Below, piece after piece: positions 1 through 64,000 of a stretch of 64,000 bases of DNA. The DNA lies in contig CAVYHV010000014.1 of assembly GCA_963768425.1 (NCBI GenBank), positions 64,001 to 128,000 of the forward strand, read 5' to 3'. Position 1 is the first letter of the stretch. The number at the start of each line of letters is the position of its first letter. A program made the translations under genes and the position numbers. The notes under the pieces were generated by a model. That model searched no databases and was not told the DNA's origin. It saw only the letters and a list, made by a program, of their open reading frames with translations. The stretch comes from Candidatus Bathyarchaeota archaeon (GTDB taxonomy: Archaea > Thermoproteota > Bathyarchaeia > Bathyarchaeales > Bathycorpusculaceae).

Positions 1-1
1 C

Positions 2-163
2 AATTGCGGCGTGGCAGAGCATGGCTGCGAAGACAACGTGTGCTTAGAGCCCGCAAGAGTGAAACGGTCAATCATCAGAAGAGCTTACGAAGTTTCGGCG
101 TTTATGCTTCGCATCGATGAACTATTGATTTCCAAAGAAATTGCCAAGTTTCACAAGAAATAA
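2..163 (+). CDS. C-terminal end of a thermosome/group II chaperonin-like protein (partial, runs off window start)
   Basis: Manual translation NCGVAEHGCEDNVCLEPARVKRSIIRRAYEVSAFMLRIDELLISKEIAKFHKK*; EPxxVK...AxE.A...LRIDE is the chaperonin C-terminal pattern. Confidence 0.6.
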   Translation, partial: NCGVAEHGCEDNVCLEPARVKRSIIRRAYEVSAFMLRIDELLISKEIAKFHKK

Positions 164-440
164 CCAAAAAAAGGTGCCCTAAAGCGGAAAAATCGCGCAT
201 CATCTTCTACACTTGACATACCTACGTCTTCCAGACCCTTGGCAGTTTTTTGGGTAACTTGAAATCGAAATATCAACAACAACATCAACAACAACAAGAA
301 GCATGTCTTTTTTCTCTTCAAGGTAGATGATCTTGAAGAAGGCTGAAACAAAGAAGAAACCAAAAAAAAAGTCGCGTAAATTTTTCCTAATGAGCCAGCG
401 CGAAAATGTCAAAAATATTTTAGATGGGAGATACTTTGGG

Positions 441-920
441 TTAAAGTTTCTTGGTCATTACGTAAGCGTCTTCCCCGTCTGAGTAGTACCCGCTTATGGT
501 TCGAGTAACTTCAAACCCAAGCTTCTTGTACAGCGAAATTGCCGTGTCGTTGGTGACTCGGACTTCAAGGAAGCATTGTTTAGCTTTATAGTACTCCATG
601 CCCTCCAACGCCTTGGTGATGAGCGCCTTTGCAACTCCTTTTCGCCTTTGCTCTGGCATAACTGCGATGGATACAACATGTCCCTTTCTGATTAAGCCTC
701 CGAAACCGAAATTTGACAAGCCCACTTCGATGCGGCACATGATGTAACCCGCCATCTGATTGTTTTCTTCCGCAATAATGAATGTTTCTGGAAATCGTTG
801 GTGCAAGTCAATAAAGAAGAAATCCGTGTAGTTTTCGGGCAAACAAACCCTGTTTACCTGCATTACATTCTGCAAGTCGTCAGGAATAAATTTGCGAAGC
901 TTGAAAGTTTGCTGCATCAT
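441..920 (-). CDS. rimI: GNAT N-terminal/ribosomal-protein alanine acetyltransferase (archaeal Ard1/RimI-like)
   Basis: LPENY, GHVVSIAV, RRKGVA, LEVRVTN..AI.LY.KLGF, YYSDGEDAYVM motifs. Confidence 0.9.
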   Translation of the reverse strand: MMQQTFKLRKFIPDDLQNVMQVNRVCLPENYTDFFFIDLHQRFPETFIIAEENNQMAGYIMCRIEVGLSNFGFGGLIRKGHVVSIAVMPEQRRKGVAKALITKALEGMEYYKAKQCFLEVRVTNDTAISLYKKLGFEVTRTISGYYSDGEDAYVMTKKL

Positions 921-1016
921 TCGACCTTCTTTAAGGACATTTCACCGTTCAAACTTAAAGGTTACGCTTAAACACCCTCTAACAGCATTTTCGAGGGCAA
1001 GCCACACGGTTTAAGC

Positions 1017-2294
1017 CTATGCGTCTTCCGGCGCCTTGAACACAGGTAACGTGTAACTGCCCTGGGGAACAGCCCAAACCCTCGACGCGGAACCCGCCAT
1101 CTTGAACGCCTCTCCTAACGCGTCATTCACGGCACGGGCGGTTTTAAGTTTGAATATGCTTGTAGCATAATAGTCGGGCAGTGAAGAGACGAGAATTATT
1201 TGGTGGTTTTGCAGAGCTTTTAAAAGGTAATATGCCTTGTGCCCGCCCAAGACGAAGTTACGTTTGATTTCGTGCTCAACATTTTTCAAGTCGCCTAGCC
1301 GACTCATCCAATCATAGAACACCTGGTTCCCATGTCCCTCAGGACACTCCGCCACCAAAATTATGACGCCTCCACGTTTCACGGCGTCCAAAACGTTATC
1401 CAGCGCTTTGTAAGCTTGATACAGGTTCATGTCCGCAGGGGTTCCGCCTGCACTTACAACCAAGATGTCTGCTCGACGATCTACCGTTACACGGTACATT
1501 TCATCAACCAACTTAACGGCTTCCATGAAAGCTTGTTCTAAGTCTCCGGCAAAAGCTTTTACGATTTCGCCCTTCTTGTTTTCAACAACGTTCACGATAA
1601 AATCAACTTTCGCAAGCCTGGCTGCTTCAGTCATGTCCCGATGAACAGGGTTGTCTTCCAAGTTTCCTGACCGTGCGCTAGCGTGTAGCAGCAGTGCGTG
1701 GTTCTGCTTGATGGTTTCTTCGCCGCAGACAGCGGGCAAAACGCTTTTTCTTCCCCCACCATATCCTGCGTAATAGTGAAAGCCCACATCGCCTAAAAGC
1801 ACTTTGACATCCGCCTCGGCGAACACTTTGTTAACAAACACTTTGTTGCCATGTGTCTTGGTTGAACCGATATGCACCAAGTCCGCGGCTCGGCAGTCAT
1901 GACTAACAGTTTTTACCCTTTTGCAAGCCTCGGCACCAATGAGCACGGTGACTTCTTCAGGCTTAACCGCACGATGGGTGCCGCAGCCGAAAATAACCGT
2001 TACGTTCTCGTCTTTGACGCCCGCAGAATTCAACTCGGCGAGCACTGGTAACAGCATCGTTTCACTTGGAGCCTTGCGAGTGGCATCATCAACAACAATG
2101 GCCACTTTGCTCTCGGGCTTTGCAATTTCAAATAGACGCTTTGAGTTAATCGGTTCTTTTAATGCTCGCTCAACCTCTGCTTTGGGATCGGCTACTCCCG
2201 GGCGGTCAGTCGGCTCGATTGTTCCGAGCAGGTTTCGTGCGGGAACTCGAACGCAGACGTCGGTTTTTCCATAAGGAAGCCAAACATCAACCAT
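1017..2294 (-). CDS. larA: Nickel-pincer-dependent lactate racemase family (LarA-like)
   Basis: DDATR, GTHR, HYYAGYGGGRKS and LYQAYK motifs of the LarA family. Confidence 0.85.
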   Translation of the reverse strand: MVDVWLPYGKTDVCVRVPARNLLGTIEPTDRPGVADPKAEVERALKEPINSKRLFEIAKPESKVAIVVDDATRKAPSETMLLPVLAELNSAGVKDENVTVIFGCGTHRAVKPEEVTVLIGAEACKRVKTVSHDCRAADLVHIGSTKTHGNKVFVNKVFAEADVKVLLGDVGFHYYAGYGGGRKSVLPAVCGEETIKQNHALLLHASARSGNLEDNPVHRDMTEAARLAKVDFIVNVVENKKGEIVKAFAGDLEQAFMEAVKLVDEMYRVTVDRRADILVVSAGGTPADMNLYQAYKALDNVLDAVKRGGVIILVAECPEGHGNQVFYDWMSRLGDLKNVEHEIKRNFVLGGHKAYYLLKALQNHQIILVSSLPDYYATSIFKLKTARAVNDALGEAFKMAGSASRVWAVPQGSYTLPVFKAPEDA

Positions 2295-2533
2295 GGGTGG
2301 TCACGTATCGGAATGTACTCGACGTAGGAAGCTATTAAGCCTTATCAAAACAGGGAGAAGAAATGTAGCATGTTGATTTATCAGCTCCGTGACTGTACGG
2401 GGTCTTCCGCCATTTATTAGTGATTTCACAACAAGCGACTTGGTGATTGTTACTGCACTACAACAAATCTATTTAAGAACTGACAAGACTTTCTAGTTAA
2501 AAAGAAAACATTCTTTGAAAAGGAGAGTTTTGT

Positions 2534-2863
2534 ATGCTTGATGGTTTAGAATGGCTCATAATCGGCGCAATTGCGATTGTCGTGATTCTTTGGGGTCCAG
2601 CGAAAATCCCAGAGTTTGCAAAGGCACTTGGCAGAGCTAAGGGTGAATTTAACAAGGCACAAGACGAATTCAGCAAAGCAGCAAGCGAAACACCGCAGTC
2701 TAGGACCGTGACCAACTTTACAGCTCCTCCGTCCCCTTTGAAGAGCAGAGATGAAGTTCTAATCGACGCAGCCAGAAGCTTGGGTATATCAACAGAAGGC
2801 AAAACCAGGGAACAGATTTCCGAAGAAATCTCATTAAAAGCGAAACTGCTAAACGCTGATTAA
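2534..2863 (+). CDS. tatA: Twin-arginine translocase TatA/E subunit
   Basis: N-terminal TM, WGPAKIPEFAKALGRAKGEF amphipathic helix, archaeal GISTEGKTREQI tail. Confidence 0.9.
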   Translation: MLDGLEWLIIGAIAIVVILWGPAKIPEFAKALGRAKGEFNKAQDEFSKAASETPQSRTVTNFTAPPSPLKSRDEVLIDAARSLGISTEGKTREQISEEISLKAKLLNAD

Positions 2864-3954
2864 TCCCCTAAGCTTCATTCTTTCTTTGTTTAGAAAATAT
2901 AGTTAGAACGCTGAAAGCAAAACGTCTCATTTTGTAAGTTGGCTTTTATTTCGCCGTCAAATGCCGGAGTAGATATAATCTTAAACGCTTTCAAAATATC
3001 AAAGCGTATCCGGATTCATTTGCTTTGCTTGCGCTCGTGAATGGTCGCAGAATACCTTATGCAAAGCAACCGAAGCTTCGTCTATTTTAACAGTATTACT
3101 AGCCGTCTCCTATCCCTATGTTCTCACAGGTTCGGCTCGATTTAAAGCAGATTTCGCGCACACTAATATACCAAAAATTGAAATAGTATACGAGTGCCAC
3201 AAACAAAACAGAAACTGCCTCAAAATGCATTCTGCCCTCCTGAGGACCTAAGTAATCAAAAACAGGTGGACAAATTTGAGTAAAGACCATAAATTCAGGA
3301 AAGACTTTACGCCAGAACAATACGCTGCTTATTTAGAAAGAAAAGCGAAGAATCCATATGCCCTGATACCTGAAAATAACGAACCACGGAACTTGAAATC
3401 TAAGAATAAAAAGAACACCGGATAATTTTTGTTTCTTTAACGACTTCTTAAACAGCGGTAACTTGGTTGGACAACAATGATAATTTATACAGTTTTGAAC
3501 TGGCAAGAATTGAATATGATGAAGGAAATAATCCCCCGCATGTACATTGCTTTTGCGTACTGAAAAAGTTTTATTACAATTATACTGTTATAGACCATTT
3601 TTGGGACTATTCAGAATATTTGGCAACTTTATCCTTAGACCATAAATATTCGACATATGCTCTCATAGTAAGGTTGGTTTCTTCTGCTCTTTTCTTAATA
3701 TCTACGTGAGTTTTTTCAGTAACTGTAATTGTTTTGTATCCTTTACGCGGCAAAAAGAACAAACTCCTCTTCCGTAATTTACCGTACGACTGAATATATA
3801 ATTAACGGTTTTACAGCACGGTTGAATGTATAGTAATGGTTAGACCGAACAATTGAACATATAATTAATTTGTGTTATATAATTAATGGTATCCCTTTTA
3901 TTGCGAAACCTTATATAAATACACGACCGCTAACTAACTTCAGAGGGAAGCAAA

Positions 3955-4155
3955 ACGCCGAAAAAAGGCTACAAAAGCATCACTGTAAAAGATGAGGTGT
4001 ACGCTTATTTTTTCAAAGAGTGGCTTAAGGTCAAAGAAGAGTACTCAACTAAGAAAGGCATTCACAGCTTCTCGGCCTATGTTACATACATCTTAGCTCA
4101 ACTGATGGACGAAGAAAAGAAATGCAACACGAAAAAAGATAGAATTCAAACGTAA
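3955..4155 (+). CDS. Small ribbon-helix-helix-like protein with apparent ACG start (66 aa)
   Basis: Manual translation (T)PKKGYKSITVKDEVYAYFFKEWLKVKEEYSTKKGIHSFSAYVTYILAQLMDEEKK...; TTATATAAAT TATA at ~3911 and GAGGGA upstream. Confidence 0.6.
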   Translation, partial: TPKKGYKSITVKDEVYAYFFKEWLKVKEEYSTKKGIHSFSAYVTYILAQLMDEEKKCNTKKDRIQT

Positions 4156-4266
4156 GAAATAGTAACGTATGTTATGTTTTGTTTGTTATATCAAGTTGTG
4201 CCAACAAATATTCAAGTGATTGGAACCCCTTTACGGTGCGGTATAGTACCGTACTGAGCGCTTGGA

Positions 4267-4392
4267 ATGGCTAAATGTCCTAACTGTGGCGAAGAAGTAT
4301 CTAAATCGGACAAATCGTTAGAAACTCCGTTGTTCCGCATCGAAGCCTATACCTGTAAAAACTGTAATTGTTGTTTCAAAGTGACGAAATAA
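4267..4392 (+). CDS. 41-aa CPxCG...CxxC zinc-ribbon protein (possibly Cren7-like)
   Basis: MAKCPNCGEEVSKSDKSLETPLFRIEAYTCKNCNCCFKVTK*, below the ORF-track cutoff. Confidence 0.7.
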   Translation: MAKCPNCGEEVSKSDKSLETPLFRIEAYTCKNCNCCFKVTK

Positions 4393-4553
4393 CTAAATAA
4401 TTTTTGTCCTCTTCTATCGAAAACCTGCTATTAAGATATAGCCCGATTTCTTGAAGACCCATAATTGCTTTTGTGTACTGAAAAATGCCTAAGAGAGCTT
4501 TTGCATCTCGCACACAACAAATATTAATAGTATTTTCCCTCTTTGGAAGATAG

Positions 4554-4964
4554 ATGAAAACCGCAGTTTTCTACCTCTCCAGAACTGGAAACACAAAACG
4601 ATTTGCAGAAGCAATCTCTGAAGCCTTGAAAGCCCCACTTTTTGACGTAATATCAATAAAACCCGAAATGCAAACTGAATACGATTTATTAGTTATAGGC
4701 ACGCCAGTAAACGGTTTTACTGCATGCCCAGAAGTTTTATCATTCGTCCAAAAACTGCCAGAGGGCGTAAACAAAAACGTGATTCTTTTCTGCACCTATG
4801 CAATTGCCAAAGGTAACACATTCAAAAACCTCCAACAATTCCTTTCAAAAAAAGGATACACAACCCTTCTGATGGTCTCCAAAAAAGGAATAAAACCTGA
4901 CAAAAACGACTTTGCGGATGCCCTGAACGAAATAACAGCCTGCATTAGCAAACGTTTATTATAA
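4554..4964 (+). CDS. Flavodoxin family protein
   Basis: YLSRTGNT FMN phosphate loop, IGTPV, FCTY. Confidence 0.85.
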   Translation: MKTAVFYLSRTGNTKRFAEAISEALKAPLFDVISIKPEMQTEYDLLVIGTPVNGFTACPEVLSFVQKLPEGVNKNVILFCTYAIAKGNTFKNLQQFLSKKGYTTLLMVSKKGIKPDKNDFADALNEITACISKRLL

Positions 4965-5092
4965 CTGACAAATAAGAAAGGAACCTTTGCGAAATAATCT
5001 TCAAGTAAATGTCATTTTTTCCCTCGGTTCAGTTATGCAGTCTATATAGTATAACTATAATAGCTTTGCAGCCTATTCTCGCAGTGATTGCA

Positions 5093-6193
5093 ATGACCAA
5101 ATCTGCCCAACCAGACGAGAACTTAAACTTGAATATTAACAAAATAGTTAACGATGCCTTACGAGTTTTCTTCAAAGATGCCGTCAGAATTGCCTTAACC
5201 AGTCCTTCGCAGTCTGTTTTCTTTTTACGCACACTCAGATGGCAAAACAAAGCAGCTAAAACAAGGCAGAAGCTGGAACTCCAAGGACTGCACGTTCCAC
5301 CCATCTTAGTCATAAGCGTCACTAGCAAATGTAATCTGCATTGTGCAGGTTGCTACCATCAAGCATTAAGAAGCAAGCCTGACGCTGAAATGAGTGATGA
5401 GCGTATCGAGCGGCTTGTGGATGAGGCTAAAGAACTTGGGATATCTTTTATTGTGCTTGCAGGTGGAGAACCTCTTATGCGCCCCAACATATTGGATATT
5501 TCTAAGCAGACTCCCGAGTTAATGTTTTTAATGTTTACAAACGGGCTATTGCTAAACGAGCAAATACTTGAACGAATGGCATCAAACAAAAACATTGTTC
5601 CGCTTCTCAGTTTAGAAGGTTACCAGATTGATACTGATGGCAGACGAGGCACAGGAGTCTATGATCAGCTGCTTAAATCAATTGACAAGCTAAAAAACAA
5701 AGGTCTTTTCTGGGGAACAACCTTGACTATGACGAGAACCAACTTTGCAGAAGTCACAGATGAAACCTTTATCAAAAAACTAGTCGATTCCGGATGCAAA
5801 TTTTTCATGATGGTCGAATACACTCCTGTAATCGCAGGGACGGAAGATTGGGTTCTTTCGGAACAGCAGAAATCGAAAGTGGTATCAATCCGAAATGGTT
5901 TCCGCAAAAAGTTCCCAGCAATGTTCATTGCCTTGCCGTGGGATGAGGAGGAAATAGGCGGCTGCCTCTCAGCTGGCCGTGGATTCATACATGTTAGCTC
6001 TGAAGGAAACGTTGAACCATGCCCGTTCATCGCTTACTCAGACACCAACCTGAAAAACATGCCGCTTAGGGAAGCTTTGCAATCGAAAATGCTGAAAACC
6101 ATCCGAGAGAATCATACTGAACTCAAAGAAATCCAAGGTTGCGCTCTCTGGGAAAAACGCGAATGGGTCAAATCCCTTGCAAAAGACAATTAG
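5093..6193 (+). CDS. Radical SAM protein with C-terminal SPASM/twitch-like region
   Basis: CNLHCAGC, GGEP, GCLSAGRG...PCPF; start moved to ATG 5093. Confidence 0.85.
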   Translation: MTKSAQPDENLNLNINKIVNDALRVFFKDAVRIALTSPSQSVFFLRTLRWQNKAAKTRQKLELQGLHVPPILVISVTSKCNLHCAGCYHQALRSKPDAEMSDERIERLVDEAKELGISFIVLAGGEPLMRPNILDISKQTPELMFLMFTNGLLLNEQILERMASNKNIVPLLSLEGYQIDTDGRRGTGVYDQLLKSIDKLKNKGLFWGTTLTMTRTNFAEVTDETFIKKLVDSGCKFFMMVEYTPVIAGTEDWVLSEQQKSKVVSIRNGFRKKFPAMFIALPWDEEEIGGCLSAGRGFIHVSSEGNVEPCPFIAYSDTNLKNMPLREALQSKMLKTIRENHTELKEIQGCALWEKREWVKSLAKDN

Positions 6194-6491
6194 TTAAGGG
6201 CAAAATCAAGGTTTCATACTATTGTCATTGCAATCATTACTAAATTTGATAAACTTAACCATTCTTTTTAATGTTCAGTCTTGTAACTTAAGAATCTAAA
6301 TAGTCTATTTGGACAACGCTAATAACTGTTTTAATCATGAAAGTCAACCAGGCAGGTCATCATCGAAGACGCCACCACTCCCAACCCAATCCCCTATATA
6401 TGTCGCTTTGGTGGTGACCTGAACTTCTCTTAACAAAACTCATAAGCCAAATCGTAGTACACTCATTAAGACGAAACCAGAGGCATAGAGT

Positions 6492-7064
6492 TTGAGTAAG
6501 GCTTTGATTGTTTACGGAACTCGCTACGGAGCAACTGCGAATACTTCTGAGGTCATTGCAGATAATCTTCGACAAGTAGGCTATGAAGCCAAAATTGTCG
6601 ATGCTAAAAAAGAGAAAGTGCAAAGCATAAACGAATACGACCTTATCTTAGTTGGAAGCGGAATCCAAATGGGCAAATGGACTAGCGAACCTGAAGACTT
6701 CATCAAAAAGCACCAGAAAGAACTCGCAACCAAAAAATTAGCACTATTCGTATCTTGTGGAGGAGCAAATCCCCTATCTGAAGGAGAACAGAAGAACAAG
6801 GAACTCGATGATGCCAAACGGAAATATCTTGAGGACAAGTCAGTTGAATTCAAGGTGAATCCAGTGGCTTTAGGATTCTTTGGTGGATGCTACGACTTTA
6901 ACAAAATGTCATGGTTCTTCAAAAAAACTCTATCATCAATTAAGCCAAAACTTGAAAGTGCTGGTTACAAGGAATCAAAAGCTGGAGTTTATGATTTAAG
7001 AGACTTGGACGCTATACGTGATTGGACAAAAGAAGTAGCTAGGACGGTTAACTCGCAACTTTGA
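6492..7064 (+). CDS. Flavodoxin-domain protein (HemG/Flavodoxin_5-like)
   Basis: YGTRYGAT, GSGIQMGKW, DLRDLDAIRDW. Confidence 0.85.
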   Translation: MSKALIVYGTRYGATANTSEVIADNLRQVGYEAKIVDAKKEKVQSINEYDLILVGSGIQMGKWTSEPEDFIKKHQKELATKKLALFVSCGGANPLSEGEQKNKELDDAKRKYLEDKSVEFKVNPVALGFFGGCYDFNKMSWFFKKTLSSIKPKLESAGYKESKAGVYDLRDLDAIRDWTKEVARTVNSQL

Positions 7065-7255
7065 GTAGGTACTTCTGGAATATTCTCATATGTATTTTTC
7101 AAAGTAGTTCCTGGATCTTGATGCGGCCCGATTTAAATTGCAGAAGTAAGGATAACGATGAGACGGGTATTCCATATGTTAAGCAAAAAATCTCCAAACC
7201 TTAAATACAAACAGGGTACACTGGTTATTTGAGAAGATTTGGAGTGTCGCAAAAA

Positions 7256-7960
7256 ATGTATTGTCAAAATTGCGGTGCAGAAATATCCCCAACGGACAAA
7301 TATTGCCCTTCATGCGGTGCGGCACAGCAGGCTCCTGCCCAACCACAACAGCAACCTTACCCAACACCCCAACCACAAACGCAGCCCCAGCCGCAAACTG
7401 ACACGCAACAACAGACAGGCATGTTTAATCAAAATAAGTATACCATAGAACAAAAGTTAGTTGCTGTCAGGGACACATATGGAGTTAAAGACTTGAATGG
7501 GAACCTTTTAGGTTACGTAAAGCAAAAAATTGTCAGCGTAGGACCCAAATTCTGGTTCGAAGACACAAACGGCGTTCAACTGGGAGAGATAGACGGCAAG
7601 CTTGTCTCCATACACGACGAGTACGATGTCAAAGACCAGAGCGGGCAGCTCAAGGCAAGAATTAAGAAGAAAATTCTAAACCTGATAGGAAGCGAATGGT
7701 GGATGGAAGACGCGCAAGGACAACAAATTGCGAAGGTCAAAGGCAACTACTCGGAACACGAATACCAAATTCTAGCTCCAGATGGAAGCGTCATAGCCCA
7801 AATACACAAAAAATGGGTCACTATAAGAGACTCATATAACATTGAAATCACCCGCCCAGACTTCGACACATTCCTCATCCTAAGTTACGTTATCGCAATG
7901 GACCATATTGAACAAAAAAACAACCCCTCCCAAAACCGCATAGGACCTTTCTCCTTCTAA
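7256..7960 (+). CDS. Zinc-ribbon + Q/P linker + LURP-one/scramblase (tubby C-like) protein
   Basis: CQNCG..CPSCG, QP-rich linker, repeated beta-hairpins ending KKWVTIRDSY..I...D. Confidence 0.8.
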   Translation: MYCQNCGAEISPTDKYCPSCGAAQQAPAQPQQQPYPTPQPQTQPQPQTDTQQQTGMFNQNKYTIEQKLVAVRDTYGVKDLNGNLLGYVKQKIVSVGPKFWFEDTNGVQLGEIDGKLVSIHDEYDVKDQSGQLKARIKKKILNLIGSEWWMEDAQGQQIAKVKGNYSEHEYQILAPDGSVIAQIHKKWVTIRDSYNIEITRPDFDTFLILSYVIAMDHIEQKNNPSQNRIGPFSF

Positions 7961-8475
7961 CCACTCACACAAGCACACTTGAGCAAAAAACATTGTCAAC
8001 TACAGCTCTGAACCTTCAGTGTTCTGCTTTTTCCCCTTGGAACGGGTTGAATACTGAAAGCCCTCAAGAAAAGGCATGTTTTCATGGGTTTTTGGGATTA
8101 GTCCTTTAATTCTTATGTGAGACTAAACTAAAATTCTGTTTTTGCTGTTTGACATGGAAAGAGAACTATTAACAGTTTAAGGGACATTTAAAACACATGA
8201 CTTACAAGATAGCATGCGCATTTATATCGCAGTTCTCTAGCGGCGACGAAAAACCTTCCGCTCCCTTACCGCTCCAATGCCAGCTTTTGACAGCAGATTA
8301 TGTGCCGAAATTATCTGGGAGTAAACATCTTGCAAGACGACAATTCGTCTTCTATGAATATTCATCGAAAGAGCCCCTTTCCAGCAAGTCAAGAATTCTT
8401 GACGAGTAACGACCAGCGCAAGTCAAAGAAATTGGACGAAAAATCTTTTATATCTACCCGCTCCTACCTCAAAAT

Positions 8476-10011
8476 ATGGCTAGCAAAAACATAGTTCTTG
8501 CTTCCACCGTTATCTTTGTCTCAATAGTTTGTTGCGCAGGAATAAACCTCACCGTTCATGCTGGAGGCTTCAAAACAGTGGGTACGGTTACAGTGGAAGG
8601 CCAGCCGAATTGTCTAGCTTATGATTCAGGAAAAGGAGAGATTTTTGTTCAAAATCATTCTGACGGTACAATTTCAGTCATTTCCGATAGCGATAATTCA
8701 GTTGTCGCGACCTTTCCCGTTGGAGACTACCCCCAGGGAATGGCTTACGATTCTGGCAAAGGAGAGACATTTGAATCTGATTTAGACGACGTGGGGGAGG
8801 TCGTAGGCAGCTCTTCTCCTGTCGTCCGTGTAATATCGGACAGCAACAATAGCGTTGTTGCTACGATTCCTAATGTTGTAGGAAACTTGGCTTATGACCC
8901 GGCAAAAGGAGAGGTTTTCGTAAGCCAATATGACACAAATGATGTTTGTGTAATTTCAGACAGCACAAATACAGTGGTCGCCAGCATACCTGTAGGCTTT
9001 GAGGCCACTGACATAGTTTATGATTCTGGAAGAGGAGAAATCTGGGTTGATAACGGCAGCTACTCTGTATCAATCATTTCGGACGCAACAAACAGGGTCG
9101 TTGGAACCATAAATGTCGGCGGTCAACCCTGGGGATTTTTTTCCAATATGGCTTATGACCCGGCAGAAGGAGAGATATTTCTGACTTCCATGGAAAGTGT
9201 AATCGTTATATCGGACAGCACCAGAACTCAAATTGCAAGCGTTCCTGAGTCTGCCCCTCTCAGCGTAGCTTATGCTTCGGGTAGAGGCGAAGTCTACGTA
9301 GCCAACTACAACAGCAACACCACCTCAGTCATCTCTGATGCTGACAAGAGAATAGTTCAAAACATCCCTGTAGATTTTCCCACCGCCGTGGTCTATGATT
9401 CAGGTAAAGATGAAATATTCGTTGCAAACGGCGGCCTCGTCCCAATTACGGGATTTGTCGGGACTTCTGTCACCATATTAACCCCGCAACTCGTAGTTCC
9501 TTCAGTATTCTCATCAACAAATTCGGTAGCTGCAGGCGGGAACACCACGTTGACTTCAGCATTGGATGGAGGCGTCTTGCCGTACAAATACCAATGGTAC
9601 GTTCTGGCTCCCAAAGATTCAAGTTTCTCTCGCGCCAATAACGGGACTTCATTAAGCTACCAATTCAAAACCCTGAAATCCTCCCCGAAAGGGAACTGGA
9701 CCTTTGTTCTCCAAGTCACAGATTCAACCGGAGCAAGCGTAAACTCGACGGCAACAACAATCACAGTTAATCCGCCTGCTCGGAACACAGGTCTGCCCAA
9801 ATTCAACTTCGTTAGAATTATTCTAATAACGGTGGCAATAGTGGCACTGAGCCTTCTTACATTTGCACTTTTGCTTAAAAAAGCCAAAAACACGAGCGCT
9901 ACCACGCCGGAGGAAATAATGAAACTTGGAATAGCAGATTGGATAAAATATGATGAGCTGACTCTTAATGGTATGCAGCCGTATAAACAGCGTGAAAGGT
10001 TGTTTTCTTAA
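8476..10011 (+). CDS. Secreted YncE/YVTN beta-propeller protein with Ig-like domain and C-terminal TM anchor
   Basis: Signal peptide; ~7 repeats of AYDSGKGEIFV..N...VSVISD.N.VVATIPVG; TM IILITVAIVALSLLTFALLL. Confidence 0.85.
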   Translation: MASKNIVLASTVIFVSIVCCAGINLTVHAGGFKTVGTVTVEGQPNCLAYDSGKGEIFVQNHSDGTISVISDSDNSVVATFPVGDYPQGMAYDSGKGETFESDLDDVGEVVGSSSPVVRVISDSNNSVVATIPNVVGNLAYDPAKGEVFVSQYDTNDVCVISDSTNTVVASIPVGFEATDIVYDSGRGEIWVDNGSYSVSIISDATNRVVGTINVGGQPWGFFSNMAYDPAEGEIFLTSMESVIVISDSTRTQIASVPESAPLSVAYASGRGEVYVANYNSNTTSVISDADKRIVQNIPVDFPTAVVYDSGKDEIFVANGGLVPITGFVGTSVTILTPQLVVPSVFSSTNSVAAGGNTTLTSALDGGVLPYKYQWYVLAPKDSSFSRANNGTSLSYQFKTLKSSPKGNWTFVLQVTDSTGASVNSTATTITVNPPARNTGLPKFNFVRIILITVAIVALSLLTFALLLKKAKNTSATTPEEIMKLGIADWIKYDELTLNGMQPYKQRERLFS

Positions 10012-10183
10012 TGACTGCATGATACTATGAACGGTTATCTTGCGGTCACATTTCTAAAATCATAGGGAGAAAACGAACCTCTCTTATTCACGTTCATTGA
10101 CAGCTATTGGTTTAGGACTGAGAGGCATCATCTTATTTGGGAATAATATAATTTATATGAATCATCCAAATTAACACAATAAC

Positions 10184-10309
10184 GTGAATTCAAAAGCGGT
10201 TGAAGAATTCAAACAAAAATTACTCGTAATAACTGAGGAAACGTACATTGCTCTCCAAAGACTAGAAAAACGACAGATAGTCAGTCTTTTGCCTTTATTA
10301 AAGAGGTGA
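10184..10309 (+). CDS. Possible 41-aa small protein
   Basis: GTG-start ORF MNSKAVEEFKQKLLVITEETYIALQRLEKRQIVSLLPLLKR, ~30 nt after a TTTATATG TATA-like box. Confidence 0.35.
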   Translation: MNSKAVEEFKQKLLVITEETYIALQRLEKRQIVSLLPLLKR

Positions 10310-10313
10310 AAAT

Positions 10314-10412
10314 ACGAGCAAAAACAAAAGAGCCTATGTTCACGTTATAGCAATTTTACTAGTTGTGATAATCATCATTTTGATTCTAATACTACTGAAA
10401 ATGATATTTTAG
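10314..10412 (+). CDS. 32-aa single-TM peptide with class III signal-like N-terminus, apparent ACG start
   Basis: GAGGTG SD then ACG; (T)SKNKRAYVHVIAILLVVIIIILILILLKMIF*. Confidence 0.4.
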   Translation, partial: TSKNKRAYVHVIAILLVVIIIILILILLKMIF

Positions 10413-10935
10413 GCTTCCCTCATCGTTTATTAGAAGATAATCAAGAGCTGAATAATCCCCTAAGAAGTGATTATCCAGCTTTTCTTGTTTGAGAGCTTTT
10501 TTCTCTTCTAGCCAAAAATAGTAAGACAGCAATAGTAAGGGTCACAACAGCAATTGTAGCGACTATGAGCATTCCAGTCGAATTGTCGGTTGAAATGAAA
10601 AGCAAAGAAGGGGGGATTTGGAAATTGGAGTTAGCAAAAGGCAATTAGTGGATCGTGAGCGCGCGTTGCGAGTTTTTTAACTGAAAGCTATTCCCTCAAC
10701 CATAACATTGAAATTTGGAGAATACTAAGAGTCTGATGGACGATGAGAAAATCGAGGTACGATGAAGCGGAAGGCGGGGAATTAGTGCTGGAAGCTTGTG
10801 AAGTCTTTTTCCGCTATTGAGTCCATATTTAAAAAAATACCCCAATCATCTTTGTTTTCTAATTTATCTTAAGTCTCGATTTGCAAAGAGAAAACCTTTA
10901 GTGCTGCACTGAGAAAAACTCAACGGAGAAAAAGT

Positions 10936-11433
10936 ATGCTTGTCGGCGCAATCTCAGATACTCACGACAATCTTCCTGCAGTTGAGAAAGCAGTAAAGTA
11001 CCTAAACGAGCAGAAAGTAAATTTGGTGCTTCATGCAGGCGACTACGTTGCGGGCTTCGTTATCCCGAAATTCAAGCAGCTAAACTGCAAACTCGTCGGC
11101 GTCTTCGGCAACAACGACGGCGACCACGAACTACTCAAAAAAAGATTCAGTGAAACTAGCAACTGCACAATACACGAACGATTTACCCAAATAGAGATCG
11201 AAGGTTACAGAATAGCTCTGCTTCACGGGCACGAAACCGAACTGTTAGATGCCGTAATTGACAGCGGGTACTTTGATGCCGTAATCCACGGGCACTCGCA
11301 CAATAGAAGCATCGAAAAAAAAGGGAAAACTCTAGCCATTAACCCGGGGGAAGTCTGCGGCTACCTTACTGGAAAATGTACTCTAGCCATTCTGGACACT
11401 GCTAAGAATGAAGCAAAAATAGTTGAGTTTTGA
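10936..11433 (+). CDS. YfcE/MJ0936-type metallophosphoesterase
   Basis: SDTHD, HAGD, GNND, HGHSH, NPG motifs. Confidence 0.9.
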   Translation: MLVGAISDTHDNLPAVEKAVKYLNEQKVNLVLHAGDYVAGFVIPKFKQLNCKLVGVFGNNDGDHELLKKRFSETSNCTIHERFTQIEIEGYRIALLHGHETELLDAVIDSGYFDAVIHGHSHNRSIEKKGKTLAINPGEVCGYLTGKCTLAILDTAKNEAKIVEF

Positions 11434-11448
11434 CTCGAAAACCCGCGG

Positions 11449-12381
11449 CTAGTTGCCTTTGTTGTAGGGTTCTCTCATCAAATTCGCTTGCGAAAAGAGT
11501 TGTTTTAGTTGTTCGTCGTTTGCGCCTTTCCGCATAGGTGTTAGGATGTCGGTCAGGTTATCGTTTCTCATCAGGCACGGCTTAAGCTTCCCGTCGCTTG
11601 TAACGCGTATACGGGTGCAATGCATACAAAAATCAGTGTTCTCGATAGGATGCACAATTTCAACCGTTACGTTTGGCAGATGGTAAATCAGGCGGTTATG
11701 CATGAAAGGTCGCCGTTCTACAGTCAAAGCTTGCACTTTTAGGAGCTGTTCTTGCTCCTCAAGGCTTCGGTGATGCGTCTGGTAGTAGTCGCCGCCGACG
11801 TTAATTGGGTCAAGCTCAATCAACTGAAGGACTACTTTGTTTTGCCGGGCGTACTCAATTAGGCTTGGAACATCGCCCACGTTAACGTCTTTGAGGATAA
11901 CCATGTTGAGTTTCACGGGGCAGAAACCCGCTTCAATTGCCGTTTTCACCCCTTCCAGAGCGTCTTGGAGTTTTCCGCCTGTTAAGCGGTGGTAAGTTTC
12001 AGCGTTCAATGACGGGAGACTTATGTTCACACGCTTTAGCCCCCGACTATAAAGGTCCTTTGCCATGCCGCTGAGGAGCAAACCGTTAGTTGTTAACGAT
12101 AAATCTTTCAAACCCTGTATTGCAGATATGCCTGAAATGATTTCGGGAAGGTCTTTACGCATAAGCGGCTCGCCGCCTGTCAACTTTATGCGTGCGATGC
12201 CAAGACTTACTGCGACCTTCGCGATGCGCACGATTTCGTGGGCAGTCATTTTCTCAGCTGAACGGTTAGCTCGTTGGACTTCTCCTTCCCGATGGCAGTA
12301 GGCACAACGGTTGTTGCACCGCTGGGTAATCGAGATGCGTAGGTTAAGGAGGGGTCTGCCGCAGTTGTCGGTTAAACTCAT
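11449..12381 (-). CDS. moaA: GTP 3',8-cyclase MoaA
   Basis: LRISITQRCNNRCAYC, TGGEP, FCMHCTRIRVTSDGKLKPCL. Confidence 0.95.
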   Translation of the reverse strand: MSLTDNCGRPLLNLRISITQRCNNRCAYCHREGEVQRANRSAEKMTAHEIVRIAKVAVSLGIARIKLTGGEPLMRKDLPEIISGISAIQGLKDLSLTTNGLLLSGMAKDLYSRGLKRVNISLPSLNAETYHRLTGGKLQDALEGVKTAIEAGFCPVKLNMVILKDVNVGDVPSLIEYARQNKVVLQLIELDPINVGGDYYQTHHRSLEEQEQLLKVQALTVERRPFMHNRLIYHLPNVTVEIVHPIENTDFCMHCTRIRVTSDGKLKPCLMRNDNLTDILTPMRKGANDEQLKQLFSQANLMREPYNKGN

Positions 12382-12384
12382 TCG

Positions 12385-12918
12385 TTATTCACGAGCGTGC
12401 TTAACGATGTGAGGCGACTCGGGCAAAATAAGCATTTCTGCCGCAACCCGCACAGCATCTGGGGAACCTGGAATACAAAACAGCGCCTTACCTTTTGCAA
12501 CGCCAGCGACTGCGCGGGACAGAACTGCTGCGGAACCTACCTTACCGAAGCTTATTGCCCTGAAAAACTCACCGAAACCGGGCAGAGTTTTCTCAAAAAA
12601 GGGCGAAACCGTTTCGATGGTCACGTCGGAGTGCGTAATACCGGTTCCGCCTGAAAAGATGACAACGTCTAAGCTAGGCATGTCTACAGCTTCTTTAACT
12701 GCGTCAGAAATCAACACTTTGTCGTCAGCGATTATCTGTTTGAAAAGCACGTTCTGCTGCGCCTTCTTGAGTATTTCGACAAGAGTGTCGCCGCCGATGT
12801 CGCTGACGTCTTTTTCACCGTTCTGGATTTGCTGGTATCGTGAGGTACTGCAGATGTACACGCCGAAGTTTAGGATTTTTGGCGCTTTAGCCTTATGTGT
12901 CTTTGATGATTCGCTCAC
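12385..12918 (-). CDS. moaB: Molybdopterin adenylyltransferase MoaB/MogA family
   Basis: GGTGIT..DVT, PGFGEFFR, LSRAVAG, PGSP; GTG start at 12918 avoids overlap with moaC. Confidence 0.9.
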   Translation of the reverse strand: MSESSKTHKAKAPKILNFGVYICSTSRYQQIQNGEKDVSDIGGDTLVEILKKAQQNVLFKQIIADDKVLISDAVKEAVDMPSLDVVIFSGGTGITHSDVTIETVSPFFEKTLPGFGEFFRAISFGKVGSAAVLSRAVAGVAKGKALFCIPGSPDAVRVAAEMLILPESPHIVKHARE

Positions 12919-12923
12919 GCCTT

Positions 12924-13364
12924 CTACACCTGCTGCTTGATTTTGCGCACTACATGAATGTTCTCGATCGCTGTTGATGGGTACTGTCCTACGCTGTCCT
13001 TTTCGTATTGCTTTGTCATGTCCCAAACCGTGAGTAACCCCATGGAAACTGCTGTAAGCGCCTCCATTTCCACGCCCGTTTGCGCCTTAGCTTTCACGGT
13101 CGCCGTAACCTCAACTGACCCTTCGCCTGAAACTTTTACTTCAACCTGTACATTAGTTAACGGCAGCGGATGACATAGTGGAATCAAATTGCTTGTTTTC
13201 TTGGCTGCCAGAACTCCCGCTATCTTCGCCGTGTAAAGCGGGTCGCCCTTAGCGATTTTTCCAGTCTTAATCAAACCAATCGTTTCGGGCTTCAGCTTTA
13301 TCGTTCCCGACGCCGTTGCTTCACGGAAGATTTCCGCCTTATCTGAAACATCAACCATAGCCAA
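12924..13364 (-). CDS. moaC: Cyclic pyranopterin monophosphate synthase MoaC
   Basis: MVDVSDK, LIPLCHP, TGVEMEAL, DMTK. Confidence 0.95.
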   Translation of the reverse strand: MAMVDVSDKAEIFREATASGTIKLKPETIGLIKTGKIAKGDPLYTAKIAGVLAAKKTSNLIPLCHPLPLTNVQVEVKVSGEGSVEVTATVKAKAQTGVEMEALTAVSMGLLTVWDMTKQYEKDSVGQYPSTAIENIHVVRKIKQQV

Positions 13365-13497
13365 AGTTACTTCACCAGTTAGCGTTTTGTTCTTGTGATA
13401 ATTCTGTTTTCCTTTCTTGTATGTCTTTTTGTTTTAGAGAAGTCAGAGTTCTGATTTAATCCTGTTTGCGGGCTAGAGCGGTGGACCAGTCGTTGGG

Positions 13498-13764
13498 CTA
13501 CTTGTTTTGTTCCCACGTTTCTATCAGGCTTTTGATTGCTTTCGCTTTTGGGGAAGCTTCGTTAAACCTGTACATACGAACCCGCCCGTACGTGAGTTCC
13601 TGCAGGATTCCTTCTGCCTCAAAAACTTTGAGGTTATCAGCCGTCGTGGCGAAGTTGCTGCCAAGTCGCCGTGCAATATCGGAAACGTTGAGCGAACCCA
13701 GTTCGTAGAGCAGTCTTAGGATTTTCACGCGAAGTCTCGACGATAAAACCTCTTCAATTTCCAT
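13498..13764 (-). CDS. Winged-helix (ArsR-like) protein co-transcribed with cdc6
   Basis: LSSRLRVKILRLL...LNVSDIARRL...GRVRMYRFN. Confidence 0.75.
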   Translation of the reverse strand: MEIEEVLSSRLRVKILRLLYELGSLNVSDIARRLGSNFATTADNLKVFEAEGILQELTYGRVRMYRFNEASPKAKAIKSLIETWEQNK

Positions 13765-13771
13765 CGCTACG

Positions 13772-14962
13772 TCACGTTCTTCCTTTTTCTGCAGTTAAAG
13801 AGGCATTCAGCTCTTTCTCAAGTTCAACCGCGGGGATAGCAGGCAGAGAAACTTGTGTTGATCTTCCCCTTCCCGTTGTGGAGGCAACTTCAATTTTGAT
13901 AATTCCCATAGACGAGAAGTATTGGGCGTAGTTCCAGATTTGTGTGTGGCTGTTAGATTTCTGATCGAATTCTTCGCAGATAACCTCGTAAACTTTCTCA
14001 ACCTCGGTTAGTAATGCGTAAGCTTGACCGTTTTCTTTGAAGAACCGTGCCACTGCTAGCAGGAACAGTTTTTCATGCATTCCCAAAGAAGCTAAGTCGC
14101 TTCGTCGCATACTTGGGATGATGCTGGAGACTGCCATTCGAACACATTCTGCTTCAACCCCTTCAGCGTCGTTAGCATCCGCGTATTTGCCTGCACGCCA
14201 AAGCAATTCTATGCCGAACCGCGCGTTCCCCGTTTCCTTAAACGCCAACGCCGCAATCAAGGCGACCACATCTTCCTCCATTGCCCCGAGTTCAAACGCC
14301 ATGGTCACGCGTTCCCTTAATATGTCGACGAGTTGCTCTTTGCCGTAGCGTTCAAGGCGGACGACGCTTCGTTGAAGGGTGCTTTTTGAGCTTTCATCCA
14401 GCCGCTCGATCGCTTTTAGGTCACGCATTATGAAGATGAATGATAGCCGCTGCGGTTTGCCTTGCCGCATCTCCTGCAGCCGTGTGAGCTTGTAGACAGC
14501 GTCGGAGCCTTCATGCTCTATTAGGCTGTCAAACTCGTCCAGCGTCAGAACCACAGAAACCTGTTCTTCATCTAGGACTTGCAACAGCGTTGCGAGGACT
14601 TCTTGCTCTGAATATCCACGGGATGGGTAGGTGGGACGGAAAGCGGTCAGCGCTTGATGAATGATTTGGAGGAGGGTGCCTCTGAATTCCCGGCAGTTGA
14701 CATGGATATAACGGAACTTCACGGCTCGCCTGTTAGCTTCGGAAGTGATGTTTGCACCGAAATGCTGCGCAAGAACGGTTTTTCCAGTTCCCACATCGCC
14801 GGTTAATATGACCCGCTGAGCCATTCGCTCGGGAAAACGGGTAACAAAGCTAAAGAATTCCATTAGAAGACGAAGCTCAGTTTCCCTATGAGGAAGCTTC
14901 TGCGGAACGTAATTTATATCAAGCTTAGATTCATCCTTGAACACACTTCGACGAGACCACAA
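13772..14962 (-). CDS. cdc6: Cdc6/Orc1 replication initiator AAA+ ATPase
   Basis: YVP..LPHRE, Walker A GDVGTGKT, HVNC, Walker B LTLDEFD, GNAR, C-terminal wH. Confidence 0.95.
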   Translation of the reverse strand: MWSRRSVFKDESKLDINYVPQKLPHRETELRLLMEFFSFVTRFPERMAQRVILTGDVGTGKTVLAQHFGANITSEANRRAVKFRYIHVNCREFRGTLLQIIHQALTAFRPTYPSRGYSEQEVLATLLQVLDEEQVSVVLTLDEFDSLIEHEGSDAVYKLTRLQEMRQGKPQRLSFIFIMRDLKAIERLDESSKSTLQRSVVRLERYGKEQLVDILRERVTMAFELGAMEEDVVALIAALAFKETGNARFGIELLWRAGKYADANDAEGVEAECVRMAVSSIIPSMRRSDLASLGMHEKLFLLAVARFFKENGQAYALLTEVEKVYEVICEEFDQKSNSHTQIWNYAQYFSSMGIIKIEVASTTGRGRSTQVSLPAIPAVELEKELNASLTAEKGRT

Positions 14963-15313
14963 ATCTAGTTCCTCAACCGTAAGATTCCCTGTTTCGATTC
15001 AATACTAACTGTTGCAGTAAAACCCTAATAAATCCATTTAGCAAGATCCTCGGCGCTTCGACCGACTGGAGAAAAGATTCTTACAAACTCTCCTATAGGT
15101 TCTACTTGATCCAAATAAGAGCACCAAGAGATGCCAAACACATTCAGAAATTCTCTTTTCTTTCAGGATTCCAGTTGAAGGAATCCACATCGGCGGCAAC
15201 CTAAAAACGATTTTGGAATAAAATAGAACTTTAGGTGAAGCCCGTAGCGCCCTTACAACAAAAAATTTATCCCTTAAACGCTGCTATGTAGCAGTTGGGG
15301 AGAGACGTCAAAG

Positions 15314-16138
15314 TTGACGATTGAGTCTAACCGAACCACGGGCGGAGTCGCCGCTTGTTTATTCGTGACAAGCGTAGTCAGCCAAGTTCTCTCCATTTTC
15401 CAAAACACGTTGTCAAGAACAAGTGGGGTTTCCATCGCACTTGTCGGCATCTCAGGCATCATCGGCGTTTTATCTTTTGTGGCGTTGATTCTTTTCTTTG
15501 TCGCTATGCACGGCTTCTCCAAAGACTACGGTGAACCCCGCATATTCGACTACCTCACCTACGGCTTAGTAGCAGCGATAATAATTGGCATCCTAAGCAT
15601 AGTAGTGGCCATAGCGATCGCCATTGCAAACGCGGCATCTGTGCTTCCGATCTTGACATCTTCAACAACTTCGCAAACCCAAATCAGCACCGTGGTTCAA
15701 AAATCTCTTTTACCTACGTTACCCATTTTCGCCGCTGTTTCGTTGGTTTGGATATTGTTCAATGTTCTCTCGATTAATTTGCTTGGAGATAAATCGAAAG
15801 TTGCCCTGTTTCGAACTGGTGCCAAGGTGCTGTTAGCTGGCGCTTTAGTTTCAGTCGCTGCGACAGCAATACTTGCAGCAATCGCCTATACCTTGTCCTT
15901 GTCCTACAGTACTATATTGCTGACCTTGTCGGTTCCAGGAGGGTTCATACAAGACGCGGCCTGGGTGCTTTTGGCAATGGCTTTCTTTAGAATCCAAACT
16001 CCACCAGCCTTCCCAACACATCCTGTGAACATGTCAGCAGCCCCGACCCTCTCAAGCCAAACAAAAATATGCCCCAAATGCGGCGTACCAACCCAAGCAG
16101 ACGCTCTTTTCTGCGAAAGATGCGGTCAAAAATTATAG
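15314..16138 (+). CDS. DUF996-like multi-pass membrane protein with C-terminal zinc ribbon
   Basis: Several TM helices, LFRTG motif, CPKCG...FCERCG. Confidence 0.7.
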   Translation: MTIESNRTTGGVAACLFVTSVVSQVLSIFQNTLSRTSGVSIALVGISGIIGVLSFVALILFFVAMHGFSKDYGEPRIFDYLTYGLVAAIIIGILSIVVAIAIAIANAASVLPILTSSTTSQTQISTVVQKSLLPTLPIFAAVSLVWILFNVLSINLLGDKSKVALFRTGAKVLLAGALVSVAATAILAAIAYTLSLSYSTILLTLSVPGGFIQDAAWVLLAMAFFRIQTPPAFPTHPVNMSAAPTLSSQTKICPKCGVPTQADALFCERCGQKL

Positions 16139-16220
16139 AAACTGACCAATCGTCTATTGTTGCACGAGGCGATAGGTAAAATTATATTTGGAAGCGTCGT
16201 CATTACAGTGCCCGACAAGT

Positions 16221-16295
16221 GGGTCCGTGGCGCAGTACGGATAGCGCGTCAGCCTTCTAAGCTGAAAGTCGTGGGTTCAAATCCCACCGGACCCG
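16221..16295 (+). tRNA. tRNA-Arg(TCT), intronless, CCA not encoded
   Basis: GGGTCCG/CGGACCC acceptor stem, TCAGC-CTTCTAA-GCTGA anticodon arm, GGTTCAAATCC T-arm. Confidence 0.95.
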
Positions 16296-16306
16296 CTTTG
16301 ATTTCG

Positions 16307-16498
16307 TTAAAGATTGTTTTTTGTGCCTTTTCTGTTCCCAAATCTGTTCCCCATTGTTCCCATGATAGTGTTTCCATTTACCAGATATTTGATAAAGATA
16401 CGTTTTCCATTTTGATATTCACAGTGAATTAATCTGATAGAACTGCCTCTTTGTTCAACTACCCCAACTTTACCGCAAAGAGAGCAAAGTGCTTTCAT
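16307..16498 (-). CDS. Small CxxC protein reading toward the tRNA 3' end (possible N-terminal fragment of a split integrase)
   Basis: MKALCSLCGKVGVVEQRGSS...; ATGA overlap with the upstream small ORF remnant. Confidence 0.45.
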   Translation of the reverse strand: MKALCSLCGKVGVVEQRGSSIRLIHCEYQNGKRIFIKYLVNGNTIMGTMGNRFGNRKGTKNNL

Positions 16499-16645
16499 GC
16501 TTTCACCTGCTTGCCTTCTGCTATGTCTAACAGTCCAGAGATTGCATCATCTGATGTCTCTGACTTCTCAGCGAAATTCATTAGTCTGCTATGGACTTCG
16601 GAACCTACTTTTGGTATTTTGCCGAATTTTCTTTTTTTCCAGTGT
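16495..16645 (-). pseudogene. Degenerate RHH-like small regulator
   Basis: ...KFGKIPKVGSEVHSRLMNFAEKSETSDDAISGLLDIAEGKQVKA*, no in-frame start (A7 run at the 5' end). Confidence 0.4.
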
Positions 16646-16700
16646 GGTTTTAATAATGGTTGTTAGAATAGTGATATCTTCTGAAAAAGAGGAAACATGA

Positions 16701-17849
16701 ATGAAAAAAGAAGCCACATTAATTCTTCTAGTTCTTTTATGTTTCAGCTTATTTGTAATACCAGTGAAAGCTGCGCATATCACGTTGAACTGTACTTGGC
16801 TTGACGATTATGCAGACCAAACTTACAATGAGTTAGCCAATCCGCAAAGCGTAGTTAATCAACTTTCAGGCTCTAACATAAATTGTGTTATTGTTTTTGG
16901 CGGCGATTGGGCGTCAAGTGGAGCAATAAGCTACGATTCAGGCTCAGTTTATTGGTCTAACTTCATAAACATTTTACATAAAAACGGTTATTCAGTTTTT
17001 GTTTGGATAAGTATTTGGGATGATCCAACTACAGTCGACATCACTAACCACACAGTTATTCAAACAATGTACAATTCAGCAGTACAATGTTTAAGCACAT
17101 ACGGATTTGATGGATTTAACGATGATTTTGAAGGATGGAGAGGAAATACACAGGCTTTGATAAACTATGAACAAGGTTTAGCGACTGCCGTAAGAAATCA
17201 TGGAAAAATAGCTTCAGCTTGTCTTGAAGTAGATTGGGGTGGAGCAACGATTAGTCAGCTTTATCCCTATCTCACAAGCTTCAATTATCTGATGCCAATG
17301 TACTACCAAACTATTACATCAGATAACGGGAGTGTTTGGTCACAAATCTTATCATATGCTGGAGCACCGATAGTTATGGGTCTCGATTTTTCTTCTAACG
17401 ACTACACTCAAAACGGGATGTCTTATCCATCAGCTTCCCAGCAATTATCTACAGTTTCAAATTTCATGAGTGAAAACTCAACCTCTAAGCTTGCTGGGTT
17501 CTCTATTTGGTCATACGATGAAATGAGCAACACTGACTTATCATCATGGAACAATTGGGCAGTGAAAAATTTATCTGCAACTCCAAGTCCAACTCCATCA
17601 CCAAGTCCAAGCCCTATACCTAAAGCTACTTCTATTCCAACAACAGCGCCATCACCAACTCCAACACCATCACCTAATACAACTCCAAATAACGCACCAT
17701 TGCCATCTCAAAGTCCAATGATCGTGCCAGACCAAACCCAGTCAAGTTTACCTCAAGGGGCAATCTATGGAATAGTGGTTGTCGCAGCATTCGTGGTAAT
17801 TGTTGCAGCTACGCTGTTGCTAAAAAAGCAAGTTGCATTGAAGAAATAA
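16701..17849 (+). CDS. Secreted GH18-like TIM-barrel glycoside hydrolase with Pro/Thr linker and C-terminal TM anchor
   Basis: Signal peptide; FDGFNDDFEG, LMPMYY, LAGFSIWSY; TPSP repeats; terminal TM + KK. Confidence 0.7.
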   Translation: MKKEATLILLVLLCFSLFVIPVKAAHITLNCTWLDDYADQTYNELANPQSVVNQLSGSNINCVIVFGGDWASSGAISYDSGSVYWSNFINILHKNGYSVFVWISIWDDPTTVDITNHTVIQTMYNSAVQCLSTYGFDGFNDDFEGWRGNTQALINYEQGLATAVRNHGKIASACLEVDWGGATISQLYPYLTSFNYLMPMYYQTITSDNGSVWSQILSYAGAPIVMGLDFSSNDYTQNGMSYPSASQQLSTVSNFMSENSTSKLAGFSIWSYDEMSNTDLSSWNNWAVKNLSATPSPTPSPSPSPIPKATSIPTTAPSPTPTPSPNTTPNNAPLPSQSPMIVPDQTQSSLPQGAIYGIVVVAAFVVIVAATLLLKKQVALKK

Positions 17850-18180
17850 AATTCTTACTCTCATTACTGATAGTATTTAGCCAAGTTTTCATAAAGCTAA
17901 GCCTTAAATCTGAAAAGGTAGCATTGCTCCATTTAACTCCGTAGTTTTTCAATTTACCTTTATACTCTTCAGAGCACCCAAGATATTTGCTCAAACAAAC
18001 CACAGCTTTAAACACATTACGGCTTTTGCTTGGAGTTATGGCAAGTATCTTAGATGGGTTCTCAATATAGTCCTAGTATCGCATTGAATATTGAAATTGC
18101 ATGCTATGCGTACGTTCTATAGTATTTCTGATAACAATATTCTCTGTATTGGTTTATGTCAAAGTATTTTCTATGTGTGC
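17850..18180 (-). pseudogene. Decayed archaeal tyrosine-integrase fragment
   Basis: FDINQYREYCYQKYYRTYA / ...NVFKAVVCLSKYLGCSEEYKGKLKNYGVKWS with stops and a frameshift; resembles, from recall, TACK-type integrase segments. Confidence 0.5.
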
Positions 18181-18346
18181 ATTCTAGTCTGAAAGTTTGT
18201 CGTTTGATTTTGCATCAATTATTGAGGTTGACCGACTAGGTTTAGTTGTTAACTATGGGAACCTATGGCATAGAAATGTGGGAGAATAACGCCTCAAAAA
18301 ATGAGTGAATGAAAGTGGCGGCGCCCAACCATCTAAGCAGTTAGCG

Positions 18347-18781
18347 CTAATGGGAATTGGATGTGTTCAGTTTCACCGCAGCGCGGATGAGGGTCTTGAA
18401 TGCATCATCGTCAATGTTCTCGCCTTCATGGATGTCGATGGCGCGCCTGACGGTTCCAGGTTGGGTGAATAGGCGAGAGGGGTCTTCCAGCGAAGCACCC
18501 TTGAAGAATGTCATTTTCACATGGTCCTTGTAGGTCTCGCCCGTGCAGATGCCGCCGTTGTGGGACCAGACGGGCGTCCCAGGATTGGTTGGCTTTACCC
18601 ACTTCCACTCTTCAACTACCTCCGGATCCGCTTCCTTGATGAGCGTGCGCACTTTGGCTAACGTTTCTCCGCGCCAGTCGCCTAGCTCCTTGATTCTCGC
18701 GTCTATCAGTTGAGATGCAGATTCGACACTTTGGGAACCATTCTTTTTCATCTCTTTGCTGAGCGTCCTTTTGGTCATCAT
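18347..18781 (-). CDS. DUF1801 (YdhG-like) protein
   Basis: DWRGETL..VR.LI.EADP.VVEEWKW...PVWSH.G.ICTGETYK..VKMTFFKGASLEDP. Confidence 0.9.
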   Translation of the reverse strand: MMTKRTLSKEMKKNGSQSVESASQLIDARIKELGDWRGETLAKVRTLIKEADPEVVEEWKWVKPTNPGTPVWSHNGGICTGETYKDHVKMTFFKGASLEDPSRLFTQPGTVRRAIDIHEGENIDDDAFKTLIRAAVKLNTSNSH

Positions 18782-18854
18782 ATCACATAAAATCTTTCTT
18801 TTTACTATTTTTAAGAGTAATACAGACCTTTAAGTTCAGTAACTCGAAAGACTC

Positions 18855-19226
18855 TTATGATTGTAGAATGTTCCAGACGTTGCCATCAGGATCATTGACG
18901 CTGAAGAATCTGCCTCCCCGCGGATAAGGCATGATCTCACTGTTTGGCTTAACGCCCTTTGCTTTAATTGCGTTGTACGCTGCTTCAACATCGGGTGTTG
19001 AAATAAAGAAATTTCTTCCTGTATCGAATTTGATTTGTTCCGAAATAAAGTCAAGAGCAAGGTAAGTGCCGCCGCCAGGAGGAACAACGAAGACAGAGCG
19101 GTTTCCCTTCCCCCACTTGGCGTCTCCATTTGCTTCAAAGCCTAAAACATCGGTATAGAATGCTTTAGTTTTATCCATGTCGCTTACTTGCAGATGAGTC
19201 AAAATTATTTTATCAACAATTTTCAC
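18855..19226 (-). CDS. VOC/glyoxalase family protein
   Basis: VSDMDKTKAFYTDVLGF, PRGGRFFSVNDPDGN; GTG start at 19226. Confidence 0.85.
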   Translation of the reverse strand: MKIVDKIILTHLQVSDMDKTKAFYTDVLGFEANGDAKWGKGNRSVFVVPPGGGTYLALDFISEQIKFDTGRNFFISTPDVEAAYNAIKAKGVKPNSEIMPYPRGGRFFSVNDPDGNVWNILQS

Positions 19227-19386
19227 AAAAATCGCCTTGTTATAACGTCTAGCATAACCTGGCATAAATCTTCGCACCTAATGGCCATCGTGTTTTTGGA
19301 CAACCATACATTAGCAAATAAGCAACCAATGCGGAAAACGAAAGTGACACACAAGTTGTGATGGAACAATTACTATAATAAATTAA

Positions 19387-20426
19387 TCATTTGCTTCTGC
19401 GTTCGCATTCCTCTTCAAGCCAAATGAAGTCATGTTTTACTTCTTCGATTACGCTTAGGGTGGCCGATTTGACTTCTGGTCTTTCCTTTACCATATGAAA
19501 GATCTTATCTCCCTCGCTAATATTTGAAGTCGCAAAAGTAATAAAAGAGCCATTGCTTGAATCTCCTGTTACGAACACCTGATTAGTTATCCATGAAAGC
19601 ACAAGACGATTCTACTTGGGCTTTCTTGCCATCTTAGACTTTGAATCATTAGGTCGTAGGCAACTCCTGACATTTTTCTTAAATCCATCATTGGCAGTAC
19701 GAAGATAGCTGAGGATTCCAACATCTTGTTTAGCCTTCTTTTCACCGTTTTTTCAGAAACCCCAACTACTGCAGCTACGTCTGTAATCTTTCTTTCTGCG
19801 TTTCTCAGTAATTGCCCACATATTTTCCAATCAGTCGCTGTCATCTGAAAATTTGGTTGGGGAACACTAATTTCTGAAACGATTGGAGATTTAACTTCTC
19901 CCATCTTAAGGATTTGATCAGAAGACCTTTTTTCACTGTCGTCAAACAAAGTTATTAGCAATTCATCACCGTAATAATTTATAACCTGAACAACTCCGTC
20001 TCTTGATTCAAGTTGGGATATTATTTCTTGTTTGGAACTTAAGCCCGCGGACTTCATGAGCAGAAATGAGGATTTTCGGTTTAGCACTATGGGGTTTGGT
20101 ATTGATCTCCAACCCAGTAGTAAGCCGTCTTCCTTTAAGCGCTTGACTCTATTCCTTACAGTTTCTTCGTCGACACAAAGTTTCTCGGCGATTTCAGTGT
20201 ATGTTTTCTTAACGTTCCAAAACCCTAGTGAACCCCTGAGTTCTTTTATTAAAGCAGAGTAAGCTTCGTTTCCTACCCACAAAAAAGACTCACGTTTGAG
20301 AAAGGTAGAAGCCACACTTTTAATAAACTTTCTATAACTTCGTTGACAAGCATATAGCTCGTCACGCAGCGAACTCATTACTTTCATAAATTGCTTTGAA
20401 AAATGCGAGTTGAAATAGGAGCGCAA
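19387..20426 (-). pseudogene. Double-HTH Lrp/AsnC-family regulator, frameshifted near 19600-19640 (true start likely downstream of 20426)
   Basis: Two HTHs (EIAEKLCVDEETVRNRV; DVAAVVGVSEKTVKRRL); C-terminus continues in ORF 19387..19602. Confidence 0.7.
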
Positions 20427-20715
20427 AATCGAGAGACATTTTAAGCAATAGTTGGAAAAGAAAAATACGCATTCTAAAGTGGTCTCTTTGACAGATACCC
20501 GGTTCGTTTCTTATTCTCATCTTAACTCTTTAAATGAAAAACAGAGAAGAGTCTTGGTCACTATAATAAAGTGTTAGAACTCAACAAGTTTATTGAACGA
20601 TGGAAGTAAAAAACAATTGGAAGATTCTAGTTCAAAATGCAAGTAAGAAATGATAGCCAACCAAAGTTTATAAAGAAAAACATTCAATTGAAGTAGCGTA
20701 GAAAGTTGGAAATTA

Positions 20716-21603
20716 ATGAATTACACTATTCAAAGAATGTTGAAGAGAGCGCGTGTTCCACAATTCCTGTTAAGTGCTGTAAAAAAAATGACAGGCAATC
20801 AACCAATCTTGTTGGATTTTCCTGTTAACCCAACACCTCGATATGGATATGGGAAACCTCCTCATCCTAAACTCTATGAAATAATTAACAGGAATAGGAA
20901 TGCATACAAAAATACCTTGGGAAATTTCTTGAGGTTTGAAGAGAATTTTCTCAATATTCCATTGAAAAATGAGAATAACACAAAAGACCCGTCTTGGGTC
21001 AACGAATTTTTTACAGGATTGGACGCAGTAACACTTTATTCACTTCTTTGTTTAAATAATCCTAAAAGACTTATAGAAATTGGCTCAGGTTACTCAACAC
21101 AATTCGCAAGGAGAGCTATAATTGACCATAGTTTACAAACGAAAATAACCTCTATTGACCCACATCCTCGGGCTGGTATTGATTTAATTTGTGATAATAT
21201 AATTCGTCAACCTCTCGAGGATATGGATTTAAGTCTATTTGACGAATTAGAAGCCGGCGATTTTCTTTTTGTTGATGGCTCGCACCGTTGTTTTACAAAT
21301 TCCGATGTCACTGTTGTTTTCTTGGAAGTTTTACCACGGCTAAGAAATGGTGTTTTTGTAGAATTTCACGATATTTTTCTGCCTTATGATTATATTCCAG
21401 AATGGAGGGAACGATACTATTCTGAACAATATTTACTCGCGGTTCATATCTTATCAGAAAATAACAAATTCAATATTATCTTTCCTGGCTTATTCATTAG
21501 CGAGGATACGGAGCTGAATAAAATATTGAATCCTCTTTGGAATGAACCAAGGATGCAGGGAGTTGAAAGAATTGGAGGTTCTTTTTGGATACAGGTAAGA
21601 TAA
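20716..21603 (+). CDS. Class I SAM-dependent methyltransferase (Methyltransf_24-like)
   Basis: IEIGSGYST, LFVDGSH, FHDIFLPYDY, EQYLL. Confidence 0.85.
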   Translation: MNYTIQRMLKRARVPQFLLSAVKKMTGNQPILLDFPVNPTPRYGYGKPPHPKLYEIINRNRNAYKNTLGNFLRFEENFLNIPLKNENNTKDPSWVNEFFTGLDAVTLYSLLCLNNPKRLIEIGSGYSTQFARRAIIDHSLQTKITSIDPHPRAGIDLICDNIIRQPLEDMDLSLFDELEAGDFLFVDGSHRCFTNSDVTVVFLEVLPRLRNGVFVEFHDIFLPYDYIPEWRERYYSEQYLLAVHILSENNKFNIIFPGLFISEDTELNKILNPLWNEPRMQGVERIGGSFWIQVR

Positions 21604-21986
21604 TCACATCAATTAATCAGCAGGTCAAATAACTCACCGGTAACAGAAAGCTTTAGACTTACAAAACTGGTCTCATAAACTTCTCTTCACATTCAAAATC
21701 AAAATTCTAACACGAAAAAAGCTGATAAGTGCTTATTCAAATGTGCCAAACCCAATTTTGCTATTTCTATGATTGATTATTAATAAAAAAGCTCTCCTTT
21801 CTCCTCAAATAAGGAAGTTACCTCTAAGGCTTAAAAGGCATATTTCCGGATTGGGAGCATGTCAAAAAATCTATTTCCATTTTAGCCTTGGCTTAACCGT
21901 TAAGTGTTGAAGCACAAAGAATCAAAAGTTACCACAACAAAAGATGGTTGCTTATGTGGCTGAAATACCAATTGAGGAAGTTGAAG

Positions 21987-24968
21987 TTATTTATTGGGAA
22001 TGGTTAGGATGAATTTTGCTCCTCTGCCCGGTTTTCCCTCTTCAGTTATCGCCCAGCCGTACACATCCATCATCTTCTTAATGAAGAACAAGCCGAAGCC
22101 TGAGCTGGCCCCCGTGCTGAAACCTTCCTTAAAGAGCTTTGATTTGTTCTCAGTTGAGATGCCTACACCGTCATCCTCGTAAATCAGCCGCAACCCGTCA
22201 GAGGTTTCTTTCTCACAATAAACTTTTATGGTGGTGGCTTTTACGCCGTATTTTTTTGTGTTATCTACAAAATTGTAGAACATTTGCCTGAGAAATGAAT
22301 CGGCCAGCACGCTTATACCGTGGCAGTCGTTGACCACTTTGATGGTTAAGCCTGAGAAAAGAACCACAGCATCGTCCACAGCCTTACCCACGTCAACATT
22401 AGCTAACTCTTCAACGCCCAGTTGCTCATACATTTTGGCGAACTCAAAAATTTTAGCTGAATCAGCAACAACCTGCTCAATCTTACTCAAATCCTCAAGA
22501 ATGTCAGCTTGATCCCTATGCTTCTTCTTAAGCAAATACGTGTAACCATTTACGGCTGAAAGCTTGTTGCGAACGTCATGTCTAGACAAGTTTCCCACAA
22601 CACGCAACTTCTCGTTCATCAATTCGAGTTTATCACGGCTTTCTTTCAAATCCATTTCAGTTTTCTTGCGTTCTGTGATATCTATGAGCAGTCCTCTAAT
22701 CCCTATTACTTTGTTTTCAGAAATAATTGGATTCGTTCTAACGAGCGCAGGATAAGTAGTACCATTTTTTCTGACGAGTGTATATTCATTTGCACCGTGC
22801 TCTTCTCCAGCCATCGACTTTTCCATGTTTTCTATTGCCCTTTCTCTCTCTTGGGGCGAGACGAACGAGACTATGTTTGAGCCTTTTTCAACCTCTTCTG
22901 GTGTGACGCCCGTTAGCTCGAAAGCTCGAGTATTAAAGAAGGTAATCTTTCCAGTTAGATCCGTCTCAAAAACAATTACTGGCAAAAAGTTGGCAAGTTC
23001 CCGATACCTCTCCTCACTTTTTCTCATTGTCTCTTGTGTTTTCTTGAGTTCAGTGATATCAGTTACTATTCCCAGTATAGCTTTATCGCCGTTGAATTCT
23101 ATAAGAGCAGTGTTGATTATTGCGTTAAGTCTCTTGCCATTTCGTGTAATCAGTATGTATTCATAAGGAGGAACATTTTCGCCTTTCATGTGCTTGCCAT
23201 AAGCTAACTTTATTGTATCAGCGTATTCTGGCGGATTAAGAGAAAGAATATTAAAGTCAGGAGAACACAATTCCTCTCGGCTGTATCCAGTTATTTCTTC
23301 GCATTTCTTGTTGGCGTAGACCACTCTGTTACCATGATTTATGAAGATCATGTTGGGCGATTGCTCTGCGAGAGTCCGGAACTTTTCTTCATTTTCCATT
23401 AGTGACTGCTCAGCTTTTTTGCGTTCTGCAATGTTTCTGGCAATTGCCAAGATTGCTTGTTTTCCCTTATAATTTATGAGGCTGGAACTGATCTCAACTG
23501 GAATTTTCTTCCCATCTTTGGCAGTATGAACTGTCTCAAAAACCTGCGTACCAACAGAAACCACCCGACCCATGATAACTTTTACTTGCTCTGGGGCTAG
23601 ATAGTTATCAATCCCTTTAATCCCCAACAATTGCAACTCTTCCTTAGAATATTCTAACATTTCAACAGCGGCGTTGTTAACTTCTAAAAAGTTTCCGTCA
23701 AAATCAACAACCCAAGCAGATTCATCCATTCCATTGATTAAGTTCTTATAATTTTCCTCGCTTTCAATTAAGGCTTGTTCAGATTTCTTGCGTTCACTTA
23801 TGTCCTGAATAACACCATTTACCCTTATCGGAGTTTTATTTTGATCAAACACCAGTTCCGCCACAGAATGAATGAATCGTTCTTGACCGTTGTCGGGACG
23901 TCTAATTTTGAATTCCAAATCATACTTTTTATTACTTAGGATCAATTCTTGCAGAGCAAGATTCAAGTTGGGCCGATACTCAGGCAAAACAACTTGCTGC
24001 ACTAATGCTAAAGGCAAGAAATCGTTTGAACGTTCAATTCCATAGATTTTGAATGCTTCTTCAGATGCCCGCACTTTTTGGGTTTGCAAATCTAACTCCC
24101 AATTCCCCACGTGCGCAATTGCTTGAGCTTTTCGCAGCCTATCTTCGTTTTCCAGCAGCAACTTCTCCGTCTGCATTTGCTCAGTTATGTCTTTTCCAAA
24201 CACCGATATTCCGAATACTTTTTCTTCTTGTCTAATAACGTTGAAACTTAGCTGGAAGACACGCTTACACATGTTCACTTCGTACGTCGTTGAGTAAGGG
24301 CCATCGTTTAATGCCCGCTTATAGAACTCGCGCCATTCCTCAAATTCCGCTATAGAAAACAGATTCTCCGGACGCATACCAACCTTAACTACAAGCTCAT
24401 TCTCATTCAAAAAATATTCTTCAAAACTTCGATTAAAATCAAGAAGAGCAAAGTCATCGCAACTGACAGACCATATCATATCCGATGTACTGTCAACAAT
24501 TGAACGCATAGAACTCTGAGACTCAATCAACGCTAACTCAGCATTATGGCGCGCTACGGCGGCTTTTAGACCGTACGCTAATTCGCCATAAACTGTTTCA
24601 GGTGAACCTTGTTTGTTGAAGTATCCGCTAGCACCAAGGTTTAATGCTTTTATGGCTACTTCTTCCCTGCCCTTTCCAGTGAACAAAACGAAAGGAATAC
24701 TATTGTTCTGCTTTCGCAACTCCGTTAGGAATTGGAGACCATCTTTTTGGGGCATTTCATAATCAGAAATCACAGCATCATAGTGAATAATCGATAGTTT
24801 CTTAAAGGCTTCATCCACACAGCATGCGCTATCAAACTCAAAGCTCGCATCAATATCCATCATAATCTGTTTCGAGATTTCCAATATGTTCGGGTCATCG
24901 TCAACATGTAAAACTCGAATACGGCTATTTTTATTCGAAGAAACCAAATCAGATGCGTCTACAACCAT
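21987..24968 (-). CDS. Soluble hybrid sensor: REC + 5 PAS + histidine kinase
   Basis: HVDDD/SDYEMP/FTGKG REC; five PAS/PAC repeats; RHDVRNKL H-box, DDGVGI, GFGLF. Confidence 0.92.
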   Translation of the reverse strand: MVVDASDLVSSNKNSRIRVLHVDDDPNILEISKQIMMDIDASFEFDSACCVDEAFKKLSIIHYDAVISDYEMPQKDGLQFLTELRKQNNSIPFVLFTGKGREEVAIKALNLGASGYFNKQGSPETVYGELAYGLKAAVARHNAELALIESQSSMRSIVDSTSDMIWSVSCDDFALLDFNRSFEEYFLNENELVVKVGMRPENLFSIAEFEEWREFYKRALNDGPYSTTYEVNMCKRVFQLSFNVIRQEEKVFGISVFGKDITEQMQTEKLLLENEDRLRKAQAIAHVGNWELDLQTQKVRASEEAFKIYGIERSNDFLPLALVQQVVLPEYRPNLNLALQELILSNKKYDLEFKIRRPDNGQERFIHSVAELVFDQNKTPIRVNGVIQDISERKKSEQALIESEENYKNLINGMDESAWVVDFDGNFLEVNNAAVEMLEYSKEELQLLGIKGIDNYLAPEQVKVIMGRVVSVGTQVFETVHTAKDGKKIPVEISSSLINYKGKQAILAIARNIAERKKAEQSLMENEEKFRTLAEQSPNMIFINHGNRVVYANKKCEEITGYSREELCSPDFNILSLNPPEYADTIKLAYGKHMKGENVPPYEYILITRNGKRLNAIINTALIEFNGDKAILGIVTDITELKKTQETMRKSEERYRELANFLPVIVFETDLTGKITFFNTRAFELTGVTPEEVEKGSNIVSFVSPQERERAIENMEKSMAGEEHGANEYTLVRKNGTTYPALVRTNPIISENKVIGIRGLLIDITERKKTEMDLKESRDKLELMNEKLRVVGNLSRHDVRNKLSAVNGYTYLLKKKHRDQADILEDLSKIEQVVADSAKIFEFAKMYEQLGVEELANVDVGKAVDDAVVLFSGLTIKVVNDCHGISVLADSFLRQMFYNFVDNTKKYGVKATTIKVYCEKETSDGLRLIYEDDGVGISTENKSKLFKEGFSTGASSGFGLFFIKKMMDVYGWAITEEGKPGRGAKFILTIPNK

Positions 24969-25518
24969 TCCATTCTGAGTGAGGATTTGAATTAGCCATG
25001 CCCCAAATTAAATGGCTGAGTTTATTATAAGTCAATTATGAATCACAATTATTGATTTCAAATTGCTTTCATTTGAAAAAAGCGGTCTTCTTGAAGTAAA
25101 AACGAATAACCCAACATCCAATCATTAGGCTCAAATTCGAGTTGCAAAGTCAAACTTGAACAAGGAGCTTCTGGCTTTTGGGTTAAGTCTCCGCCGACTC
25201 GCTTATGATAAGCAGAAAGTATTTCTGCGGCATTGCTTGGGATTTGCTTAATGGTTTAAGCCATCCCACCGGTAGCCAAACACTATAATAAGGTAATTAA
25301 GATAAAATAAAGTGAATAAGCAACCTGCAAAAACTTGAATGGCACTTGACATCCAAGGTGTCCTTATTGTGGCAACACTTGCCATGAAAAGATGACAATA
25401 TCGTTAAGTGTCTTGATTGAAGATAGGGGACGTACAACGCAGGTAAGAATAAGGCAAGTTCCAGATAATTACAAGAAAACGGGCAATTGTTTTCTTTGAG
25501 TTTGTTGGATAGAACGAT

Positions 25519-25719
25519 ATGGAAAACTTCGAAAGATTAAGCAGTAAAATTCTCGTCAGAACCTGCTCCTGTGGCATCATATTTGAAACGTATGATCCAG
25601 AAAAAGTGTACCATTCAAACAAGTGTAGGACAAGGTACGTCAGGAAAAGATGTGAAGCCAAGATAGCCCAAAGAATGAAACCAAAGCAAAAGAAGCTAAG
25701 AGAACAAAGTTTTACGTAG
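25519..25719 (+). CDS. Small basic Zn-finger-like protein
   Basis: CSCG..F......YHSNKC followed by a basic helix. Confidence 0.5.
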   Translation: MENFERLSSKILVRTCSCGIIFETYDPEKVYHSNKCRTRYVRKRCEAKIAQRMKPKQKKLREQSFT

Positions 25720-26191
25720 CGCGGCGCGCGCGTTGAACCGCGAGCTTTCTCATCTTCGTTCTTCTGCCAAACATGTTCCTAACTTGCTCTTCTGTCATCG
25801 CAACCACGATGGTTGTCGGTTTACCTTCCCAACAACTGTCAACTTCCAGTAACTGGATTTCCGGCGTCAATTCACTAGCAATGATACTGAACTCCGATAC
25901 GCTAAGCTCGCCCATAAGAAAGGTCACTGGAAATTCCTCCGAAATGTCTTCGACGAACACCTTCTTCCCGGTCTCCTTGTTTCTAAACGAGTCCATCTCC
26001 ATTTCCTCATCCTTTCCTTGGAATTCCCAACTCTTGCTTGTCAGAAACTCGCGAACTCTGGAATCGGTCACCGCTATTTTGAACACGTTTTCTACTTTCA
26101 AACCAACGCCTCTCCCGATCTTTATTGTATACTTTCTCACCAAATAATATAGTATGTCGGTTGCATTACTGGTTGCGCGTGCTAAACACAA
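25712..26191 (-). CDS. Hypothetical protein (start likely internal)
   Basis: 159-aa ORF, globular composition, no recognised motif. Confidence 0.5.
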   Translation of the reverse strand: MCLARATSNATDILYYLVRKYTIKIGRGVGLKVENVFKIAVTDSRVREFLTSKSWEFQGKDEEMEMDSFRNKETGKKVFVEDISEEFPVTFLMGELSVSEFSIIASELTPEIQLLEVDSCWEGKPTTIVVAMTEEQVRNMFGRRTKMRKLAVQRARRAT

Positions 26192-26235
26192 GGTTATTAA
26201 TCTAATTTGATTGGCTATATTCTAGGAGACTGACT

Positions 26236-26436
26236 TTGTTAAACAATAAGAAAAAAGCCAAGGAAGAAGCTGAGGTATCAGAAAATCAGTTAAAGATGCT
26301 TAAGGCTCCTGCGCTAGAAGTCTCTAAGCTTGAAGAGCCAATTGAAATGCCAAAGCTTGAAAAGCCAACGGAAAAGCTAAAGCTTGAAATGAAAGAAAAC
26401 GTCCCAATGAAGAAAAAGAATGAAGAAGTGATCTAA
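26236..26436 (+). CDS. Lys/Glu-rich small protein with KLE repeats
   Basis: GGAG SD, TTG start; KLEEP/KLEKP/KLEMK. Confidence 0.45.
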   Translation: MLNNKKKAKEEAEVSENQLKMLKAPALEVSKLEEPIEMPKLEKPTEKLKLEMKENVPMKKKNEEVI

Positions 26437-26677
26437 AGCTTCTTGATATGAAAAAGTGGGAAGAAGGAAAGAAGCATATTCGGACTCTTTTTTTGATAGC
26501 AAAGCATTTCAATGCTATTCATTGGAGTCCTTTTTAATATTTCAGGAAGATACTCTTTCCTTGTTGCACTTTCCTTCTAAACTTTATTTTGGCTTGAACA
26601 TAATTTAAGATTTGTGTATTTCAGTGCTGACACCACAAATAACAGGGCGCTAGCTAAATCATGCTTGGTGAAAACAT

Positions 26678-26917
26678 TCATTCAATACATAATTCTTCCA
26701 ATAGAGAAAAACCAGTCAAGTGAATTTGACTCTTGCATATGTTACAGCAAATAACTATTTCTTCCAAACCATGACTGTTGACCTTTGGCTCCAGAATGCA
26801 GTAGGTTTCTTCATTGGTCTCATCTGGAGATATAACATTTCCACATTTTGGACAGCAAAAGTCTCCGTTTCCGGCTATCTTAGTCAAATCCAGTTTGTAC
26901 GCTTGCTTTTGTTCCAT
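26678..26917 (-). CDS. Small zinc-binding protein
   Basis: GNGDFCCPKCG..ISPD...CNICKS.I.LTGF. Confidence 0.75.
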   Translation of the reverse strand: MEQKQAYKLDLTKIAGNGDFCCPKCGNVISPDETNEETYCILEPKVNSHGLEEIVICCNICKSQIHLTGFSLLEELCIE

Positions 26918-27206
26918 TTCTCATCCCTCGTATATCGTTCAATGTTTTAATTTATAAAATTAAGCTGTTGCATGGTGAAACAACAATTGGAGCCTTTTTT
27001 CTTATGGGGAGAAAAACCCGAGATAGGCAAAAACGGAGAAACTGAAAGCTGGAAAAACAAGAAAATGGGAAAAGCAATACAAAAGACTTGCTCAGCAGCG
27101 TTTCCCACAGGATCCGCCATCCGATTCTGTTTTCACGTTTTTAGAAAATCCGTTGTCTTAGAAAATCTTAAATTGGTTTACATACGATTATGATGGCAGG
27201 AGAGGG

Positions 27207-28172
27207 GTGTTTAGGTTGAGCGCACTAGAAATCGTCGCTATTGTGTTGCCAATAATTGTTATCTTGATAGTTATTTACGCACTTTATTTGTCAGTGCGTA
27301 TTGTTAGACCGATAGACAAAGGTTTGGTGGAGCGTTTTGGCAAGTATCACCGTTTCGTCGAAGGCGGAATAACGTTTCTTTTCCCCTTTATGGATCGCAT
27401 AATAAAAGTCAACATAACAGAACGTATGACGCCTGTTCAGCGGCAGGATGTCATTACGAAAGATAAGGTTTTCATGGGTGTAGACGCCGTGGTTTTCTAC
27501 AGGATTAAGCAGGACGAAATCTCCGTGAAGGCTTCCCAATACAACGTTGCAAACTTCGCAGCGCAAATAGACACGCTTGCACGAACAGTGCTCAGAGACA
27601 TCATAGGGGGCATGGATATGGCGATAGCGAACACTTCGCGGCCAGTAATTAACACCAGCCTCAAGATGGCTCTAGATGAGCAGACGGAGAAATGGGGCAT
27701 TGAAATAGTGCGGGCAGAAATCAAAGATCTGGAACCGCCCAGAGAACTCATCATATCTATGGAGTCTGTTCTCAAAGCAGACAATGAAAGGCAAGCAGCG
27801 GAAAAAACCGCCATAGCCCAAGCAACGTTAGCCAGCGGAGAAAAAAACGCCGCGATTCAGGTTGCAGAGGGACAGAAGCAAGCGGCCATCCTTCAGTCTG
27901 AAGGCCAAAAAACGGCGACGGTTACAATAGCTGAGGGCGACGCGCAGGCAACCAAGCTGAGGAATGAAGCTTTGACAACGTACTTCAAGGACAGCGCCGT
28001 CGTCTACAAACAGCTGGACACTATTACGGCGTCGTTGCAGAACAATACAAAGATTATTGTTCCCGAAGGCAAAGCCATATCACTAATCCTCAATGAACAG
28101 GAAAACCTGGCGAAAGCAACAATCATTCCAGTTACACTGTCGCAACAACAGAAAAACCCAAAACAAATGTGA
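27207..28172 (+). CDS. SPFH/band 7 protein (QmcA-like)
   Basis: N-terminal TM, GLVERFGKY, QDVITKD, AEGQKQAAIL repeats. Confidence 0.9.
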   Translation: MFRLSALEIVAIVLPIIVILIVIYALYLSVRIVRPIDKGLVERFGKYHRFVEGGITFLFPFMDRIIKVNITERMTPVQRQDVITKDKVFMGVDAVVFYRIKQDEISVKASQYNVANFAAQIDTLARTVLRDIIGGMDMAIANTSRPVINTSLKMALDEQTEKWGIEIVRAEIKDLEPPRELIISMESVLKADNERQAAEKTAIAQATLASGEKNAAIQVAEGQKQAAILQSEGQKTATVTIAEGDAQATKLRNEALTTYFKDSAVVYKQLDTITASLQNNTKIIVPEGKAISLILNEQENLAKATIIPVTLSQQQKNPKQM

Positions 28173-28379
28173 TGCAACGTTTTCCCTCGGAAACTTTGAG
28201 GAAACACTAATTCAAGTTTTTTAGAAAAATCCCGATTTTTTGTTCGCCTTGGGACTGATATAATAATCCGTTAATCTGTATAAGGTATCGAACAACATTT
28301 CTGCTTTAATCTTCTGCGTTTAGCTTAAAATTAAAAAAAATCAAAAAAAGGGAAATGGTTTTGTTTTTGGTTTTTCAGC

Positions 28380-31130
28380 TTATGGGTGTTTTCTTGTGAC
28401 GAGGAGTGCGAGAACTGCGCCGATTATGATGATGATGATGATGATTGCGACGAGTCCGTATTCAAGTGTTGCGTTTGATGCTAAGCCGGACATTGGTGTG
28501 GCTGTTGGTGCTACTGTTGATGGTGGTGAACCTGCGTAGAGGAACGTTGAGCTTGAAGATGGATAGTATCCGTGTGTGCCTGCGAACACTGCATAGATGG
28601 TGTAGTTTCCTGTGATGTCAGGTGTCCATGTTAAGCCCCAATCGCCTAAAGAGTTAGATGTTGTTGTGCCGATTGAGCGGTAGTTGTTGTTGCTGTCTAA
28701 GACATAGACTGAGATTGGTACTCCGGTTAGGTTGCTTGGTAATGGTTGCTGCTCGTAAGCTGCTTCCATCAATCCGGACATGCTTGGGTCAGATACGCAT
28801 GGTAGACCGTTCGGGAAGTTCTTTGCGACCACTGATTGTGAAGCGCCTGGGGAAACATCGGTTATGGTTCCTGTTATGGTTACTGGTGTTTTTGTTGTTA
28901 TGCCGCTTTGAGGTGCGCTGACTGTTATTTTCCTAGGTCCTTGTGAGTAAGCGTAGATTTGTCCGTCGTAGCTGTTGAATGTGGTCATGACTCCGTATGC
29001 TACTGCGGTTGCTGTGTCGTCAAAGCCAAGGTTGCTCCAGACTAATTGCCCATTGTTAGCGTTTAGTGCTAACTCTAAGGCTCCGTGCAACAATGGTGGG
29101 TTGTATTCGTGTCCCTCAGAGAGGTATAGTATCGTGTCTGCGCCCTGTCCAGCTAAGGCTTCGTCAGAGAAGACCCAGATTGGATAGATGCCGTATGGTG
29201 ATTCTGTGCCAGCGGGTCCGTTAACTTGGTATGTGCTCCATGTCCACATTATGTTTCCGTTGGTCATGTTGAGTGCCCATACGTCGCCTCCTAAGGCCCA
29301 AACGTATAGTACGCCAGTGGCTGTGTCAGGTACAGTTTCAAAGTCATATGAGTCGTATTGGTTCGGCATGAATCCGTCAGCCATCTTTACGTTGAGATTG
29401 GTTGTCCATACTGTTTGACCGGTTGTTAGCGAGTATGCTGCTGCTTGATATGAGTCTTGGTTGATTTCAACGTAGACTCCGGCTGCTGCTGATGGCGTGT
29501 TGCTGATTCTTGTGTATGATGGGTTGTATATTCCGCCTGTTCTGTTGGTTACCCACATGAGTGCGCCTGTTTGTGAATTCCATCCTGCTTCGACTACCCA
29601 GCCCTCATCTTCTGCAACTGAAGTTGTTCCTGTTTGGAACACTAAGGTATTTCCTGACCAGGCTGAAGTTGAGAAGAAGCCGTTGCCGAGGCCTTGTACT
29701 GCGACGCCGTTAAGCTTTGCATTTTCAGAGACAGCCCATTGTAAGCCCAAGTTCCAATTGAATACGGTTCCTAGTGGAACTGTCCAGTCGAATAGACCGC
29801 CTAGAGCAGAATCAGTGCCTGAGAATACTATAGCTTGTGTCAAGTTGTACATCTCTAGTACTGGTCCGTTTGCGATAGTGTCGAAGGTTTCAGGTGTATA
29901 TGAGACAACGCCAGCGGCATTCATCTTTGGCTGCTGAACGGTCAATGGTTCTGTAGTCGGCGCGAACGTTGGTGGTGCATAAGTAACGTTTGTTGCAACT
30001 GCATAGCCGATTATGTTTCCGTTAGCATCAGCGCCCATCAGAGCGAACGATGGAAGGTTTGTAACTTTAGCGACATATTGTCCTGTCAAGCCATCGTACA
30101 TGTACCAGGTAGTTGAAGGAGCGAAGAATCCGCCGCCGTCTGCAGCGAAGATATAGGGTCCGACGCAGCCGTATTGGTCAATGGTTGGGAAGTTGAGTAT
30201 CATTCCGCATCTCAATGTGAGTGTGGTGTTAATTACCCACAGGGTTTGTCCAGTGTATAGATTTAGTGCCATGATTCCTTGTGAACTGCCGGTTTGTGTT
30301 GTATACCAAGTGGAGTATTCTATGCCGTCCATGATGATTGGTGCGTATTTGGGATCGTACTGTGAGGTTGTCCAGTAGCTGCCTGCTTGTTCGGTGTTAC
30401 CGTATGATCCTCCTGCTACTCCGCCTACACACCATGGTTTTGTCCATAGAATGTGGGCTGAGGATGGCGCGACCGTGTATGGGTTAAAGTTGCCTGAAGC
30501 ATTGTATCCGCCAGTAGCGGCGAATGTGTTTGCTACATATCCCATCCATGGTCCTGATATGCCCGCCCAGAGTTGGACGTTTTCAGAGCTGACTGGTGCT
30601 TCCCAGTAGTTTGTTGGAAGCGGTGTATCTGCTAACCCGCCTCTCGGCGTTGATGTCACAACCAGAGTCGCTGGTTGACTTACGCTAGGTTCGTTGTAGT
30701 ATATTTGATTTGGAGGTGCGAATTGTTGTCCGCCGTATTTCAGTTGGAATGTGTAATTACCTACTGTGGTTGGAGTGTATGTAGTGTATGTGCCACCGGT
30801 TGTATCAGTCGTGAATGTTCCTAGTGATGTTTGTGTTCCACCTGGTGGGGTAACGTAAATGGTCATGTTCACAGCGTCTTGTTCTGCGAATAATGGTACG
30901 GCGAACCAGAAGTCAACTGTCACAACTTGTCCGACACCGCATGGGTTAGGTGCAACGTTGCAGAAGGCAATTGTTGGAACGTCGATACTGCCTGCTGCTT
31001 GTCCGTGTGCTGTCATTGCGAATGAACCTCCTATTACTGTAATCATAAGCATCGAAAGGATTATTGCTGCAATTCTATTTTTTGTGTTTTTCATTTTTTT
31101 TCTTCCTTTTAGTTTTTTTAGATTGAACAT
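28380..31130 (-). CDS. Large secreted PQQ-like beta-propeller surface protein with C-terminal TM (Bathyarchaeia-expanded type)
   Basis: Signal peptide, PNPCGVGQ, AHILWTKP, repeated TGxxxW docking motifs, YDGQIYAY, poly-Ile TM + RKHP. Confidence 0.85.
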   Translation of the reverse strand: MFNLKKLKGRKKMKNTKNRIAAIILSMLMITVIGGSFAMTAHGQAAGSIDVPTIAFCNVAPNPCGVGQVVTVDFWFAVPLFAEQDAVNMTIYVTPPGGTQTSLGTFTTDTTGGTYTTYTPTTVGNYTFQLKYGGQQFAPPNQIYYNEPSVSQPATLVVTSTPRGGLADTPLPTNYWEAPVSSENVQLWAGISGPWMGYVANTFAATGGYNASGNFNPYTVAPSSAHILWTKPWCVGGVAGGSYGNTEQAGSYWTTSQYDPKYAPIIMDGIEYSTWYTTQTGSSQGIMALNLYTGQTLWVINTTLTLRCGMILNFPTIDQYGCVGPYIFAADGGGFFAPSTTWYMYDGLTGQYVAKVTNLPSFALMGADANGNIIGYAVATNVTYAPPTFAPTTEPLTVQQPKMNAAGVVSYTPETFDTIANGPVLEMYNLTQAIVFSGTDSALGGLFDWTVPLGTVFNWNLGLQWAVSENAKLNGVAVQGLGNGFFSTSAWSGNTLVFQTGTTSVAEDEGWVVEAGWNSQTGALMWVTNRTGGIYNPSYTRISNTPSAAAGVYVEINQDSYQAAAYSLTTGQTVWTTNLNVKMADGFMPNQYDSYDFETVPDTATGVLYVWALGGDVWALNMTNGNIMWTWSTYQVNGPAGTESPYGIYPIWVFSDEALAGQGADTILYLSEGHEYNPPLLHGALELALNANNGQLVWSNLGFDDTATAVAYGVMTTFNSYDGQIYAYSQGPRKITVSAPQSGITTKTPVTITGTITDVSPGASQSVVAKNFPNGLPCVSDPSMSGLMEAAYEQQPLPSNLTGVPISVYVLDSNNNYRSIGTTTSNSLGDWGLTWTPDITGNYTIYAVFAGTHGYYPSSSSTFLYAGSPPSTVAPTATPMSGLASNATLEYGLVAIIIIIIIIGAVLALLVTRKHP

Positions 31131-31371
31131 AAAGCATTAAAGCTAATGTCCAATCAGCTTCCTTGTGCTGCCACTAAGTATTTAAGACTTGTTCCAGTGC
31201 GCCGCCTGCATATTTGCACAAAAAAGCCAGCGATTTACCGATTTCTGCTTAGAAAATTCCCAGATTAGAATTTTCTCAAACTCAGGCCACAATACTTCTA
31301 TCTGACTGTGAGTTTCAGCTCAACCACAGTCAAAGTTTTCCAAAAATAAAACCATAAACTACAAGCTTTGC

Positions 31372-32409
31372 TTAAGCGGGTTGCTGTTGTGAAATGCAGT
31401 GAATTGCGCCGAAACCGCATATTAAGTCGATACAGTTTACTCCAACAACCTTTCTTTTTGGAAAAAATTTCTGAAGAATAGACATTGCAACCTTATCTTT
31501 TTCGCTTTCAAAAGTCGGGACCAAAACCGTTCGGTTGCCTATGTAAAAATTCGTGTAACTTGCAGGCAGCCGTTTTCCGTCGTAGGCGACATTTCCCGGC
31601 ATAGGCAACTTGATAACTCTGAGTTTCCGTCCATTTTGGTCGGTTGACTGACAAAGCAACTGGTAGTTTTTTCTTAGGGCTTCGCTGTTTTCGTCGTCAC
31701 CTTCATCATAGCCGCTTACAACTGTTGTTGGATTAACAAATCTTGCTAAGTCGTCAACGTGTCCGTCAGTGTCGTCTCCAGCGATTCCGTTTTTCAGCCA
31801 AATTATGTTGGTTACACCCAGGTAGTCCTTGAGGAACTTTTCGATTTCTTCCTTCTTAAGGCAAGCATTTCTATTCTTGTTGAGGAGACATTGTTCTGTG
31901 GTTAGTAGAGTTCCTTTTCCGTTAACATCGATAGAGCCTCCTTCCAAAACAATGCCTGGCTCAAAACAAGGCAACTGCATAACCTTGTTAATTTCATGCG
32001 GTATCTCAGCGTCTTTCATTAGTTCCTCGTATTTTTCGCCCCACGAATTAAAAGTCCAGTGAACCATCGCCAAATCCGTATCCCGTTTGACAAAAATGGG
32101 ACCGTAATCTCGGAACCAGACATCAGCATAACCAAACTCAAAGAATCTTATCCGGTTAAGGTCAACTCCGTGACTTCGGAGTAGCTCAGAAACTTTATGC
32201 TGCATAAATTGATCTTTAACGAATAAATTCACAAACTCGTCCTTGTGGAGTAAGCTGATGATTTGAACAAATGTTTCTTCAACCTTCTCAACGCCGGACG
32301 TGAATGTTGTGGGGTCATGCGGCCAAGCAAGCCAGATTGCCTCGTGCTTTGACCATTCAGCAGGCATACAGTATCCGAGTTCACGAGGGGTAGTCGTCGC
32401 GGCTCTCAT
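31372..32409 (-). CDS. aguA: Agmatine deiminase
   Basis: MPAEW, W.RDYGP, LEGGSIDVNG.GTLLTTEQC, DDTDGHVD, ASYTNFY, GAIHCISQQQP. Confidence 0.95.
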   Translation of the reverse strand: MRAATTTPRELGYCMPAEWSKHEAIWLAWPHDPTTFTSGVEKVEETFVQIISLLHKDEFVNLFVKDQFMQHKVSELLRSHGVDLNRIRFFEFGYADVWFRDYGPIFVKRDTDLAMVHWTFNSWGEKYEELMKDAEIPHEINKVMQLPCFEPGIVLEGGSIDVNGKGTLLTTEQCLLNKNRNACLKKEEIEKFLKDYLGVTNIIWLKNGIAGDDTDGHVDDLARFVNPTTVVSGYDEGDDENSEALRKNYQLLCQSTDQNGRKLRVIKLPMPGNVAYDGKRLPASYTNFYIGNRTVLVPTFESEKDKVAMSILQKFFPKRKVVGVNCIDLICGFGAIHCISQQQPA

Positions 32410-33305
32410 TTCTCAGTGTCCTCCACGAGCTTTTGGTAAGTTTCAGGTCGTCGGTTTCGAAGGAAACCCCAACCGTCCTGAATTTTCCTGTTTTTTGCAA
32501 GATCCACCTTTGCAACTAAAGTTTCCTCTTTAGTGAAGCTGGCTTCTTTGAGCATCATGCCGAAAGAGTCGCATAGGAAGGAGCCGCCCCAAAAGTTGAG
32601 GTGCCCCTCCACACCTACACGGTTTACGGCGGCAACATGAATTCCATTCGCGATGGCGTGTCCGCGTTGAACGGTCTTCCAAGCGTCATGCCAGTCTCCG
32701 TCAGACTGATCGTCGCCTTCAACGTAGCCGATCGCTGTCGGATAAAAGATAATTTCTGCACCCTTCAAAGCGTTGATTCTTGCGGGTTCAGGGAACCACT
32801 GGTCATAGCAGATAAGCACTCCTACGCGAGCGTAACGGGTTTCAAAGACACAGTAGCCGTTGTTTCCTGCTTCAAAAAAGTTTTTTTCGTAAAACAAAGG
32901 GTCAAACGGCACATGCATCTTGCGATAGACACCCAAAGTTTTCCCGTCTGCGTCAATTACGACAGCCGAATTGTAGTATTTCCCGTTTGGAGCCTTCTCA
33001 AAAATAGGCGCTATTATGACTGTGCCGTTCTTTTTCGCCAGGGTGGAGAATGTTTTGGTGGTTTCGCCGGGAACTGTCTCCGCAAGGTTGCCGACGTCTA
33101 TTTTTTCTTCCTGCGGAAAATACCATGTTCTGTAAAGTTCAGGCAAGCAGATAATTTGAGCGCCCATCCTTGATGCTTCCTCAACTTTGTCAACAGTCCG
33201 TCTTATGTTGTCGGTTATGTCAGCTGAAAGAGCGGTTTGAATTAGCCCAACATTGACGATTTTTCTTTCATCCTGTGTATCAGAGGCGCTCGAAACTGTA
33301 ACCAT
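32406..33305 (-). CDS. aguB: N-carbamoylputrescine amidase (nitrilase family)
   Basis: LPEL, YRKMHVP, ICYDQWFPE, YPTAIG, RNRRPE. Confidence 0.9.
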   Translation of the reverse strand: MVTVSSASDTQDERKIVNVGLIQTALSADITDNIRRTVDKVEEASRMGAQIICLPELYRTWYFPQEEKIDVGNLAETVPGETTKTFSTLAKKNGTVIIAPIFEKAPNGKYYNSAVVIDADGKTLGVYRKMHVPFDPLFYEKNFFEAGNNGYCVFETRYARVGVLICYDQWFPEPARINALKGAEIIFYPTAIGYVEGDDQSDGDWHDAWKTVQRGHAIANGIHVAAVNRVGVEGHLNFWGGSFLCDSFGMMLKEASFTKEETLVAKVDLAKNRKIQDGWGFLRNRRPETYQKLVEDTEK

Positions 33306-33471
33306 CCTTCTTCTTTGATGGCAAATATGTAAGTTTTGAAGGTAATAACTTTTCTGAAATATCTAAGAAATAGATTCAAGCCGTTTGTTTTAAAAGCCTT
33401 CTAAAGGCACATCGACGTTTAAGCAAACAGTTAATTTGTTGCCTTTCTAATTAGTTTATTGGTTAGGTTTT

Positions 33472-34737
33472 TTGGGTAAACAAGATGCCAGTTTGAAACC
33501 ACAACTTACTTTGTTCGACGCGATAGTTACTGGTCTCGCGGCAATTCTCGGCGCAGGCATATTCACTGTTATCGCGCCTGCAGCAGGGTTGGCTGGACCC
33601 GCAATTCTTGTTTCCTTTGGGATCGCTGCATTTGTAGCATTTTGTAACGCATCATCTTCTATCCAGTTGGCCGCTGTTTTTCCTCGGTCGGGAGGCACCT
33701 ACGAGTTCGGAAGACGCATGCTTGGCAACTGGTGGGGCTTCATTGCAGGCTGGATGTTCCTTGTGGCGAATACTGTTGGACCGGGTGTAAGCGCTTTGGC
33801 ATTTGGCAGTTACTTGCATGCAATTTGGCCAATCATTCCATTCCACGTAGCCGCGATTGGCGCAGCATCAGTTATGGTTATTCTTGATGCGGTGGGGATT
33901 CGCCGATCCATTCGTGTAACGGGAGTGATTGTTATTTTATCAATCGCTTCCTTATTGATTGTAACAATAATAGCTTTGCCATCGGCTCACTTAGGGAATT
34001 TTTCGCCTTTTGCGCCAGGCGGATTGGTTGGGGTTCTGCGCGCAACTGGTTTGCTTTTCTTTGCCTACACGGGATACAGCCGAATCGCAACGTTGGTTGA
34101 GGAAGTGAAAAACCCGAAACGAACTATTCCTAGAGCCTCTTTGATAGCGCTCGGCGGCGTGACATTTCTTTACCTGTTTGTGGTTGGGACCGCAATCGCA
34201 GTTTTAGGAGCCTCAGGCATGGCGAGTTCACCTTCACCTTTAGAAGCGCTGATGATAGCTGTTGGAAGCGCTTTGGGTGTGGCTTTAGTTGCTGGAGGCG
34301 CGTTGCTTACAACCTTCAACGAGGGACTCTCTGACCTTTTAGGCGTTTCCCGTGTAGCATTTTCAATGGGTAGGGAACGTGATTTACCTGCGGGCTTGGT
34401 CAAGCTAGGAGCTGAAAAAAACCCGTGGAGAAGCGTAATCTTCGTTGGCGCCATCACGCTTCTAGTTGCAGCTTTTGCACCCTTGGTATTGTCTGTGGCG
34501 ATATCCAGCTTCGGAACTCTTCTCTACTATTCGATAACTAATGTATCAGCCTTGAAGCTGCCACGTGCCCAACGAACTTTTCCTCGTGCCCTTGCAATAG
34601 CGGGGCTTGCCGGCTGCCTCGGATTAGCTTTCGCGCTCTCTCCACAATACATAGCAATTGGACTATTGATTCTTGGAGTCGGCGCAGTTTACTACATCAT
34701 ACGCAGAAGAATAATGCAAAAAAAGCCTGTTACTTAA
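33472..34737 (+). CDS. APC family amino-acid/polyamine permease
   Basis: GAGIF, SGG.YE, FFAYTGY...EEVKNPKRTIP, ~12 TM. Confidence 0.9.
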   Translation: MGKQDASLKPQLTLFDAIVTGLAAILGAGIFTVIAPAAGLAGPAILVSFGIAAFVAFCNASSSIQLAAVFPRSGGTYEFGRRMLGNWWGFIAGWMFLVANTVGPGVSALAFGSYLHAIWPIIPFHVAAIGAASVMVILDAVGIRRSIRVTGVIVILSIASLLIVTIIALPSAHLGNFSPFAPGGLVGVLRATGLLFFAYTGYSRIATLVEEVKNPKRTIPRASLIALGGVTFLYLFVVGTAIAVLGASGMASSPSPLEALMIAVGSALGVALVAGGALLTTFNEGLSDLLGVSRVAFSMGRERDLPAGLVKLGAEKNPWRSVIFVGAITLLVAAFAPLVLSVAISSFGTLLYYSITNVSALKLPRAQRTFPRALAIAGLAGCLGLAFALSPQYIAIGLLILGVGAVYYIIRRRIMQKKPVT

Positions 34738-35024
34738 GTTGTTCTTGTTTGCTTGAGCACATAATCAAAATACTTTTCAACTGTTCCTTCGCAAGTCCAT
34801 TCTGCACGAAGCCTTGTCTTCTTTTCTGTCCGGCGCAACTCTGAAAGAAGCATGCGGTTGACGTCTTTTGCAGTTTCGCCTTTGAATTCAGCGGTTAAGT
34901 CGAATCCGTCGCTGGTTGGTTTAAGTGTGCCTTGGCTGCCGATTATTCGTTCCAAAAGAGGTTTTATGGCTAACGGGTTGGCGCTGCTTACGTTTGCCTT
35001 CAATTTCAGTTTTTTCTCAGGCAT
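34734..35024 (-). CDS. Hypothetical protein
   Basis: ORF from MPEKK; NR.LLSELRR.EKKTRLRAEW. Confidence 0.6.
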   Translation of the reverse strand: MPEKKLKLKANVSSANPLAIKPLLERIIGSQGTLKPTSDGFDLTAEFKGETAKDVNRMLLSELRRTEKKTRLRAEWTCEGTVEKYFDYVLKQTRTT

Positions 35025-35112
35025 CAAACTCACTTGTGCTGTGTTGTCAATTGAATACAAGCTATGGCTTGTATATTTGAAAAAAATTAAACAGATATAG
35101 TTAAAACTTTTG

Positions 35113-35451
35113 TTACTTCTTGTGTCTTTTGATTCTTTCCTGCCGCTGCGTCTTCATACGCCAATCCTTCTTCCGCTGCGTCGTAACCGTGAATTTTCCG
35201 CCTTGCCTAGGCATCTGCTCAACTTTGCGGTAACGTGAAATGTTCATGTAGAATGTCTCGAGGTCTATTTTACTCGATTTCAAATCTTCAAGGTTCTGGT
35301 TAAGTTCCTTCCTCGCGTCCTCGCCTGCATGATCAAAAGCTTCCGAATAAACAAGGTACGCAGCGTGGAACTGAAAGCTTGAGGAGTCATCGATTAAAAG
35401 TTTCTCAATTTGGGGTTGGTTGGGGCTCGATTCGTTTGGTTGCTCGGTCAT
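35113..35451 (-). CDS. Hypothetical protein with basic C-terminus
   Basis: 112-aa ORF. Confidence 0.65.
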   Translation of the reverse strand: MTEQPNESSPNQPQIEKLLIDDSSSFQFHAAYLVYSEAFDHAGEDARKELNQNLEDLKSSKIDLETFYMNISRYRKVEQMPRQGGKFTVTTQRKKDWRMKTQRQERIKRHKK

Positions 35452-35551
35452 GTTATTCAGCTTTTAACGATGAGCAACATTGTTTTTCCCTCTTTTATAT
35501 TTATGCCATGGGAAAAAGCCGTGTTTTGAGGTTTTTTTGATCGAGGTGGGG

Positions 35552-35974
35552 CTATCTCGGCTTACCCAAATTAGCCCTGATTTTTTCCGCATCTTGTTCC
35601 AGCAACTCGAGAGCCCGCAGGTCAACTTCGCGTCGGAACTGGTTTTGCGGCTTCATCGGGATAACGTGAACGTGAAGGTGGAATATGACTTGGGCAGCGT
35701 CTCTCCCGTTGTTCTGCACTATTCTGATGGCTTCCGTGCCTGTTGCCTCGCGAACAGCATGAGCGACCCTCTTAGCAACCCTAAAAAGGTAAGCTGCTTC
35801 ATCCTCCGAGATTTCGAAAATGTTGATGCAGTGTGTCTTGGGAACGACAAGCGTGTGCCCCTCGTTAACTGGGCGGTTGCTTAAGAAAGCAGCTACTTGC
35901 TCATCCTCGTAAACTATGCTTGCAGGAGCTTCTCGACGGATTATCTGGCAAAATACGCATTTTGTTTCGGTCAT
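35552..35974 (-). CDS. HIT family hydrolase
   Basis: CVFCQI, GHTLVVPK, HLHVH. Confidence 0.92.
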   Translation of the reverse strand: MTETKCVFCQIIRREAPASIVYEDEQVAAFLSNRPVNEGHTLVVPKTHCINIFEISEDEAAYLFRVAKRVAHAVREATGTEAIRIVQNNGRDAAQVIFHLHVHVIPMKPQNQFRREVDLRALELLEQDAEKIRANLGKPR

Positions 35975-36041
35975 GACTCATACCTTTTAGCGGTTTAAAG
36001 GTAGGGTTAGCTTTAATAGAATTTCTGTTGCCTACTTCTTT

Positions 36042-37175
36042 ATGGATACTTTGGTTGATGACGTCGGAAGTTTTCCCCTGCCCCCACGCGTGAACAAGGA
36101 GGCTTTCAGCGAAGCCTATCGCCGGTCAAGGGCGGCGGCAGTTGAAGGCAAAGACCTGCGGGCAGATGCTTTTTTGGAGACCACCTTTTGTTCCATCGTG
36201 CTTGAATCCTTCAGGTTCAAGCTTGCGTCGGGTTTAGATGTGGCGAATTTTCCTCAACACTATGAAGGGATGAGACAGGTTGGAGACGTTTTGCATGCGG
36301 CAATGGAAACGGGTTCCTTTCTTGTGAATGAGAAGTCAGCGGTTTTACCTGAGGTCTACCTGATCGGTCAAGAAGCCAAGACGCTAAGCGAAGAACTGGG
36401 CAGAAAAATCCAGCTGAGAGTCTCAATTTTTGGCCCGCTTGAACACTACTTGCACGAAATCGGGAACACGCCTTACCAAGATGTCTTGGAGGGTTTGGCT
36501 GGGACGATTCAGCGATTCGCGAAAAACAGCGTATTAAACAACAAGTACATCGAAACGGCTGTGGTTTCGATTGATGAGCCAAGTTTCGGCTTCAACAACA
36601 TTCAAGCCCCATCTGACGTCATCTGCGGAGTACTGGAGAAAACTTTTGACTTCAAAGGCGCAGTCCGTCAGATTCATCTTCATTCGGCTGCTGGAGTCCA
36701 CGATTTGCTGTCTGTAAAAAACCTTGATGTCCTCTCGTTCGAGTACGCCGCTTCACCGAAGAACATTGACGCAGTCCCAAAAAGCATGCTTGAAGGGGCG
36801 GATAAGCAGATTCGCGTAGGAATCGCCCGAACAGACATCGATAGCATTTTGGCTGAGCTTTACGAGAAAGGAGTTGGGAAACCTTTAGCCGACCAGTTGG
36901 TTGAACCAAAAGAGACGATAGAGAAAAGGTATAGGGTTGCGAAACAGAAATATGGCGATCGGATGACTTTTACGGGTCCTGACTGCGGGTTAGGAGGCTG
37001 GCCTAGCCAAGAATCGGCACAACTTTTGCTGGAACGCACAGTAAAAGCGGTAAAACTGGCCCAAAAAACTAGCATAAAAAATGAAGAAAGAAAAAGGGTT
37101 TGCCTTAACAGGATTATTCGGTTGATGTTGGTTTCTTCTTCGCCTGTTCCTGCTGTGCTTTGGTCAGGTCTTTGA
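36042..37175 (+). CDS. Single-barrel cobalamin-independent methionine synthase-like (MetE C-terminal/core) protein
   Basis: DVGSFP, SIDEP, IHLH, GPDCGLG; C-terminal overlap with next gene may reflect an indel in an A run near 37065. Confidence 0.7.
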   Translation: MDTLVDDVGSFPLPPRVNKEAFSEAYRRSRAAAVEGKDLRADAFLETTFCSIVLESFRFKLASGLDVANFPQHYEGMRQVGDVLHAAMETGSFLVNEKSAVLPEVYLIGQEAKTLSEELGRKIQLRVSIFGPLEHYLHEIGNTPYQDVLEGLAGTIQRFAKNSVLNNKYIETAVVSIDEPSFGFNNIQAPSDVICGVLEKTFDFKGAVRQIHLHSAAGVHDLLSVKNLDVLSFEYAASPKNIDAVPKSMLEGADKQIRVGIARTDIDSILAELYEKGVGKPLADQLVEPKETIEKRYRVAKQKYGDRMTFTGPDCGLGGWPSQESAQLLLERTVKAVKLAQKTSIKNEERKRVCLNRIIRLMLVSSSPVPAVLWSGL

Positions 37176-37959
37176 AGCCGTAGGTTCCAACTGGTGGCCA
37201 GCCTGCTTCCGGCATTACCGCTGGAATTAACATGATTGTGTTTGTTTGTGATTGTTGGCCTAACTCGTAGAGGATGTTCATCCATCTGAGTCTTAGTCCG
37301 TCTGGGCTTGCCTCGTACGCTTTTGCTGCTTCAATCATTTTTTGTGATGCTTCAAACTCGGCTGTGGCTAAGGTTACTCTTGCGATGCGTTCCCGTTCGG
37401 CTTGTGCTTGACGCGACATTGCATCTTGAAGGTTGCCTGGTATTATGACGTCTCGAACTTCGACGGCAGTCACTTTGATTCCCCAATTCTCCGTTTTCTC
37501 ATCGATGATTTCCCGCAGGGTTGCGCCGACTTTTTCGCGTTCCGCGAGTAGCTCATTTAGGCTTTGCTTGCCGATGACTTCCCGAAGAGTTGTCTGTGAA
37601 GCAAGTTGGGTTGCTTGGTAGTAGTTTTCAACTTGCAGAACAGCTTTTTCCAGATCAACGGGCTTCATGTAGAGTACTGAGTCTACGTTTACAGGAACGT
37701 TGTCTTTTGTTAGTGTTGATTCTGTTCGGAACTGTATCGTGTCCAGCCTAGTTGAAATTTTTAGAGGGGCTCTGTCGATTATTGGGACAAGGTAGATGAT
37801 TCCGGGGCCTTTAAGGCCGATGTAACGTCCTAAACGCAGAACAGGCATTCTTTCCCATTCTTTTAGTATTCGAATTCCGCTCAGCAAGAAGACAATTATA
37901 ATAAAGACAATAAAGCCGATCAAACCGATTAAAAGTGGATCCATTTTTTCAAACCTCAA
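37114..37959 (-). CDS. SPFH stomatin-like protein
   Basis: EWERMPVLRLGR, TKDNVPVNVD, QTTLRE, AMSRQAQAERERIA. Confidence 0.92.
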   Translation of the reverse strand: MRFEKMDPLLIGLIGFIVFIIIVFLLSGIRILKEWERMPVLRLGRYIGLKGPGIIYLVPIIDRAPLKISTRLDTIQFRTESTLTKDNVPVNVDSVLYMKPVDLEKAVLQVENYYQATQLASQTTLREVIGKQSLNELLAEREKVGATLREIIDEKTENWGIKVTAVEVRDVIIPGNLQDAMSRQAQAERERIARVTLATAEFEASQKMIEAAKAYEASPDGLRLRWMNILYELGQQSQTNTIMLIPAVMPEAGWPPVGTYGFKDLTKAQQEQAKKKPTSTE

Positions 37960-37983
37960 CTAGCTATTCAGCGGTTTATGGAA

Positions 37984-38379
37984 TTAAGCTTTTTGCTCGG
38001 CTGCTTTAACTATAAGCACGTTGCCGTCCAAAGCTATGACTTGCACGGTTTGGCCTAAAGTTATGGGTGCGTCTTTGGAGGTTGCTGCCCAGATTTCGCT
38101 GAAGACTCGAATTTCGCCTTTGGGGTTAAGATTAGTTGTTGCAACTCCTGTTGCTCCGATTAAGGCTTCTTTACCAGTTTTGACCCGTTGAAACTGTGAC
38201 TTGAATCCTGCCGCGAATATAAGAATCATGATTGCTGCGACGGCAAACAAGGTCGCAGCCAACGCGGCTTCGTCTGAAGCGCTTAACCCGATGAAGCTCA
38301 CGCCTACGAAAGCTACGTAAACGAGGAAGGCTCCAACTGCTACGAGCAATCCGATGACAAGCGCTAGCGAAACATGCAT
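37984..38379 (-). CDS. NfeD family protein (stomatin partner)
   Basis: TM helices + TGKEALIG.TGVA...L.PKG.I...EIW.A OB-fold. Confidence 0.85.
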   Translation of the reverse strand: MHVSLALVIGLLVAVGAFLVYVAFVGVSFIGLSASDEAALAATLFAVAAIMILIFAAGFKSQFQRVKTGKEALIGATGVATTNLNPKGEIRVFSEIWAATSKDAPITLGQTVQVIALDGNVLIVKAAEQKA

Positions 38380-38510
38380 ACGACCCAGCTCAATATTGCA
38401 TAGACAGAATCAGCTTATAAGAGTTGACTGGCACGAGATATTGGCGCGTTTTTTGCTGTTTGTGTTTTGGGTTGCTTTTCTTGTTTAGGGCTCGGGTTGT
38501 TTGCAGGTTG

Positions 38511-38600
38511 AGTCAAAAAAAGTCAAGGAAAGTCAAAATAAGTCAATAAAAGTTAAAATAAGTCATAAAAAGTCAAAATAAGTCAAGAAAAGTTAGAAAC
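38511..38600. repeat. Degenerate 10-bp tandem repeat AGTCAAAATA x9
   Basis: agtcaaaaaa agtcaaggaa agtcaaaata agtcaataaa agttaaaata agtcataaaa agtcaaaata agtcaagaaa agttagaaac. Confidence 0.95.
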
Positions 38601-38626
38601 GATGATTAACTGAGCAAAAAAGTTTT

Positions 38627-39400
38627 TTAGGAGTCCAAGAGACTTTGCAGCAGCTTGATGGCTGACCATGCTGCCAGGGCGCTGGTATGGGGGTTGTCTG
38701 GGTGAGGGTCGTTTGCAAAACGCAGAAACATCTCACCGAACCGCCAGCTAACCTGGATTTCATGCGTGTTCCGCTTAACAGAGGGATCAGAGACTACGCG
38801 AACTTTTACTCTGACAGGCTTGACCGTCAATGCCAAAGTTGCAGCGACATTCATCTCCCGCGGAAACAGCTTCACAGCCTCCTCCGCGTACCCTTCGTAA
38901 ACAACAGCCTCAACCTTGTTGTCCTTGCTAAGAGCATTTGGGTTTTTGCGAGAAGTCAAAGTTACCTCATCGATCCCCGCCAGGGAGGCGCTGGAAAGAG
39001 CGTCCAACCCGCCGATAGCTCCAGAAGGGACATGAACCCGCCCTAAATCAAATTCCAACCCAAGCAGTGCACCGGTGCTCATCACGATGACCTCGGCGCC
39101 TGAAGAAGCAATCTTCGGTACAAAATCCCGAGCAGCCTTCTGCGACGCGGCTTCCACAACGACTTTAGGCTTTTTGGCGAGAAGTTCATCCACGCTCTTT
39201 ACAATTGTGACGGGAAACTTTAGGGCACCCATGAGTTTCTGCGCTTTCGAGTCGTCGATGTCGTAGACAAAAAGTTCGTCGCACACAACGAGTTTGCGCT
39301 CGATTGCTTCAGCTAAAACTGTGCCGATTGCGCCACACCCGATTAAACCAACCTTCTTTTTTGCTTTGCCACTCACGGTTTGTGCCTTCATGTTTCCCAT
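38627..39400 (-). CDS. nadX: L-aspartate dehydrogenase
   Basis: GLIGCGAIG, VVEAAS, PSGAIGGLD, FP..MNVAATL, NPHTS.LAA. Confidence 0.9.
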   Translation of the reverse strand: MGNMKAQTVSGKAKKKVGLIGCGAIGTVLAEAIERKLVVCDELFVYDIDDSKAQKLMGALKFPVTIVKSVDELLAKKPKVVVEAASQKAARDFVPKIASSGAEVIVMSTGALLGLEFDLGRVHVPSGAIGGLDALSSASLAGIDEVTLTSRKNPNALSKDNKVEAVVYEGYAEEAVKLFPREMNVAATLALTVKPVRVKVRVVSDPSVKRNTHEIQVSWRFGEMFLRFANDPHPDNPHTSALAAWSAIKLLQSLLDS

Positions 39401-39474
39401 TTTGCTTCTAGACGTTAAAGTTGACGGTAGGAAAACTAAAATACCTCCTAAAAACATTATCCCCTAAAGAAAAG

Positions 39475-39564
39475 TTCTCGGGGAGCTGGGAAAGACCCGG
39501 CTGAGAGGACGGCTATTTGCTGTCGACCCTTAGAACCTGAACCAGGTAATGCTGGCGGAGGGAA
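39475..39564 (+). ncRNA. TPP (thi-box) riboswitch
   Basis: GGGGAGC...GCTGAGA...GACCC..GAACCTGAACCAGGTAATGCTGGCGGAGGGAA matches the canonical aptamer; sits directly before a thiamine-related operon. Confidence 0.92.
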
Positions 39565-39567
39565 AAA

Positions 39568-40113
39568 ATGAACGCAAATATATTGAATGTAGCCGATAAA
39601 AACCAGATTTCTCAAACAAAAAGATTGTCATTAACAGGAGTTATGGCGGCGCTAATCGCTGTAACAACTATTATTGCAATACCTTTGCCACCTCCTCTTT
39701 CAACCATCAACTTGGCGCCTGTAATCATATTCACAGTATGCATACTTCTTGGACCATGGGTAGGCTTCACTTGTACTGTGATTGGGTGCGGCATCGGCTA
39801 TTTGGCTGGAACAAGTCTTGGAACTATAATTGTCCCACCCGGATTCCTGTACATCTACCTGGTCGGATTAGTAGCTGCACGAGGTCCAATGGCATTAGCT
39901 GTCGGTGGATTAAGAAAGAAAAGTGAGCCCGCAGGCATGGTTCTGGGAGTTGTCATTGAGACAATGATTTTCTTCAGTATTGACTTCATTCTATTCGGGC
40001 TTGGATTCGCGTTATTTGATCTAGGAACCTTTGTTGACTTAGTATTTGTACCCATAACTGTCGCGGTTCTTATTGCCATTAGAAGAATTTTCGATACCAA
40101 GTACCTATCCTAG
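39568..40113 (+). CDS. ECF transporter S component (probably thiamine/precursor)
   Basis: GVMAALIAVTT, INLAPVIIF..LLGPW.G, ~6 TM; first gene under the TPP riboswitch. Confidence 0.8.
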   Translation: MNANILNVADKNQISQTKRLSLTGVMAALIAVTTIIAIPLPPPLSTINLAPVIIFTVCILLGPWVGFTCTVIGCGIGYLAGTSLGTIIVPPGFLYIYLVGLVAARGPMALAVGGLRKKSEPAGMVLGVVIETMIFFSIDFILFGLGFALFDLGTFVDLVFVPITVAVLIAIRRIFDTKYLS

Positions 40114-40123
40114 ATGACAAAAA

Positions 40124-40801
40124 ATGGGCAGCAACACACGTTTTAAACAGGAACAAACAGCTAAAGATTATGAATCATATTATGAAACAAAATATAGAAA
40201 CGTCGACTTGCTTGAGAAGAAACTGATAAAGCAACTTTTTGAGCAGTTTCCTGAAGCAAAGAATGTTTTGGAAGTAGGTTGTGGAACCGGGCATTTTACT
40301 ATGTGGATAAAATCTTCTCTTCTCATAGAATCCATCGGCATCGACACATCAAAAGCCATGCTTAAAGAGGCAAAAATTCGTTGGCCTCAAGGCCCTTTGC
40401 TTCAAGGAGAAGCTACTCGATTACCGTTTATGGATAAATCCGTAGATGTTGTGGCGTTCATAACAAGCTTAGAATTCATCCAAGATGCCGTTGGAGCTCT
40501 TGAGGAAGCAGCGAGGGTAGCAAAGATCGGAATAAATCTGGGTCTTATGAATAAGAACAGCATAGGCACGTTGAAAAAAAGGTTTCAGGCTGCAACTCTA
40601 AAAGACTCATTCTATAGGCAAGCAAAATTTTATTCAGCTTCAGATATAGAAAAAATGTTGGAAAACATTCTTGCAAAAAAACATAATATTGCATTTTGCC
40701 GTACCACGGTTTTTCCTAAACCGTTCAGTGACAAGGAGTCCTCGATTTTCTTGTTCGGTGGGTTTCTTGGAATAGCAATAAAAATAGGGGATACCCCATG
40801 A
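40124..40801 (+). CDS. Class I SAM-dependent methyltransferase (Methyltransf_11)
   Basis: LEVGCGTG, GIDTS..ML, LPF.DKS.D. Confidence 0.85.
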   Translation: MGSNTRFKQEQTAKDYESYYETKYRNVDLLEKKLIKQLFEQFPEAKNVLEVGCGTGHFTMWIKSSLLIESIGIDTSKAMLKEAKIRWPQGPLLQGEATRLPFMDKSVDVVAFITSLEFIQDAVGALEEAARVAKIGINLGLMNKNSIGTLKKRFQAATLKDSFYRQAKFYSASDIEKMLENILAKKHNIAFCRTTVFPKPFSDKESSIFLFGGFLGIAIKIGDTP

Positions 40802-41850
40802 GTAAGACTGGAAAATTTCCTTATGACTTAATCGAGAAACTCATTTACCCTAAACTGGGCGCAGAGAGGGCGGAAGTGCTTATTGGTCCAGGTGCAGGCC
40901 GCGACAACGCAATAATCAGCTTAAAAGGAGGTCAAGTGTTAATAGCAACCGCTGATCCGCTGTCAGTCATACCTGCGTTGGGAGTTAAGGACTCAGCGTA
41001 CATCTCGGTCCATTTGCTTGCATCAGACTTAGTGACTTGCGGTTTTGCCCCGCAGTTTTTTATGGTTAACCTTAACTTACCCCCTGAAATGAGCGACAAA
41101 GACTTTGAAACATACTGGAAAACTATAGATGAAGAATGCAGAAAACTCGACGTCGCCATCGTCGGAGGGCACACAGGCAGATATCCAGGGTCAAGCTACA
41201 CAGTTGTCGGCGGAGGCGTAATGATGACGATTGCGCCTGAAAAACAATACGTTGCGAGCACTATGGCAAAACCTGGCGACCTGATAATAATGACCAAAGG
41301 AGTTGCAATAGCTACAACCGGGATACTTTCAAGAGTCTTTCCAAAAACAGTTGAAAAACGATACGGTAGCTCATTTCTGACTAAGGCTCAGCAATACCTT
41401 GGTTATTTTAGTGTGGTTGAGGATGCGTTAAGTGCGGCTTCAGCAGGTTTAAGGGATCGCGGGGTTACAGCCATGCATGACGTCACAGAAGGCGGATTAC
41501 TAGGAGCACTATACGAGTTTTCTGAGGCATCCAAAACAGGCTTAGAGGTAGACCTTTCTAAAGTTATAGTCACTGAGGAAACAAACGGGATTTGTCAACT
41601 GTTCAAGATTTCTCCTTACTCATCCCTAAGCGAAGGAACGCTTATCCTAACTGTTAAACCCGAAAAAGTCTCCGCCGTTCAGCAAGCATTAGATTTGAAT
41701 GGGATAAAAAACTCCGTGATCGGAAAAATGACTAACGCAAGGGATGGCAGATGGATTAAATCGGCAGATCAACGGGAGACTTTGCGTAAACCTGACTCTG
41801 ACCCTTATTGGGAAGCGTATCGCAAAGCAAGTAGTGAGGGTTGGAAATGA
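40798..41850 (+). CDS. AIR synthase/PurM-superfamily ATP-dependent protein (HypE/ThiL-like fold)
   Basis: GPGAGRD, ADP, VGGHTG, MHDVTEGG. Confidence 0.85.
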   Translation: MSKTGKFPYDLIEKLIYPKLGAERAEVLIGPGAGRDNAIISLKGGQVLIATADPLSVIPALGVKDSAYISVHLLASDLVTCGFAPQFFMVNLNLPPEMSDKDFETYWKTIDEECRKLDVAIVGGHTGRYPGSSYTVVGGGVMMTIAPEKQYVASTMAKPGDLIIMTKGVAIATTGILSRVFPKTVEKRYGSSFLTKAQQYLGYFSVVEDALSAASAGLRDRGVTAMHDVTEGGLLGALYEFSEASKTGLEVDLSKVIVTEETNGICQLFKISPYSSLSEGTLILTVKPEKVSAVQQALDLNGIKNSVIGKMTNARDGRWIKSADQRETLRKPDSDPYWEAYRKASSEGWK

Positions 41851-42485
41851 AAAATCGTCATAAGCTTGCGGGTCTGTATCTTGTTGTCTCTCCAATTTTG
41901 CCTGATGAACAACTGTTGATTGCTGTTGAGAAGGCGTTGGACGGAGGAGTTGACATTCTGCAGTTTTCAGCTAGCAAAGAGAGTGTGGAGATGAGTATTT
42001 TAGCGAATGGACTTTCCGGTTTAGCAAGAAAGCATGGAATCCCGTTTATTGTTAACAATAACTTGGAGTTAGCTAGAGAAGTTAAAGCGGAGGGTGTTCA
42101 CTTGGACACTTTTGAGGTTTTTCCGGCCGAAGTTCGATCCCTACTCGGGGACGAATCAATAGTTGGTTACACTGTGAACTTTAATTTAGAAAAAACCAAA
42201 TTGGCGGAAAAAGTAAACGCAGATTACGTATCATTTTGCTCAGTTTTTCACCAATGCCCCGGTAACCAATGCCCAATAGTGCCAATTGACAAAATAAAAG
42301 AGGTAACATCAAGCACAAAGCTTTCGGTCTTCGCTGCAGGCGGAATAAACCTTGAAAACATCCTTTTGGTTCTTCAAGCGGGAGTCGACGGAGTTGCAGT
42401 AACAACTGCCATCCTTAAATCAAAAGACCCCCAGCAGACCGCGAAAGACCTCAAACAAGTTATAACTGAATATGGAAAAAATTAG
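41841..42485 (+). CDS. thiE: Thiamine-phosphate synthase family protein (divergent)
   Basis: ALDGGVDILQ, GVHL, ADYV, AAGGI..EN...V..AG.DGVAV. Confidence 0.8.
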   Translation: MEMKNRHKLAGLYLVVSPILPDEQLLIAVEKALDGGVDILQFSASKESVEMSILANGLSGLARKHGIPFIVNNNLELAREVKAEGVHLDTFEVFPAEVRSLLGDESIVGYTVNFNLEKTKLAEKVNADYVSFCSVFHQCPGNQCPIVPIDKIKEVTSSTKLSVFAAGGINLENILLVLQAGVDGVAVTTAILKSKDPQQTAKDLKQVITEYGKN

Positions 42486-42510
42486 TTTGAAAAGATTGCT
42501 CAGTGCGTAT

Positions 42511-43389
42511 TTATTTTTTAAGCTCGGACAGAACAAAGTTGACTATCTCTTCGGCTATGTTGATTTTGGCAACCACCTGCAGACCCTTCCAGCCTGGCTG
42601 ACTATTCACATCTACGATTCGCGGTCCATCAGGTCCTTCAAGGATGTCTACTCCAGCAATTTTGCAACCCACAGCTCGTGCTGACTTTATGGCTAAGTCT
42701 TCGAATTCCTTGCTGATTTCAGCCGGTGCAGGTTTGGCTCCTCTGCTGTAATTGGTTTTCCAGCCTTCTGCCACACGCCTCATAGATGAAACGACTTGGT
42801 CGCCAATTACGAAAGCTCGTATGTCAGAGTGCCCGTGGGGTACGAATTCCTGCATGTAAATGACTCCGTGGTGGAAGGTGATGGCTTTGAAAATGGTGTC
42901 GGCGATGTCTATGTCGTTTATCCGTGTTGCGCCTTGTCCGCGTGATCCAAAAATCGGTTTAACCACTATGTCGCCGCCCAACTCATCGAATGCTTTTAGG
43001 GCTTCGTTAACGCTTTCCGTGGCTAAAGTGCGTGGGACTGGAACCCCGATGTCCTCCAGGAGCGCAAGGATGTCGTATTTGTCTACACAATGCTCTATAG
43101 CTGTTGGCGGGTTGACCATGTAGAAGCCTTGGCGTTCAAGCTTGTAGAGCATGTCCATTCGGAAAACGAGTTCTTCTAGTGAGCCGCGTCCGATGGGTCG
43201 GATGATGAGTGCGTCTAAATCATCCAGCAGGCTTGTGTTGTTGGCTTTGAAGTATGGTTTGTACGCGAGCCTTGCGACGAGCCGTGGAAAAGTGAAGCAT
43301 TCATACTGGATGCCTCGCTTAATTAATGCTTCCCGAACTTGGCTGCTGCTCCATGCTTCCGGGTTCCGAGTCATTATCCCAAATTTCAA
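42511..43389 (-). CDS. RimK-family ATP-grasp alpha-L-glutamate ligase (MptN/CofF-like)
   Basis: KPIFGSRGQG, QEFV, DIRAFV, WKTNYSRG, AGVDIL, DVNSQPGW. Confidence 0.88.
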   Translation of the reverse strand: MKFGIMTRNPEAWSSSQVREALIKRGIQYECFTFPRLVARLAYKPYFKANNTSLLDDLDALIIRPIGRGSLEELVFRMDMLYKLERQGFYMVNPPTAIEHCVDKYDILALLEDIGVPVPRTLATESVNEALKAFDELGGDIVVKPIFGSRGQGATRINDIDIADTIFKAITFHHGVIYMQEFVPHGHSDIRAFVIGDQVVSSMRRVAEGWKTNYSRGAKPAPAEISKEFEDLAIKSARAVGCKIAGVDILEGPDGPRIVDVNSQPGWKGLQVVAKINIAEEIVNFVLSELKK

Positions 43390-43477
43390 TGTAAATCTAA
43401 TCCTTATTTAGCTCTACTGAAAATGCTAAATGCCTTGCGCTCTTAAAGTTTCTGTGACCAAAGTCGGAAGAACACAG

Positions 43478-43978
43478 TTAATTGCCAAACTTGTCGTGGA
43501 AAAAAAGGCTGATCTTTTCTTTGTTCAAGCCGATCAAGTCGCCTATAAATGCACCTGAAGTCATGCAGATAATCAGGGTTGTTATGGCAAAGAAATAGTC
43601 TCCAACCGAACCAGCAAGTGTCGTCCAAAGACCTGTTAGCTGTGAAAGAAGGATGATTGCTGCCCATATTCCAAAGCCGAGGATGCAGGCTCCGATAAAA
43701 AGAAATGTGGCCCTGTCCGAGTTTTTCAGCAGGGATGGTTTGAATCTCAGGTAGTATGCAAAACCTATGATGAACAGAACGCTTGCCAGTAAAAGACCGA
43801 TTCCAGCTAAGACAACTTTCATCAGGTACCCATAAACTGAGCCGAAAACAACCATCATTAAAGTTAGTGTTAACCAGTAGGTTTTGCTTGACGTGATGCT
43901 TACATGTTTAGGTGCAAGCTTGTTTTTAGATTTCAACTTGACTTTTTTAGGCTGTTTCTTTGGGTAATTTTTTGTCAT
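43478..43978 (-). CDS. 4-TM membrane protein
   Basis: Basic N-terminus and four hydrophobic segments. Confidence 0.7.
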   Translation of the reverse strand: MTKNYPKKQPKKVKLKSKNKLAPKHVSITSSKTYWLTLTLMMVVFGSVYGYLMKVVLAGIGLLLASVLFIIGFAYYLRFKPSLLKNSDRATFLFIGACILGFGIWAAIILLSQLTGLWTTLAGSVGDYFFAITTLIICMTSGAFIGDLIGLNKEKISLFFHDKFGN

Positions 43979-44308
43979 TGACTTTAAGTCAACTATTTGA
44001 TAGCTTATTAATTTTTCAAAATAAAGGGTACTTTTTCAGGGTAAACTTCCCTTTACGCACTATACACTGAATTGCCCAGGCGTTCCAACATTTTTTATAA
44101 CAAAAGTTAGCTAATGTTCTTAACACTTCTACTTTGCAACTGATAAGTTGTCACAACAAACTCCGCTCTCGAGATCAACATTCCTTAACCGCAGCATCCA
44201 ACGGCTATTGCTTTGGCGGCATTATTTGTTGATAATGAACGGGAACAATGAAATAAACGTCCATTCGATATCCACGTAGTTTTCCTTTTGGACTAATTTG
44301 CCTTCTCA

Positions 44309-46267
44309 CTATTTTACGCGTTCAAGTCGCAGAGAATTAAGCAAAAGAAGCATCGTGACTCCATCATCGCCTGCAATAACGGTTGCAAGCAATCCAGTCA
44401 CTCCGAGGACGCCTAATGCTCCTAAAATGAGTTTTATTACTAGGGAAGCGGCTATGTTTTGTCTGGCTATCCCCATTGTTTTGTCGCTGAGCCCAATCAA
44501 GTATGGGATTTGGGCCAGCTCGTCTTTTACCAGCACAATGTCCGCTGATTCCAACGCAACGTCGACCCCGGCTGCTCCCATTGCTATGCCGACGTCTGAA
44601 ACGGCCAGTGCGGGAGCATCGTTGACTCCGTCGCCGACCATCGCCACAAGCCCGTCTTTTCCCTTCATTTCCTCGATGCACTTGAGTTTGTCCTCAGGAA
44701 ACAGCTCAGCGTACACTTCGTCGATTTTCAGGGTTGCCCCAGTTTCTTTGGCGATTTCCGTTCGGTCGCCAGTAAGCATCGCTGTTTTTATGCCTTTTTT
44801 CTTTAAGTCGCTAACGGCTTTTAATGCATCTTCCCGCACCTGATCGATTACGCAGACCGTAGCTAACCCTTCTTTTCCGACGGCGACGCAGACTGAAGTA
44901 TGGGTGTCCGCCTCGTCTATTGCCATGGCTTCTTCGCAGTTACAGTCAAATTGTTTCATGAGTTCTGGGTTTCCGACTGCTACAAAGTTGCCGTTGACGC
45001 TTCCGATTATACCTTTGCCAGCGACCTCTGTGACGTCTGTGACTTTGTACTTGCTAAGGTCTATACCTCGCTCTGTTGCACGCCTCACTATGGCTTGGGC
45101 GACGGGATGATTAGAGAATTGGTCAAGCGCAGCTGCAAGTGCCAACGCTTCCAGCTCGGTTCTATGCGCCAGTCTAACTTCGTGGACAGAGGGTCTTCCC
45201 AGCGTTAAAGTTCCGGTTTTGTCGAAGACTACCCGTTTGACTTTGGCGAGTTTTTCCACGTAGATTCCGCCTTTGATGAGTACACCTCTTCGGGCAGCAA
45301 TAGTAATTGCTACGAAGACGGTTGCGGGAACCGAGATTATAAAGGCGCTTGGGCAAGAAACCACGATGAGGATAAGAGATCGGTAAAGCCAAGTGTTGAA
45401 GGACGCGTTGAAAACCAGTGTCGGCACCACAGCGGTTACTGCCGCAATTGCGATGACAATTGGAACGTAAATTTTTGCGAATCGGTCAACAAGCTTTTCT
45501 ATGGATGCCTTCCTCTTGCCGGATTCGGATACAAGGACCATGATTCTTGAAACAAGGGTTTCGCTTGCCTTTTTAGTAACCGCGATTTTTAGGACGCCGC
45601 TCATGTTTAAGGTGCCAGCGTAGACGCAATCATCGATTTTTTTGGTAACGGGTACGGATTCACCTGTTACCAGTGCTTGGTCCACATGCGAAAAACCTTC
45701 TGTCACGTTTCCGTCTAAGGGGATGCGTTCGCCGGGTCTTACCAGCAGGATCATGTTGGGTTGGACTTCGTTGACGCCGACGGTTTTTTCGGATCCGTCT
45801 ACTATGATTCGGGCGCGGTCAGGCATAAACTTTGACAGTTTTTCCACCGTTCGTCGTGCCCTGTCTTCGATGTAACCTTCAAGGTATTCGGCGATGGAGT
45901 AAAGAAAAAGCACTGTTGCTGCTTCAAAAAATGCGTGCAAATATAGGGCGCCAAGAGCCGCAACTGCCATTAGGAATTCCACGGAGAACCTTTTTTCCAC
46001 AAAAAGTTCTTTCAGTCCGACAAGGCCAATGTAGATTGAGGCGAAGAGAACTACGACGTAGTAGAGTATGATGCTTAAGCTGGCTTTGACACTAACGAGG
46101 GGGATTGTGAAGTTAAGGGGCACACCTTTGAAGATAAGATCTAGCAAGCCGCCTATGGTTATGGTTATGCCCAACAGAACGGCGAAAGTAACAATCACTT
46201 GTTTGCTCTTGGGTTGTACCTCTTTTTGCTCCTGTTTTTCAACGCAGGTTTTATCCTCAAAAGTCAT
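44309..46267 (-). CDS. Heavy-metal P1B-type ATPase (Zn/Cd-like)
   Basis: TGES, CPS in the metal-binding TM, DKTGT, HP, TGD, GDGVNDAP. Confidence 0.92.
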   Translation of the reverse strand: MTFEDKTCVEKQEQKEVQPKSKQVIVTFAVLLGITITIGGLLDLIFKGVPLNFTIPLVSVKASLSIILYYVVVLFASIYIGLVGLKELFVEKRFSVEFLMAVAALGALYLHAFFEAATVLFLYSIAEYLEGYIEDRARRTVEKLSKFMPDRARIIVDGSEKTVGVNEVQPNMILLVRPGERIPLDGNVTEGFSHVDQALVTGESVPVTKKIDDCVYAGTLNMSGVLKIAVTKKASETLVSRIMVLVSESGKRKASIEKLVDRFAKIYVPIVIAIAAVTAVVPTLVFNASFNTWLYRSLILIVVSCPSAFIISVPATVFVAITIAARRGVLIKGGIYVEKLAKVKRVVFDKTGTLTLGRPSVHEVRLAHRTELEALALAAALDQFSNHPVAQAIVRRATERGIDLSKYKVTDVTEVAGKGIIGSVNGNFVAVGNPELMKQFDCNCEEAMAIDEADTHTSVCVAVGKEGLATVCVIDQVREDALKAVSDLKKKGIKTAMLTGDRTEIAKETGATLKIDEVYAELFPEDKLKCIEEMKGKDGLVAMVGDGVNDAPALAVSDVGIAMGAAGVDVALESADIVLVKDELAQIPYLIGLSDKTMGIARQNIAASLVIKLILGALGVLGVTGLLATVIAGDDGVTMLLLLNSLRLERVK

Positions 46268-46350
46268 CGTTTACCAATAAAAAGAAAAACAAAGAGCAAA
46301 TATTAAGATGCTTGTGAAAAAAACGGTGCTTCTTAATAAAACACCTGCAG

Positions 46351-47336
46351 TTAAGGAAGGAATTGCTGGTAAACTGGGTGCGCTTTGAATCGCAAAGTAG
46401 TTTCTGATCGCTCTATGGTTCCGCTTGGCAAACGCATGCAAATTGAGTTAACAACCGCGCCGTCAGGAAGGATTCTAACACCGTCTAAGAGTTCGCCTTT
46501 CGTGACACCAGAAGCGGCAAACACCAGTTCTTTGCCTTTTGCTAATTCATCCTGATTGTATGTTTTTTTCACGTTAACGCCTGTTTTTCTTAAGCGGTCT
46601 AGGCGTTCGGCGTCGTCTTTTTTGTCCTGCCAGACTTTGGCAAGCATAGTCCCGCCCAAAATTTTTACGGCTGTCGCAGCGATCGTTGCTTCAGGTCCCG
46701 CGCCTGCCCCTATTAGCATGTCTACTCCACTATTCGGCTGACAACATACAACAGCGGCTGCAATGTCACCGTCTGGGATAAGCAATATACGCACACCAAG
46801 TTTTCGGAGTTTAGCAAGGATTTCGTTGTGTCGTTCGCGCTCAAGCATAATGACGGTGAATTTTGCCAGAGGCAAGCCTTTTTCTTTGGCCACTGTTCGT
46901 ACGAGTTCTTCAATGGACATCTCCATGGATATTTTTCCCATCGCGCAACTGTCCGCGGCGATTTTGAAGTAGTAACCATCGTCGGGTAAAACTTGGAAGC
47001 ATCCTGCGGGTGCGCAAGCCAATGCGGAGATCGCGTCTTTTCTGCCTTTGCTTGCTGCTGTTGTACCGTCAACTGGATCAACGATAAATTCAACTTTGGG
47101 TCCCAGCCTGTTCCCACTTTTTCGCGTCTTTCAAACGAGGGCGCGTGGTCTTTGGGTCCTTCACAGCAGATTACTTCGCCTTCTACATCTGTTTGAGCAA
47201 GGACAGCTCGTGAAAACTCCACGGCCTTCGCGTCAATTAAATCGCAGTCGCCTTGACCGACATGCAAAGCCGCACCGACGGCGGCTGCAACGGTTATTCT
47301 TGTTAAAGATGGGGCTAAAGCTCTAAGAGAAACCAT
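46351..47336 (-). CDS. glpX: Class II fructose-1,6-bisphosphatase GlpX, one frameshift near 47100
   Basis: EGPKDHAP then, in another frame, IVDPVDGT; DGDI, GPEATIAA, ASGVTKGELL.GV. Confidence 0.85.
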
Positions 47337-47547
47337 GTTTACTCCTCATAGGGTTCTTTGGTTATCTCGTTGACGATTAACCAATATATGTTTTGCTCCA
47401 AAACCGTTTGCTCTAAAGAAGACATTGCAGCGTTTTAGAAGAATTCAAGTTGGAACACGTTTACCTGTTTAGTTCGTTTGCAGTCAAGTAGAGTATTCGA
47501 AACGTTTGGGGCAATCGTTAAATTGCGCTTTTTTGATTGCTTTTTCA

Positions 47548-47967
47548 ATGTCAAACAATCAGGAAATTCGAGGTAACACGCTCAAGGCGTACCTGTACCT
47601 TCTTAAACATGGTCCATGCGAGTTGCGGGAAGTTCAACGGGGACTCGACTTGTCTTCTGCGTCCCTGGCGTCTTATCATCTTGGGAAACTAATTGAAGTC
47701 AACTACGTAAAACAGGATGAGCAAGGAAAATACTTCGCTGTCAAAGACGCATCCGTAAAAGTCCTCGAAGGTTATTCCAAAGTCGGCCCGACACTTGTGC
47801 CGCAACTTTTCTTCTTCTCGCTACTCTTCACCATCTTAGCTGCAGTCTTTTCCTTCGAAGCGATCTACGGCTCAGGTTTCACTTTATGGCTTGTAGTTCT
47901 CAGTGTCACCATGGTTGCTGCATTCTGGTATGAAACCCTAATCCTCTGGCGAAGACTAACAGCTTAA
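47548..47967 (+). CDS. Winged-HTH regulator with two C-terminal TM helices
   Basis: REVQRGLDLSSASLASYHLGKL + hydrophobic C-terminus. Confidence 0.8.
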   Translation: MSNNQEIRGNTLKAYLYLLKHGPCELREVQRGLDLSSASLASYHLGKLIEVNYVKQDEQGKYFAVKDASVKVLEGYSKVGPTLVPQLFFFSLLFTILAAVFSFEAIYGSGFTLWLVVLSVTMVAAFWYETLILWRRLTA

Positions 47968-48090
47968 CTAAGCGGCTTTCAACGCTTTTTAATCGCATTA
48001 AAGACTTTTGAAAGCGCGTTAAACAGAGCTTAAAGAACTTTAAAAAATATAGGTTATTATCGTAACTTGCTTACTCTTCCTCGATGAAAA

Positions 48091-49373
48091 ATGACTTCAA
48101 AATGGACTACAAAATATGGCTTAGCAGCAGTGCTTACAGCAGTTCTAGTAATATCCATTGCGTTTTTCGCTAACCCAAGCCTTGTGCCAAAGCAAGCTTC
48201 AGGGCAAACATCACTTGCAGTACTGCTCACTGACCCGCCTGTTGTGCCTGCTGGAACAACTGTGCTTAACCTGACTTACTCCGACATTTCATTACACGTC
48301 ACATATACCAACGGAACTTCGCAATGGCTTTCGGTGGGAACATCAGGAAGCGTAAACTCGTTCGAACTGATTAACATGACCAAAACTATCGCTTCTACAA
48401 CTATCCCAACTAACACTACCGTAGACAAAATCCAGTTCAATATAGAAAACGTTTCCGCAGTGATTAACGGTGTAACCTACAATGTGACTACACTCTCCAG
48501 CACCCTTGTAATGTCAGTTGCTAACAGCAGAGTTAACCAAACCCTCTCTGGCGTACTAGTGGATTTCAACCCCACACTCATTGAGATACAATCAGTTGAC
48601 GCAAACGGAAACCCAGTTAACTATTACGTGCTTGCTCCAAGCGCAACCGCTGCAGTCGTCGGCAGTTTGGACCAGTCCCAAGTTAGAGTTGGAACAATCG
48701 TAAAAATAGGTCAAAACGGCAGGGCGAGAATGGAACGCGTTGTTCAAGATTTCAGCCAGAGCCTTTCAATAACCGCTGCATCGCTTTCAGTCAAAGGCAA
48801 CACGACAAGCCTTTCAGTAACCCTCACAAACAACGGAGAGGTAACCTTCAGAGTCTTCGGCTTAATGCTCCAAGGCGACTTCAACTCAACACTGAACTGG
48901 GCACCGCAATTCCAAATGCCGAATCCCAACTCAAGCACTATTCCATTCCAAATCAACAACACCGATTTGGTTCCGCTTTTTGGGCCAAGCTTCGGAATGC
49001 ACCCATGATACCGCAAAATGTTCGACCTATGCCAATAACGCAGGCAGCGACTTTAGTGCAGCCACTTGACATGAGAATGGGTCAAAGTATCCAAAACGCA
49101 GGTCCTGATATAGGTGGAATGGGCATGGGCAGACAACCCTTTGGTCCCCAAGGAGGGCACGATGACAGAACAGGAGCCGCAGCTTCTTCGTATCTTGCTC
49201 TACAGCCCGGACAAACAGTCACTTTGACTTTCAGTGGCGTCATCGGCCTCCAACATGGACAAAACTTCAACGTTAGACCAGGGTTGACAATGACACCGTT
49301 ATTGGGAAACACCTACACGATACAGCTTACAGGCGAAGGTTTCCAAACCTACACGGTAACCGCAACAGCTTAA
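48091..49373 (+). CDS. Secreted DUF4382-like protein, split into 48091..49008 and 49005..49373 (probably one gene)
   Basis: N-terminal TM, LLTDPP motif, N/T-rich beta strands; junction CACCCATGA restores frame with one extra C. Confidence 0.65.
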
Positions 49374-49452
49374 ACAAAAGAAAATCGCCTATCTCTAACT
49401 TTTTTGTTTTTTTCAAAACGTATAGCGGTCTTAATTCCTAAAATATTTTGGC

Positions 49453-50091
49453 CTAAAAAAAGCAGGGAATATACTCCCTAACCCTAAACTCTACGCCCAA
49501 ACCATCCGCCAACGCCTTCGCCTCCGACACATCTACTTCAGGCATCCTTATTGCCGTAGCCTCAACCTGCAAAACCGGCTTAGCGTTCCGAATAAACTCA
49601 ATAACTGCCTCGTACGCGCCATCGAAAGTCGGCTTACAAATCTGATTATATGTTTCCTTGTCTCCGGCGTTCAAGCTCACGCTTACTTTGTCAACACCCG
49701 CTGCTAGCAACTCGGCCACCAGATTTCTACACGGATTGAGCAAGTAGCCGTGCCCGTTTGTGTTTACCCGAACTTTTATTGGCCTACCGTAATGCTGTCT
49801 AACCCACGTTGCGAGTCCCAACAAAACATCAAGCCGCTCCGTCGGCTCACCGAACCCGCAGAAAACCACCTCAACCCAGTTCCGCATACCCAAAACCCCT
49901 TCAAGCTCAACTATGATTTGGCCAAGGCTAGGTTCCTCGGCGAATTTTAGGTTGAAGCCGCCAACACCACACTTAAAATTCCTAAGGCAGAAAAAGCAGC
50001 CGTTAGAGCAGCGGTTTGTGATATTCAAGTAAAGCTTATTCTCCAGCCAATATACAGCTTTGGGTTTTTCGTCTTTAGCCATCATTTCCAC
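49453..50091 (-). CDS. TatD-associated radical SAM protein
   Basis: LYLNITNRCSNGCFFC, EVVFCGFGEPT, R.NTNGHG, SVSLNA. Confidence 0.88.
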   Translation of the reverse strand: MEMMAKDEKPKAVYWLENKLYLNITNRCSNGCFFCLRNFKCGVGGFNLKFAEEPSLGQIIVELEGVLGMRNWVEVVFCGFGEPTERLDVLLGLATWVRQHYGRPIKVRVNTNGHGYLLNPCRNLVAELLAAGVDKVSVSLNAGDKETYNQICKPTFDGAYEAVIEFIRNAKPVLQVEATAIRMPEVDVSEAKALADGLGVEFRVREYIPCFF

Positions 50092-50117
50092 GTTTGTCTC
50101 TGAGTCGATTTCTACGT

Positions 50118-50405
50118 TTAGCCGCCTGTCATAAGCGACATTATGATTACGTTGTCCCCGTTTTTCAGTGGGGTGTTGACGCCCTGAAGCTGGTCCATTA
50201 AGACGCCGTTAACCATCGTTACGAAGGTTTGCTTCATTTCTTTTTTGGTTGGGTCATAAACTTCTTGTGTGAATGGTTTTCCGTATTTTTCGGCGACGAC
50301 ACAGAGCAGCTCCGAGAGGGGAAAAGCTTCAGCTAAGTCAAATTCATCTTGGCTTGTTCTTGTGAAGCTTTTGACTAGGCTCAGATAGTGAACTTTTACT
50401 TTCAT
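50118..50405 (-). CDS. MoaD/ThiS/SAMP ubiquitin-like sulfur carrier
   Basis: beta-grasp pattern, C-terminal GG. Confidence 0.9.
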   Translation of the reverse strand: MKVKVHYLSLVKSFTRTSQDEFDLAEAFPLSELLCVVAEKYGKPFTQEVYDPTKKEMKQTFVTMVNGVLMDQLQGVNTPLKNGDNVIIMSLMTGG

Positions 50406-50632
50406 TTTTGACTCACTGTTAACTGAATTATGGATTGATTGTGGCGACTCATATGTTTTTTCTGCCTAAACTCGCTTTTTTTCCTGCGCGAATGTGAAAA
50501 GTCGTTATGTCTACCAGTTCATGACGGCGACTTTAAAGCAACTATTTAAGTCATAGATTTCAAAATTAAAACCCATTAACTTAATATACTGTTCACAGGA
50601 GTAATTAGCTAAATTTAACGGAGGAACATTGG

Positions 50633-52489
50633 TTGCTCGGTTACGCAGGAAAGATTCTACGCGTGAATTTATCTACAGGCAAAATAGCTGTGGAAAAACT
50701 AGACGAGGAAACCGCCAAGAAATACATCGGTGGCATTGGCTTAGGCATGAAACTTTGGCTAGCCAACTCAAAAGCAGGAGTGGATGCATTTAGCCCTGAA
50801 AACCCGCTGGTTCTAGCAGTTGGACCAGTCTCAGCAACGATGTTCCCAACAGGCGGAAACGGGCACGCATTCATTTCAAAGTCACCTGAAACAGGCGCGG
50901 TCGGCGAAGCAGTGAGCCACGGTACCTTTGGGGCAGAAATAAAAAGAGCCGGCTACGACGCCATAATTTTAGTCGGGAAAGCCGAAAGACCCTCATATCT
51001 CTGGATTGACGATGAATCAGTGCAGCTGCTTGACGCAGAAAAAATCTGGGGTAAATCACCCGCTGAAACCGAAGATGCAGTTAAAGATGAACTTGGCGAC
51101 TACTATGTGCGCGTTGCATCAATAGGGTTGGCCAGGGGAAAAACAGTCTAAAATTGCCAACATAATTAATGAGAAAACCCGTGCAGCAGGGAGAACGGGG
51201 CTCGGCGCAGTTATGGGTTCAAAGAACCTTAAAGCGTTCGCTGTCCGTGGAACCAAAGACATCGTTGTAGCTAAACCCGAAGAATTTATTGAAATGGTCA
51301 AAGAGTTTCATGAAAGAATGAAGGGTCCAGCGGCACAAAAATATCGAACTTTGGGGTCGGCAGAAAACGTCATGATCCAAAACGCACTACACTGTTTGCC
51401 CACTCGCAACTACAACAACTCGTATTTTGACCACGCTGAAAGAGTAAGCGGTGAAATCCTTAACGAACGTTACATTGCAAAAATAATCGCTTGCAACTCG
51501 TGCGCAATGCGGTGCGAACATGAAGCGGTTATCCACGATGGACCCTACAAGGGAACAATGGCACGCATGGAGTACGATAACATTTGGGCTCTTGGCCGAA
51601 TTGCGGCGTGGATAAACTTGATGCAATAATCAAAGCGGCTGATCTGTGCAGCTACTACGGTTTAGATGCGACAAGCACAGGCGTTACGATTAGCTTCGTT
51701 ATGGATTGCCATGAAAAAGGCATCTTAACGCACGATGAACTCGGCGGAATAGATGCTCACTTCGGAAACGAAGTGGCACTACTGCAGCTTATCGAGAAAA
51801 TAGGCAAACGAGAGGGAATAGGCGAAATCTTGGCTGACGGAGTGAAAGTAGCCGCAGCGAAAATCGGAAAAGACTCAGACAAGCTTGCCCAAAACATCAA
51901 AGGATTAGAAGTCACAGGCTACGATTTACGATGCCTAAAAACCGCGGCTTTGGGATTTGCAGTTTCATTCCGTGGAGCTGACCACAATCGAAGCGGCGCA
52001 TACGCGTTTGACATTTCAGGCAAAGTCGACCGCCTTAAAGCTGAAAAAGGCCGAGGCAAACTTGTCAAAGACTCAGAAGACATCTACGCACTAATTGATT
52101 CGCTCATAATCTGCAAGAATGCGAGAGGCACCCTGTTCAAGGAGTTGCCGGACCTGTCGAAGCTTTACAAACTGATAACTGGGTACGAGATGACTACGCA
52201 GGAGTTGAGCCTTGCAGGCGAACGGATAAACACCCTTGCCAGACTAATCAACATCCGAGAAGGATTAAGCCGCAAAGACGACACGCTACCATGGAAAGTT
52301 ATGAACCAACCAATCTCAGACGATGGCCCAGGGAAAGGCTCAGTAGTAACCCAAGAGGAACTTGATCTGCTCCTTGACGACTATTACTTGGCACGCGGCT
52401 GGACATTGGATGGAGTACCAACAAAAGACGTTCTAACCAAGCTTGGATTGGACGATCTATCGGGTATAATTGAAGGAAAAGAGGATTAA
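50633..52489 (+). CDS. aor: Tungsten aldehyde:ferredoxin oxidoreductase family, two frameshifts (~51135, ~51595)
   Basis: GYAGKILRVNLS, KSP.TG, AAGRTGLGAVMGSKNLKA, C..CAMRC, YY.ARGW..DG.P. Confidence 0.9.
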
Positions 52490-52491
52490 GA

Positions 52492-52995
52492 ATGGTTAAA
52501 ATTCACGATAGAAAATTCGTTTCCGTCGACCCCGAAAAATGCGTAGGCTGCCAAATATGCGAATACGCTTGCTCATTCACTAAAGAAAAATGTTTCAACC
52601 CGTTGAAATCACGGATACGTGTCGTTAGGGTTAATCAAGTTGCTAACATGTCAGTCACATGCAGACTCTGCGAAGAACCAGCTTGCGTAGCAGCTTGCCC
52701 GAGAAATGCGCTTTCACAGTCAGAAGATACTGGGAACATTGTTCTTGACAAAGACAAATGCAACGGTTGCGGATGGTGCATCGAAGCATGTGACTACGGC
52801 GCAATAATGCTGCATCCAGAAACCAAAGTAGTCTACGTCTGCGACCTCTGCAAAGACAAACCCGACGGACCCCAATGCGTCAAATGGTGCCCAGAAGAAG
52901 CATTAACTCTTGTCACAAGCGATGTGCTAGCCCAAAAAGCAAGAATTAGCGCAATTAAGAAGCTGTTCCAAGAGTCAAAAGAAAAAATAAGCTAA
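52492..52995 (+). CDS. 4x[4Fe-4S] ferredoxin-like subunit following aor
   Basis: 16 Cys in DmsB/HydN-like arrangement. Confidence 0.9.
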   Translation: MVKIHDRKFVSVDPEKCVGCQICEYACSFTKEKCFNPLKSRIRVVRVNQVANMSVTCRLCEEPACVAACPRNALSQSEDTGNIVLDKDKCNGCGWCIEACDYGAIMLHPETKVVYVCDLCKDKPDGPQCVKWCPEEALTLVTSDVLAQKARISAIKKLFQESKEKIS

Positions 52996-53036
52996 AAAAA
53001 GACCGAATCCTTTCCGCATGTTTTTGCCTGCTTATT

Positions 53037-53636
53037 TTAAAGAGCATTCTCTGCGGTGACGGATTGAACGCTGTCTCTGCCCGCTTGGAACGCTTTCAGA
53101 TTCACGTTGAGGTATTTTTCTTTCAACCTACCTGCAATGGCCTGCTTAAACGACTCAGCCTTAACAGGGACTTCGGGAAGCGCTGAAAGTGCCCCCAACA
53201 GAATCGTGTTGACGACTAAGAGGTTTCCGAGTTTCTCAGCGATTCCGGCTCCGTCTACTTCATGCACCTTGCCTTTCTCCCTTAAAATCTGCATCAACTC
53301 ATCTATCTTCTTAGGCTTCACATTTGAACCGGAAATACACGGCTGAATGTACTTCATATTAACGATCACGTCGCCGCCTCGCCTAAGCATCGGCAAAGCC
53401 CGCGCCGCCTCAAGAATCTCAAAACCCACCAGAACGTCTGCTTTCCCTGTTTCAATCAGCGGTGACTCGACTTTGTCGGCGATTCTCGCGTAAGCCACAA
53501 TTGAGCCTCCACGCTGCGCCATCCCATGAATCTCAGCCTTAGCAACATCAAAGCCCTCCAGAATCGCCGCTTCACAGAAAATGTCACTTAGCACTACCAC
53601 GCCCTGGCCGCCGACGCCGCTAAAAACGGTGTCCAA
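53037..53636 (-). CDS. iorB: Indolepyruvate oxidoreductase beta subunit
   Basis: GVGGQG, EIHGMAQRGGS, N.ILLGAL, N.KAF..G. Confidence 0.92.
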   Translation of the reverse strand: MDTVFSGVGGQGVVVLSDIFCEAAILEGFDVAKAEIHGMAQRGGSIVAYARIADKVESPLIETGKADVLVGFEILEAARALPMLRRGGDVIVNMKYIQPCISGSNVKPKKIDELMQILREKGKVHEVDGAGIAEKLGNLLVVNTILLGALSALPEVPVKAESFKQAIAGRLKEKYLNVNLKAFQAGRDSVQSVTAENAL

Positions 53637-53641
53637 ACTAT

Positions 53642-55834
53642 TCAGTCTTCCTTCCTCCTAACTGCATCGAAGGGACAGACGACTTCACAGACACCGCAAC
53701 CATAGCATAATGAAGCATCAACCGAAACCTTCCCATTTACTTTGTAGATGGCAGGGCACCCAAAGGCTTTTGTACACACTTCGCAGTCTGTGCATTTCTC
53801 AGTGATTTCTCTGGACTTGCCCCTTTCAACAAGGAGTGGACAGGGTCTCTGGGAGATGACGACTGAGGGACCGTCAAAATCAACTATTTTCCGTAACGCT
53901 GAAATCGTGCCGTCAACGTCGTAGGGGTCGACAACAACCACTTTGTCTATACCCAGCCCCCTTGCAACATCCGTCAGCTTCAGGATTTTAGCGTCTACGC
54001 CCATGGCGGTTTTTCCCGAGCCAGGCGTTGGCTGATGCCCCGTCATGGCAACCGTATTATTATCCATAATGACTACGCACACGTTAGCCTTATTGTAAAC
54101 GATGTTCATTAAGCCAGGCATGCCCGCGTGGAAGAAAGTTGAGTCGCCGATGACCGAGAACACCTTGTCTTTAACACCTGCATGAACCATACCTGCAGCC
54201 TGAGAAATCCCCGCACCCATGCAAAGGCAGCTTTGAACCGTGTTGACGGGAGGCAAAACGCCGAGCGTGTAGCAGCCAATGTCGCCTGTAACGATTTTGT
54301 CGTTTGAAGCTCCTGATAGACTCAGAGCTCCTTCGGGGCAGAATGGAATGCATTTGGGTTCGCCACCGCAAGTGTCGCATACCATAGCTTTGCGCGTAGT
54401 CGGATTCAAAGTTACTGAGCCGAACTCGCAGGCTTCAATGCACCAGTCACAACCCTTGCATTTGTCCTCGTCAACCACGATCGCTCCAGTTTGGGTTGAA
54501 CGCATCAAGGCTTTTTCTGGGCAAGCCATGATGCATGGTGCCTCTATGCAGGCTTTGCAAGTTATCGCCGTGTTGAAGGTCTGGCGAAGCCTTACTGAGC
54601 GGATGCGTGATTTAAGCGGGTTGAAAGCATGTTCTTTCTCGAAAGAGCAAATGTACTCGCAGATGTCGCAGCCGACGCATTTGTCGTTGTCGCAGTTAAC
54701 ATGCTGGTTCACCATGTTAAGCGCATAGTAAAATGCTCTGTGGGGACAACCTGGGCAAAGGTTAGGCGGTCTAGGCTGCAAAAACAACGGTTCCTGCGGC
54801 TCAGCTTTGGCTGTTAAGCCTAAACTTGAGAAAGCTTGACGTACACAATCGGGCGTTAACTCACCGATCTCCTCCAAACCCAACTGAGTCTTTCCTAATG
54901 GCTGCATACTCAGCCGTTGCAGATTCTCTTCAATGTACGGCCGCAGCTCCTCAATGACTATGAGTTTCTTTACCTTGAGAGCAAATCTCTGAACAATCTC
55001 ATGAGGAAATGGATGAACAAAACCCAGCTTTAACCAAGAAAACTTTTTTGTATCCAGCACTGAACGAGCATAGTAGTAGCCAACTCCGCTGCCTATGATT
55101 CCGATGTCGCAACCATTATCTTCGATCACATTGAATTTTGAGTGGTTGACAAGCGTTTTTGTTTCCGCCATCTTTACCTCTAAAACTCTGTGTTGCCGAA
55201 TAGCGTTTGAGGGAACCATCACCCATTTAGAGCCCTGCTTGTCAAAGTCGGGTTTGCGGGATAGATTATGGAGTCGACCAAGTTTCACTCGCGCCTTCCC
55301 ATGTGCAACCCTAGTCGTTAAACGCAAAATGATCGGCAAATGCAGCCGCTCGCTGAGTTCGAAGGCTTCCCTCGCCATATCCAAGGCTTCTTGCGGGTTC
55401 CCAGCGTCCAATAAGGGGAGCTTCGAATGGACCGCGAAGTATCGTGTGTCCTGTTCGTTTTGGCTGCTATGCAAAGCTGGGTCATCACAAACCGCGATTA
55501 TCATCCCGCCTTCGACACCTGTGTATGCCAAAGTCATGACGGCGTCTGCGGCGACGTTCAGGCCAACGTGCTTCATGGAAACGATGGAGCGCACGCCTGC
55601 CATCGAAGCGCCCGCGGCTACCTCAACAGCAACGATCTCGTTTATGCTCCATTCGGCGTAGATGCCGAATTCTTTTGATGCCTCAGCGAGGGTTTCCAAA
55701 ATTTCTGTAGCCGGCGTGCCAGGGTAAGAAGCAGCAACTTTAACCGAAGCTTCAACGGCGCCTCTTGCGACTGCTTCATCGCCGTTAAGCAAGGCAAAAC
55801 GGCCCGGCTTATCTACAGCAATTTTGGAAGTCAT
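53642..55834 (-). CDS. iorA: Indolepyruvate oxidoreductase alpha subunit with internal 4x[4Fe-4S] insertion
   Basis: SYPGTP, MKHVGLNVA, SSQNEQD, LCPGCPHR, GDIGCYTLG, GDSTFFH, DN..AMTGHQP, C-terminal ferredoxin. Confidence 0.92.
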   Translation of the reverse strand: MTSKIAVDKPGRFALLNGDEAVARGAVEASVKVAASYPGTPATEILETLAEASKEFGIYAEWSINEIVAVEVAAGASMAGVRSIVSMKHVGLNVAADAVMTLAYTGVEGGMIIAVCDDPALHSSQNEQDTRYFAVHSKLPLLDAGNPQEALDMAREAFELSERLHLPIILRLTTRVAHGKARVKLGRLHNLSRKPDFDKQGSKWVMVPSNAIRQHRVLEVKMAETKTLVNHSKFNVIEDNGCDIGIIGSGVGYYYARSVLDTKKFSWLKLGFVHPFPHEIVQRFALKVKKLIVIEELRPYIEENLQRLSMQPLGKTQLGLEEIGELTPDCVRQAFSSLGLTAKAEPQEPLFLQPRPPNLCPGCPHRAFYYALNMVNQHVNCDNDKCVGCDICEYICSFEKEHAFNPLKSRIRSVRLRQTFNTAITCKACIEAPCIMACPEKALMRSTQTGAIVVDEDKCKGCDWCIEACEFGSVTLNPTTRKAMVCDTCGGEPKCIPFCPEGALSLSGASNDKIVTGDIGCYTLGVLPPVNTVQSCLCMGAGISQAAGMVHAGVKDKVFSVIGDSTFFHAGMPGLMNIVYNKANVCVVIMDNNTVAMTGHQPTPGSGKTAMGVDAKILKLTDVARGLGIDKVVVVDPYDVDGTISALRKIVDFDGPSVVISQRPCPLLVERGKSREITEKCTDCEVCTKAFGCPAIYKVNGKVSVDASLCYGCGVCEVVCPFDAVRRKED

Positions 55835-55846
55835 AGGTTTAGTCCT

Positions 55847-57199
55847 TTACATTTTGCCTTTACGTAAGTCCAGAACCCGCTTTGCTTTCCCCTCAGTCCT
55901 TGGAAGCTCACCCGGCTTCACAATTTCTACGTCTGCCGAAATGCCTGTCACGATGTGTATTTGCTTTTGAATGCCGTTTTTCAACGCGTTCGGATCCAAT
56001 TTTGGATCTTTGGCTGCTTTCTCGGATAATTCAACTTTTACAACGAACGTGTCTAACGCGCCTGGTCTGTCGAGGACGATTAGGTATTGTGTGGCAAGTT
56101 CCGAGAAGCACATGACCGCGTATTCGATTTGCGACGGGAATACGTTTACTCCGCGGATAATGAGCATGTCGTCTGACCTGCCTTGAACACGCATCATTCG
56201 GGCATGTGTTCGTCCGCAGGCGCATGTCTCTGTCTCTATTTTGGACATGTCTCGGGTTCGGTATCTGAGCATAGGCAGGCCCTGCTTTGTCAAGCCTGTG
56301 AAAACTATTTCGCCTTCTTCTCCTGGAGGCAGAACCTCGCCTGTGTCAGAATCAATCGTTTCCACGATAAAGTGATCCTCCCAAATATGCAGCCCCTTAT
56401 GTTCAGCGCATTCTACGGCGACGCCTGGACCGCAAAGCTCGGTTAAACCGTAAACGTCAAAAGCCGAAATTCCCAAGTCCTGCTCTATTCTTTCCCGTAG
56501 CTTGTCTGACCAAGGCTCCGCTCCAAACAGCCCAAGTTTAAGTTTAAGGTCTTTTTTCGGGTCAACGTTTTCCTGAGCCATGGTTTCAGCAAGGTAAACT
56601 GCAAAGCTCGGGGTACAAGCCAAAATCGTGACGCCTAAATCTTTCATAAGCTTAATTTGGCGTTGTGTCATGCCGCCGCTTGCAGGGACGATTTTCGACC
56701 CGATTTTTTGGGCGCCGTAATGGAATCCTAAGCCACCGGTGAATAGACCGTAACCGTAGGCGATGTGTATTGTGTCTTGGCGTCTTCCACCAGCTGTATA
56801 GATGGATCTTGCCATAAGCTCCTGCCAAACATCCATGTCGCCTTTTGTGTATGCTCCAACAATCGGATTCCCAGTAGTCCCGCTTGACGCATGGATCTCC
56901 ACTATTTCGTCAAGTTTAGCAGCGACCATTCCAAATGGGTAGTTGTCTTTCAGATCGCTCTTTATAGTGAAAGGAATCTTTGTAAGATCATCAAGTGAAC
57001 GTATACTTTCAGGTTTTACCCCTGCGCCGTCAAGTCTCTTCTTGTAAAAAGCACTATTCTCATAACAATGCTTCACCAGCTCTTTCAGCTCCTTAAGCTG
57101 AAGTTTCTTTATTTCTTGAGCAGGCATGGTTTCGATTTTTTGGTTCCAGTATTTTTGGTCTACCATTTTCGCGCCCCCTTTAAGGGTCTTGCTTACCAC
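55847..57199 (-). CDS. paaK: Phenylacetate-CoA ligase
   Basis: HASSGTTG, YGYGLFTGGLG.HYG, YGLTE..GPGV, GRSDDMLIIRGVNVFPSQIE. Confidence 0.92.
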   Translation of the reverse strand: MVSKTLKGGAKMVDQKYWNQKIETMPAQEIKKLQLKELKELVKHCYENSAFYKKRLDGAGVKPESIRSLDDLTKIPFTIKSDLKDNYPFGMVAAKLDEIVEIHASSGTTGNPIVGAYTKGDMDVWQELMARSIYTAGGRRQDTIHIAYGYGLFTGGLGFHYGAQKIGSKIVPASGGMTQRQIKLMKDLGVTILACTPSFAVYLAETMAQENVDPKKDLKLKLGLFGAEPWSDKLRERIEQDLGISAFDVYGLTELCGPGVAVECAEHKGLHIWEDHFIVETIDSDTGEVLPPGEEGEIVFTGLTKQGLPMLRYRTRDMSKIETETCACGRTHARMMRVQGRSDDMLIIRGVNVFPSQIEYAVMCFSELATQYLIVLDRPGALDTFVVKVELSEKAAKDPKLDPNALKNGIQKQIHIVTGISADVEIVKPGELPRTEGKAKRVLDLRKGKM

Positions 57200-57316
57200 T
57201 CTTTTATTTGACTATTAGATAAAAGTTCCCTACTTCTACCCAAAACATGATTCTTTCGGACAACCAAGAAATCAAAGCTTGCTCAGCCAAAAGACCGTTA
57301 AAAAAAGGAGGCATTT

Positions 57317-57982
57317 TCAGAACTGCACTATGGAACTGGAGAATCTGCGTGTGATGAGTTTATACTGCCTTCGCAAGGTAAGTGTGAATGGAATCGCCTG
57401 CCCAAAGGGCGCACAATCCCCCTTTGCAACCGCTTTGACTATCGCGTCGACGGTGGGTTCAGAATCGATAGCTGTGTACCCGTACCCGATTGTTGGGCCA
57501 TAATGCGCGTCAGTTCCACCTACCTGAGGCAGATGAAGTTTCTGCGCCACTTCCATTGCTTTGCGTTTGCTGCGACCAAATGGGAAAGCATTAGCATTCA
57601 AGGTCTCCACAGCGTCGAATTTTGCGTCCCTCACATGGCTTGTCAAGCTCCCTTTAAACCAAGCGTAAGGGTGAACCGCAATAGCTATTCCGCCTGCCGA
57701 GTGGATTTTGTCAACAGTTTCCTTGGCGCTTAAACTTCTGGGAATCAACTCTTTAATGTTCAATGCGACAATGTGACCGTCTGCGCTTGAAACCTCCATA
57801 CCTGGAATAACCAGAAAATCAACTTCCTTTGCAATTTTCCAGCTGCCCTCAATCTGATTATGGTCAGTCACAGCAACAGCGCTCAAGCCACGCTTCTTGG
57901 AGTAATAAACGAGTTCTTGGGGGGTTATGAGCGAATCCTTTGAGTAGTTGCTGTGAACGTGAAGGTCAGCGTTAATTCGCAC
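57317..57982 (-). CDS. PHP-domain metallohydrolase
   Basis: DLHVHS, TDHN, GMEV, HP, GGTDAH. Confidence 0.88.
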   Translation of the reverse strand: MRINADLHVHSNYSKDSLITPQELVYYSKKRGLSAVAVTDHNQIEGSWKIAKEVDFLVIPGMEVSSADGHIVALNIKELIPRSLSAKETVDKIHSAGGIAIAVHPYAWFKGSLTSHVRDAKFDAVETLNANAFPFGRSKRKAMEVAQKLHLPQVGGTDAHYGPTIGYGYTAIDSEPTVDAIVKAVAKGDCAPFGQAIPFTLTLRRQYKLITRRFSSSIVQF

Positions 57983-57997
57983 GGTTTAGCCTCTCTC

Positions 57998-59699
57998 TCA
58001 TTTGGGCTGATTTGCCAGTTTCTTTCTAACTTCAGCCAATTGTTCTTCCAGCTTTGCCTCATCTGCATCTATCTTATGGAACAAAGGTTTCGGCTTAGCT
58101 ATCTTATGCCCTGCATCTAGGGGTTTTGTGGCTTCACTCCAGCTGCCTTCGCTTACCTTCCCAGGCAAATTCAGCGTTTGCCAAAGCTGCTCCGCCGTGT
58201 CGGGGATAAAGGGCGAAGAAACCACAGTGGCAGCTTTCACCACTTGAGCAGCGACATAAAATATAGTCGCAGCTTTTTCCTTGTCCGTTTTCATCAGGTT
58301 CCATGGTTCCTTGGTGTTGAGGTACTGGTTTCCAATTCGGCTAACTGACACAAGGGTGTTTACGGCGGATAGAAGTTTTGAAGCTTCAATTTCTTGGGCT
58401 GCTGCGTCTATTTTTTCCTTGATGGTCTGCATAATGGCCTCGTCGTCTTTGTCAAGTTTCGTGGGCTCCGGGATTGTGTAGTCGAATTTTGAGGCTATGA
58501 AGCTTAGGGTTCGATGTATAAAGTTACCGAATGTGTCATTTAAGTCGGCGTTGATTTTGTCTATAAACGCGTTCCAGGTGAAGTTTGTGTCTTTGCTTTC
58601 GGGTCTCGTGGCGATGAGGAAGAAACGCCAGTAATCCGCCGGGAACATCTCCAGGGCTTCGTCTATCCAGATGCCGACGCGTTGGCTTTTTGATGCTTTT
58701 TGCCCCTTGAACTGCAGAAACTCTGTCGCGGAAACGTTCCAGGGCAAGTTGTAGCCTTGGCCTGAAGCTAAAAGCAGTGCTGGTAGGATTATTGTATGGA
58801 ATGGGATGTTGTCTTTTCCGACGAAGTAGAGGGTTTTGGCTTGTTTGTCAAACCAAAAGTCTCGCCACCTCTCAGGCTGACCCAGCCGCTGACATTGTTC
58901 AATAGTTGCCGACACATAGCCCAAAACGGCGTCGACCCAAACGTAGATGGTTTTGCCTTCCGCCCCAGAGAAAGGTGCGGGTATTCCCCATTCAACGTCT
59001 CGGGTGACAGCACGAGGTTTTAAGCCTTCTTTTATCCAGTTTAAACTGAAGCTTTTGACGTTGCTTGGAAGCTGTTGGTTGCCCTGCAGATACTTCGTCA
59101 GGGATTCGGCAAGTTTTGAGAGGTCGATGTACCAGTGCCGCGTGGATTTTAACGGTTGGTTTGTTTTTGCAGATTACGCAGTACGGATCCACCAAGGCTG
59201 TTGGCTCGAGCAGCCTGCCACACATATCACATTGGTCGCCGCGGGCTTTTTCGCAGCCGCAGTACGGACATTTGCCTTCTACGAAGCGGTCAGGCAGGAA
59301 CCGTTGGTCATGTTCGCAGTATAACATTTGAGTTTCTTGCTCGAAAATGTAGCCGTTTTTCTGGATTTCAAGCAGGGTTTTCTGAACAAACTGCTTGTGA
59401 ATTGGGCTTTCGGTGCTTGTATAATTGTCAAATGACGCTTCCCATCGGCGGAATAGTTCAGCGACGCGGGCATGGTTGCGGTCGGTCAATTCTTTAGGTT
59501 TGACCCCTTGTTTTATGGCTTCGACCTCAATGGGTGTGCCATGTGTGTCTGAACCACTGACCATCAATACCTCGTCGCCCTTTAGGCGGTAGTAACGTGC
59601 GGTGACGTCGGCGGAGAGCACCGAGCCTACGAGGTTACCCAAGTGAGGTGTAACGTTGATGTATGGCCAAGCGGAGGTAACCAAAACTTTTTCAGGCAA
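57998..59699 (-). CDS. metG: Methionyl-tRNA synthetase, single +1 frameshift in an A4 run (~59147-59150)
   Basis: SAWPY..PHLGN, Zn knuckles, [19 protein letters not shown]; removing one A joins both ORFs. Confidence 0.92.
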
Positions 59700-59947
59700 A
59701 CTTAATCATCACAAACGGTTTGGTACCGCCCCTATTTAAAATTACTAGCAGTCAACTACGCATGGTTGCGTGCTATTTTCATTATTCTCGTCATTTTTTT
59801 CGTTGATTTTCTGTCACAAATCTATGGACCCCTTCAGGGTCGTGTTCTCTCACATACCTTGGACTAACGGTCAACTAGATGATCCAAATTTGAACCTTAG
59901 ATTTCATTTATAGCACTTTCTAAATCAAAGAAAGAAAGCGGAGTTAG

Positions 59948-60328
59948 CTATTGGAGAGGTGATCTCTCTGATAACAGCGGGGTAACCTGCATTGAAATGT
60001 TGCTATCGGTTGACAAGTTTTTGCAGATGAAGTTGAGTGAACTTTCGGTGAAGTTTAAAACACTTTTCCCATCGCTGGTAAGGGAGTAAATTTTTCTCGG
60101 TCTTTCCGCATTCATATTCCAAGCGCTTTTAACATAGCCTTTTTTCTCTAGATGAGTTAGCAGGGGGTAAATTGTGCTGGGTCCGAAGTAGACACCGAAG
60201 TTTTTGCGGATTGTTGTGATAAGTTGGTATCCATGCATTGATTCCTTGCCTAAGTACTGTAAGATGATCATATCTAGGAGACCTTTTGTGAGTTTTGTTT
60301 GAGTTTCTTTTTGGTAGTTTTTTATCAT
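59948..60328 (-). CDS. PadR family regulator
   Basis: MHGYQLI, GPSTIYPLL..LEKKG, RPRKIY.LT..G. Confidence 0.92.
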   Translation of the reverse strand: MIKNYQKETQTKLTKGLLDMIILQYLGKESMHGYQLITTIRKNFGVYFGPSTIYPLLTHLEKKGYVKSAWNMNAERPRKIYSLTSDGKSVLNFTESSLNFICKNLSTDSNISMQVTPLLSERSPLQ

Positions 60329-60353
60329 TTTTTCTTTTTCTCCTGTTGATGTG

Positions 60354-60401
60354 TTGTACAGGGGTACAATATGTCTTTTTAAGACATATTTCTTATGTCT
60401 T
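60354..60401. promoter_or_regulatory. Overlapping inverted repeats at the padR promoter (probable operator)
   Basis: AATATGTCTT-ttt-AAGACATATT (60368-60390), AAGACATA-tttct-TATGTCTT, TTGTAC-aggg-GTACAA. Confidence 0.6.
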
Positions 60402-60713
60402 CATATTGTCAAAACTGCCACATAAACCCTCGCACATAACCCAAACATATCAAAACACTCAGTTGTCCAACACAACGCCACATCAATACATAAAAACCCA
60501 ATTAAAAAATCAAAATTCCAAAAGCCCCGGCCGCTCAATAGAAACTGTACAACACTTAAACAGAAAACCAAACTACAACATGACCCTGTCCGAAAAAAGG
60601 CAGTGAAAAATCAGAAATTTTGAGCCAAGAACGAACCGAAGGGTCTGATTCACAAATACAGTTAATCTTATTTAGATTGATTTGATATTAGGCACGATTT
60701 AGAGACGACAAGA

Positions 60714-61076
60714 ATGAAGGGAAAAGATCATTTTGCGGATGCTCTGGGAATTCAGCTGGTTGAAGCCAGAGACGGACATGCTAAAGTAGAGATGAAAGTT
60801 GAGAAAAACCACACCAACGCCTTGGGGTATACTCATGGCGGAGCAATCTTCTCGCTCGCAGACTACGCATTCGCACAAGCATGCAACTACGGCGACAACG
60901 TTGCCGTCGCAGTCCAAGTAAGCATCAATTTTCTGAAGCCCTCCGCTGAAGGCGACGTTTTGACGGCTATAGCGGAGCGGATTTCAGATGGAAAAACGAC
61001 TGGATTGTATCAAGTGACTGTTAAGAGCGGGGATAAGATTGTGGCTTTCTTTACGGGGTTAGCTTTCAAAAAATAG
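60714..61076 (+). CDS. paaI: PaaI hotdog-fold acyl-CoA thioesterase
   Basis: N..G.THGGAIFSLADYAFA.ACN. Confidence 0.88.
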   Translation: MKGKDHFADALGIQLVEARDGHAKVEMKVEKNHTNALGYTHGGAIFSLADYAFAQACNYGDNVAVAVQVSINFLKPSAEGDVLTAIAERISDGKTTGLYQVTVKSGDKIVAFFTGLAFKK

Positions 61077-61162
61077 ATACCCTAAAATCTCGATCGCCAA
61101 TTTTGGACTTGGAAACTTAAAAAGAGGGTACGTCGGTTAAATCCGACGATCAGTTTGGTAAA

Positions 61163-61216
61163 TTATTTTTTCTTCGCTGGTTTAACTTCTTTCTTTGCAG
61201 GTTTCTTAGCTGGCAA
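61163..61216 (-). CDS. 17-aa lysine-rich PAKK peptide
   Basis: TTG-start MPAKKPAKKEVKPAKKK*, GAGGT SD and TTATAAAC TATA upstream. Confidence 0.6.
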   Translation of the reverse strand: MPAKKPAKKEVKPAKKK

Positions 61217-61443
61217 CAATTGAACCTCAGGGATTAATTGTTGTATGATTTTGTTTATAAGAACTTCTATTATCGAGTCTGAAGAAATCCGTCAGCTAAA
61301 GCATTTCAACTTTCAGGAGTCTTTTGCAGGGCCAAAAGAGCAGTCCTGACCTTGCATTCCTAATGTTTGATGAAGTGCGATTTTCTTTTTTTGCCTTTCA
61401 GAAATGATTAAGGCACGAACGGTAACGCTTTTACGTTGAAAAG

Positions 61444-62133
61444 TTGAATTATAGCGCTATGAGCCCCGCCAGGAAATCTCCTCCGCTAAAAAAGCGCAGA
61501 CAGACACGCCCTTGGGTAGTTATTGTTTCAGTCGCTTTACTTGTTGGATCAATGCTGGCAACTGTACATTTTTGGTCCACATCAGTCAACAAGGATTCCG
61601 TAAACAATCAGTTAACCCCCGCGAACACCGACCCAGCTTTTGAAGCTTTCACCAATCATTACCTTGACATAATGAAAAATTTGAATTCAAGCCAAACCAA
61701 AACCAAAATGCTATCTCTGCTTAACCCTGACTACAACCAAACTCAACTTTTCAGTTGGGAAGGCAGCAAGATGACATTTGCCTCGGACCCAACCGGCTTT
61801 TTTGAGGACCCATTCCAAATTCTGGATAGAGGCCAAGGCATCTGCGTGCAATGGAGCATAGTTTATGTTTCAGCTTGTTTAGCGCTTGGGTACCAAAGCA
61901 GACTTGTTGTGGCTGTTGACACCCAAGGCTGGAGCTATATTCATGTCTGGGCTGAAGACTACTACAACGGCAAATGGGTTCACGTGGATCCGTCAGACAA
62001 AGTTTGGAACGCCCCACACAGGTACCTGAGTTGGGATTGGGGACCATACATTGGATCGACAGTCAAAGTCTACGCGTTTGAAGACAACCTATACCAAGAC
62101 GTAACATCCACCTACAGCGCCAACTCAAGCTAA
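61444..62133 (+). CDS. Membrane-anchored transglutaminase-fold protein resembling the peptide:N-glycanase core
   Basis: TM near N-terminus; GICVQW (Cys), HVWAE (His), WVHVDP (Asp), VYAF...DVT..Y. Confidence 0.8.
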   Translation: MNYSAMSPARKSPPLKKRRQTRPWVVIVSVALLVGSMLATVHFWSTSVNKDSVNNQLTPANTDPAFEAFTNHYLDIMKNLNSSQTKTKMLSLLNPDYNQTQLFSWEGSKMTFASDPTGFFEDPFQILDRGQGICVQWSIVYVSACLALGYQSRLVVAVDTQGWSYIHVWAEDYYNGKWVHVDPSDKVWNAPHRYLSWDWGPYIGSTVKVYAFEDNLYQDVTSTYSANSS

Positions 62134-62254
62134 AAGGCGCGGAGCGCACATAAGGCTCATATCATCCTTTGGCTATGCGGCAATTTCTTAAATAATCGAG
62201 CAACCAAAGAATAAGGAAGAAACATGTTACGTCAAATGTTAAACGGACGGCAAA

Positions 62255-63262
62255 ATGTTAACCATCAATAAACTCAGGAAAGATGAAGGCGGACAATGGC
62301 GCTCCGACAATTTAGAGGTTCTGCCCGACAAAATCGATGAGGATTCCATCCTGTGGGTTGACGCTGAAGATCCTGATGAAGCTGAAATGGCGAAGTTAGC
62401 AAGCTATTTCGAGTTAGTTAATTTCAATGTGAAGGAATTTGACGAGCATGGACGTCGGTCGAAAATTGAAGAAGTTGAGAACCGTGTTTCCTGCTTTGTG
62501 AGTTATCCGAGCAGCGGCGAGTTTATGCCGGTGGCAAGAACAAAATGGATTGCCTTAACCATAAGCAACAGATGGATCGTTTCCGTTCACAAAGGTCACT
62601 CAGACATAACCTGCGAAATCTACAAGAAAATCAGCACCCACGGCTACTTTGCCCTTTCACTCGAACCGTCTACGGATATCCTACTGTACATAATATTAGA
62701 CCTGATTCTGAACGAGTGCTTCCTAGTTTCTGACATGGCTCACGAAAGGCTTCAGTTTTTAAGCCAAGAAGCTGCAAAAGGCTTCAGACAGCGACCGAAG
62801 GAGCAAAACAGGAACATAGGGGTGGAAATTGCCAGGTCAAGAGAGCAAGTCTTGGCTCTTAGGCAGGCGATAGGACCTCTCCGTGAAGTTGCAGCAAGGA
62901 CGGCAAGAGGCGAATTCGCCATAGTTTCAAGTGCAACGCTTCCGCGTTTTGAAGATCTTTACGATAGGACAATATCACTCATAGACGTTGTAGATACTCA
63001 CCGAGAAGAAATCCAGGACATCGTCGATATCGTTATCAACGCCCAAACTTTGACAACTAACAACATAATCAGGGTATTAACCATCATTTCAGCGATTTTT
63101 CTGCCGCTCACCTTGATTGCGGGCATTTACGGGACAAACTTCGGACGGGGATTCTCAGTGCCAGGAAGTAATTACAGTTACGGTTTCTACATCATGATTG
63201 TGGTGATGATCAGCGTTTCAGCGGGGCTCATCGCTGTTTTTCGAAGAAAAGGCTGGATCTAA
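62255..63262 (+). CDS. corA: CorA-family Mg2+/Co2+ transporter
   Basis: WVD, LTIISAIFLPLTLIAGIYGTNF (GTN variant of GMN), FRRKGWI. Confidence 0.92.
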   Translation: MLTINKLRKDEGGQWRSDNLEVLPDKIDEDSILWVDAEDPDEAEMAKLASYFELVNFNVKEFDEHGRRSKIEEVENRVSCFVSYPSSGEFMPVARTKWIALTISNRWIVSVHKGHSDITCEIYKKISTHGYFALSLEPSTDILLYIILDLILNECFLVSDMAHERLQFLSQEAAKGFRQRPKEQNRNIGVEIARSREQVLALRQAIGPLREVAARTARGEFAIVSSATLPRFEDLYDRTISLIDVVDTHREEIQDIVDIVINAQTLTTNNIIRVLTIISAIFLPLTLIAGIYGTNFGRGFSVPGSNYSYGFYIMIVVMISVSAGLIAVFRRKGWI

Positions 63263-63453
63263 AGAGAACGTTCTGCTGTCTTGTTTGAACGCTTGCCAAT
63301 GGGTTAGTTTTATATATTAACCGATACAATATTTTTAGAACTATGTTGCATAAAAAGCAATATGGAAACAGGGATAGCTTAGGGCAACAGTTCGCTTTTC
63401 CGTTAATTTCGCATAAAATTTCGTTAACAACGACATTTGGAGGCATGAACTAA

Positions 63454-64000
63454 TTGACTGACGCAGTGCCTAATGCTCCGACTCAAGGGGAAATAGACGG
63501 CGCAAAAATAATTGCTCGCCAAGATCGGATTCCCATTTGGTCGCTCTCTTACTTGTTCTTGGGCATACTTGGAATTGGATACATCTTCATTTTCTTCGAT
63601 ATTTTTAACATCAACGTTTCTTTTATTCAGACCGCGTTAACGCTCGGCTGGGCGACGTCTCCCACTTCATCAGCGATAACGAGCCTAGAAGGACTTGTTG
63701 TTCTTTTGAACCTGATTGGCTACGTTATTGGCGCTTTGGCTCTCAGCCCATTCTCAGATAGGTTCGGAAGAAGAGAAATGCTTATAGTAACTCTTTTGAT
63801 AACAGGAATTGGCTCTCTTTTCAATGCGGTCGTCACAAATTACTGGGAATTCACCGCTGCAAGGTTCATTACAGGCATTGGAGTTGGTGCCGACCTTGCC
63901 ATCGTCAACTCATACATTAATGAGGTGGCTCCAAAAAATGGCAGAGCAAAATACACGTCATTCTTATTCGTTCTTGCAGGAATCGGAACCGTTTTGGCCG
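63454..64000 (+). CDS. MFS transporter (partial, runs off window end)
   Basis: TTG after GGAGG; ARQDRIP, SDRFGRR, RFITGIGVG, YINEVAP. Confidence 0.88.
   Translation, partial: MTDAVPNAPTQGEIDGAKIIARQDRIPIWSLSYLFLGILGIGYIFIFFDIFNINVSFIQTALTLGWATSPTSSAITSLEGLVVLLNLIGYVIGALALSPFSDRFGRREMLIVTLLITGIGSLFNAVVTNYWEFTAARFITGIGVGADLAIVNSYINEVAPKNGRAKYTSFLFVLAGIGTVLA

Follow-up and report, generated by a model that had tools for sequence, protein, structure and literature searches.

Descriptions of 2-oxoacid:ferredoxin oxidoreductases usually give these enzymes one to three clusters and a soluble ferredoxin as partner. PadI, the polyferredoxin module of the NADH-dependent phenylglyoxylate dehydrogenase, is part of a 2-oxoacid oxidoreductase of aromatic metabolism. 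In canonical IorA (TIGR03336) of Thermococcales and methanogens, the domains follow the order POR_N, TPP-binding domain and C-terminal 2x[4Fe-4S] ferredoxin domain, and IorB is a separate protein. Polyferredoxins have also been described next to other enzymes of this kind: PorE/PorF is encoded with the methanogen PFOR, has been discussed as an accessory of the enzyme and is sometimes absent from purified PFOR (PMC13768988). A different group of ferredoxin subunits is found with tungsten enzymes, namely WorS (9mqx), AorA (8c0z) and WOR5-S (6x6u). The WorS/AorA-type fold is described as a four-cluster wire from a catalytic subunit to a further module; AorA and WorS hand electrons from the catalytic subunit to a flavoprotein, and their C-terminal helix builds the wires (PMC10413684, PMC12318220).

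The Bathyarchaeia IorA studied here shares the canonical domain order, but adds about 122-135 residues between the second and the third cysteine of the proximal cluster, a segment with four further predicted clusters. The window, i.e. the whole stretch of 64,000 nucleotides that was analysed, holds the following features around this gene:

49453..50405, minus strand: radical SAM protein and ThiS/MoaD-like protein (Pfam), upstream of the AOR gene
50633..52489, plus strand: tungsten-type aldehyde:ferredoxin oxidoreductase (AOR) large subunit, three ORFs (AFOR_N and AFOR_C in three pieces)
52492..52995, plus strand: free 16-Cys ferredoxin subunit, WorS/AorA-like, with conserved C-terminal tail (Pfam Fer4_11)
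53037..53636, minus strand: IorB, 199 aa (Pfam POR, PF01558, E 1.6e-37)
53642..55834, minus strand: IorA, 730 aa, IOR alpha subunit with insert (ORF, Pfam, TIGR03336)
53645..53812, minus strand: IorA residues 675-730, C-terminal 2x[4Fe-4S] ferredoxin domain (Pfam Fer4)
53825..54295, minus strand: IorA residues 514-670, TPP-binding domain (Pfam TPP_enzyme_C) with C521 and C665
54296..54715, minus strand: insert, IorA residues 374-513, double-ferredoxin domain with four Cys motifs and without C-terminal helix
54716..55834, minus strand: IorA residues 1-373, N-terminal core (POR_N and the next domain), ending in CPGC (C360, C363)
55847..57199, minus strand: PaaK-like aryl-acetate (phenylacetate)-CoA ligase, directly upstream of IorA (AMP-binding, AMP-binding_C_2)

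IorA scores 690.2 bits against the NCBIfam model TIGR03336 (IOR_alpha), above the equivalog cut-off of 650.9 bits, and its match to the 595 positions of this model is split into two stretches with the break at residue 377. Pfam assigns POR_N (PF01855) to residues 25-189 (E 6e-19), Fer4_11 to residues 423-506, TPP_enzyme_C (PF02775) to residues 518-659 (E 6e-22) and C-terminal Fer4 domains to residues 677-725 (Fer4_10 677-721, Fer4 704-725). Across 139 IorA sequences, of which 54 carry the insert and 85 lack it, C360, C363, C521 and C665 are invariant and are the sole invariant cysteines outside the C-terminal ferredoxin domain; by likeness to other 2-oxoacid oxidoreductases, they are the probable ligands of the TPP-proximal cluster. 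Within the C-terminal domain, seven of the eight cysteines (C681, C687, C693, C710, C713, C716 and C720) show no variation and C684 shows very little, in agreement with an earlier note on this DNA that had described the usual C-terminal ferredoxin as retained. The AF2 model obtained with alignment A1 has a pLDDT mostly above 90 for residues 1-373, and the best structural matches of the modelled core are PFOR and OGOR. The best NCBIfam families of IorB are those of the IOR beta subunit, with scores under their cut-offs, and the PaaK-like gene likewise stays under the cut-off of TIGR02155 (560 of 646 bits). With the query used, the insert-bearing IorA was the single match in the source genome, and no second IorA was seen.

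The insert is positioned between C363 and C521, the second and third cysteine assigned to the proximal cluster; the stretch 54317-54703 given for it in the earlier note corresponds to IorA residues 378-506. Its sixteen motif cysteines (386, 389, 392, 396, 426, 429, 434, 438, 459, 462, 465, 469, 486, 489, 495 and 499) are invariant in all 138 aligned rows of inserts and free subunits. The insert has a conserved 17th cysteine, C381, and full-length inserts contain 17 cysteines in 72 of 74 cases and 18 in two. The spacing of the CxGCxH...GC pattern is 157-158 residues in the IorA of the window. Of the 150 best IorA representatives (at 50% identity), 133 have a spacing of just 22-36 residues, with none above 45 and the remaining 17 unparsed by the pattern; the site is, as had been claimed, ordinarily occupied by a short loop in the TPP-binding half. 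In BLASTP, the insert shares 72 of 131 residues with the neighbouring ORF 52492..52995 (55%, E 9e-53), a likeness far above chance; both the earlier estimate of roughly 55% identity and the assignment of the insert as a full 16-Cys domain homologous to AOR-type ferredoxin subunits are upheld.

Sequence matches of the insert in the PDB are 9mqx_E, 6x6u_B and 8c0z_C (E ~1e-25), while the neighbouring free subunit matches 9mqx_E with an E of 9e-27. Modelling with alignment A2 gives the insert a pLDDT of 82-94, and its best PDB folds in Foldseek are 8c0z_C, 9mqx_G/E and 6x6u_B, at a TM(target) of 0.72-0.80 and an rmsd of 1.8-2.0 A. The insert thus shares the double-ferredoxin fold of WorS, AorA and WOR5-S, at 38-39% identity and an rmsd of 1.8-2.0 A over 132-133 columns. 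Unlike these separate subunits, however, it lies within the chain of a TPP enzyme, carries the conserved extra C381, is seldom encoded beside an AOR gene (6 of 80 kept loci) and lacks the C-terminal wire-forming helix of the nanowire-forming WorS/AorA-type subunits. The IorA chain re-enters the core about 14 residues past the last insert cysteine, C499; the free subunits extend 25 to about 60 residues past their last cysteine, with a conserved tail (TxDxLAQKARISAxKKLF). The best NCBIfam match of the insert is PadI (NF045766, E 4e-23), at 82 bits far under the 700-bit cut-off and confined to profile positions 6-138 of 443, and the free neighbour subunit also matches this profile (E 3.5e-26). 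PadI is a separate subunit that combines its polyferredoxin part with a flavoprotein part, the latter being absent from the insert, and PorE/PorF also differ from the insert in being separate proteins. In the openly accessible literature searched, mainly listings and abstracts, no published description of an insert-bearing IorA was found, as the earlier note had supposed. Neither of two full-length AF2 models yielded a placement of the insert on the IorA core: with alignment A1 the core is good and the insert has a pLDDT of 32-69, and with alignment A2 the insert is good and the core and linkers are poor (pLDDT 31-39 at residues 511-540, pTM 0.49).

The insert was confirmed in at least 161 species-level Bathyarchaeia loci, 80 of which were kept for the locus counts given here; all 80 are labelled Bathyarchaeia, Bathyarchaeota or Thermoproteota. 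Among the 401 genomes sampled from the class, a junction-spanning match occurs in 60, all of them in two families (f1 and f5) of one order. In the sample of this order, 36 of the 74 genomes holding IorA have the insert form (62-100% identity; ORF of 730-773 aa in the 33 untruncated rows, and including a copy in genome G253 that the motif pattern missed at locus L108), whereas the remaining 38 have solely an insert-free form that is 41-49% identical and has a full-length ORF of 619-669 aa. On this occurrence, the insert-bearing IorA is a lineage-specific architecture rather than a local accident, and the local graft proposed in the earlier note does not agree with the presence of the insert in IorA orthologues of two families. 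Database titles and run labels place insert-bearing Bathyarchaeia in peat, soil and sediment.

In an IorA tree calculated without the insert columns, the insert-bearing sequences form one group with 100% support. An insert-free derivative of 607 aa, P0121, nests within this clade (SH-aLRT 99/100/96), and its lineage has a second full-length member from a separate source. To judge from this nesting, the insert has been secondarily lost at least once, and the core enzyme is evidently able to persist without it. The median dN/dS is 0.098 for the insert, 0.048 for the N part and 0.080 for the C part, from 26-29 pairs among 11 near relatives with a dS of about 1.2-1.3, i.e. near saturation. As far as tree and substitution rates indicate, the insert has been passed down together with the IorA core under purifying selection (dN/dS ~0.1).

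The usual locus consists of a Liv-type ABC transporter, the PaaK-like ligase, IorA, IorB and a thioesterase, and the ligase gene lies upstream of IorA in all but two of the 80 kept loci (78 of 80). Genes for an ACT protein and an ADP-forming CoA ligase are found close to the operon; an AMP-forming and an ADP-forming CoA ligase are thus both part of the usual neighbourhood. Because of this conserved operon (ABC transporter, PaaK-like ligase, IorA, IorB, thioesterase), IorAB is predicted to interconvert arylpyruvate and arylacetyl-CoA. The source genome encodes chorismate synthase and EPSP synthase, and an anabolic role for IorAB is therefore not forced.

Taken together, we consider it moderately probable that the domain was acquired by the ancestor of one Bathyarchaeia IorA clade, was inherited vertically thereafter and serves as a built-in polyferredoxin. 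A WorS/AorA-type double-ferredoxin domain would have been gained by this ancestor, landing in the loop that separates the second and third cysteine ligand of the TPP-proximal cluster, and would since have been handed down vertically under purifying selection. As a built-in polyferredoxin, the insert would provide a second electron conduit beside the C-terminal two-cluster domain and bring the predicted total to seven clusters per alpha subunit (1 + 2 + 4). Since the insert is tethered by both of its ends right beside the proximal cluster, its four-cluster chain should have one terminus within electron-tunnelling reach of this cluster. The second conduit would either connect to a redox partner dedicated to the enzyme or store electrons, instead of the enzyme depending on free ferredoxin alone. 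Precedents for this fold as an adaptor wire are AorA and WorS, the PadI match of the insert and the PorE of methanogen PFOR. What the data show is the domain itself, where it sits, how conserved it is and how widely it occurs; we infer that its clusters are occupied, that a partner exists and which way the reaction runs and, from chain connectivity, the electronic contact between insert and proximal cluster.

The insert may instead lie off the catalytic electron path, as a structural, stabilising, oligomerising or redox-sensing/electron-storage appendage that, for example, holds alpha-beta protomers together or buffers electrons without a specific partner. The loss in the P0121 lineage, which shows the insert to be dispensable for a working gene, and the low confidence at which the linkers are modelled are compatible with such an appendage. 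Furthermore, no conserved candidate redox-partner gene adjoining the IorAB operon was found in the 80 kept loci. This negative result, the P0121 loss and the lack of a modelled position for the insert also count against the built-in polyferredoxin. However, the strict invariance of the sixteen ligands and a dN/dS of about 0.1 across a deep clade fit a working Fe-S chain, and all solved relatives of the fold are electron wires (PMC10413684, PMC12318220). An appendage off the path is regarded as unlikely.

The earlier note derives the insert by grafting from the AOR ferredoxin subunit next door and sees in it a possible AOR-docking surface that would permit direct electron exchange between IOR and the tungsten AOR. 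On such a reading, either the AOR large subunit would sit on the insert as on its own small subunit, or the insert would join a WorS-type nanowire of free subunits. The insert and the AOR small subunits indeed belong to one family, and the AOR and free-subunit genes lie near IorAB both in the window, at 41 bp from IorB, and in five near relatives. In addition, the tail of the free subunits is conserved, like the wire-building helix of AorA and WorS (PMC10413684, PMC12318220). Four of the five groove positions that receive the C-terminal helix in WorS are hydrophobic in the insert (V414, L416, I424 and F471, with T422 as the exception), as mapped from the alignment of PDB sequences. Yet an AOR or free-subunit gene is found in the flanks of only 6 of the 80 kept loci, which are the nearest six, while the other 74 have the transporter, ligase and thioesterase context. 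The radical SAM and ThiS/MoaD-like genes adjoin the AOR gene in L013 and L018 as well. In the window, the AOR and free-subunit genes are convergent with IorAB, and are thus not co-transcribed with it. The co-occurrence of free subunits and insert is uninformative, as free subunits are present in 339 of the 401 class genomes. The insert also lacks the C-terminal helix required for wire extension.

The comparison with free subunits bears on the origin of the insert. Its identity to four free paralogues encoded in its own genome is 56, 54, 52 and 46%; those at 54% and 52% are orphans that adjoin no AOR gene. Free proteins of other genomes are up to 63% identical to it. The likeness to the neighbour (56%) is thus of a similar level to, and in effect no higher than, that to the unlinked paralogues. 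In the ML trees, every free subunit lies across a branch of 99% SH-aLRT from the inserts. A first tree included two long-branch paralogues (own_C13 and own_C30) that were intended as outgroup and failed to behave as one; the second tree and the AU test used 27 of 79 inserts with own_C13, own_C30 and P0320 removed, and the set of free subunits left out five IorA fragments (P0271, P0272, P0273, P0284 and P0318). Nevertheless, the AU test did not reject a single clade of inserts and neighbour-type free subunits (delta lnL 10.2, p 0.358), so the tree alone is compatible with descent from the neighbour-type sub-lineage, and the case against a recent copy is made by distribution and synteny. The recent-graft part of the docking reading is contradicted by the distribution (161 loci, 60 of 401 genomes and the order sample). 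Distribution and gene context speak against any recent grafting from the adjoining ferredoxin gene, and the claim that the insert is a copy of that gene is not supported. The docking reading as a whole is rated improbable, and acquisition by an ancestor of the clade remains the preferred reading.

A more far-reaching form of the built-in polyferredoxin, which we put forward as a long shot, would place IOR as a node in a wire of Fe-S proteins, connected through the insert and having two separate electron exits. The helix-less insert would then terminate the wire by accepting the C-terminal helix of free WorS-like polyferredoxins or, alternatively, would dock an NAD(P)-flavoprotein, comparable to PadI and AorC. 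If such a wire were real, low-potential electrons could be exchanged with tungsten AORs or other modules with no need of a soluble ferredoxin, and could, for instance, drive the reductive carboxylation of arylacetyl-CoA.

Contigs from three independent peat metagenome runs (short reads) bridge both insert junctions without gaps, which answers the earlier note's call for read support (X2 record 24, 53841-55900; X3 record 31, 53943-54850; X1 record 6, 54234-54850), and the RNA-library contig X19 record 16 (54401-54887) spans the upstream junction. X19 contigs also cover parts of the AOR, free-subunit and IorA genes, a coverage that does not in itself amount to transcription. The AOR large-subunit gene of the window is split into three ORFs by two 1-nt frame changes, and the contigs of all four runs lack one base at 51132/51134 and carry an additional C following 51595. 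A chimeric in-frame joining of a ferredoxin gene into IorA, as an artefact of assembly or gene calling in this frameshift-prone genome, where single-base frame changes break the AOR genes on C14, C6 and C13 and the genes for MetRS and an XPB-like helicase, can be dismissed with near certainty, as it is refuted by the contigs across both junctions and by recurrence of the same in-frame architecture, with its 156-158-residue spacing, in 78 of the 80 kept loci (L025 and L046 being unparsed by the motif pattern), in 114 of the best 120 database clusters (74-98% identical to IorA and spanning both junctions, the other six being incomplete) and in complete genomes.

For the enzyme family, an IorA of seven clusters whose wire domain is inserted beside the proximal one would represent a new wiring for a TPP radical enzyme, and the P0121-type enzyme would serve as a natural deletion control for the insert. 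For the uncultured archaea that carry it, the insert-bearing IorA could bear on how the metabolism of aromatic amino acids and aryl acids is coupled to the low-potential electron pool.

The alpha subunit of indolepyruvate:ferredoxin oxidoreductase (IOR), IorA, is encoded together with IorB and an aryl-acetate (phenylacetate)-CoA ligase-like (PaaK-like) protein:

53037-53636, reverse strand, IorB, downstream of IorA
53642-55834, reverse strand, IorA, an ORF of 730 aa
55847-57199, reverse strand, PaaK-like ligase, upstream of IorA

Pfam assigns IorA the domains POR_N (residues 25-189), a Fer4_11 dicluster (423-506), TPP_enzyme_C (518-659) and a C-terminal Fer4 (677-725). The NCBIfam equivalog TIGR03336 (IOR_alpha) matches with 690 bits (cut-off 651) in two stretches, with the break at residue 377, and approximately 140 residues separate the CPGCPH motif (C360, C363) from GDIGC (C521). 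The earlier note placed an additional 16-Cys domain here, at 54317-54703; this corresponds to residues 378-506 and is correct in every particular, as is the reported identity of ~55% to the free ferredoxin ORF at 52492-52995 (+) (72/131, E 9e-53). The cysteines of the insert are residues 386/389/392/396, 426/429/434/438, 459/462/465/469 and 486/489/495/499, preceded by C381. Across 139 aligned IorA sequences, of which 54 contain the insert and 85 do not, invariant cysteines other than those of the C-terminal ferredoxin domain are limited to C360, C363, C521 and C665. Four such cysteines ligate the TPP-proximal cluster of 2-oxoacid oxidoreductases; by this analogy, the insert would split the loop between ligands 2 and 3. 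Among the best 150 IorA representatives at 50% identity, the motif starts lie 22-36 residues apart in 133, the remaining 17 not being parsed by the motif pattern and none of the 150 exceeding 45 residues. The IorA of the window has a distance of 157-158 residues, shared by 114 of the 120 nearest clusters in the database, the other six being incomplete sequences.

The architecture recurs well beyond this assembly. In a search of 5.8 billion proteins, the best 120 clusters share it with 74-98% identity over 201 residues across both junctions, and gapless contigs from three independent peat metagenome runs span both junctions, which bears out that the insertion is real. At least 161 loci with the insert were confirmed in GTDB species genomes, complete chromosomes included, and the motif spacing is 156-157 residues in 78 of the 80 loci retained for analysis (the remaining two were not parsed). 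A junction-spanning match was found in 60 of 401 sampled genomes of the class, all belonging to two families within a single order. Among 171 genomes sampled at the order level, 74 contain IorA: the insert form occurs in 36 (62-100% identical; ORFs of 730-773 aa in the 33 untruncated rows), and the other 38 have only the form without insert (41-49% identical; full-length ORFs of 619-669 aa). One genome of this sample (G253:C2, locus L108) carries both forms ~11 kb apart. Two MAGs harbor two insert-bearing copies each on different contigs (L019/L021; L053/L055); in one pair the inserts are identical and one copy lies ~4 kb from a contig end, so that this pair may be an assembly duplicate.

Next to IorBA, the large-subunit gene of the tungsten-type aldehyde:ferredoxin oxidoreductase (AOR; 50633-52489, +) is broken into three ORFs by two compensating 1-nt frame changes, at about 51132-51134 and 51595. 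In the contigs of all four runs, which come from relatives 90-99% similar, a base is missing at 51132/51134 and a C is added after 51595; this would restore one frame and points either to an error in the assembly or to a pseudogene specific to the strain. Genes for MetRS (57998-59699, -), two further AORs (C6:113785-115705 and C13:14280-15945) and an XPB-like helicase (C12:2445-3808) are split likewise. The assembly thus seems prone to single-base frame errors, and IorA is nonetheless intact. A fourth AOR-family large subunit (C8:23923-25791, L101; 622 aa) is intact and has no adjoining 16-Cys ferredoxin gene. Radical SAM and ThiS/MoaD-like proteins directly upstream of the AOR gene (49453-50405, -), found likewise in loci L013 and L018, may be a cofactor-maturation pair of the tungsten enzyme.

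By sequence, the insert matches small Fe-S subunits of tungsten aldehyde oxidoreductases, namely 9mqx_E (WorS), 6x6u_B/6x1o_B (WOR5) and 8c0z_C (AorA), with E about 1e-25. A confident model (pLDDT 82-94), built on an alignment of inserts and free subunits, retrieves the same chains as top Foldseek matches, with a TM(target) of 0.72-0.80 and rmsd of 1.8-2.0 Å over 132-133 columns. Among NCBIfam profiles, the insert scores best against PadI, in its polyferredoxin part; PadI belongs as a subunit to another 2-oxoacid oxidoreductase. All 16 cluster cysteines are invariant (138 rows); among 74 full-length inserts, 72 have 17 cysteines and two have 18. The 17th, C381 (54692-54694), five residues ahead of the first cluster motif, is kept among inserts, whereas free subunits have Val or another residue there. 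Free subunits also possess a conserved C-terminal tail that the insert lacks; in AorA and WorS, this tail is a helix joining subunits into a nanowire (PMC10413684; PMC12318220).

A graft from the neighboring gene, as the earlier note proposed, is not supported: paralogue identities, trees and distribution indicate that the insert is old and was not copied from the neighbor. The genome encodes four close free paralogues, whose identities to the insert are 56, 54, 52 and 46%, and free proteins elsewhere reach 63%. The paralogues at 54% and 52%, on contigs C12 and C22, have no AOR gene beside them. These two 16-Cys proteins of 203-210 aa (C12:5472-6083, L099; C22:89577-90209, L100) stand alone, with unrelated neighbors (helicase/DUF790 and thioesterase; deoxyhypusine synthase, deacetylase and ArgRS). 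Both have a long conserved charged C-terminal extension, common to ~20 database proteins, and are possibly soluble polyferredoxins. In ML trees a branch with SH-aLRT 99 sets off the free subunits (55/56 in one tree, 53/53 in the second), with the neighbor-type subunit nested deep among them; a tree joining inserts and neighbor type was not rejected by the AU test (p 0.358). Insert-bearing IorA form one group with 100% support in a tree built without the insert columns, implying one gain. The single close relative without insert, P0121 (607 aa; its cluster has a second full-length member from another source), is nested inside this group (SH-aLRT 99/100/96), a secondary loss. Selection on the insert (dN/dS 0.098) resembles that on the remaining parts of IorA (0.048 and 0.080), with dS near saturation.

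Within flanks of up to 6 kb (some loci being shorter), a free ferredoxin gene and an AOR gene adjoin IorAB in only 6 of 80 loci, the six nearest relatives (L013-L018). The AOR operon of the window converges with IorBA, 41 bp separating the two stop codons, and the two are therefore not co-transcribed. Gene clusters found among the 80 loci, annotated by Pfam from the representatives of locus L038 only, comprise IorA (80), IorB (78), the PaaK-like ligase (78), a 4HBT thioesterase (61), two ABC ATPase genes (59), a Liv-type binding protein (58), a first (57) and second (56) permease and, divergent and upstream, an ACT protein (51) and an ADP-forming CoA ligase (42). The usual context is a module for aryl acids or aromatic amino acids, with no pointer to AOR.

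Public databases give these sequences generic names ('TPP-dependent indolepyruvate ferredoxin oxidoreductase alpha subunit', 'thiamine pyrophosphate-dependent enzyme'). A full-text literature search found no paper describing such an IorA, in agreement with the earlier note, and the available text of the Bathy-6 genome paper mentions Ior only as present (PMC7886697).

That a graft from the neighbor wires IOR to AOR is unsupported as stated, and two AF2 runs yielded no placement of the insert on the IorA core. All solved relatives of the fold serve as four-cluster wires for electrons, linking a catalytic subunit to a further module (PMC10413684; PMC12318220), and methanogen PFOR operons encode polyferredoxins (PMC13768988). 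As the ends of the insert are anchored at the proximal cluster, a second conduit probably branches from that cluster, which would add to the retained two-cluster domain and give seven clusters per alpha subunit. In DmsB/FdnH-type proteins, it is the motif I/IV half that is turned toward the catalytic module. By analogy, the motif I/IV half of the insert, holding both termini, would face the IorA core, which would take the place of the AOR large subunit on WorS, with the motif II/III half outward. The genome has the shikimate pathway, and AMP-forming and ADP-forming CoA ligases are both encoded near IorAB. In a looser form of the earlier note's idea, which is the boldest reading, IOR might, rather improbably, join a polyferredoxin wire.
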